This document shows, one piece after another, positions 1-36,901 of a DNA stretch of 36,901 nucleotides; within the stretch, counting starts at the first letter, position 1, and every line of letters begins with the position of its first letter. This DNA comes from a virus (lineage: Duplodnaviria > Caudoviricetes). Below the pieces are notes generated by a model, which made no database searches, was not told the DNA's origin, and saw only the letters and a list, made by a program, of their open reading frames with translations. The stretch is taken from IMG/VR virus record IMGVR_UViG_3300032225_001413, positions 1-36,901 of that record. The stretch is one strand, 5' to 3'. The position numbers and the translations under genes are program-made.

Positions 1-123
1 ACGTCGACCTCGGAGACGGCGAACGCGGCGCCAAAACGCCAACCCGGATCGGTGGCGGTCTGCAAACGGCCCGGAAGCTGATCGTATGTCGTCGCCGCTT
101 GGCCCTCTTTCGAGATGAGTAGA
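1..123. repeat. Terminal direct repeat, copy 1 (assembly overlap)
   Basis: Identical to 36779-36901. Confidence 0.97.
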
Positions 124-1139
124 TAGGCCATCGACACAGGCACGCCGCCGATCATCGTGATCTGCTGCAATGATTCGACGGTCTTCATGAAGCGGTCAAA
201 TTGCCAACCCGTGAAATCGCTACGGAACCGCACCTCCGGATAGATCGCGATCTTGTTATTGGCCGTGTCGACGTTGGCGAGGTCGAAGATTGCAGCCGCA
301 TCGCCAGCGCGCGCGATCACGTATGACGGCCACGTCGACGAAGCGCGAAAAGCGGTCGCGTTGTCAACGGGGAATTCATATGCCTGCCGCCCGCCGATCG
401 TCGTCGTCGCATATCGGTCGGTGACCTTCGCATCCGAAAGACCTACGCCGATCGAGCGTTCGTAATACTCCTGCGCGCACGACGCGAGCGACAAGGACCA
501 CGACAGATCGCCGGTATGTCGCGGCGGCTCGTCAAGCAGCCACGTCCCCAGGAGTTGTTCGTTGCCGCCGCCAGCCGCATCGAGCGAGTATCCGTAAAGA
601 TATGCCCGACGTCCACGCCACGACGGCGGGACGACATAGATCGGATCTTCGTAGCCCGTTGTCGCCCCATACAGCGCGCGCGCGGTCGACCCGAATGCGC
701 CGCGCGTGCAGCCGGTCAGGCTAACGCCACTCGCGACGGTGCCGATCGTGATCGTCTCTCCGTCGGTATAAATCGTCTGCCCATTCGCCAGCCCCGTCGT
801 ATCGAACACCGTCAACGACGTAGCCGCAGCGGCGACATCCGCCGTAAGCCATGTCTGCCGTCGGCGGTTGACCGAAAACAACGTCGCAAGCGTCTTCGCG
901 TCGTCATCAAGCAGATCGATTTGCAACGTCGCCGCAAGTTCGCGCCGCTCGTCGATGTCGAGGACGGCTTCGCCCTCTTCGACGCGTGTGATGCAGGCAA
1001 GCTGCGTCGATGGAATCGACACGGCTACCGCAGCGGGTACCGCGCGCTCAACGAAGGCTAGCGGCACGCCCTCGATTTTGAGTGACAATACCAGGTCGGC
1101 GTGAACGTCGGTTCCTGCGAGGTCGTCATAGAACGCCAT
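1..1139 (-). CDS. Tail tip/hub protein, 5' part (about 744 aa in total across the junction)
   Basis: ATG at 1139 (MAFYDDLAGTDVHADLVLSLKIEG...), 4 nt after the upstream stop. The stretches I translated are open and in phase with ORF 35683..36843 (position 65 = 36843). Sits after the TMP and Dit-like genes. Confidence 0.8.
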   Translation of the reverse strand, partial: MAFYDDLAGTDVHADLVLSLKIEGVPLAFVERAVPAAVAVSIPSTQLACITRVEEGEAVLDIDERRELAATLQIDLLDDDAKTLATLFSVNRRRQTWLTADVAAAATSLTVFDTTGLANGQTIYTDGETITIGTVASGVSLTGCTRGAFGSTARALYGATTGYEDPIYVVPPSWRGRRAYLYGYSLDAAGGGNEQLLGTWLLDEPPRHTGDLSWSLSLASCAQEYYERSIGVGLSDAKVTDRYATTTIGGRQAYEFPVDNATAFRASSTWPSYVIARAGDAAAIFDLANVDTANNKIAIYPEVRFRSDFTGWQFDRFMKTVESLQQITMIGGVPVSMAYLLISKEGQAATTYDQLPGRLQTATDPGWRFGAAFAVSEVD

Positions 1140-1142
1140 GGC

Positions 1143-1946
1143 TCACACCTTCGCCTGCAAGCGCAGGTCGATCGAGTAGAGCGGCACACCCGGCCCAAGC
1201 CGCGTAGGCTCAAACCTCGACAACGTCTCTTCGGAGAAGTGCACCACGTCGACGAGCGTTGATGACGACAGCGCCGCCAGCGTCGTGCCGGTCGAGACTT
1301 GCGCCTCGTGGAGCTCAAGCGACGCGCCCGCGCCGAAGCGTTCCATAAAGCCTTCAAGCGTGTCCTGTGGGCCGGCAAGCGCCTTTTGCACGTAGACGCG
1401 GCGCTGATCGACAAAGGCCAGCCCAAGGCGCCACGACTCCATACGCGCCGAGCGCGTCACGCCCTGCACGCGTCCGCTTACCGCACGAGGCACCGCGACG
1501 GTGCGTTCGCTGTACGGTTCAATCTCGCGCGCGACGTCGTTGCATACCCACGTAGCCGCGCATGACTTCGTCGATATCTTCGGGTTGGCGTCTAGCGCCG
1601 TATTTGCTGAAAACCCGAGCAGGATTTCGTCAAACGTCGTCGCGATGTCGGCCCACAAGATCGCGAAGTTGTCGGCGCCGGTTGCGCGCGTGATCGTGAT
1701 CTTCGCTCCAGGTGTCGCCGGGTCGATCGACCATGCGACCGTTGCGGTGTACGTGTTGGCCGATGCGGTCGCATTTTGCAAAGCCGTCACGAGCGCGGGC
1801 AAGAGGTCGCCGGCCACGCCATCGCCGCGCAGGTAATACGTACCGGTCGCAATCGTGGCGTTGCCCGTCGATGCGCTTTCGGTGAAGCGGATCACGTTGT
1901 TGGCGCTCGTCAGGACGATCGCGCCAAGCGTCACAGGATAGCTCAC
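1143..1946 (-). CDS. Putative distal tail protein (Dit-like), 267 aa
   Basis: Directly downstream of the TMP with a 4-nt overlap; beta-rich; function inferred from synteny. Confidence 0.6.
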   Translation of the reverse strand: MSYPVTLGAIVLTSANNVIRFTESASTGNATIATGTYYLRGDGVAGDLLPALVTALQNATASANTYTATVAWSIDPATPGAKITITRATGADNFAILWADIATTFDEILLGFSANTALDANPKISTKSCAATWVCNDVAREIEPYSERTVAVPRAVSGRVQGVTRSARMESWRLGLAFVDQRRVYVQKALAGPQDTLEGFMERFGAGASLELHEAQVSTGTTLAALSSSTLVDVVHFSEETLSRFEPTRLGPGVPLYSIDLRLQAKV

Positions 1947-3550
1947 GCTGCACCTCGTCGGCGGTCGCCGGTTCGCATGACGCGCGCAATCTCGCGCGCG
2001 GTGTCTTCGGGCAACGGCCCGCCGACGCCGTAGGAGACGTTGATCACGAGCGGCCCGCCGTTGCCGCCGCCGCCCGACGAGCGTGGCGAAGCTCCGCGAT
2101 CGCGTGCTGCGCCCTTGGTGCCCGTCTTATCGGCCGGGATGGTGCTGGACACCGCCGCGCCGCCAGCGCCCATGCCAATGCCGGCCGCGATAGCCGCGAC
2201 ACCGGTTGCGATCATGCCAGCGCCAGCACCGGGCGTCAGCGGGTTTGACGAGATGATCGCGCCTTCGAAGATCGCACGCGTGCCGCTGCCGACGAGCTGT
2301 TGCCCCGTCGCCGACAAGAACGATGCGACCGCCTTTTGTTCGGCATACTTCTCGCCCTTGATCTTTGCTTCGATATAGTCTTGAGCCGTTGACAATGCGG
2401 TGGATGCCGCTTGTTGCCCGGCATCAATAAACATCTGCGTGAATTGCCTTTCAGCATCAGATTTTGCCTTGGCTTCTTCTTCCGCGACGCGTTTGCGCTC
2501 CGCTGCTGCTTCCTTCGCTGCTTTATTTTTTTCCCGCTCAAGATCTCGCGTTTCCTTCAGTTGGCTTCTTGCGTCTTGCTTGCGCTCGTCTTCTTCACGT
2601 TTGCGAGCCGCTTTACGCATGTCGCGTAACTGATCTTCTTCGTCCTTCAATCCCGCAACGTAGATCTCATACTTAGCGTCAATTTCCTTCTTGGCTGAAT
2701 CTGCATAGTTTTTTGATTCTTTATCTTTTTTCTCTTTTGCTTTTTCAGCTTGAGATAGTTGCTTGTTGACCTCAACAAGATCGGAAAGAGCTTTTCTCTG
2801 TTCTTCGAGAGATTTTGTCAGTTCATCGCGTCGCGTCTTGGCGTGGGCGAACGCCTCCGCCTGCATCTTGAAGTCTTCTTTTTCCTGATCTGTAAATACT
2901 TCTTCAATCCCAAGAATCTGAAGTGCTGATAAGTTTTTTCTTCCTTGTGGCTTTGCTCTTTCTTCAATCGACGGAAGATTTTTTTCTAGAGTTTGAAGCT
3001 GCTTTTCTGTGGCCGCAACGGATGCGCGCGCCTCATCTTCCGTGATTTGCCGCGACGTCTTTCCGAAATTGCGCAATTCCGTTTGCGCGTCTTTCAGTGC
3101 TTGCGTCAAATCTTGCGTTCGCTTGTTCACTCCTTCTCGAAGTACCTTATCAACATCATCAAGTGCGCCGCGCCATAGCCTTGAATTCGCCGTTACCTCT
3201 TGCTGAATTGTGTCGTATTTCTGATATAGATCAGAAAGTTGCGATACGGCAACCGCCGCAATCCCAATACCGCCAGCGAGACCGAGACCGCCGCCAAATG
3301 CCTGCACGACCTGCGGCATGTTGTTCACGACGCCGCGCAAGCCATACTGTGCGTCATCGATCGCTTGCCCGAGGATCAGCATCTTTGACGCGGCCATGCC
3401 GCTCGACTTTTCCAGCTGCGGGAGTGCGGCGCCGGCCTTGCCGATGCTCGTCTCGACCGACGATAGCTTGCCGTTGAACTTCTCGACCTCGGCTGTCGCC
3501 TGTTTTGCGTCGACGATGATCTTGGCTTCGATGGTCTGCCCGGTCGTCAT
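1943..3550 (-). CDS. Tape measure protein, 535 aa
   Basis: Follows the frameshifted chaperone; IEAKIIVDA N-terminus, long K/E/A coiled coil, Gly/Ala hydrophobic segments, VINVSY-type C-terminus. Confidence 0.85.
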   Translation of the reverse strand: MTTGQTIEAKIIVDAKQATAEVEKFNGKLSSVETSIGKAGAALPQLEKSSGMAASKMLILGQAIDDAQYGLRGVVNNMPQVVQAFGGGLGLAGGIGIAAVAVSQLSDLYQKYDTIQQEVTANSRLWRGALDDVDKVLREGVNKRTQDLTQALKDAQTELRNFGKTSRQITEDEARASVAATEKQLQTLEKNLPSIEERAKPQGRKNLSALQILGIEEVFTDQEKEDFKMQAEAFAHAKTRRDELTKSLEEQRKALSDLVEVNKQLSQAEKAKEKKDKESKNYADSAKKEIDAKYEIYVAGLKDEEDQLRDMRKAARKREEDERKQDARSQLKETRDLEREKNKAAKEAAAERKRVAEEEAKAKSDAERQFTQMFIDAGQQAASTALSTAQDYIEAKIKGEKYAEQKAVASFLSATGQQLVGSGTRAIFEGAIISSNPLTPGAGAGMIATGVAAIAAGIGMGAGGAAVSSTIPADKTGTKGAARDRGASPRSSGGGGNGGPLVINVSYGVGGPLPEDTAREIARVMRTGDRRRGAA

Positions 3551-3554
3551 GCGC

Positions 3555-3923
3555 CTACCTCCTACCGGGCGGCGCGGCTGGCGCGCTCGCTCGTTCGCTG
3601 GCTTGCTTTGCGTCGTCGCTCATCTTCGCCGCGCGTCCCGAGTCTATCACGGCGAAAGCGTCGACGGTATGCGTGGAAAGGCTACGCAATGAATCAATCC
3701 CAGGCTTGCCTTCGCATGCCCGCCACAGCGACAGAGGGCCAGTCACGTCGGGATGGTCGAGCAGATGGCGCCGTGGACAGGTCCGCGTCTCGTGTTCGGT
3801 GCCAGCAAAAAACGCCATCTTGGCGCCGCCGTGGCAGCCGAAGAGCGACCGACGCGCTGCCGGGCAGCGCGTGCAGTCAAATTCGCTCAGGTCGACGGCG
3901 GTTGCTGCCCACAGCGCAAGGCT
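3555..3923 (-). CDS. Tail assembly chaperone -1 frameshift extension (gpT-like; fusion about 327 aa)
   Basis: The -1 frame is open from the slippery site (SLALWAATAVDLSEFDCTRC...) into ORF 3555..3818. Confidence 0.8.
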   Translation of the reverse strand, partial: SLALWAATAVDLSEFDCTRCPAARRSLFGCHGGAKMAFFAGTEHETRTCPRRHLLDHPDVTGPLSLWRACEGKPGIDSLRSLSTHTVDAFAVIDSGRAAKMSDDAKQASERASAPAAPPGRR

Positions 3924-4537
3924 TTTCCCGGCGGCAGCTCCAGAAAGTGTCGCGCGGCCGCGTGTAATGGCACGAGCAGGCCGGCGAGGCGCAGCGCGGG
4001 CATCGATTCGGCGACGCTGTCGCGCAGTCCTTGCAGGCCATCCAGCTTCGCGACGACGCCGCAGACGACTTCTTCGTAGACGCGTTCAAGGCGATCGTAG
4101 GCGTCGCGCCGAGCCAGCACGTCCTCGCCCTTCGCGGCGTTGCGGATCGCCAGCCACGCCGCTTGCGTCTTCGCTGACCACAGGCGCCGCGTGGCGTCGT
4201 CGACGATACGCATGGTGATGAACACGCCATCAAGGTTGACATCTGGTTCGTATTCGCCGAGCGGCTCAAGCGCATTGCCTTCGGTCAGCGCGACGAGTTT
4301 GCGCGCGTGCTCGGCGACCTTCACCGAGTCGCGCGCACCGTGCGCCAGCGAAACGGCGCTGACGGATTCCTCGACGTCGGGCCAGACCGTCGAATCGTCG
4401 AGCGGCACGCGTGCCTTGACGCGCGCGTCGATTTCTGCTTGGCGCGCCTTACGCGCTTCGTCGTGGGCTTCGCGGAGGATGGCTTGTAGGGCGACGGGGT
4501 CGCCAAGTTGGCCAGGATAGATCAGGATTGCAGGCAT
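3887..4537 (-). CDS. Tail assembly chaperone (gpG-like), 216 aa
   Basis: ATG at 4537 (MPAILIYPG...), 10 nt after the upstream stop; helical; lies just before the TMP and ends near a slippery site. Confidence 0.8.
   Translation of the reverse strand: MPAILIYPGQLGDPVALQAILREAHDEARKARQAEIDARVKARVPLDDSTVWPDVEESVSAVSLAHGARDSVKVAEHARKLVALTEGNALEPLGEYEPDVNLDGVFITMRIVDDATRRLWSAKTQAAWLAIRNAAKGEDVLARRDAYDRLERVYEEVVCGVVAKLDGLQGLRDSVAESMPALRLAGLLVPLHAAARHFLELPPGKALRCGQQPPST
3923..3929 (-). promoter_or_regulatory. Slippery heptamer G GGA AAA (-1 programmed frameshift)
   Basis: XXXYYYZ heptamer in the correct phase (Gly-Lys), 12 codons before the chaperone stop. Confidence 0.85.
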
Positions 4538-4547
4538 GGTATTGGTG

Positions 4548-6167
<1,620 letters not shown>

Positions 6168-6170
6168 CGA

Positions 6171-7412
6171 TCAGCCCACCGCCAGGACGGCCGGGAGTGC
6201 GCCAGTTCCAATCGCTTGGAATTTGACGACAGGGAACGCTCCCGAGGTCTGCACCGTCGCGCGGAAGTCGGCGGTGGGCAGGAGCGCATAAGCGCACCCG
6301 CCGATCTCAGTGCCGACCTGCAAGGCGACCTCGCGTGCGGTCGAAACCTGACCCGCGTTCACGTCGCTGCCGAGGAGATTCACAAGCGACGGCGTGCCGG
6401 CATTGTCCTGAATTTCGCCGAGCGTGGCGGTATTCGAGATGTAGAGTTCACCCTCGATCATAAACGACTTTCCATCACCGGTGCCGCACACGCCGCCGAG
6501 CTTGCCATTCGTCTTCGACGACGTCTCACGGATTGCGGTAGCGCAATTGTAGGTGATCGACGCGTTGCGGAGCAGGTACTCAACGCCGTCGAGGCGGAAA
6601 TATGCGCCGTCATTGACGAGCGGATTTCCCGCCGTCGGATCGGCGTAGGCCGGGTCGACTTCGGCCACATCGGCCCACGTCGTCGGCGACCACGTCGACG
6701 ACATCGTGACCATGCCCGCATTCGGGATTCCAAGGTTCATCGACATTGGCGCACAGCCGAAGTAGTCGCGACGCCAGTCCTCGCCCTCTGCGGCGAAAAA
6801 CGCATGCACGTGCGACGTCAGCGAATCATTCACAGTATAGACGGCAAAGCGAAACACCGTCGCCGATGTTGTCGGTGTGCCGGTGTACGGGTGTTGAAGC
6901 GTAACACTTGAGGTCGCAGCGCCGCCATTCAGCTCAACGCGTCCGATCTGCAAGCCCGACGACGTTTGAAATGCAATCACCGATCCATTCGGGACGTTTG
7001 CCGCAGCGGTGAACGCCACAACGCCGGTTGCCGGCGTATGGCCGGTAACGGCGATCGTCGGCGCAGCGCCCGTCGTCGCGGGAGCCACGGCGCCGAAGAG
7101 CGATGCGAGCAAATAGCCTTGCTCCATTTTCGCCTCGAAGTCGGCTACGGCCGCGCCGGTGTTGGCGTTCACGCCCTTGAATTCAGTTGCGACCGAAAGA
7201 TCGCCGATATCCTGCACGCCACGGATATGTGGATAGCGACGACCCGACAACGAGCGCAGCGAGCGATCGATCGGCGTACGCTGGCGCGGCAAGAACGACG
7301 AGCCTTCGTCGGTGATTTGCAACGGGACCAACGTACCAGGCGTACCGCTAAACGTCGTCGTGTTCGTGTGCAGGGCATAGCGCAGCGTTTGCAGGCGGGT
7401 AATGTCGGTCAT
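6171..7412 (-). CDS. Major tail tube protein, 413 aa
   Basis: Follows the terminator-like gene; tube-like pattern (R+AL+T..TF, YFGC...MNL.IP..G.V, IEGELY) with an inserted beta domain. Confidence 0.75.
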   Translation of the reverse strand: MTDITRLQTLRYALHTNTTTFSGTPGTLVPLQITDEGSSFLPRQRTPIDRSLRSLSGRRYPHIRGVQDIGDLSVATEFKGVNANTGAAVADFEAKMEQGYLLASLFGAVAPATTGAAPTIAVTGHTPATGVVAFTAAANVPNGSVIAFQTSSGLQIGRVELNGGAATSSVTLQHPYTGTPTTSATVFRFAVYTVNDSLTSHVHAFFAAEGEDWRRDYFGCAPMSMNLGIPNAGMVTMSSTWSPTTWADVAEVDPAYADPTAGNPLVNDGAYFRLDGVEYLLRNASITYNCATAIRETSSKTNGKLGGVCGTGDGKSFMIEGELYISNTATLGEIQDNAGTPSLVNLLGSDVNAGQVSTAREVALQVGTEIGGCAYALLPTADFRATVQTSGAFPVVKFQAIGTGALPAVLAVG

Positions 7413-7858
7413 CGCGTGATCTCCAGTTCAAAGGTGAGGCGCAGCCGTTTCCCGCCGTCGACGTCTTCGACGACGAAAGGCCCGAGGCTATCTCCGGCCG
7501 GAGAGATAGCGATGATCGTTGAGGCGGGGCGCTGCCAGTTCGATGATGAGGCGAGCGCGCGGATCAGTTCGATCGCGTCTTCGCCGATGGCTTCATCCAT
7601 CGTCGATGCGTCGACGTCAAAGACGTATTCGACGACGACGTCGACGGATAGACGGTAGCGCGTCGCCGTTGGCTGCACGTGCCCGATCGCGTTGCCTTGC
7701 TTGAGCGCCAGCCAGTAGCGGCGCGAGTCACCGATGGCCTCGCTTTCTTCGCCGTTCGGGTCGTGCTTGAATTTCGACGGCAGACCTTGCTTGCGGATCG
7801 TCGGCGCCGTGCCGGCGATGATCGACACAAGTACAGGACGCGCGGTGGACCAGCTCAT
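7409..7858 (-). CDS. Putative tail terminator protein, 149 aa
   Basis: Size, position just before the tube gene and alpha/beta pattern ending LRLTFELEITR. Confidence 0.6.
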   Translation of the reverse strand: MSWSTARPVLVSIIAGTAPTIRKQGLPSKFKHDPNGEESEAIGDSRRYWLALKQGNAIGHVQPTATRYRLSVDVVVEYVFDVDASTMDEAIGEDAIELIRALASSSNWQRPASTIIAISPAGDSLGPFVVEDVDGGKRLRLTFELEITR

Positions 7859-8760
7859 CGCGTGATCCCCATGTATCGCGGGCCTTGCGCGCCCGGCGTC
7901 GGGACGTCAGGCGTCACGGCGTCTTGCGGCGCCGTTGCGAGGTCGATGCGGTCCCACGTCGTTTGCTTCGTCTGCTCGTACGCAGCCTCAAGACGCGAGA
8001 CAAATTCCGACGATGCTTGCGGCCACTGGCGCGCCAGGTGAAGCACCGTCGCGCTTGCGTGCATCGGGCCGATGACGTCATCGGTCAAGATGTCTTCGTC
8101 GAGGATGCCGCGCGCGGCAAGCGATGGCACGATCACGTGTCGCCATGACGCGTTGATCGCTTCTTCGAGCGTCGTGTCAGTGGCGCTCGCGAGTTTGCGA
8201 ACGACGGGATACGCCTGCGTGAGTTCGGTCGGCGTGAGCGAAATCGACGTGATACGGCGGACGACGCGAAATGGCTCGTCCCATTCGCGCACGATGCCGT
8301 CGATGGTAGCGCGGAAGAGCACGTAGCCTGCGCCGGGCGATGCGGTCTGCGTCGCCGTGAGCGCCACCGTGACGGCGACACCCTTGACCGTGCTGCTATT
8401 GCCGATATTCGAAACAAGCGGCTCGGCCAACCACAGTTCAGTGGACGTGCCGCTTTTGCTCGCCACGACGACGATTTCACGCCCGGCCGTCGCATCGGTG
8501 ATCAGGTAGCGCCGACCGGCGATCCAGGTCTGCGCAACCGACACGGTGATCGAGTTGTCGCCCTCTTGATGCGCGCCCTGTGTCGTCGCCGACAGGCTGT
8601 CGACCGTCGCTGCGACATACGTACCGACGTCATCCTGTGCACCGGGGCCAATGCGCCGCGCTGTCGCCGACGTGGCTACATGCGACGTCAGGACGCCGTC
8701 AGCCGCTAGACGCGGGTAGGTCGTGATCGTCTCTGTCGATCCGAGAAGGACGCGCAGCAT
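7855..8760 (-). CDS. Putative head-tail adaptor with an N-terminal beta-rich extension, 301 aa
   Basis: Helical C-terminal ~130 aa resembles head-tail adaptors; first gene of the neck block. Confidence 0.5.
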   Translation of the reverse strand: MLRVLLGSTETITTYPRLAADGVLTSHVATSATARRIGPGAQDDVGTYVAATVDSLSATTQGAHQEGDNSITVSVAQTWIAGRRYLITDATAGREIVVVASKSGTSTELWLAEPLVSNIGNSSTVKGVAVTVALTATQTASPGAGYVLFRATIDGIVREWDEPFRVVRRITSISLTPTELTQAYPVVRKLASATDTTLEEAINASWRHVIVPSLAARGILDEDILTDDVIGPMHASATVLHLARQWPQASSEFVSRLEAAYEQTKQTTWDRIDLATAPQDAVTPDVPTPGAQGPRYMGITR

Positions 8761-8766
8761 AGGCTA

Positions 8767-9015
8767 TTACATAACACGCACGGCAGCAGGTGTCGACGGT
8801 CCCCCTTGCCCGCGCGCGCGTCGTTGTCGTCTACGCTTGCCGTTCTTTTCTTCTTCGTCTTCGTTTTCGTCCTCGACGTCATGCACCGTCACCGGCGACG
8901 CGCCATTCAGCAGGCGCACGCTAATGACCTTCGCGACGACGGCGCCGATCTCCATACCGAAGCCGATCGCTACGCACTCAAGAATCGTGACGACGATGTC
9001 GACGAGATCCATCAT
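8767..9015 (-). CDS. Small membrane protein, 82 aa
   Basis: ATGA overlap with the phosphoesterase stop; hydrophobic N-terminus followed by an acidic run and a basic run. Confidence 0.6.
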   Translation of the reverse strand: MMDLVDIVVTILECVAIGFGMEIGAVVAKVISVRLLNGASPVTVHDVEDENEDEEEKNGKRRRQRRARGQGGPSTPAAVRVM

Positions 9016-9794
9016 GCCCTCCCGTCGTAGCACTTGCCGTCGCGCCAAAATCGTTGTTCGGTGTAAATGACGACGTCGGCGGTGAAACGACCAGATTCGC
9101 GCTCGATCCAAAATTCGCCATGCCCTTGCGTCCATCCGGTCGGGCCTTTCAGGTATGGCGCCTCGTCGACGGGGCACAAGCAAGGGATGCCGAAGCCGCC
9201 GCGCACGTGCTGCGAGCCTTCGGGGCCAGCGACGGGGATCGTATGGATTTGCGCGCGGTGGCAATGCCCGACGACGATCGATGTCCCGTAGCGTAGCAGG
9301 TGCTGCTTGGCGTACGCATCGCCTGCGTAGACGCCATGCGTAAAGCCCAGGTGCCCGATCTTATGGACCTTGCCATAGTCCGACGACGTGATCCGATACT
9401 CAGCGAGGCACAGCGCGGATTGCCACGTCTCACGCCCGCGTAGCACTGGCGCCTTTTTGGCGACGTATCGCGCATAACGATGTTCGTGATTTCCCTCGAC
9501 GTAGTGGATCGGCTTGCTGCCCATCCGTCGACGCAGGTCATAGAGCTGCGCGCGCACGGCTTCGACCTCGGCGGCAAATTCTGGCGCCGGTTGCCCGTCT
9601 TCGTGGAGCGACACTGAAAGGAAATCGGCGAAGTCGCCGTTGATGATCAATCGGTCAGGCTGCACGTCGTCGAGGCGAGCGAGAAACGCGCGCCACGCGA
9701 AGGGATGGTGATAGGGCACGTGCACATCAGAGCACACAAGCACGAGATCGACGTCGCTGCGCGAGCGGCCGCGCTTCGTCTTTGCCTTCGCCAC
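9012..9794 (-). CDS. Calcineurin-like metallophosphoesterase, 260 aa
   Basis: All five motifs present: SDVH, GDFAD, GNHE, THG, GHCH. Confidence 0.92.
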   Translation of the reverse strand: MAKAKTKRGRSRSDVDLVLVCSDVHVPYHHPFAWRAFLARLDDVQPDRLIINGDFADFLSVSLHEDGQPAPEFAAEVEAVRAQLYDLRRRMGSKPIHYVEGNHEHRYARYVAKKAPVLRGRETWQSALCLAEYRITSSDYGKVHKIGHLGFTHGVYAGDAYAKQHLLRYGTSIVVGHCHRAQIHTIPVAGPEGSQHVRGGFGIPCLCPVDEAPYLKGPTGWTQGHGEFWIERESGRFTADVVIYTEQRFWRDGKCYDGRA

Positions 9795-9810
9795 GAATCC
9801 CCCGCTGGCA

Positions 9811-10356
9811 TTACTGCGCCGTGTGCACGCTGCGCACGCTGCGCACGCGGTAGGTTTTGACCTGCGTCCCCCAGGTCGTCGATCCTTCGAGGTTCACGGC
9901 ATCAAGTTGCGCTTCGCGTCCCGTCGCCGGGTCGGCGTAACGAAGGCGCTTGAAGCCGCTTGCGTCGTAGTGCTCGTCGAGGATCAAGACGAAATGATCG
10001 CCGAAAGCGTCGCCCGTGTGGTCGACGTGCGCGATCACAAGCCCACCGGCGCGCAGCGTCTCGCCAATGGCGCCGCGAAGCTGCGATGGGTCGCCCTTGA
10101 GTGCGTCGCCGACGACAAGCCCAGCCAGCGCGCCGAGTTCTTTCGTCATGGCCATCGAATGCAGAAACGCCTTGCGGTCGATGCCGGCGCTATTCAGCAG
10201 CGGCGGTGGCATCTCGACACCACGCAGCGCGCGCGCGGCCTCGCACAGGCAGACGAGCAGGCATCCGGCGCGCCCGATCGTCGATGGGCCAAAGCCGAGC
10301 GTCGCGGCCGACCATCGAGGATCGGCCTGTCGATACCGTGGGCCACCGGCGGTCAT
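9811..10356 (-). CDS. Peptidase C39-like cysteine peptidase, candidate endolysin, 181 aa
   Basis: YxQxDPRW...TIxxxGC, DHFVLI and YADP (Cys-His-Asp); adjacent to holin-like genes. Confidence 0.75.
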   Translation of the reverse strand: MTAGGPRYRQADPRWSAATLGFGPSTIGRAGCLLVCLCEAARALRGVEMPPPLLNSAGIDRKAFLHSMAMTKELGALAGLVVGDALKGDPSQLRGAIGETLRAGGLVIAHVDHTGDAFGDHFVLILDEHYDASGFKRLRYADPATGREAQLDAVNLEGSTTWGTQVKTYRVRSVRSVHTAQ

Positions 10357-10580
10357 TTGCCGCCCGGCAGCTTCAGCTTTTCGATCGAGTTGGCGACGAC
10401 GTCGGCAGCATCGGCGGCAGCGTCGTTGCTCGGATCCTTGTCGCCGTGCGCGCGTTTGCTATAGGCGCGCAGCATCCCGACGACGACGTCACGCGCGAAG
10501 AGAGCCAGTAGCATCGCGACGATGCTTGCGGCACCGTGCGGAGAAATCAGATCCTTTGCGAAGATGTCAAACACGTTCAC
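10353..10580 (-). CDS. Small membrane protein, putative holin, 75 aa
   Basis: One TM segment (GAASIVAMLLALFA), charged tail, coupled to the peptidase gene. Confidence 0.5.
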   Translation of the reverse strand: MNVFDIFAKDLISPHGAASIVAMLLALFARDVVVGMLRAYSKRAHGDKDPSNDAAADAADVVANSIEKLKLPGGK

Positions 10581-10810
10581 ACCCCAAGTTTGTTCAAAGC
10601 GGCATCCAAACGATCGAACCGGCGATCGAGGTCTTCGCGCAAGCGATCGACGGCGCCGCGCACCGCATCGAGCGATTCCTTGCTTGCCTTGTCGGCCTTG
10701 AGTTCAGCGACGAGTTCTTCCAGTCGGCGCGTGCGGGCTTGCAGCGAAGCCCATGCGGCTGCGCCGCCAGCGATTCCCGAAAAGATGCCAGCGATAATTT
10801 CTTGCGTCAC
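10577..10810 (-). CDS. TM plus coiled-coil lysis-associated protein (XhlA/holin-like), 77 aa
   Basis: GTGA overlap at 10807-10810; IIAGIFSGIAGGAAAW followed by heptad repeats. Confidence 0.55.
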   Translation of the reverse strand: MTQEIIAGIFSGIAGGAAAWASLQARTRRLEELVAELKADKASKESLDAVRGAVDRLREDLDRRFDRLDAALNKLGV

Positions 10811-11334
10811 GGAACGCCCCCATCGACGGCTGAAAGGTCGAACGCCTCGCTTCGTTCTTCTGGCGAGGGAGCGCCGCCCCACTGCACCGGGATACCGGTT
10901 GTGGTGGCGGGAGACAGGATTGCGACACCTTCACCAAGCGAAGAACCGTCACCACCTGCGCCGGTCAATGTATCACGCCACGCGCGCGCCTGATCGCGTG
11001 AAAGCGCGATCGCGATCTTGCAGCGGTTGTCGCCGTCGATTGCGTGGAAGCCGTTGATCGCTCCGGCTTCCTGCATGGCGTAAAGCACGCGCGCGGCTTG
11101 TGCGTTGTCGCCGTCCAAGCCCGACGTTTCACCAGGACGATCGCCGCCACCCTCAAGCAAGACCGCGCATTGATCGCTAGCCGGGGCAGTCACGAGGACA
11201 CAATCACCATCGGACGGTGCGCATTCGACGACGTAACTACCGGCCGGCGAAAGCACTGACGAGAGATAGGCGAAGCCACCGGCGACGGAACCACCAACGG
11301 TGACGAGAAGAGCCGCAAGGCTGTTACGATTCAT
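10807..11334 (-). CDS. Exported or membrane-anchored protein with 4 Cys, 175 aa
   Basis: ATGA overlap at 11331-11334; N-terminus MNRNSLAALLVTVGGSVAGGFAYL. Confidence 0.7.
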   Translation of the reverse strand: MNRNSLAALLVTVGGSVAGGFAYLSSVLSPAGSYVVECAPSDGDCVLVTAPASDQCAVLLEGGGDRPGETSGLDGDNAQAARVLYAMQEAGAINGFHAIDGDNRCKIAIALSRDQARAWRDTLTGAGGDGSSLGEGVAILSPATTTGIPVQWGGAPSPEERSEAFDLSAVDGGVP

Positions 11335-13517
11335 GGTGTCACCGCAGGCGTCACGATCGACGGCCAGATGCGAGCGCGTGAAATCAAGCAAGACGGCTGC
11401 GCCGCTGTCGACCCTGTCGTGCCCAGGTAGATGAACGAAGACGCAACCGTGGGCAACGTGGCGAGCGTATCTGTGCCGATCGATGTACCGTCGTAGAACG
11501 CTTCGATGCTATCGGTCGCCATCGTTTGCCGCAGCTTGTGCGCCACACCATCGGAGACGTCGCCGGATGCCGCAACGATCGACCATTGCGACGTCGTCAC
11601 AGTGCCATCAGCAAGCATGCGATCAGCAGTCGGATCGATGCCAAGGCGAGCGAAGTTGGCTGTACCCGTGCCGATGCTCGCGAACGTTGCCGCTGCCGGT
11701 GTATCGAACGACGGGCAAAGTACCTGCACATCCATCGTCGTCGGGCTGCCGAGATAGTGTGACGCGCCATCGAAGCGCACGTCGTCAGCATTGCGTGTCA
11801 CGGTCGCCGTCGTCGTGGCGAGATAAGACGTCATCGTCGGGAAAGCTTCAACACGCGCGCCCCAAAAGCCGCAATCTGCTGTCGCGTCAGCGTCCGTGTA
11901 GGACGTCACGCCATCGCTTGGCGCGCACAGCAGATCGTGATCGTTCGCCGCCGCCGTGCCGGCGTAGCTGATCGATACGCGGCACAGGTTGACGTCGGCG
12001 ACGCCGTCGCCAGTGGCATCGACGGGCCAACGCTGCGCGCGCGCTTGAAGGATGCCCGCTTGCACCGTCTTGACTGCGGTTGGGCAATCCTCGCCGATCG
12101 TGCAGGCCGCGCATGCCGTGAGGTCGAACCATGCCGTAGCCGTTGCGATCGTGTTGTCACGCAAGGCAACGAACGTTTGCGCGCCAGCCTTTGCCCATAC
12201 GCTGAAGGTGTGCGTCGCTGCCGTGAGCGTGATGCTCTGTCGCAGACCGTGGTCGCCGAGGGCGTTGGCGCCGTCGACGTCGTCGCCCGTCGTCGAAAGC
12301 TCAGGAGTGGCCCATTGGTCCGCAAGCACGTTGTCGCCGACGGTGATTGCCGTCCACGTCGTGCCCAATGTCTGCGACTGCAACGCCAAATTCGTCGACG
12401 CAGGCTCCGACATGAAGCCAGCAATCACGGTTCCGCCAGAGTAGGTATAACGCGCAACGCGAGGTGCGCTGATTCCGGAAAGATACAGGTGACGCGTCAC
12501 ACCATCGACGACGTCGACCATCGCGGTTGTCGCGCGCGTAAGCATCGTGGGCGCCGACGTACCGACCGCAATCGACGGCGACACGCCAAAAGCAACGGCG
12601 GTGCGCGCGCGCGCGATAGGCGGCAGGTCGGTGGCGATTGAAGTGATGCAGTTGGTGCACTTCCAAATGCGCACCGAGATCATGCTTACCGCTGCCGTCG
12701 CGCCGCCGGCAACGGTGCCGATGCCAAATTTACCGGCGGATGTCAGGTTGACCGCCGTAGAGGCTGCGGTTGATGGCGTCGCCGCGTTGACAACGGGCGC
12801 AGCGATCGCCACGCCGGAATCGATCGCGTAGATCGTGTGATTGTAGCGGTCAAAAACATTGTTGATCGCCGTAGCGCTGCTATTGGCAGTGTTCGTGCCG
12901 TCGCTCACGGTGATCTGCCCTCGACAAGCTGTCGACGTGCGCTGTACGGCCCATCCGGCGGTTCCGACACCAGGTGTCGCCGCAGTGCCTATGACGGCGC
13001 CGGTCGTGGCGCATACGCCGGGACGTGTCACAACCTCGATTACGGCGTCCTCGGCGCCAATCTGGCCAACCGACGTCGTGGCCGCTTCGTAGTATTTGCC
13101 GGCGGCTGCAAACGTAACGCCACGCTCGGCGCCATCAAACGCGTGGAACGGCGTTGCAATCGTCGTCGTCGGCGACGATCCGGTGCCCGCTTCGGAGAGA
13201 ACGACGGTGCCGCTTGCGTCGCGACATGTCCAATTCGTGCCACTGATTCCTTGCGCATCGCACGCAAGGACGAGCGTCATTGCCGTTCCGTTGACGGTCA
13301 GCGAATCCGCAAGGTCATTCGGCGTCGTCGCGCCGGCTTGCAGGTCGAACGACATTGCGGGCGACGTCGATGCTGCGGCCAACGTCGTGCCATCACCGAT
13401 GCCGATACCGGCAAGGCCACCATCGTCGCCGAAGGTGAATCCGCCTGAAAAAGTGCCGGCGATTGCAGCGCCGGCACCAAGCACAACCGCGATTGCGGCG
13501 ATTGCGCGCTTGATCAT
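11331..13517 (-). CDS. Head-spike-fibre-like LamG/ConA protein with a signal peptide, 728 aa
   Basis: ATGA-coupled start MIKRAIAAIAVVLGAGAAIA; fibre motifs TRATTA...APR...GFMSEPASTNLALQS and TSYLATT..VTRNADD; LamG-like C-terminus (DGVAHK...FYDG...IYLG...ISRARIW); 14 Cys. Confidence 0.7.
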   Translation of the reverse strand: MIKRAIAAIAVVLGAGAAIAGTFSGGFTFGDDGGLAGIGIGDGTTLAAASTSPAMSFDLQAGATTPNDLADSLTVNGTAMTLVLACDAQGISGTNWTCRDASGTVVLSEAGTGSSPTTTIATPFHAFDGAERGVTFAAAGKYYEAATTSVGQIGAEDAVIEVVTRPGVCATTGAVIGTAATPGVGTAGWAVQRTSTACRGQITVSDGTNTANSSATAINNVFDRYNHTIYAIDSGVAIAAPVVNAATPSTAASTAVNLTSAGKFGIGTVAGGATAAVSMISVRIWKCTNCITSIATDLPPIARARTAVAFGVSPSIAVGTSAPTMLTRATTAMVDVVDGVTRHLYLSGISAPRVARYTYSGGTVIAGFMSEPASTNLALQSQTLGTTWTAITVGDNVLADQWATPELSTTGDDVDGANALGDHGLRQSITLTAATHTFSVWAKAGAQTFVALRDNTIATATAWFDLTACAACTIGEDCPTAVKTVQAGILQARAQRWPVDATGDGVADVNLCRVSISYAGTAAANDHDLLCAPSDGVTSYTDADATADCGFWGARVEAFPTMTSYLATTTATVTRNADDVRFDGASHYLGSPTTMDVQVLCPSFDTPAAATFASIGTGTANFARLGIDPTADRMLADGTVTTSQWSIVAASGDVSDGVAHKLRQTMATDSIEAFYDGTSIGTDTLATLPTVASSFIYLGTTGSTAAQPSCLISRARIWPSIVTPAVTP

Positions 13518-13957
13518 GGCGCCGTCAACGTCGGCACAAGCGCCGCACAAAAGAGCGTCACGGAACCAGCACCAACGCGGCAATAGGCTTGCTTCGCATT
13601 ACCCTCCCACGTCGACTTGAGGCATCCGCTACCGCAAATGCTCGGGCTGTTACGCGTGGCGAACGCTGGATCGGCGATCGTCGAATCGCCAATGGCAACG
13701 CGCGTCGTCGAACCAGTCTCGGCTCCCTCGGGCGGGATGCACTGAACCGCGATCAATGAGTTGCCGAATCCCGACGGGGCCATCGACGTTGCCGACGTAC
13801 CACACGAGACCGTGTAGCTCTTGAGAAACGACGGCCCCACCGCCGTCGCCGCCGAATGTTCGGCATTGGCGACGACGATGGAGGGACCGCCAAAAGCGAG
13901 CAGGCTGCCGCTGACAATGAGCGCGCCCACGATGAAAGCGACAACGCTGCTACGCAT
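13514..13957 (-). CDS. Small beta-rich protein with a signal peptide and 6 Cys (spike-base-like), 147 aa
   Basis: MRSSVVAFIVGALIVSGSLLAF...ANA; immediately precedes the fibre-like gene. Confidence 0.65.
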   Translation of the reverse strand: MRSSVVAFIVGALIVSGSLLAFGGPSIVVANAEHSAATAVGPSFLKSYTVSCGTSATSMAPSGFGNSLIAVQCIPPEGAETGSTTRVAIGDSTIADPAFATRNSPSICGSGCLKSTWEGNAKQAYCRVGAGSVTLFCAALVPTLTAP

Positions 13958-13958
13958 T

Positions 13959-14465
13959 TCAGACCTCGCCGATCTTGACCATGGCAAACGACGCGCTACG
14001 GATCGTCACGGCATTACCGTTCGTCTGGACTGCAAGGCGGATTTCGCACGTATCGCCAACCGCCGACAGGTCGACGATCGCGTAAGCGCAACCGACGGCA
14101 CCACGAGCAGCAGCCGCCGGCTCAGTCTTCAGCGCCTTGGCGCCCTTGGCAGCGGCCGCGACGCCCGCTTCCTTCGCGAAGACCTGCACCGAGTGGAACG
14201 ACGCGTTCACGCCGATCGAATCGCCGATATTGGCGAGCACCAGGTACTTGCCGCAGCCGGCCGGTGTGGCGACGGTGGCGACGCCGGTACCGACGGCGAA
14301 CGTCAAGCCGCCGCCGGTGGTGTTCTTCTTTTCAGTGAAAAGCGCGTTCACGATCGCCTGCGGCGTCGCCGACGCGGCGACAGTGATCGAAAAACCGGTG
14401 CCGTCGTCGACGTCAACGAGCAAAGTGTTGTGAGTTCCGCCGGTGTTGAGTGCTGCGAGGGACAT
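13959..14465 (-). CDS. C1q/TNF-like (BclA-CTD-like) putative capsid decoration protein, 168 aa
   Basis: GKYLVLA...LSAVGDTCEIR...ASFAMVKIG pattern; strong AGGAG RBS; close to the capsid gene. Confidence 0.5.
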   Translation of the reverse strand: MSLAALNTGGTHNTLLVDVDDGTGFSITVAASATPQAIVNALFTEKKNTTGGGLTFAVGTGVATVATPAGCGKYLVLANIGDSIGVNASFHSVQVFAKEAGVAAAAKGAKALKTEPAAAARGAVGCAYAIVDLSAVGDTCEIRLAVQTNGNAVTIRSASFAMVKIGEV

Positions 14466-14478
14466 AGCTGACTCCTAT

Positions 14479-14631
14479 TCACTTGCCGCGCTCGCGGCGT
14501 TCACGGTTGATGCGCTCGGCGGATTCCCGCGCGATCTGGCGGGCCTTCTCCGAGGAGAGATTTGGGGACGATTCCTTGATCTTCTGCGCGACTTTGTCGA
14601 CAACGGAAGGGGCAACGTCTTTGTTACTCAT
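14479..14631 (-). CDS. Small basic helical protein, 50 aa (MSNKDVAPSVVDKVAQKIKESS...)
   Basis: ATGA overlap with the upstream stop and fills the gap; below the ORF-track size cutoff. Confidence 0.75.
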   Translation of the reverse strand: MSNKDVAPSVVDKVAQKIKESSPNLSSEKARQIARESAERINRERRERGK

Positions 14632-15089
14632 GCGCTCGCCTTCTTAGCAGAGTTGGTGCCGCTCGCATAGCCGCGCATCATTTCGCGCATCGTCTTTGCG
14701 AGGTCTGCTGACTGCTCGTTCTCCAGTCTCTTTTCGGCTTGTCGACGAGCGTCGATTGATTCGGCGATGAATTGCGTTTGCGCCTTGGCCCACCGCTCAA
14801 GCAGGTGCTCGGGGTGCTCGCGGCGGATCACGTCGTCTTCGAACGACACGAAGGCATCGCCATTCGGCATCTCCTCGCCCAGCGCAAGTTTCCAATCGCC
14901 AACAGATTCGATCAGGAATATCGGAAAGTTCGTTTCTTTCCCGTCGACAGTCACGGCGACGCGCTTTGACAGCACACGCGCCAGTGCCTGCCGCTGCGAG
15001 GTCTGCTCGCCTTCTTTGTCAACGCCGCCGTCGAGAAATTCGACGATATGCGGATCCTTGATCGACTTGAGCTTGATCGTTCTCTTCAC
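14628..15089 (-). CDS. Hypothetical protein, 153 aa
   Basis: GTG start with a GAGG RBS just after the capsid terminator. Confidence 0.75.
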   Translation of the reverse strand: MKRTIKLKSIKDPHIVEFLDGGVDKEGEQTSQRQALARVLSKRVAVTVDGKETNFPIFLIESVGDWKLALGEEMPNGDAFVSFEDDVIRREHPEHLLERWAKAQTQFIAESIDARRQAEKRLENEQSADLAKTMREMMRGYASGTNSAKKASA

Positions 15090-15105
15090 GAATGCGCCTC
15101 GCTTG

Positions 15106-15145
15106 AGGGAAAAGAAGAGGGGCCGCCCTATTGCGGCCCCTCTTT
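15106..15145 (-). terminator. Rho-independent terminator after the major capsid gene
   Basis: 12-bp stem AAGAGGGGCCGC/GCGGCCCCTCTT with a 6-nt loop, followed by CTTTT. Confidence 0.85.
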
Positions 15146-15156
15146 GTCGACGGCTA

Positions 15157-16146
15157 TCAGACCGCCTTGTAGATGATCCTGATACCGTGCTCGTCGGTGT
15201 GTTCGCCGACGGCCCAACACCAACGACCGATCGCCAACAGCGTGTCATCGGCGAGGTCATACTGGAATCCGAGCGACGGCGCGTAACGCTCGACGAGTTC
15301 GCCGAATCCGCGCACGCTGCCCGGCGCGCCAGTCTCGCCACGGCCGGCGACGATGAGCGCGGAGACACGGTCGACGCCGGCATTCGCCGTCGACATCACC
15401 GCTTTGTTCGCGGCGTAGACCGGAATACCGGCGAACGAACCACGGAATCCATTTCGGCTCGCGTCGGGGCGGTGGTTGAAGAACGACAGATCGGCCTGAT
15501 TGCCGGCAAAGATCGTCGACAGCGGCGCGCCCGTACCAGCGACGGCCAGCGCGCGCAGATCGGCGACGCCCTTCTCCTCGAGCACGAAGACCGCGTCTTC
15601 GCTCTCGACGTTGTTCGTCAACAGCTTCGTCAGCGCGTCCAACATCGTCGCGAACGACAGCGACGTATTCGTCGTGCCAGCCGAGCCCGACAAGCCAGGA
15701 AAGAGCTGAAGCGCATCCGTCTCGGCGCGCAGATAATGCGCCTGCATGACTTCCATCATGGCGTCACGAACGAGCGGAAGCGCAGCGGCGCTACCCGACT
15801 GAATCGCGCTGATCACCTGATCACGCGCGACGCCCGGCAGGGCGAGTTCAATCGAGTCTGACGTGAGCTGCACGCCCTGAACCTTCGTCGTCGGCTGAAT
15901 CGAAATGTTCGACTGCACAGAGAAGGTCGCGGGATTCGAAAACGCCAGCGCTTCCGTGTCGTCGACGGCAGCGGCCAGCGCGTTCTTCTTTCGAATCTTG
16001 CGGACCTTCGTCGAGGCGCCCGCGATCGACGCCTGATTCATGAGGGGCAGAATGACGTACTTGCCGCGAAGCGGATCAAGCGCAATCTGCGACATGACCT
16101 CGGTAAGCAGCCAATTTGCGACGGTGGTGGACGACGTAACGGCCAT
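15157..16146 (-). CDS. Major capsid protein (HK97 fold), 329 aa
   Basis: Follows the scaffold, has a GAGG RBS and a downstream terminator; GSFAGIPVY motif; typical size. Confidence 0.85.
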   Translation of the reverse strand: MAVTSSTTVANWLLTEVMSQIALDPLRGKYVILPLMNQASIAGASTKVRKIRKKNALAAAVDDTEALAFSNPATFSVQSNISIQPTTKVQGVQLTSDSIELALPGVARDQVISAIQSGSAAALPLVRDAMMEVMQAHYLRAETDALQLFPGLSGSAGTTNTSLSFATMLDALTKLLTNNVESEDAVFVLEEKGVADLRALAVAGTGAPLSTIFAGNQADLSFFNHRPDASRNGFRGSFAGIPVYAANKAVMSTANAGVDRVSALIVAGRGETGAPGSVRGFGELVERYAPSLGFQYDLADDTLLAIGRWCWAVGEHTDEHGIRIIYKAV

Positions 16147-16175
16147 TTTTTTCCTCGGACGGCTCTATGGCCGTG

Positions 16176-16850
16176 TCAGGCGTTGGGCGCCTTGGTCGGG
16201 CGGGCAAATCGCCCGACGCCAAGGGAATTGGATTGGCCGCGTGGGCCAAGAATGGAAGCAAAGAAAGAGGCAACCGCGCCGGGGTCGCGCGCCTTGATTT
16301 CAGCAATTTTCTTACCGGTCGGATCGGCAAGCGCTGCTTCGATGTCTGACGTGCCGATGGCGGGCGGTGCGCCGAGCGCGGGCGGAGTACCAACGGCTTT
16401 CGCCGCAGGCGCACCAGGTGACGCGCGGAACGCCGCAAGCACCTTGGCCTTGGCCTCGACCGACGACGCGTCGGAGTAGAGTGCACGCACCGCCTCAGGC
16501 AGCGCAGCGGCCTCGGCGTCAAGGAGCTTCACCTCGGATTCCTCGTGGGCGCGCCATCGCTGCGCGAGCGGCTCCATGCCTTCGAGCTCGGCCAGTCGGC
16601 TCTTGGCGGTTTCGAGCGCCTTGGCCAATTCGCCGGCGCGCTCGGCCTCTTCCTGCGCCTTCTTGCGTGCGTCGCGGTCGGCCCTGCGCGCGGCGGCGCC
16701 CTCGGCCTTGAGCGCGGCGAGCTCTGCAGCAGCAGCACGCAGCGCAGCGAGGTCCTCGGCGGGTTCGGCAGCAGCGGGCGCGGCGTTGTTCGCTGCATCG
16801 GCAGCGGCGGGGGCGGAAGGCGCGCCCTCGGGGGCGGTATTGGTCGTCAT
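16176..16850 (-). CDS. Capsid scaffolding protein, 224 aa
   Basis: Ala/Pro-rich N-terminus and a long coiled coil, directly before the capsid gene. Confidence 0.8.
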   Translation of the reverse strand: MTTNTAPEGAPSAPAAADAANNAAPAAAEPAEDLAALRAAAAELAALKAEGAAARRADRDARKKAQEEAERAGELAKALETAKSRLAELEGMEPLAQRWRAHEESEVKLLDAEAAALPEAVRALYSDASSVEAKAKVLAAFRASPGAPAAKAVGTPPALGAPPAIGTSDIEAALADPTGKKIAEIKARDPGAVASFFASILGPRGQSNSLGVGRFARPTKAPNA

Positions 16851-16856
16851 AACATC

Positions 16857-16886
16857 ATCCTACAGCATCGCTTATGTAATGCGCAA
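16857..16886 (-). promoter_or_regulatory. Putative sigma70-type promoter giving a leaderless scaffold mRNA
   Basis: TTGCGC-N18-TAGGAT-N6-ATG. Confidence 0.55.
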
Positions 16887-16888
16887 CC

Positions 16889-17476
16889 CTAGCGCCACAT
16901 CACCCGCGCAATCATCTCGCGGAGATAGGCTTCTTGTTTTGGGTCAAGGCCCATCCATGGCCGCGCAGGCGCCGTCGCCGTGCCGTTGTGCAGCCAGTAG
17001 CCCACGACGTTGTGCGGCGGGCTTTGCTTGCTTGTGCGCTGCATTCGGTAGGCTTTGCTCGCCTGTCGTCCGGCGAGGTGCGACGAGTAGTCGCCAGCGG
17101 CGGCAGACTTCTCAAATCGGCGCATGGCGCGGTTGTAGCGCTGTTTCCCGCCTGATTTCGGCACCCACACCGGCGACGTGCCCGTGTCGGGCGCGATCGT
17201 GACCTCGACGTAGTCGGCACGCAAGAGCGCATCGCGCGCCTTGACGCTATTCATAAGCCCGCCGGTCAAGCGCAAATCGACGCTTTGCGACTCGCCGCCG
17301 CGACGCAAAAAATTGCGATAGCGCCGCGAGTAGGGCGCGAACGGTCGACCGTTGATGTCTAGCCCCTGTTCGGTTCGGCGCGTAATCGCGCCGGGGGCAA
17401 AGCGCTGAATCTCGCGCGCGATGCCTTCGGCGTTGAAGCGCGGCGGGCGTCCACTCTTTCGAACCACGATGCCCAT
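16889..17476 (-). CDS. Virion morphogenesis/tail completion protein (Mu gpG/P2 gpS-like), 195 aa
   Basis: GRPFAPYS, VDLRLTGGLMNS and HNGT...PARPWMGL motifs. Confidence 0.75.
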   Translation of the reverse strand: MGIVVRKSGRPPRFNAEGIAREIQRFAPGAITRRTEQGLDINGRPFAPYSRRYRNFLRRGGESQSVDLRLTGGLMNSVKARDALLRADYVEVTIAPDTGTSPVWVPKSGGKQRYNRAMRRFEKSAAAGDYSSHLAGRQASKAYRMQRTSKQSPPHNVVGYWLHNGTATAPARPWMGLDPKQEAYLREMIARVMWR

Positions 17477-17479
17477 GCG

Positions 17480-18325
17480 TCACCCCGCGACAACGGTTTG
17501 CGTCTCAAGCCTAGCGGGCTGAAATGTCGACGTCACGTCGACAGGGTTGCCGCTCGCGTTGACATCGTAGATTCGATAACCCTCGTCAAGCGCGAGCGGG
17601 ATCGGCGTTGGTGCCCACGAATGGCGGCAATTGTAACCTCCGCAGTAGTCCTCGACGGACAAGCCCTGCCCGTTGTCGAGCTTGCGCGGGTCGACCGCTG
17701 CCTTGCCGACCCACGTTCGACAAAACGGGCGGTTCTTCTGATCGCGCGGGCCAACGTAGACAAAGACCATGCGTTCCCCGCCGTCCTCGAGGTCGAGCGC
17801 GATCGAGACAACGGCATGCCGACCTGCGGCCATGACGGCCGCGTCGACGGCGAATTGCGCGCGCTTGACCGACGTGTCGAGTTGCACCGCAACCGACGAC
17901 ACCAGGTCAGCGAGGCTGCCGCCCGTCGTGATTCCGCGCGCGACGGCTTGGCGAATCTCGTCGTTGGCCGCGCGAAACACAGCGACGACGTCGCGGATTT
18001 GCCCGTTGACGATCTGATCTAGTTCCTGTCGGACGTCAACAGATAGCGTTGCAGGCGGCGCACCGACGACCGCCGCAACAGCCTCCACAGCACGCGCGCC
18101 CGCAACGCTCGCGACCTCGTCCCCGAGTGCAGCGAGTCGCTGCTCGACTTGTCGGTAGACGGCAACGGCGGTCTGTCCTTGACGCTTGACAAGTGAATCC
18201 TCGCCAGAATTGGTGTCGAGCTGTAGCAGTATGCGCAGAAGATCACGTTGCAAAGCCTCCCGCACGGCGCGCAGGTCTTCGATCGCGCTGTCAGCGACAG
18301 GACCTGCGGCGTCTGCCCCGCTCAT
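17480..18325 (-). CDS. Minor capsid/head morphogenesis protein (MuF/SPP1 gp7-like), 281 aa
   Basis: YVGPRD..NRPFC and GGYNCRH motifs; follows the portal. Confidence 0.85.
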   Translation of the reverse strand: MSGADAAGPVADSAIEDLRAVREALQRDLLRILLQLDTNSGEDSLVKRQGQTAVAVYRQVEQRLAALGDEVASVAGARAVEAVAAVVGAPPATLSVDVRQELDQIVNGQIRDVVAVFRAANDEIRQAVARGITTGGSLADLVSSVAVQLDTSVKRAQFAVDAAVMAAGRHAVVSIALDLEDGGERMVFVYVGPRDQKNRPFCRTWVGKAAVDPRKLDNGQGLSVEDYCGGYNCRHSWAPTPIPLALDEGYRIYDVNASGNPVDVTSTFQPARLETQTVVAG

Positions 18326-19869
18326 GCATTACCCGTTGGCGTCGACGACGGCGACGTCTCGCGCGCGGTGAACGGCGACGGGCCAGCGACCATGCCAGCG
18401 AGGCGCACGGCGGGCGCGGCTTGCTGTTGCTTCTGCGCAAGGTACGCCAACGCCTCGTCTCGCGACGACGACAGGCCGAGCATGACGCGCGCGTCCGCCT
18501 CGTCGATGATCTTCGCGCTCAAGAGGTCGAGGACGCGTTGAGTCTTCGCCGCGTCGTCCTCGTAGGTTTTGACCGTGCCAAGCGTGACGACGGGATACGC
18601 CCCGCCAAAGTCGGCCGGCGCCGTGGGCGAGAAGTGCGCCAGCACGTCGAGCACGATCGGGAGCAATTCCGATTCTTCGAAGTCTGCGAAGATCGGGCGC
18701 ATCTCGGCGACGCGCTGATCGTGCGGGGCATTTGCGATCAGGCGCGACACGCCCGACTGCGGCGCCCCAGGTTCGACGGCGTAGGCATCGGGAGAGTTGC
18801 CACGCGAGACGCCGAGTTCTTGCAGGTCGCGCGTCGCGCTCGCTTGAATCGCCGAATGATCCGCCGACGGCGTCAGGTATTGCAGCACCTCGCCACTGCC
18901 CACGTGCAGCACGGCGTCGGGGCCACCGACGAGTTCGGACGTGTCGCGCTGGTTTCCGCTGTAGACCGCTTGCGCGTGGGCCTGCATGTTGACGACATGC
19001 TGTCGATTGGACCTTGCAACGTTCAGAGTGTCGACGTTGATCGACACGTCGCGATCGGGCGCGGGCCACCATCCACCAGATCCGAATTCCGTTCGCAAGA
19101 ACGCGATCGGCAGAATGCCCGGATAAACCTCGCTTGCCGTCTGCGCCTTGCCGTCTTCGCTTACACGGCGATGCGTCCACGGCGACCATGTTTGCACCTG
19201 CCCGCTCGCATCCTCGGTCCATTCGCGCGACCACACCCACCAGATCGGCGATGCGTTCGTCGTCTGCTCGGTTGCTTGGCGCAAGGCCACGAACCAAAAC
19301 GCCTCGTCTTCGTCGGGCGCGGATGGGTGTCCAATCGTGACGACGTCGTGGGGCCAGTAGAGATGCGCCACCGGCTCGCCTTCGTCGGCGGCGTCGACCT
19401 TGCGCCAGCCGACCAGAATCGCACCCGCGCGCGCACCCGTCGCGCATCGGCGCTCGATTTCGGGCATCAGCACGTCGAGCGCGAGATCATCACAGGCCTC
19501 GTCGAATGCGACGACGCGCGGATCATCAAACGGAAGCTGCTCGCCATTGTCGCCGTCGAGCAACGCGCGCGTCGCAGGCACGGTGTAGACGCCGCTGTCC
19601 TGCCGCGAGAAGAAGCGCAGCCAATTGACCGGGTCGATCGGCATTTTCTCGCCGGTGCGTGGGTAGGCCTTCTTCAACGCATCGCGCACGATCGACTGCT
19701 GGTCGCCCGCGTACCGCTGCGCCAGCCCACGTACGACGGTGTCGTAGTCAGCCGAACGCTGACGTCGACCGAGCGCCAGCAGTTCGGTCAGCTCGTCGGC
19801 GTCCCATGCGCCGGCATCGGCGCGGATCTTGGCTACCAGGGCATCGCTTGCGGCGTTGACATTGAGCAT
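18322..19869 (-). CDS. Portal protein, 515 aa
   Basis: Between terL and the MuF-like gene; typical size; QSGVS motif as in SPP1-like portals. Confidence 0.88.
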   Translation of the reverse strand: MLNVNAASDALVAKIRADAGAWDADELTELLALGRRQRSADYDTVVRGLAQRYAGDQQSIVRDALKKAYPRTGEKMPIDPVNWLRFFSRQDSGVYTVPATRALLDGDNGEQLPFDDPRVVAFDEACDDLALDVLMPEIERRCATGARAGAILVGWRKVDAADEGEPVAHLYWPHDVVTIGHPSAPDEDEAFWFVALRQATEQTTNASPIWWVWSREWTEDASGQVQTWSPWTHRRVSEDGKAQTASEVYPGILPIAFLRTEFGSGGWWPAPDRDVSINVDTLNVARSNRQHVVNMQAHAQAVYSGNQRDTSELVGGPDAVLHVGSGEVLQYLTPSADHSAIQASATRDLQELGVSRGNSPDAYAVEPGAPQSGVSRLIANAPHDQRVAEMRPIFADFEESELLPIVLDVLAHFSPTAPADFGGAYPVVTLGTVKTYEDDAAKTQRVLDLLSAKIIDEADARVMLGLSSSRDEALAYLAQKQQQAAPAVRLAGMVAGPSPFTARETSPSSTPTGNA

Positions 19870-19875
19870 GGCAGC

Positions 19876-19904
19876 AGCCTACCACGCGCGCGCGGTTATG
19901 TAAC
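19876..19904 (-). promoter_or_regulatory. Putative extended -10 promoter giving a leaderless portal mRNA
   Basis: GTTACA-N17 with TGG-TAGGCT-N6-ATG; no SD before the ATG. Confidence 0.5.
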
Positions 19905-19906
19905 CG

Positions 19907-21259
19907 CTAGCCAACGATTCCCCACTCGTCGGTCGCGTGCGTGCTCGTCGCCATTGAGGCACCGCCCGGACGCTGCACCGGCCACTGCCAATGCGCCAGG
20001 TAGCCCAGCGCGTCGACGATGTGGCTTTGATCCTTGTCGCCGGCCTTCTTCTGAGGCTCGTTGCTGCGGTCGTAGGCTTGCGTTTCCAACGCCTTGATCA
20101 GCGTCGGGCAAGCGTCGCCGTCAATCGTCACGCGCCTGTCGCGAAAAAGCACATTGAGCGTGTTCACCCTGTCGCGCACGGGAGGGTTGCGCGTGCCATG
20201 CACCACCCGAAAGCCAGCCTGTAGAAGCAGGTGGACGTCGCTCAGCGACGACGTCGACTTGAGCGCGGTCCCGCTGGCGTCGACGTAGGCGCTGATCTTC
20301 ATCCTCGCGATCTCGTCGCGCGAGTAGCGGCGCCCGCGTGTGCGCTCGAGGTACCGCCCGATCCATGCGGCCACCCGTTCGGCGTGCTCGTCCGTCGTCG
20401 TCCCGCCGTCTTTGATCACCTCGCCCACGACGTGCGCCACGCGCTTCTCGTCGTCGATTTCGGCTACCAACCATTGCATATTGCGCACGTTGAAGTCGCA
20501 CCCGATCGCGATACGCCCACGCCCAGGCTTCACGGCGTGCGGCGCCACCGCATGGGTCTGCCGGGCGAACCGCGCATAGACGCGACCGCCGCGCGCGGTG
20601 CGTACGCCCTCCAATTTCTCGCTGATCGCCTCGTCGGTCCCGAGGCGCGCGCGCGAATCTTCGATGTAGGACGCAGGCAAAAAGGGGTTGTCGAGCGTCC
20701 TGATTATGTAAGCGCGCGTCGTCGGCGCCGGACGCGCAAGGATCAGGTCGTAGGCCGGGCCGTAGCCTTCGGGCGTGCCCGTCAGCAGCGTTTCGAGCGC
20801 GCCACCGACGCGGACGCGCTGCATCGCCGGGACGAGCGCCTCGACGTCGCAGAGTTCCCATTCGTCGATCCACGCGCCGATGGCGTTGATCCCTTCGGTG
20901 CTGCGCGGCCTGTCGAGCGAGCGGCACCACACCTCGAATTTGCGCGCGCGTCCCACCTCGAAAATATGCGCCTGCCTCCAGTGCCGGAACGGCACGCCCC
21001 ACCTATCGAGGTTTTCGGCGATCGACCGCTCCATGACGTCGCGCACCATCGGGTAGGTAGGCTCGCACCCGAGGATCGGGCCGGAGTGGCCCTCTCGCAT
21101 CCCCAGATCGAGCAAGAACGCCACGCCCAGCGAAGTCTTGCCCGAGCCATACCCACCCGACACGACGCGTACGCCGGGGCCACGGTCGGCGAGGACGGCG
21201 AGGTGTCGTTGCCCAAATTGGGCAACACCGCGTGACGGGACAACAGTCACGATCTCCAC
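19907..21259 (-). CDS. terL: Terminase large subunit, 450 aa
   Basis: Walker A GGYGSGKT, Walker B AWIDE, TGTPEG, nuclease motifs GCDFN and HIVDALGY. Confidence 0.95.
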   Translation of the reverse strand: MEIVTVVPSRGVAQFGQRHLAVLADRGPGVRVVSGGYGSGKTSLGVAFLLDLGMREGHSGPILGCEPTYPMVRDVMERSIAENLDRWGVPFRHWRQAHIFEVGRARKFEVWCRSLDRPRSTEGINAIGAWIDEWELCDVEALVPAMQRVRVGGALETLLTGTPEGYGPAYDLILARPAPTTRAYIIRTLDNPFLPASYIEDSRARLGTDEAISEKLEGVRTARGGRVYARFARQTHAVAPHAVKPGRGRIAIGCDFNVRNMQWLVAEIDDEKRVAHVVGEVIKDGGTTTDEHAERVAAWIGRYLERTRGRRYSRDEIARMKISAYVDASGTALKSTSSLSDVHLLLQAGFRVVHGTRNPPVRDRVNTLNVLFRDRRVTIDGDACPTLIKALETQAYDRSNEPQKKAGDKDQSHIVDALGYLAHWQWPVQRPGGASMATSTHATDEWGIVG

Positions 21260-21453
21260 CTGTCGACGAGATCATCGATGTCGTCGCCCTCGACGACGTC
21301 GCACGCAGCCAGTAGCAAAGTCGCCATCCGCCGAGCCTCGCGCGCGGGCAAGCGCACACGCACGACCGTCTTTGCGCCATCGACGACGAGCACGACGAGC
21401 TCGCCGTCAAGCCCGACCGAGTAGGTGCCATCGATGCCGTCGTCGTCGCTCAC
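21247..21453 (-). CDS. Small acidic hypothetical protein, 68 aa
   Basis: Overlaps the terS stop and the terL start. Confidence 0.7.
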   Translation of the reverse strand: MSDDDGIDGTYSVGLDGELVVLVVDGAKTVVRVRLPAREARRMATLLLAACDVVEGDDIDDLVDRWRS

Positions 21454-21749
21454 TCAGCCGCCGTGTGCGTCACAACGGCAGGAATAAAGTCGACCGTATC
21501 CACCTTGCCTTCGTCGGTCGCCACCGGCTGCGCTTCGGAGACCTTGCCCAGGTGGCGCTCCAGGATCAGTTCGCACGCGCGCATCGACACTTTTTCGTCG
21601 GCCGATTGCATGTGCTGGCGCATGCGTTCAAGTGCTTCTGGCACGCACGAGGCGATGAACGCCAGCGCCTCGGCCCGAGACATGGCGTTTTCGGGGAGCT
21701 TCGGGCGGCCGCCAGGATTGCCGCTTTGCCCCTTCTGGAATTTTGCCAC
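21450..21749 (-). CDS. terS: Terminase small subunit, 99 aa
   Basis: KFQKGQSGNPGGRPK N-terminus; AGGAG RBS; upstream of terL. Confidence 0.8.
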   Translation of the reverse strand: MAKFQKGQSGNPGGRPKLPENAMSRAEALAFIASCVPEALERMRQHMQSADEKVSMRACELILERHLGKVSEAQPVATDEGKVDTVDFIPAVVTHTAAE

Positions 21750-21848
21750 GCCGGCTCCTGCCCTGCTGTCGTCCTGCTCTCAGGTTAGCACACAAACGAC
21801 GACGGGGGCACCATGCCCCCGCCATCCCCGTTTGCTGTTTGCCCGCAC

Positions 21849-21877
21849 GTCATAGCACGGCGCAGGCGCGCGCGCAA
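21849..21877 (-). promoter_or_regulatory. Candidate promoter for the virion operon
   Basis: TTGCGC-N17 with TGC-TATGAC; an alternative extended -10 TGC-TAACCT lies at 21782-21790. Confidence 0.35.
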
Positions 21878-21985
21878 CTAACGCCGCGCGGCTTTACCAA
21901 GCCACAGATCGGCAGATCCGACGCTAAGGCAAAACGCTTTTTCTTGCAGATCGGGCATGCATGCGCGTGATCTGCCCGGCCGGGC

Positions 21986-22015
21986 ATTGCTCGCGATTGC
22001 TCACGATTGCTCGCG
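21986..22015. repeat. Three 10-bp tandem repeats ATTGCTCRCG
   Basis: ATTGCTCGCG ATTGCTCACG ATTGCTCGCG, next to the 14-bp palindrome TGCCCGGCCGGGCA (21973-21986). Confidence 0.9.
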
Positions 22016-22266
22016 CTAGGGATGCGTCGCGGGGTGAACCAGATTGGATCTAGGCTGTAGAAAACAGCTATCCATCTCAGGTTATACCTAAGATTCAAAT
22101 TCTTCATATTCATACGGGGGGGACTATCCCTCACCCGCGTATCCCCCCCCATATGAAGATGAAGGCGGTTTTTTGCCGCACGCCACTGCTAGGCGTGGGA
22201 CCGCATCCAATCTTCGGCCTTGACAGCAGTCTTAGCCATGTAGGGGAGGGGAAACATGGGGCCATT

Positions 22267-23529
22267 CTACCGCGTTTGCAGTCCGCGCACAAGTCGCAAA
22301 GATTCCTGCGACCTCGTTGCTGCGGTATAAAGCCAGCGCCTGCGGTCTTCGTCGGTGGTGCCGATCACGTCGTCGGTCGTAACGAGCACACGACGGGCTT
22401 GTGAACCTTGCGCTTTGTGGCACGTGACGGCCCATCCGTAGCTGCACACGACCTGCGTGGCGAGATCCGCCCATAGACTCGGACGCACGCCCGATTGCCT
22501 ATCCCTCATCGCTTTTTGCTTCGCCTCTCGTATGCGGTCGCAGTACGCCTTGATCGCTCGGCGGTCGTGCTCGTCAAGCATCGCCACGGGCGATGACGTG
22601 CCCTTGAGGAGCCCAACGCGCTCGTAATCGATCAGCGTCAACGCCTCACCAGGGCGAAAACGCTCGCCGTTCACCGCGTTTGCCCACGGTGCGGTGTGCT
22701 CGACCACGAGCACGTCGCCCGCCTCGGGCATGACGTCTGCCCGCCCTGAAGGGCGCAGAACCGCGCGGGCGAGTTGGTTGGCTTTTACGCGGTTGGTGTT
22801 ACGCCCGACCACGATTAGCCCATCCCCATCGATCTCGTACGTCCACCGCACGGCGTCTGCCGCATTTTTCGGGTTGAGCACGCGATCAATAAGGGCGAAC
22901 GGCGCGCTTGACGCATGCCCCACGCCCTCACTCAGCCTGCGGGCAAGCGCCAACGACGCCGGGATCGACTGCTCGCGTACGGCGGTGGCGAACGACAGGA
23001 TCGGGCTCCCTGCTGTTTGCCGGTGGATCGTCTCAAGCCTCCACGTCGGGTGCAGCATGACGCCCGTGCTTTCGCCCACGGCAGGAAGCTGAAAGTGATC
23101 TCCGACGAACAAAAACCGCGACGACGGGGCGCGTTCTTTGACCTTCCGCAACACGTAGGCATCGAGCATCGATGCTTCGTCGACGACGATCAGCGCCGGA
23201 ACGTTGCAGTCGTCGCGGGTATCCCACGCGATCTCGCCTTTCTTGCTCTTCACTTCGGACGGCCGCAAAAATCGGCTATGGATCGTCGACGTTTCGGCCT
23301 CGATGCCCGCGCGCCGCAGCACCTCGCGCAGCACAAGCGACGCCTTGCCCGTTGGTGACACGTAGCAGACCGAGAGGCGCATACGCTGCCACTTTTGCGC
23401 GATCTGCGATAACAGCCATGTTTTGCCGCAGCCCGCATAGCCTGCAAGGGTCACGTCTCGCCGGTCGGTCGTCGACAAAGACCAATCCAAGATCCCGTCG
23501 TACGCCTCGAGTTGATCAGGCGACATCAT
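22267..23529 (-). CDS. SF1B helicase (RecD/Dda-like), 420 aa
   Basis: GYAGCGKT, PTGKA, TIHS, VDEASM, GDHFQL, HRQ, TCHKAQGS, YTAATR. Confidence 0.93.
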   Translation of the reverse strand: MMSPDQLEAYDGILDWSLSTTDRRDVTLAGYAGCGKTWLLSQIAQKWQRMRLSVCYVSPTGKASLVLREVLRRAGIEAETSTIHSRFLRPSEVKSKKGEIAWDTRDDCNVPALIVVDEASMLDAYVLRKVKERAPSSRFLFVGDHFQLPAVGESTGVMLHPTWRLETIHRQTAGSPILSFATAVREQSIPASLALARRLSEGVGHASSAPFALIDRVLNPKNAADAVRWTYEIDGDGLIVVGRNTNRVKANQLARAVLRPSGRADVMPEAGDVLVVEHTAPWANAVNGERFRPGEALTLIDYERVGLLKGTSSPVAMLDEHDRRAIKAYCDRIREAKQKAMRDRQSGVRPSLWADLATQVVCSYGWAVTCHKAQGSQARRVLVTTDDVIGTTDEDRRRWLYTAATRSQESLRLVRGLQTR

Positions 23530-26072
23530 GCGTCACCGTCCTGCGCTTGCGTCTTTGCCCTTGGCTCCTTCTTCTTTAGCATGCCAGCAGTGCCGAGCTT
23601 TTCGGCTTGCTCGCTTTCCTCGAAGAACACGAGCACGTCGTAAACGTCGTCAGCGCCAAGGTTGGCCGAGCGCATGATCGACGAGCGCGAAGGCTTCTCG
23701 CCGCGTTCATTCAGGCGCGCCACCGCACGGCGTACCTTGGCGACCTTGCGCTCCCATGGATCGGCGCCGCCCGCGTTCTGCGCCAAGTGGCGCTCGATGA
23801 CGTTCGCGCTGTGCTCGGCGATGTCGCACGCGAGGCGCGCAATCGTGGCGTCGACTTTCGGCAGCCCGCCGCGCGTCTCTGCTGCCACTGCAAGCGCGAG
23901 CGCGATGCGCTTCGCATGCTCGGCCGATCGACCCGTCGATCCTTCCAGGCTTTCATCCTGTTCCTTCCTGCGCCGGTCGTCGCAAACTTCGCGAAAATCG
24001 AGCAAGATTTCGTCTGCCGCTGCGTCGGCGTCGACCTCGTCGGGCAGGTAGAGCGATGACTGGTCCTTCGGCACGCGCGACACCCAAGCCGCGTGTTCGT
24101 CGCGCTTGGCCTCGATAGCCGCCACGAGTTCCGGCGCCACCGGTCCACGGTGCTGTGCTCGATTGAAGCGCGGCAGCGTCGACAGCGCGGTCATCCACAG
24201 GTGACGACCCATGAAGCCGTCACGCGTCGACATTGACGACAACGCCTCGTGCAATGCCTCAGGTGTCGTCGACCCATAGATCACGATCGTCGGCGCGACG
24301 AGCGCGCGTCCGCCGCCGCCTTCCATCTTCGATTTGGCGAACGTCAGCGTGTCAGTATTGGCTTGTACAACCTTGAGCAGCACGCCGCGTAGCGACCCGA
24401 GCGCCACGTTGCGGTCATTCAAAATCACCTTGAGGATCGGCCCATATTCGTCGACGCAGAAAATCTGCCCTGTCTGCGCATTGGTGGCGCCCTCCAAGCC
24501 TGCAAGAAACGCCGCTGACGAAACGAAATCATCGGGACCGACGATCGGTAGCCATGATCCGCGAAGCAGGTTGGTCACGAGTTTTTGAGGCGCACCCTTG
24601 CCCGTCGACGTCGGCGCCACCGAGGCAACGATCATACTCGACGTGACGCCTTGAAACGTAAACCGACGCATGCCGAGCGCGAACGCCAGCGCAAGACCGC
24701 CGCCAAGCATCAGACCAGGTTGACGGTAGTCGACGCGCCGTTCGATCTCGGCCGCAAACAACTTTGGTATGCCCGAAAGCGCCGAAAAGCGCTCCCAGAG
24801 GTTGCCTATGACCGCGTCAAGGGATACTGTCTTTTTTGTCCGTGCCTCGTTTCCGCTCCCCTTGACGAGACGCAGACCCCCAGCCCCGGCGTCGTCCCCC
24901 GCCGGGGCTTCTTTTTCTTCCTCGGTCGTCTCGCTTGTCGTGTCGATGACTTCGCCAGCGAGAACGCGCGCGACGACGTCATCGGCCCATGCGTTGACTT
25001 GCGCCAGTTGCGCCGGGTCGACCTCGTCGAATTCGTAGCGGTAGCGGTCAAGCTCGCGCTCTGTCGGATAGATGGGCTCGCGCTTGCCGTGCTCGATGCC
25101 GTCGCGAATTGTTGCGGCATCCTTCCCGGTCGGCCCTACTTCTTTTCCTTGCGCTTTCCAGACGTTTAGGATGCCGAGCAGCGCCGACGTGACCTCCCCA
25201 TCCGATAACGCATGCGGGATATAGCCACCGAGCAGCCTAGCCGTCCGCAGCAATGCGTCGTGCTTCTGGCCATCGGGCAGCGCACTGAGCTTTCCGATCT
25301 CTCGCTGTAGGGCATCCTGCGCCCATTGACGGGTCGCGTCGCCCTCGACGTTTGCCGCGCGCGGCTTCGGACGGTTGGCGTTTGCCGCGATCGTCTCCGC
25401 GATGCTGCGCCGCGCGTCTTCGACGACCACTTGCGGATCGAAAAGTTCACCGGGCGATGAGAGCCACAAAGGCCGATCGTTCTCCCATGCGCCACGTTCA
25501 AGCGTCCCGACAATCAGCGGCGCCGACGCGTAGAAGTGCAGCCGGCAAACGTCTTTCGTTGAGCCGTCGATCAGCCCCCGGAAGAGGCTTTCATTCAGGC
25601 GCGACCAAACCGATCCCCATAACTTGAGGTCGCCATACACGACGACAGGAGACGCGAACGGCACAACGAAACGCCACGCGCCGCGCGGGTGCTTCCAACG
25701 ATGGCCAAACGTCGTCCATGCCCAGTGTCGGATGCCGGCAGACTCCAGTGTTCGGGCGATGGCGTCGACGTGCTCGTCTCCGACGTCGTCAAGGTCTGCA
25801 ATAAAAGCATGCACCTCGACGACGTTTGAAGCCTTGCGCGTCGTCCCCGCTTGCAACACAACCGGCGAGAACGCCGGCCCGTTCTCTTTCGCCCCCGCGT
25901 GCTTGTAGAGGTTGGCCGCTTCGGCCGGGCGCTCGCGAACGTCGCCCTCGACGTGTGACCGCAGGAGCGGCCGATCGGCAAACGACCGACAACGCGCCTC
26001 AAAATCGTCGACGGAAACAACAAGTAATTCGGGCTTCACCGCCCGAGCGTTCGCAAAATCGCTGATTTTCAC
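23526..26072 (-). CDS. Primase-helicase (AEP-like primase, PriCT-like helix, DUF3987-type ATPase), 848 aa
   Basis: N-terminal ADLDD, TTFGH, RFVVP, DGSTKDVCRL; C-terminal APTSTGKG, VDEYG, DGFMGR; AGGAGG RBS. Confidence 0.8.
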   Translation of the reverse strand: MKISDFANARAVKPELLVVSVDDFEARCRSFADRPLLRSHVEGDVRERPAEAANLYKHAGAKENGPAFSPVVLQAGTTRKASNVVEVHAFIADLDDVGDEHVDAIARTLESAGIRHWAWTTFGHRWKHPRGAWRFVVPFASPVVVYGDLKLWGSVWSRLNESLFRGLIDGSTKDVCRLHFYASAPLIVGTLERGAWENDRPLWLSSPGELFDPQVVVEDARRSIAETIAANANRPKPRAANVEGDATRQWAQDALQREIGKLSALPDGQKHDALLRTARLLGGYIPHALSDGEVTSALLGILNVWKAQGKEVGPTGKDAATIRDGIEHGKREPIYPTERELDRYRYEFDEVDPAQLAQVNAWADDVVARVLAGEVIDTTSETTEEEKEAPAGDDAGAGGLRLVKGSGNEARTKKTVSLDAVIGNLWERFSALSGIPKLFAAEIERRVDYRQPGLMLGGGLALAFALGMRRFTFQGVTSSMIVASVAPTSTGKGAPQKLVTNLLRGSWLPIVGPDDFVSSAAFLAGLEGATNAQTGQIFCVDEYGPILKVILNDRNVALGSLRGVLLKVVQANTDTLTFAKSKMEGGGGRALVAPTIVIYGSTTPEALHEALSSMSTRDGFMGRHLWMTALSTLPRFNRAQHRGPVAPELVAAIEAKRDEHAAWVSRVPKDQSSLYLPDEVDADAAADEILLDFREVCDDRRRKEQDESLEGSTGRSAEHAKRIALALAVAAETRGGLPKVDATIARLACDIAEHSANVIERHLAQNAGGADPWERKVAKVRRAVARLNERGEKPSRSSIMRSANLGADDVYDVLVFFEESEQAEKLGTAGMLKKKEPRAKTQAQDGDA

Positions 26073-26111
26073 TCTGTCCTCCTTGCGCCGTCCCCAGCGC
26101 GTCCGACTCGC

Positions 26112-26140
26112 ATCCTACCGCGCACCCTTGCGCGTGTCAC
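26112..26140 (-). promoter_or_regulatory. Putative primase promoter
   Basis: GTGACA-N17-TAGGAT, 40 nt upstream of the start codon. Confidence 0.6.
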
Positions 26141-26156
26141 GATCTGCCGCTAGCCT
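26128..26156 (+). promoter_or_regulatory. Putative antisense promoter overlapping the primase promoter
   Basis: TTGCGC-N17-TAGCCT with a GATCTGCC box in the spacer. Confidence 0.5.
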
Positions 26157-26162
26157 CTCGTC

Positions 26163-26229
26163 TCCACGCCGCCGGCCGCTCCCTCCGTCGACGTGTCGCC
26201 CCGACCGCAAGGCCGGGGCGTTGTTTTTT
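26163..26229 (+). ncRNA. Predicted ~65-nt counter-transcribed small RNA
   Basis: Bounded by a plus-strand promoter and a plus-strand terminator between two minus-strand genes. Confidence 0.45.
26197..26229 (+). terminator. Intrinsic terminator with a plus-strand U-tract
   Basis: CGCCCCGACC-GCAA-GGCCGGGGCG (one mismatch) followed by TTGTTTTTT. Confidence 0.7.
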
Positions 26230-27976
26230 AGAACGGCAGATCGTCACCGTCCCACGGATCGACGAGCCCCCCCGCATCTGCGACGAGCCCCCCCGCATCT
26301 GCGACGAGCCCCCCCGCATCTGCCGGTTGCTCGTCTCCAGGCTGCCGCCCCGCCTCTTGACGCAGATGCACGACGCGCGTGTAGTCGCCGTCGGGGCGCG
26401 TCTCGATCTCGATCACGCGCGGCATCTCTCCTGCGCGCAGCCGCTCGACAGCTTCGGCCACCGTCGCAGGCATCTTCGTCCCGACGTAAATCGCCCACCA
26501 TTTTGCGGCCTTGCTATGTGCGAAACCCTCGTGTTGGATGCAAATCCATTCGCTCGCCACTTTCGTCGGCACCCACGCTGCCGACGCGCCCTCGGGCTCC
26601 GCGCCGTAGTAGTCAACGCGCACCGTCGGCGGGCCGTCGCCGCTACGCTTTCGGTGCTCGTGGAATTGCACCTCGCCGATCAAAAGCTTCGTCGCCACTG
26701 GCCCGCCACCGATCGCCCCAGTCGACAGCGCTGGCAGTGTGCTCGCTTCGGCATTCGCTTTCTTTTCCGGTTCGGGAAATTCGGTATCGCATTCCGAGCA
26801 CACCCGCGCCCCGGCCGGCTGAACTGCTGAGCAATTTTCGCACGTCTTGATCGGTGCGTCGCCGCCACCCTTATTTTTTTTCTTGACCCGCACTTCGTCG
26901 ACGGGACCGTGTCGCGCGATGTTCCCGCCGTAGTCGAGCACTAGGCAGTCGCGCTTGCCCTCGGCGGGACGCATGCCGCGCCCCACGATCTGGACATACA
27001 GTGACGATGACGCGGTCGCGCGCACGACCGCGAGCACGTCGACGCACGGAGCATCGAAGCCCGTTGTGAGCACGTCGCACGATGCCAGCGCAGCAAGTTC
27101 TCGCCGACGAAAGCGCCCGATAATTCCTTGCCGCGTGAATTGGTCCGTCTCGCCGGTGATGGTGGCGCACTCGACGCCACGCACCGCGAGGGCTTCCGCA
27201 AGGTGCTCGGTATGCGCCACCGAGCACCCGAAGAGCAACGCCGACGTGCGCCCCTGTGCCAGCGCGTTGCCGACATCGTCGGCAACGCGCTCGGTCACCT
27301 CGGCGATATCGGCGGCAAGCTCCATGTCGCGCGCGGCAAATTCACCCGCACGAATCGCAAGCTGCGACGTATCGATCTGCGCGCCCACAGCGCCGGTGAT
27401 TAGCGGTGCCAGGTGTCCAGCCGCGATAAGCCGGGGGATCTCGACGCGATAGACGATCGACGAGAACAACGCCCCGTCTCCCTCCGTCAAGTAGCCCTGC
27501 CCGAGACGGTACGGCGTCGCGGTCAGCCCCACGATGCGCAGCGCGGGATTCGTCTGACGCAAGCCCCTTACGAGCGTCTGATATTGCCCTGTACCATCGG
27601 GCGGGATCAGGTGCGCTTCGTCGACGATTAGCACGTCGACGACGCCCAGATCGCGCGCCTTGCGTGCCACCGTCTGAACGCCGCAGACGGTGATCGCCGC
27701 TGTGCCTCGCTTGCCGAGCGACGCCGACCACACCGCGAGCGGAGCCATCGGCCACACACGCCGACATGCGGCCGCGTCTTGCTCGATCAGCTCGGCGCGG
27801 TGCGTGGCGATCACTACGCGCCCGCCGCACTCCTGAACGACGACGCGGGCAAGTTCGCCAAGGATCGCGCTCTTTCCGCCGCCGGTTGGCACCTCGACGA
27901 GCGGGTTCGTCCCACCCTTTCCCCAGTAGGCGATCACCGCGTCGACCGCGTCCTGTTGGTAGTCCCGTAGCTTCAC
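26228..27976 (-). CDS. SF2 DEAH helicase (RadD/YejH-like) with a Zn finger, 582 aa
   Basis: LRDYQ, PTGGGKS, DEAH, TATP, TTGFD, QIVGRGMR, CENC...CSEC; GTG start at 27976 with a GGAGG RBS. Confidence 0.92.
   Translation of the reverse strand: MKLRDYQQDAVDAVIAYWGKGGTNPLVEVPTGGGKSAILGELARVVVQECGGRVVIATHRAELIEQDAAACRRVWPMAPLAVWSASLGKRGTAAITVCGVQTVARKARDLGVVDVLIVDEAHLIPPDGTGQYQTLVRGLRQTNPALRIVGLTATPYRLGQGYLTEGDGALFSSIVYRVEIPRLIAAGHLAPLITGAVGAQIDTSQLAIRAGEFAARDMELAADIAEVTERVADDVGNALAQGRTSALLFGCSVAHTEHLAEALAVRGVECATITGETDQFTRQGIIGRFRRRELAALASCDVLTTGFDAPCVDVLAVVRATASSSLYVQIVGRGMRPAEGKRDCLVLDYGGNIARHGPVDEVRVKKKNKGGGDAPIKTCENCSAVQPAGARVCSECDTEFPEPEKKANAEASTLPALSTGAIGGGPVATKLLIGEVQFHEHRKRSGDGPPTVRVDYYGAEPEGASAAWVPTKVASEWICIQHEGFAHSKAAKWWAIYVGTKMPATVAEAVERLRAGEMPRVIEIETRPDGDYTRVVHLRQEAGRQPGDEQPADAGGLVADAGGLVADAGGLVDPWDGDDLPF
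26260..26323. repeat. Three perfect 21-bp tandem repeats (encoding ADAGGLV)
   Basis: CGACGAGCCCCCCCGCATCTG three times. Confidence 0.97.
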
Positions 27977-28019
27977 TAGATCTGCCTCCCACGCAGCGGA
28001 TCTGCCGCGTTGTGACGCC

Positions 28020-28048
28020 ACTTTACCATGATCTGTCGATTGCGTCAA
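28020..28048 (-). promoter_or_regulatory. Leftward sigma70-type promoter (helicase operon)
   Basis: TTGACG-N17 with TGG-TAAAGT. Confidence 0.8.
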
Positions 28049-28056
28049 CCGAGCAC

Positions 28057-28085
28057 TTGACGCCACACCAGATCAGGCGTAAAAT
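28057..28085 (+). promoter_or_regulatory. Rightward sigma70-type promoter (early operon)
   Basis: TTGACG-N17-TAAAAT. Confidence 0.85.
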
Positions 28086-28130
28086 CCTTCCACGGGCTGC
28101 GCAGTGCAGACCGCAACACAGGGAGACAGC

Positions 28131-28358
28131 ATGCTGGACGCATACACGATCACCGCCCGCCAGATTGCCGATTTGCGGAATGAGGCGCACATGGTTGGCG
28201 ACGACGTCATGGTCAAGTGGTGCGAAATCGCGCTTTCGCGATGCCACCTGACCGACGCCGCAGGAAAACGCTGGCGGCACCCGACGAGCGGCAAGCGCGT
28301 AACGCGCGATCAAGCGCGTCAGGTCTGCGCAGATTCGATCAACGACGGCAACGGCTGA
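28131..28358 (+). CDS. Hypothetical early protein, 75 aa
   Basis: GGGAG RBS before ATG 28131; first gene after the promoter. Confidence 0.8.
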   Translation: MLDAYTITARQIADLRNEAHMVGDDVMVKWCEIALSRCHLTDAAGKRWRHPTSGKRVTRDQARQVCADSINDGNG

Positions 28359-28386
28359 ACCAGCACACAGACAGGGAGCAACGACC

Positions 28387-28563
28387 ATGCGATACAACAC
28401 CCTCCTTCGCGCCGCGATCGAGCAGTACCTTGGCCGCAAGATCGAGCGCCGCACGTCGCGCGGCAGCGACGGGCGTTTGCGCTACGGCTGGCACGACGGC
28501 GCGGCCTATCTCGGCTGCACGCTCGACACCGCATGCGATTGCCTCAACATTCTTACTTTTTGA
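28387..28563 (+). CDS. Hypothetical early protein, 58 aa (MRYNTLLRAAIEQYLG...)
   Basis: GGGAG RBS; fills the gap; below the ORF-track cutoff. Confidence 0.75.
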   Translation: MRYNTLLRAAIEQYLGRKIERRTSRGSDGRLRYGWHDGAAYLGCTLDTACDCLNILTF

Positions 28564-28577
28564 ACGGAGCAGAGACC

Positions 28578-29267
28578 ATGTTGACTGCAAAGAAAAGCCT
28601 TCGCGACGCCGTTGAGGCGCGCGCACCCAAGATCCTCGTGTACGGCGGCGCGGGTGTCGGAAAAACGACGCTGATCGCGTCCCTTACCGGGAAGATCCTG
28701 ATCATCTCGGCCGAAGCGGGATTGCTCTCGCTCGCCGGCGCCGACATTGACGCCGATGTTGTGGAGGTCACGTCGATTGAGGCGCTGCGCGCGGTCTACG
28801 CCGAGCTCCGCGCCGGGGATCACGGGTATGCGTGGGTCGTGCTCGACAGCGTGAGCGAGATTGGCGAAGTGGTTTTGAGCGCGGAGAAGGCGAAGACCAA
28901 AGATCCGAGGGCCGCGTATGGGGCCTTGTCCGACGAGATGCTCAAGATCATGCGCGCGTTCCGCGACTTGAGCTGCGGCGTCTATTTTTCAGCGAAGCTT
29001 GCGTCGACGAAGGACGAGGCTACTGGGCGCGTCAGCCACGGCATCGGGATGCCAGGGGCGAAGTTGGGCGAGGCGTTGCCATACCTTTTCGACGAGGTCT
29101 TCCGCCTCGTCGTCATCGACGAGGATGACGGGCAGGGCGGTAAGATCGCCGCGCGTTACCTGCTTACGGCGACCGATGGCAAGAGCGTGGCAAAAGATCG
29201 TTCGGGCAAGCTCGACGCGCTTGAGCCGGCCGACCTCGGGCACGTCGAAGCGAAGATTTCGGCCTGA
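28578..29267 (+). CDS. Sak4-like AAA ATPase (single-strand annealing protein), 229 aa
   Basis: YGGAGVGKTT, SAEAG, VVLDSVSE and AKDRSG motifs; adjacent to the SSB. Confidence 0.85.
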   Translation: MLTAKKSLRDAVEARAPKILVYGGAGVGKTTLIASLTGKILIISAEAGLLSLAGADIDADVVEVTSIEALRAVYAELRAGDHGYAWVVLDSVSEIGEVVLSAEKAKTKDPRAAYGALSDEMLKIMRAFRDLSCGVYFSAKLASTKDEATGRVSHGIGMPGAKLGEALPYLFDEVFRLVVIDEDDGQGGKIAARYLLTATDGKSVAKDRSGKLDALEPADLGHVEAKISA

Positions 29268-29365
29268 AACGTACGAACCAAAGACGGTGATCGAATGGCC
29301 CACGTCACGGGCCACCAGCCAATCGCGGGGGATAGGCGCCCGCATTTCACGCAGCGAGGTTCACA

Positions 29366-29887
29366 ATGTCCGACTGGCACGACGACAACGACGACAGCAG
29401 CACGAGACTTGGTTTCAACGTCGAGGACGTGCAGGCGCCCAGCTTCGACCTCTTGCCACCGGGGCGCTACCAGGTGGTGTGCTCGAGCGCCAAGGTGGCG
29501 CCGAGCAAGAACAATCCATCGACGGTATTGGCGAACATCGAAGAAACGATCATCCTCGACGGTGACCATGCGGGGCGCAAGATCTGGTCGCGCTACGTCG
29601 TCGCCCATGCCGACGGCAAGGTCATGGCGCGTGGTCGCGCCGACGTGGTGCGAATGATGTCGGCCTATGGCATCGGCGGCGGCGACCTCGCCCCGTGCGT
29701 CGGGCGTGAATGCATGGCCGCTGTCGACATCGAGGCGGCGAAGGGCGAATGGGACGCGCGCAACAAGATCAAGCGCCGCGAGGCAATCGGCGGCGCCATG
29801 CCTGCGGCGAAGCCTGCGCCCGTTGCCGCCGCGTCGAAGGCTGCGCCTCCGTCGTTTTTGCGTAATCGTAAGACTATCGAGGGTTGA
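29366..29887 (+). CDS. DUF669-like single-stranded DNA-binding protein, 173 aa
   Basis: FDLLPPGRY, GDHAGRKIW, RNKIK, and a Pro/Ala-rich tail. Confidence 0.8.
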   Translation: MSDWHDDNDDSSTRLGFNVEDVQAPSFDLLPPGRYQVVCSSAKVAPSKNNPSTVLANIEETIILDGDHAGRKIWSRYVVAHADGKVMARGRADVVRMMSAYGIGGGDLAPCVGRECMAAVDIEAAKGEWDARNKIKRREAIGGAMPAAKPAPVAAASKAAPPSFLRNRKTIEG

Positions 29888-29895
29888 AACATCCC

Positions 29896-29992
29896 GTCGC
29901 GTGTGGCCCCGAGCGCGACAAACCATTGGCATTCCGCTAATGGTTCATCTGTCCGAAAGCTTTGGCGGGTGGAGACAATCGGGGCACCTTTT
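29896..29992 (+). ncRNA. Candidate structured cis-regulatory RNA
   Basis: A closing stem enclosing two hairpins, followed by CTTTT; identified by eye only. Confidence 0.35.
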
Positions 29993-30004
29993 CTGGAGTT
30001 AATT

Positions 30005-30247
30005 GTGACGATCGATCGATACCGTGGCCCGCGTCGAATTCGCCTCGACGGTGAACGTTTCGCCGCGCTGCGCGCGCAAAAGAACTACAGCCTTGCTCAC
30101 GTCGCCACCGCGTGCGGTGTGACGCGCCAGGCGGTGTGCCAGTGGGAGCAAGAACGCAGCGTCCCCGACGATCGCGCGCTCGAAGGATTGGCGCTCGTCT
30201 TCGGCGAAGACCTCGCCGCCGCCGTAAGCGTCAAGGTGTGGGAATGA
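30005..30247 (+). CDS. XRE/Cro-family HTH regulator, 80 aa
   Basis: LR...YSLAHVA...GVTRQAVCQWE...P; GGAG RBS before GTG 30005. Confidence 0.88.
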   Translation: MTIDRYRGPRRIRLDGERFAALRAQKNYSLAHVATACGVTRQAVCQWEQERSVPDDRALEGLALVFGEDLAAAVSVKVWE

Positions 30248-30612
30248 CAGCGTCCACAATCGCAATCCCGCTGCGTCTTGGCGCTGCATTGAACGCGCGC
30301 GTGCATTGGACTGCACGCGCAAAGCGGGCGAAGACGGAACGCGCCATCGTGCGGACGACGCTTGCCTGCTATCGTCAACCGATGCTGTCGGGCGATACGC
30401 CGCCATCGATATGCACGCTCGTACGTGTCGCGCCGCGCGCGCTCGACGACGACAACCTTGCGGGCGCATTCAAGAGCATCCGCGACGAGATCTCCGCATT
30501 CTTCGAGGTCGACGATGGGCCAAATGGTCCGATCGCGTGGCGATACGAGCAGCACAAAGGCGAGCCGAAGCAGCACGGGATCGAGATTCGGCTTGAATGG
30601 ATAAATGCATGA
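30244..30612 (+). CDS. RusA-like Holliday junction resolvase, 122 aa
   Basis: DDDNLAGAFKSIRD...VDD signature; ATGA overlap. Confidence 0.8.
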   Translation: MTASTIAIPLRLGAALNARVHWTARAKRAKTERAIVRTTLACYRQPMLSGDTPPSICTLVRVAPRALDDDNLAGAFKSIRDEISAFFEVDDGPNGPIAWRYEQHKGEPKQHGIEIRLEWINA

Positions 30613-30761
30613 CCGGACGAAAAAAAGACATCGCCAAGCGTGAGCGCATCGCCGAGTTGCTGCGTAATGGCACGACGACGGAAGCGATTGTCGCGCGGCT
30701 TGGATGCACAAAGCAGTTTGTGAGCGAGATTAGGCGAGAGCTGAAAAAGGGGCAGGGATGA
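30609..30761 (+). CDS. Small HTH protein, 50 aa
   Basis: IAELLRNGTTTEAIVARLGCTKQFVSEIRR; ATGA overlaps on both sides. Confidence 0.75.
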   Translation: MTGRKKDIAKRERIAELLRNGTTTEAIVARLGCTKQFVSEIRRELKKGQG

Positions 30762-30940
30762 CCGACAAGGAAATGGCCGACCGTTTCGACGAGCTGTTGC
30801 GGCAGCTTGAATTGTCGACGGAAATCATGGTCCGCGAGTGGCGAATGCTGTACGACAACGGAAGCTACGGCGCACGTTCATTGAAAATTCAAATCGACCG
30901 CAATCGAGAAGCCATCGACAAAGCAAGGGGCAAAGCATGA
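30758..30940 (+). CDS. Hypothetical protein, 60 aa
   Basis: ATGA overlaps on both sides; ends REAIDKARG. Confidence 0.75.
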   Translation: MTDKEMADRFDELLRQLELSTEIMVREWRMLYDNGSYGARSLKIQIDRNREAIDKARGKA

Positions 30941-31674
30941 CGACAAAAAAACCACGCCGGCAGTACCGCGACAGCGACGGCAGGCGCCTGCCAGGTGTGA
31001 CTACGGTGCTCGGCGTGCTGGACAAGCCCGCGCTCGTGCCGTGGGCTGCGCGACAGGCCGCAGAGGCGACCGCCGCCGCGATGGTCGACGGTGGCCAGCC
31101 TGCGGCGCAGGCGATCGAGATTGGCCGCAAGGCACCATTTCAGCGTCGACAAGATGCCGCAGACGCAGGGACGCAGGCGCACGCGTGCCTTGAGGCGCAC
31201 TATATCGGCGAGCCTTGGCCCGAGGACGCGAGCGACGCGGCACGCGCATGTGCGCAGCGCGTGATCAACCACATCGAGGCACGCGGCTATCGCGTGATCG
31301 CAAGCGAATGGGCGTCAACGATCTTCGATTATGGCGAAGGCTGGGGCGGGACGCTCGATTTGATTCTCGAGCGCGAAGGGCTTGTGTACGTCGCCGATCT
31401 CAAAACGGGTAAGGGCGCCTTCGACGAGGTCGTGCCGCAGCTCGCCGCCTATCGGCACCTGTGGGATTTCTCGCGCGATGACCGCGAACATTGGATCACC
31501 GGAGGAGGAGTCGTGTTTCACGCCCCGATCGAAGGCGACACGGTAGCCGAGATTGCGCTGCCGCCGGCGAAGTTGGATGCCGGCTGGCGTGTTTTCCACG
31601 GCGCATTGACCGTCTACTGGGCCAAAAAAGAGGCGCGCTTACCGGGCGCCAAGGATGACGACGATGGGGCATGA
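30937..31674 (+). CDS. PD-(D/E)XK exonuclease, 245 aa
   Basis: PGVTTVL, GTQAH, GTLDL, ADLKTG, QLAAY. Confidence 0.88.
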   Translation: MTTKKPRRQYRDSDGRRLPGVTTVLGVLDKPALVPWAARQAAEATAAAMVDGGQPAAQAIEIGRKAPFQRRQDAADAGTQAHACLEAHYIGEPWPEDASDAARACAQRVINHIEARGYRVIASEWASTIFDYGEGWGGTLDLILEREGLVYVADLKTGKGAFDEVVPQLAAYRHLWDFSRDDREHWITGGGVVFHAPIEGDTVAEIALPPAKLDAGWRVFHGALTVYWAKKEARLPGAKDDDDGA

Positions 31675-31993
31675 CGTCGAGGGTCGGCTACTCGCCGACG
31701 AAGTCGAGCGCCTGCGCGCCGAACGCGACGCAGCCACCGCGCGCGAGGACGCCACCGGCTACCAGGTCGATGCCTTGCGGCGCCGCATCGAGCAGGCCGA
31801 GACGGCGCTTTTGGCGGTGCGCGTGGCTTTGCAGGTTTTCGACGTCGTGCCGGGCGATGTCGGCGACGTGGGCGTGCTCAAAGACTCTGTCCGCGCAGCA
31901 ATCGTCGCGATAGAGTCAGGCGCAATTTTCGATTGGTACCAGCGCGACGCGCTCTTGCGTAGGCTGCGTGACCACGTCGACGAAAGAGGGTGA
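31664..31993 (+). CDS. Hypothetical coiled-coil protein
   Basis: AAGGA RBS before ATG 31664 (alternative start 31655). Confidence 0.65.
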   Translation: MGHDVEGRLLADEVERLRAERDAATAREDATGYQVDALRRRIEQAETALLAVRVALQVFDVVPGDVGDVGVLKDSVRAAIVAIESGAIFDWYQRDALLRRLRDHVDERG

Positions 31994-31996
31994 GTC

Positions 31997-32146
31997 ATGC
32001 CGGGTGGAAGAACGCCAGCGCAGGAGGCAATCTGGGTCCGCGCAAAGAAGGCAGTTGAGAAGAGCAAGGGTAAGGCTGAAAGCGCCTTCACCGATCGCGA
32101 CTGGGGTTTGGTGCAGAAAATCTACAAGGAAATTGGCGGAACCTAG
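31997..32146 (+). CDS. Small basic protein, 49 aa (W.RAK...W.LV..IYK..GG)
   Basis: GAGG RBS; fills the gap before the methyltransferase. Confidence 0.7.
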   Translation: MPGGRTPAQEAIWVRAKKAVEKSKGKAESAFTDRDWGLVQKIYKEIGGT

Positions 32147-32171
32147 TGGTCACGCAAGGGAGCAAGGGAGC

Positions 32172-32894
32172 ATGACAGCACAATTACATTTCGGGCGTTG
32201 GCAAGACGCCCTAGCCCACGTCGACGCCGTCGACGCCGTGATCTGCGATCCGCCGTACGGGGCGAAAACGCATGAGGGACACAACGAAATTGGGCATATT
32301 AAAAGAGCCGCAGGCACGTACAAAGAAAAACCCGTTAATCCGAAAAAGGTTGGCAGGCCATTAAATTACGAACCGTGGATGCCGTCCGACGTGCGCGGCT
32401 TTGTCGACGCGTGGGTTCCGCGCTGCCGCGGATGGTTCGTAGCATTTACGTCGCATGACCTCGTGCCCGCATACGTCGACGCGCTAGAGGGCGCTGGCCG
32501 ATACGTATTCGCGCCGCTGCCGTTCTTTTCGCCGGGATCGCGGATTCGGCTGTCAGGTGATGGACCATCATCGTGGACGTGCTGGGTTGTCGTGGCGCGC
32601 CCGAAGACGCGCGAATTTCAACGGTGGGGCACGCTTCCGGGCGGGTACATGCATCCGCCCGAAAACTGCGCTGTGGTTGGCGGCAAGCCGCTCGGTTTGA
32701 TGTGCGCCATCGTGCGCGACTACTCGCGACCGGGCGACTTGATTTGCGATCCGTTCGTCGGGTCGGGTACGACGTTGCTTGCGGCGATCATGGAAGGTCG
32801 CCGCGCAGTCGGCGCCGAGCAGAAGCCTGAACACTACCACATCGCTGCGACGAGGCTTTCGCGCGGCTACACCGCAACGATGTTTGCGGAGTAG
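32172..32894 (+). CDS. Orphan beta-class N6A/N4C DNA methyltransferase, 240 aa
   Basis: DPPY precedes DPFVGSGTT; GGGAG just before ATG 32172; no partner endonuclease seen. Confidence 0.92.
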   Translation: MTAQLHFGRWQDALAHVDAVDAVICDPPYGAKTHEGHNEIGHIKRAAGTYKEKPVNPKKVGRPLNYEPWMPSDVRGFVDAWVPRCRGWFVAFTSHDLVPAYVDALEGAGRYVFAPLPFFSPGSRIRLSGDGPSSWTCWVVVARPKTREFQRWGTLPGGYMHPPENCAVVGGKPLGLMCAIVRDYSRPGDLICDPFVGSGTTLLAAIMEGRRAVGAEQKPEHYHIAATRLSRGYTATMFAE

Positions 32895-32897
32895 ATC

Positions 32898-33320
32898 GTG
32901 GATCTTTTTTCTATGGGCGTTTTTGACGACGAGCGCACGCCGCGCGAACGTGCGCCAGCCCGGCCGGTGCGGTGCCTTGAGGACGATCTAGCGCCAGCGT
33001 TGCCACAGATTCCGCTGTGCACGACTTGCGGAAATCACGCGCTCAAGGGCAAAACCGTTTGCCTGATCTGCGAGCGAGAACAACGGGTTCGGCCGTGGTC
33101 GAAGTCGACGACGGTGCAGGAAATGCGAAAATTCATGCGCCTGCGCGCAAAGATGATCTGTCACGGCGGCGTCCTGCGCGAGTCGAAGACGATCGCGCAC
33201 GTCCTCGCCGATTTTGTCGCCGAAGGTAACGCCAGGTGGGCGACGCGCCGCGACCTGCATCGTCTCGGACTGCCCGACGATGGCCCCCGCGTGGCGATCC
33301 TTCTCGGATGGCCAAAATGA
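32898..33320 (+). CDS. Hypothetical Zn-ribbon protein, 140 aa
   Basis: CTTC...CLIC; GGAG RBS. Confidence 0.65.
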   Translation: MDLFSMGVFDDERTPRERAPARPVRCLEDDLAPALPQIPLCTTCGNHALKGKTVCLICEREQRVRPWSKSTTVQEMRKFMRLRAKMICHGGVLRESKTIAHVLADFVAEGNARWATRRDLHRLGLPDDGPRVAILLGWPK

Positions 33321-33451
33321 TCGGTTTGGCATTGCTGTTTGCCGCATTTGCGGTCGTCGCCGCTTACTCGCACGCACTCGACGTGCGCGACGAGCGACGG
33401 CGTCAACAGCGCCTTGACGCGTGGTACGACGAGAACGGCGGCGGCGAGTGA
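33317..33451 (+). CDS. Small membrane protein, 44 aa
   Basis: ATGA overlap; MIGLALLFAAFAVVAAY. Confidence 0.65.
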   Translation: MIGLALLFAAFAVVAAYSHALDVRDERRRQQRLDAWYDENGGGE

Positions 33452-33675
33452 GCAGCACGACGGAGCACGTGGCCAGCGGAGACGTCGAAACGATGACGCC
33501 GTCGACGCTGCGCTACTCGCTCCGTCGCGCGCGCCAACGGATCGCGACGCTCGTCGCGATGGTCGATGACCTAACGCGCGAGCGCACCGCACTACGCGCG
33601 CGCGTTCGGCGCCTTGAGCGGCAGCTAGACCATGTGCGCGACGCCGCTAGTGCGAACGACGCTGAACTTGACTAA
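33448..33675 (+). CDS. Small coiled-coil protein, 75 aa
   Basis: GTGA overlap; heptad pattern. Confidence 0.6.
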   Translation: MSSTTEHVASGDVETMTPSTLRYSLRRARQRIATLVAMVDDLTRERTALRARVRRLERQLDHVRDAASANDAELD

Positions 33676-34312
33676 TCGACATCATCACGATCGAAAACGG
33701 CACCGACGCCGTAGCTTCAATTTCGATTATTCGCTCGTTGTAGCCGGGCTCGATCGGTACGTAGATGTCTGCCGGCGTTTGAACTAGCGTTCCGATCGTC
33801 GCCATCGTGAGAGTCGTCGACTGCGAAGGCCCCGACTGTCCTTCGGATCCATAGATCCTTACGTTTGCCGTCGCCGTCGCTGCGCCGCCAGTACGAACAC
33901 CGCGCACGACAAGGATCCCGCGCGTGTACGGTGCACGCGGCAGCGGTTGGTGTGGACGATTGACGAAGCGGGCGAAGATGAATTGTCGTTCCCCGCTCGT
34001 CGTCAAAGACACGATCGCCTTTTCGCCATAGGCGTTCGCCTGCGTCAAAATTCCTTCATAAAGCCAAATCGGATGAAGGATCGCGTCTCCCCACGGTGGG
34101 CCGCTACGGTCGACACCAGCGCGGCCCTGCGGGTTGATCGGCGTGACAATACCGTCAGCGGCAATGGCTGGCGCACCAGTAGCCAGTTCATAGAGATAGC
34201 GAACGCGGCCCGCGATGGATTCTGCGATGCGCGCCAGCGCGGGGGCATTGCTTCGCACCTGCGTCGACGTGAGGGGTGCTGAAGAAATGGATCGGGAAAT
34301 TGGACGCGGCAT
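33647..34312 (-). CDS. Tail tip/baseplate-associated protein, 221 aa
   Basis: Last gene of the virion operon; shares an N-terminal module with the upstream gene. Confidence 0.65.
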   Translation of the reverse strand: MPRPISRSISSAPLTSTQVRSNAPALARIAESIAGRVRYLYELATGAPAIAADGIVTPINPQGRAGVDRSGPPWGDAILHPIWLYEGILTQANAYGEKAIVSLTTSGERQFIFARFVNRPHQPLPRAPYTRGILVVRGVRTGGAATATANVRIYGSEGQSGPSQSTTLTMATIGTLVQTPADIYVPIEPGYNERIIEIEATASVPFSIVMMSISQVQRRSH

Positions 34313-34321
34313 CGTATTACC

Positions 34322-35683
34322 TCACGGAGTGAAGCCGTACCCGTAACCGAGGACAAGAAGTTCACGGCCACCGATGGAACCACCGGTTGTGTTGCGTACT
34401 GCGATCGATGCAAGGTTTTCCACGCCGCCACTAAACGTGTTTCCGCTGATCATGCACGACCATAGGTTAGTCGTCCCCAATTGGGTAAAGGCTGTCCACG
34501 CACTGACGCCGCTACCCGTCGTCAAACGTGCTTGCCATGTGCCGGCGCCAGCGGTGGAGTAGTCCAACGCAAGAATCACGATGTCGAGGTCCGTCGTTCC
34601 GGTATCTTTGAAGCTCGGAAAACGCACTGACGCTGACGATATGGACGCTACTTCGTTTGCCGCCGTCGTCTGCGGGTAGCGTACCCAGTCGATTGGGCCA
34701 AGGATCGGCGATGCGGCCGAAAGCGTGCCGAGGAAATCTGTTTTCGTCGTCACGGACGAGACACGCATACATCCAAGCGCAACAGAGCAAAGCGGGAATT
34801 CGATCAGCGGTTCGGCTGTGAACGATGTCCGATTATGGTCGCGCGTTTGCGATACCGTGATCGAATTGTTGCCCGGTGCCGGAAGTCCCGTCAGGTATTC
34901 CCACAGCGTGTTGATCGAGCGGTTGATCCGCGTCAGCACCCACGGGTCAAGCGGCGCGTCGGCGGCAGTCATCGCGGCATCGATCGAATCGCCGGCCATG
35001 ACCGACGGCGTCATGGTGTTAGTGGGAAATGGGTTACCGCTTGCCGCCGCTCCAACATTGGTCAAGCCATTGGCGCCGCTCGTGGTACGCCACGTCGGGA
35101 AAAGACGCCATCCCTCAATCCGCGCACCGGGGTCGAGGTCGGTAAGGTACAGCGGTGCGCGCACAGCGATATAGCGCCACGTCGCGGCAGCAGTCTGATC
35201 AATTACCAGGTCGAAGACGACACGGCGGTAGCGATCCGCACCGGCGACATTGGAGACGACGCGCTGACCGACGTAGGCGCCCGACGTCAACGCCCACGTC
35301 GACGACATGACATCACATTCGATCTGTTGATTTGCGACGCGTAAGTCAACGTCCAATTCAAGCGTCCACGACTCCGAAATGCCAGTCTTCGGAAACAAAA
35401 CCGGAATCACGAGGATGTAGAATTCAGCTTCTGTTGCAGCACCATAAAGCGCAAGCTCGCGCGCAATGGTCTGCGACCCAGCAGGTAGGCGCAGCGGGCA
35501 TCCTCTATCGGTGGCGCCCGAATGATTGATCGTGTTCGCCTCGCCGTTTTCGCCGGTGATCTTGTCGTAGACCAGCGCGAAATCTCCAGCCGCGTTGTCG
35601 ATAACGCGCGCGTAGATCGAGGCGTCGCGCACGACGTCGCCAAGCGGAGCACCGACAAACGAGGAGTTTTTACGGCGCGCCAT
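34322..35683 (-). CDS. Tail tip/baseplate-associated protein with two repeated modules, 453 aa
   Basis: TAATG overlap at 35683 with a GGAG RBS; beta-rich. Confidence 0.65.
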   Translation of the reverse strand: MARRKNSSFVGAPLGDVVRDASIYARVIDNAAGDFALVYDKITGENGEANTINHSGATDRGCPLRLPAGSQTIARELALYGAATEAEFYILVIPVLFPKTGISESWTLELDVDLRVANQQIECDVMSSTWALTSGAYVGQRVVSNVAGADRYRRVVFDLVIDQTAAATWRYIAVRAPLYLTDLDPGARIEGWRLFPTWRTTSGANGLTNVGAAASGNPFPTNTMTPSVMAGDSIDAAMTAADAPLDPWVLTRINRSINTLWEYLTGLPAPGNNSITVSQTRDHNRTSFTAEPLIEFPLCSVALGCMRVSSVTTKTDFLGTLSAASPILGPIDWVRYPQTTAANEVASISSASVRFPSFKDTGTTDLDIVILALDYSTAGAGTWQARLTTGSGVSAWTAFTQLGTTNLWSCMISGNTFSGGVENLASIAVRNTTGGSIGGRELLVLGYGYGFTP

Positions 35684-36901
35684 TATCTCCACCTCGGTTC
35701 GTACGTCGTCGCGACGGCAAGCGTGTTGACGTAGCCGCTCGACCCAGCCAGCGCCGCGAATTCGCTTTCGGTGTAGCCGCTCGTCGTCGTTCCGTCGACC
35801 GTTGTAGCGGCAGGGTCAGCCACGATGTAGTCGATGCCGCCGGCAATTACGAACGCTGGCGCTGCCGTGATCGTGATCTGTGTTGCCGATACGCGCGCGA
35901 CCACCGTCGTTGAATGGTAGACGGCGCCGCTGATATCGTAGATCCGTACTGCCTGACCAGGGAAGTAATCATCTGCCGGCGACGTACCAGATACTTCTGG
36001 CCCGGTCGTCGCAAGCGTCAACGTCGTTGCAGCGATCGACGAAATGACGGCACCAGGCGAGACGACAAGCGCCTTGTCGAAGACGAGCAAACGCACATCC
36101 ACACGGCCTGCGTCGTAGCGTGGGCGGCGAGAGACAACGCGGCACTGCGCGCCCGCCAGCGTACCGCCTCGCATATCGGGCAAGCCTGAGAAGGCGTCAG
36201 GCAAGCCCGAAAGTGTGACGACGTCGCCGATGCGCAGGCCCAGGTGCGCCATCGTCAGCGACAGCGAGACATAGCGGCGCGCAAGGCCATTGTCCCCGCG
36301 TTGGATGTCGGCGGCAATCGTCTGAAGTTCCCCGATCGTCACCGATGCGGGGTTGACGTATTTGTTCGGTCGAAATCCGGGATAGTCGGCGACACCGAGC
36401 GTGCGGAATTCGAGTTCCTGCCGCTCTTGCGTACGCGGGTACCGCTTGGCGGTTGCCGTATCGATCAGGTTGATTTCAACGCGGAAGTCTCCATCCGTTG
36501 GCGAGTAATCGCACCGAGCCGTCGCGATCGGGTAGATTGTGCTTTCGTCGGCGATGACCTCGATCCGACTATCGGGGATAATCGAGTTGGTACCCAACGT
36601 CGTCGTCGACGTTACGCGCGGCGTCGCAAGCTGAAAGACTGAAAGCTTACCGTCGTACGTGATGCGCGTAGCCGCCCCATTTAGTCGGCTCCATTCACGC
36701 AGGACATCGCTAGCCTTCTGCTCTTTGTCGACGACGACGTTGAACGGTCGCGTAAATGGGAAAGCTTCCCATGATGCGACGTCGACCTCGGAGACGGCGA
36801 ACGCGGCGCCAAAACGCCAACCCGGATCGGTGGCGGTCTGCAAACGGCCCGGAAGCTGATCGTATGTCGTCGCCGCTTGGCCCTCTTTCGAGATGAGTAG
36901 A
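35683..36901 (-). CDS. Tail tip/hub protein, 3' part (continues from 1..1139)
   Basis: Open frame through the junction; LRIGDVVTL...VVSR OB-like motif typical of tail hub proteins. Confidence 0.8.
   Translation of the reverse strand, partial: LLISKEGQAATTYDQLPGRLQTATDPGWRFGAAFAVSEVDVASWEAFPFTRPFNVVVDKEQKASDVLREWSRLNGAATRITYDGKLSVFQLATPRVTSTTTLGTNSIIPDSRIEVIADESTIYPIATARCDYSPTDGDFRVEINLIDTATAKRYPRTQERQELEFRTLGVADYPGFRPNKYVNPASVTIGELQTIAADIQRGDNGLARRYVSLSLTMAHLGLRIGDVVTLSGLPDAFSGLPDMRGGTLAGAQCRVVSRRPRYDAGRVDVRLLVFDKALVVSPGAVISSIAATTLTLATTGPEVSGTSPADDYFPGQAVRIYDISGAVYHSTTVVARVSATQITITAAPAFVIAGGIDYIVADPAATTVDGTTTSGYTESEFAALAGSSGYVNTLAVATTYEPRWR
36779..36901. repeat. Terminal direct repeat, copy 2 (assembly overlap)
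   Basis: Identical to 1-123 and lies inside a coding sequence. Confidence 0.97.

Follow-up and report, generated by a model that had tools for sequence, protein, structure and literature searches.

Head spikes, capsid decoration and exported proteins of phages

The head spike of RcGTA consists of a base pentamer of Rcc01079 and a fibre, Rcc01080 (PMC7296036, PMC10218006). Other optional parts of finished phage heads are the decoration proteins (T5 pb10, phage L Dec, T4 Soc and Hoc), which bind finished or matured capsids, also when supplied in vitro (PMC5292684, PMC7602432). None of them is described as exported in the main text of a review, in which the words signal, periplasm, secret- and disulfide have no occurrence (PMC7602432). 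XepA and YomS of Bacillus subtilis prophages are jelly-roll proteins encoded beside lysis genes; XepA is exported, and transient binding to capsid vertices was proposed (PMC6834076). In phage T5, the exported protein Llp is encoded right after the receptor-binding gene pb5; in the text cited, only this blocker is exported and pb5 is assembled in the cytoplasm (10.1101/2022.06.28.497910).

A search of mostly open-access literature found no paper on head spikes or decoration proteins that tailed phages export by Sec. The assembly of tailed phages is taken to proceed entirely in the reducing cytoplasm, hence signal peptides in phage genes are usually read as marks of non-virion proteins. The three genes described here, A, B and C, may form an optional late exported cassette whose products would come together at lysis as an RcGTA-like spike on capsid vertices, a reading that we regard from their sequences as somewhat better than even.

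Gene order and distribution of the cassette

The window, i.e., the whole stretch of 36,901 nts that was analysed, is a complete tailed-phage genome (36.9 kb). Genes A (13514..13957, 147 aa), B (11331..13517, 728 aa) and C (10807..11334, 175 aa) lie in its late region on the minus strand, as do all features given below. The original prediction described three genes coupled by ATGA overlaps, with signal-like starts and 6, 14 and 4 cysteines, respectively. The open reading frames, N-termini and cysteine counts stood when checked, but the ATGA overlaps are only two, A/B and B/C. A starts one base past the stop of the gene upstream, C overlaps the next gene by GTGA, and the three genes are coupled to late genes; a promoter and terminator scan gave chance-level results only. 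The presumed major capsid gene (15157..16146), which had no family match in PHROGs or in a PDB sequence search, was assigned by position only, after terminase, portal-like and scaffold-like genes, with its size and conservation in keeping. Directly after C lies a presumed lysis block (9811..10810) of two small hydrophobic genes, probably holin-like, and a gene of peptidase-C39-like type, for which PF13529 is matched by 3 of 10 homologues.

The module had been placed in the capsid region. This is true of the window clade, where the cassette, in alternation with a head-and-packaging cassette, comes after the capsid genes, but not of some other phages, where it follows a portal gene (locus L053) or the tail module (L052 and L057). 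At the last two loci, the upstream partner shows no detectable homology to A. In every backbone seen, the cassette lies directly ahead of the presumed lysis genes, which phages devoid of the cassette retain. Carriage of the cassette is optional. A signal-less virion cassette, the first gene of which belongs to PHROG 3758 (virion structural protein), fills the same slot at 13 of the 34 related loci, so that the two alternate; the signal-bearing cassette is absent in 3 of the 34, deleted to a remnant in 1 and coexists with the virion cassette in 3. A host search returned no capsid relative in genome contigs and a single distant B-domain match; A had no match in 201 genomes of the phylum of that contig, in a search run with no positive control, and no informative cultured relative was found.

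Export-type leaders

Signal peptides were called by a hand-made n/h/c rule with small residues at positions -3 and -1. The predicted signal-like starts were borne out: of the 23 late-region proteins of the window, none but A, B and C passes the strict rule, and 2 of 191 controls encoded at related loci pass it. Among homologues, 52 of 68 for A, 78 of the 93 closer ones for B and 58 of 70 for C pass, and none of the 13 most distant B matches does. A looser hydrophobicity rule was dropped; only the strict rule discriminates, because the looser one gave many false positives in controls (7/9 and 7/11 for two other genes). An n/h/c layout and AxA-type ends are kept across unrelated leader sequences, and the leaders of A and B lie outside the folded domains in both models.

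The fit to a signal is best for B (predicted Sec signal 13458..13517, residues 1-20). For A, cleavage had been predicted at ANA|E. Its predicted Sec signal (13895..13957, residues 1-21, of which 3-21 form a separate helix in the model) stood, with two candidate sites: 21|22, with Ala at -1 in the window and in 12 of the 12 type-1 loci listed, and 31|32, the predicted ANA|E, which is less conserved. C, also said to begin with a signal-like sequence, passes the rule, but its cleavage is doubtful: the start is sequence-conserved, Gly-rich and hydrophobic and has no clear variable signal, hence C would be better read as an uncleaved anchor than as a cleaved signal protein. No lipobox was found among 70 C homologues, in which four cysteines are invariant (the first Cys is residue 38). 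An ESM Atlas search with C gave no match. Compared with the genes in third place of 8 other cassettes, C proved unrelated (best E 0.035); at six loci these genes form a family of their own.

Signals in fibre and neighbour go together. An upstream neighbour is present at 82 distinct fibre loci; both proteins bear a signal in 17 of them, the fibre only in none, the neighbour only in 5 and neither in 60. Of the 17, 15 belong to one clade, so that independent events are few. A weakly supported tree, from which L083 was dropped for short coverage and in which the 5′-truncated P0172 was labelled signal-bearing by assumption, suggested at least two gains of signals.

Cysteine pairing

Cysteine co-occurrence gave complete pairing for A (77 sequences; 52-126, 73-137 and 108-112) and for B (98 sequences), with seven co-varying pairs (86-98, 169-198, 287-290, 469-512, 472-478, 531-549 and the long-range 601-710). 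Once 11 of 68 A matches (fused, truncated or spurious sequences) and 19 of 106 B matches (distant or truncated ones, or ones lacking a signal under the loose rule) had been set aside, the mature proteins had an even number of cysteines in 54 of 57 cases for A, 84 of 87 for B and 70 of 70 for C. As expected if signal and cysteines co-occur, which the prediction had proposed to check, full-length signal-less B relatives have 3-7 cysteines and signal-bearing ones 12-15; across homologues, signals and cysteine pairs are present together and lost together. Export and disulfide formation of the cassette proteins are therefore well supported, and we consider them very probable from these sequence patterns.

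The predicted spike base and fibre

The leader of A is followed by an arm (residues 22-40) and a small jelly roll (44-141) with six strands of at least three residues in the predicted model (pLDDT 85). Its nearest predicted folds are mostly jelly rolls of 84-100 aa from tailed phages (17 matches at E<=0.001), and the best of the 50 solved-structure matches listed is the PM2 spike P1 (Z 7.7, rmsd 2.9, 90 residues aligned). These 50 are generic jelly rolls and cupins, and the RcGTA base is not among them. The module had been likened to the small spike base and fibre of RcGTA. The jelly-roll fold of A and its position upstream of the fibre gene agree with this, but no membership of the Rcc01079 family was detected: A has no HMM match to NF048002, nor have 8 further signal-bearing relatives or neighbours that were scanned; against a shallow profile of four true spike bases, hhalign gave a probability of 0.2%. 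The A profile also had no match in solved-structure sequences. A, which occupies the slot of a spike base, is by its predicted model a small jelly roll, and it is not detectably a member of the Rcc01079 family. Some distant A homologues carry a lipobox-like Cys or long hydrophobic leaders, and one protein of 559 aa (P0016) has the A domain at its start. ESM Atlas searches with A returned, as leads only, three clusters of largely viral membership at 0.89 and, at 0.83, a PRD1_P5_spike_N cluster (32% of members).

B comprises the signal, a tag, a linker and three beta-sandwich domains. It is a relative of the RcGTA-type head spike fibre, passing the NCBIfam model NF048003 with 69.2 bits (cut-off 36) over residues 370-577 (11787..12410). 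This domain holds the predicted calcium-loop-like DATGDGVAD motif, of a DxTGDGxxD type kept in 85 of 93 B homologues, and is flanked by LamG-like domains, so that the fibre and LamG-like motifs originally reported were both recovered. B had no catalytic family match. Residues 1-49 are disordered in the lone model; they include a Gly/aromatic tag (13398..13457, residues 21-40) at the predicted mature N-terminus, which we propose to be a docking peptide.

The locus resembles that of the RcGTA spike in having a small jelly-roll gene and then a fibre gene with an NF048003 domain, a lectin-like body, a short Gly/hydrophobic peptide at the (mature) fibre N-terminus followed by a flexible linker, and in being dispensable. 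Unlike RcGTA, it has signal-type leaders on both genes, 3 and 7 predicted disulfides in A and B, two extra LamG-like domains, a third, likely membrane-anchored gene and an A protein that is not a detectable NF048002 member. The tags also differ, falling into at least four types, most of which lack the regular Leu-Gly repeat of RcGTA.

Co-variation of tag, base and capsid

Within one tag type, column conservation is 0.80 for the tag, 0.75 for the signal and 0.51 for the linker. Tag type equals upstream-gene type in 20 of the 20 distinct loci where both were seen (the window and 19 others), six of which have a different fibre body. On the tree of B bodies, the tag type is distributed at random (36 changes, against a mean of 38.1 in shuffles and a possible minimum of 4). 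Hence the tag past the predicted cleavage site of B follows the type of A and not the fibre body. A docking-like peptide had been predicted at the mature fibre N-terminus, and this conserved tag tied to A type is consistent with it, binding itself being suggested by co-variation only. The A of the window is chimeric: its arm is identical at 9-16 of 24 positions to the type of its own capsid clade, against 5 of 24, and its jelly roll at 40-44 of 69 positions to the tag-matched type, against 14-20 of 69. Both co-variations could stem from linkage alone, because the tag lies about 100 bases from the 3′ end of A and the arm adjoins the head genes. In a complex prediction, four A copies (36-147) with the B tag (21-54) scored 0.03 against a mark of 0.32; its controls were not folded. 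Signal-less B relatives have upstream genes that are small, poor in Cys and likewise without a signal. Of 12 upstream proteins scanned at such loci, 3 (L132, L149 and L093) pass the Rcc01079 spike_base model; the upstream protein of L144 is 98% identical to that of L132.

Proposed assembly and alternative explanations

A, B and C are likely to leave the cytoplasm via Sec and to fold with disulfides outside it. There is a strong case that the leaders of A and B are cleaved and that oxidation yields 3, 7 and 2 disulfides in A, B and C. Cleavage would free the short B tag, which may bind an A oligomer, and the A arm, which may bind a capsid vertex. C might stay in the inner membrane, holding or chaperoning the fibre until the membrane is breached; this is the weakest step. 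Lysis would then join the exported parts with the head built in the cytoplasm and the spike would assemble, its first role being possibly a reversible binding to a host surface glycan. The pay-off would likely be large disulfide-stabilised lectin fibres, freely swapped behind a fixed tag. Oxidative folding of spikes outside the cytoplasm, as predicted, is backed by family-wide signals, paired cysteines and the NF048003 match of B; the docking on the head at lysis that was predicted with it we infer, with a slight lean in its favour. Such docking is feasible, since optional decoration proteins bind matured capsids in vitro.

The main rival, unlikely though of appreciable weight, is that the same export yields a C-anchored lectin complex or released decoy that never enters the virion and, in the manner of Llp in T5, hides the receptor used by the phage itself, so as to exclude superinfection or protect progeny from cell debris. 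Export and disulfides fit this equally well, and so do the lipobox-like leaders of some A homologues, the dispensability of the cassette (absences, remnant and coexistence given above) and C, apparently membrane-anchored and encoded after the fibre gene just as Llp is after pb5 (10.1101/2022.06.28.497910). Gene position makes Llp a model for C, which has no lipobox or detected similarity to it. However, Llp is one small lipoprotein and not a spike homologue, whereas the cassette retains the base-then-fibre order and the fold of a virion spike, with an A arm that tracks the capsid clade. Moreover, the genes are late-coupled, which is late for exclusion, and no integrase was found among the 67 ORFs scanned.

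It is improbable that the exported appendage docks on the tail or neck instead of the head vertices. Such a site would suit the cassettes of L052 and L057, placed after the tail module with no detectable A homologue, and the matches of B to PHROG 5939, labelled tail, and to the phage baseplate chains 8env_K and 9b45_1 (E 1e-6), as well as the varied tail annotations of Rcc01080 homologues (PMC5026251). In the window clade, however, the cassette is placed behind the capsid genes, in a slot that may instead hold a head-and-packaging cassette, and the sole solved base-plus-fibre pair, as described, sits on pentamers (PMC7296036). We give still less credence to a lysis accessory, i.e., an exported jelly-roll oligomer acting on the envelope like XepA/YomS. 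XepA is exported and not found in mature particles (PMC6834076), it is among the fold matches of A (Z 4.8, rmsd 3.5, 82 aligned), and the cassette lies next to the presumed lysis genes; but this Z is at background level, XepA/YomS have neither a fibre partner nor a tag, B is a lectin-like fibre for which no catalytic family was matched, and phages devoid of the cassette keep the same lysis genes. Least credible is a wholly cytoplasmic origin, with the hydrophobic starts as structural docking segments, like the hydrophobic N-terminal peptide of the RcGTA fibre (PMC7296036), and cysteines that bind metal or oxidise only after lysis: the hand-made signal rule and CxxC-like spacings in B (287/290, 469/472) leave room for it, but the leader layout conserved across unrelated sequences, the position of leaders outside the folded domains, the joint gain and loss of signals and cysteine pairs, and the long-range pairs 601-710 and 52-126, unlike metal sites, argue against it.

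Implications for tailed phages

Returning to the spike reading, we think it a little more probable than not that tailed phages have a second assembly line, in which disulfide-stapled spikes would be built in the envelope with a membrane anchor, signal peptidase would unmask matched tags (fibre to base and base to capsid) and lysis would be the last assembly step. Secretion would have been grafted more than once onto cytoplasmic head spikes, with bodies swapped behind a fixed tag. The family lends itself to direct tests: one relative has lost the cassette by a natural deletion, others have no cassette or both, the tags come in four types and one base is chimeric. Even an exported spike homologue that masks receptors would be undescribed in the literature searched. 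If the spike reading is true and docking takes place at lysis, the tag and base pair would be a natural route to display disulfide-rich proteins on phage heads. The annotation of virion proteins and the prediction of host range would then need revision, as would the view that lysis does no more than release particles.

Genome setting and leaders of the putative spike genes

A 123-base direct repeat common to both ends marks the window as the complete genome of a tailed phage, with 63% GC and genes for terminase, portal-like, neck, tape-measure, helicase, primase, exonuclease and methylase proteins. No integrase turned up in a scan of 67 ORFs. The gene at 15157-16146 (329 aa) is presumed from position, size and conservation to encode the major capsid protein, with no confirming match in any library searched. 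Three late genes lie on the (-) strand, A (predicted spike base; 13514-13957, 147 aa, 6 Cys), B (predicted fibre; 11331-13517, 728 aa, 14 Cys) and C (10807-11334, 175 aa, 4 Cys). The A/B and B/C junctions are ATGA overlaps, and all of this is as originally described. Upstream of A lies a signal-less 168-aa gene (13959-14465) that the clade conserves, though some loci lack it; a gap of about 150 bases, likewise conserved, stands before it. The gene has no family match and encodes a candidate head decoration protein. The late operon also contains a metallophosphoesterase gene (9012-9794; 83-88% identity over much of the clade). Encoded 3′ of holin-like genes, a Peptidase-C39-like protein whose Cys and His are invariant (9811-10356) is probably an endolysin of unusual type; PF13529 was matched by 3 of its 10 homologues.

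Of 23 window proteins, only A, B and C passed a hand-made signal rule (charged n-region, hydrophobic core, small residues at -3/-1); of 191 controls taken from related loci, 2 did. A looser hydrophobicity rule lacked specificity and was dropped. The stricter rule was passed by 52/68 matches of A, 58/70 of C, and 78/93 of the closer and 0/13 of the distant matches of B. The leaders of B diverge widely in sequence and end in textbook sites (e.g., ARA-Q, AFA-Q and ALA-G, cut at the hyphen). In the leader of A, the site first proposed, between residues 31 and 32, is less conserved than that between 21 and 22. Because the hydrophobic start of C is Gly-rich and conserved letter by letter among homologues, it would better fit an uncleaved anchor.

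Family and fold

B scores 69.2 bits against the NCBIfam head-spike-fibre model NF048003 (cut-off 36) and is thus a member of the fibre-domain family of the gene transfer agent RcGTA, as predicted. Its predicted model (pLDDT 87, pTM 0.87) has disordered residues 1-49 and three beta-sandwich domains, matching laminin-G, galectin and sialidase lectin domains and two phage baseplate chains; the laminin-G matches agree with the LamG-like motifs noted earlier. Longer relatives of B (P0153-P0156, P0160, P0161, P0163, P0165, P0166, P0168; 780-1165 aa, 14-24 Cys) carry an extra Ig-like-looking segment, with its own Cys pair, between the N-terminal peptide and the first lectin domain.

In the model of A (pLDDT 85), a helix at the N-terminus stands apart from an arm of low confidence (residues 22-40) and a six-stranded jelly roll. 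Among solved structures, A is matched best by spike P1 of PM2, with a middling score (Z 7.7, rmsd 2.9, 90 aligned); its best predicted-structure matches are mostly unnamed 84-100-aa proteins of tailed phages. A appears, from this model, to resemble the RcGTA base in fold, and it resembles it in gene position, yet it falls outside the Rcc01079 base family by HMM and by profile. A 559-aa homologue (P0016) joins an A domain to a longer fibre-like region, possibly by fusion or read-through. C has no match in family libraries or the ESM Atlas.

Signals and cysteines across fibre loci

Among relatives of the fibre domain of B on viral and metagenome contigs, an upstream neighbour was present at 82 distinct loci. 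Signals were found in both genes at 17, in the fibre alone at 0, in the neighbour alone at 5 and in neither at 60; at two of the five (L052, L057) the fibre leaders are hydrophobic and were missed by the rule. Of the signal-less neighbours, 12 were scanned and 3 proved to be true members of the Rcc01079 base family, which places A in the base slot. In a midpoint-rooted fibre-domain tree, most signal-bearing sequences, including 15 of the 17 doubly signalled loci, form one group (support 0.87) amid signal-less ones. L086 lies apart from it, a faint hint that cytoplasmic spikes may have gained export at least twice. In the distant phages L083 (3599-5180) and L086 (4878-8149), the fibre-domain gene and an upstream partner unrelated to A both bear signals, probably by independent gains; the L086 fibre leader is lipobox-like.

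Median Cys content in this comparison was 1.65% for signal-bearing versus 0.75% for signal-less proteins, and full-length signal-less relatives of B have 3-7 Cys versus 14 in B. By co-occurrence, Cys pair as 52-126, 73-137 and 108-112 in A (77 sequences) and as 86-98, 169-198, 287-290, 469-512, 472-478, 531-549 and 601-710 in B (98 sequences), with 0-6 discordant sequences per pair; p-values are overstated as the sequences are kin, and pairs 52-126 and 469-512 are supported by 2 and 3 joint losses, respectively. Mature Cys number is even in 54/57 A (11 of 68 matches left out as spurious, truncated or fused), 84/87 B (19 of 106 left out as distant, truncated or lacking a signal by a loose rule) and 70/70 C proteins.

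Tag types and cassette exchange

The Gly/aromatic tag after the cleavage site of B (residues 21-40) occurs in at least four types, agreeing with the upstream-gene type in 20/20 distinct loci showing both (4-Cys A, 13; 6-Cys A as in the window, 2; 117-aa A, 3; 161-aa non-A partner, 2). Six of the 13 loci with 4-Cys A have a different fibre body without BLAST match to B, and across a tree built from 75 B bodies the tag types fall as though at random (36 changes versus 38.1 in shuffles). In the window, A is chimeric: the arm resembles the type that goes with A's own capsid clade, and the jelly roll resembles the one that accompanies the window's tag. These sequence patterns are suggestive of a two-ended adaptor, and only suggestive since close linkage predicts the same.

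Among 34 loci found via the capsid gene, several of them near-duplicates, the slot after that gene is occupied only by the signal cassette in 8, only by a signal-less one in 13 (5 seen in part only), by both in 3 and by nothing in 3; in 6 it is out of view. In the remaining one (L025, 9839-10160), a natural deletion has left a shortened A and the final codons of C, which shows that the cassette was lost. The signal-less cassette (e.g., L003:6438-8883, L013:1871-4476, L018:12198-15129) encodes a 133-aa protein of PHROG 3758, a head-and-packaging virion family, as its first gene, a 374-480-aa protein (weak Kelch matches in L018) and a Gly/Thr/Val-repeat fibre, and is likely the cytoplasm-built counterpart of A-B-C. 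A-B-C also occurs in unrelated phages, 3′ of the portal gene (L053) or of the tail module (L052, L057), always preceding small hydrophobic genes, presumably a lysis block. A patatin-like phospholipase gene stands between the two in L006 (14641-15513; PF01734, E 1.5e-13), L005, L049 and L057, and is possibly a lysis helper releasing envelope-held parts.

A putative export route

The original observation is confirmed as a whole and its interpretation supported in part. A and B are very probably exported by Sec, cleaved and oxidatively folded. We lean, by a small margin of confidence, towards their then forming an RcGTA-like spike on heads freed at lysis; C would, as a guess, be a membrane-bound holder or chaperone. 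The RcGTA base is described as attaching to capsid pentons by its N-terminus, with one fibre held by a short N-terminal peptide (PMC7296036), and decoration proteins are known to attach to finished capsids in vitro (PMC7602432; PMC5292684). It is unlikely that A-B-C is instead an envelope lectin complex masking receptors, by analogy with T5 Llp. Docking of an exported spike on the tail is quite improbable, and a lysis accessory resembling XepA still more so. That these are cytoplasmic proteins with structural hydrophobic starts is hardly credible.

B shares its fibre-domain family with RcGTA; the new element is the export route predicted for the spike parts. No description of such export appeared in the literature listings searched, nor is it mentioned in the portions examined of the RcGTA papers and a decoration-protein review. 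What the locus contributes is a deep family whose Cys pairing is complete, together with four tag types matched to base types, a predicted base that is a chimera, and cases of natural deletion.
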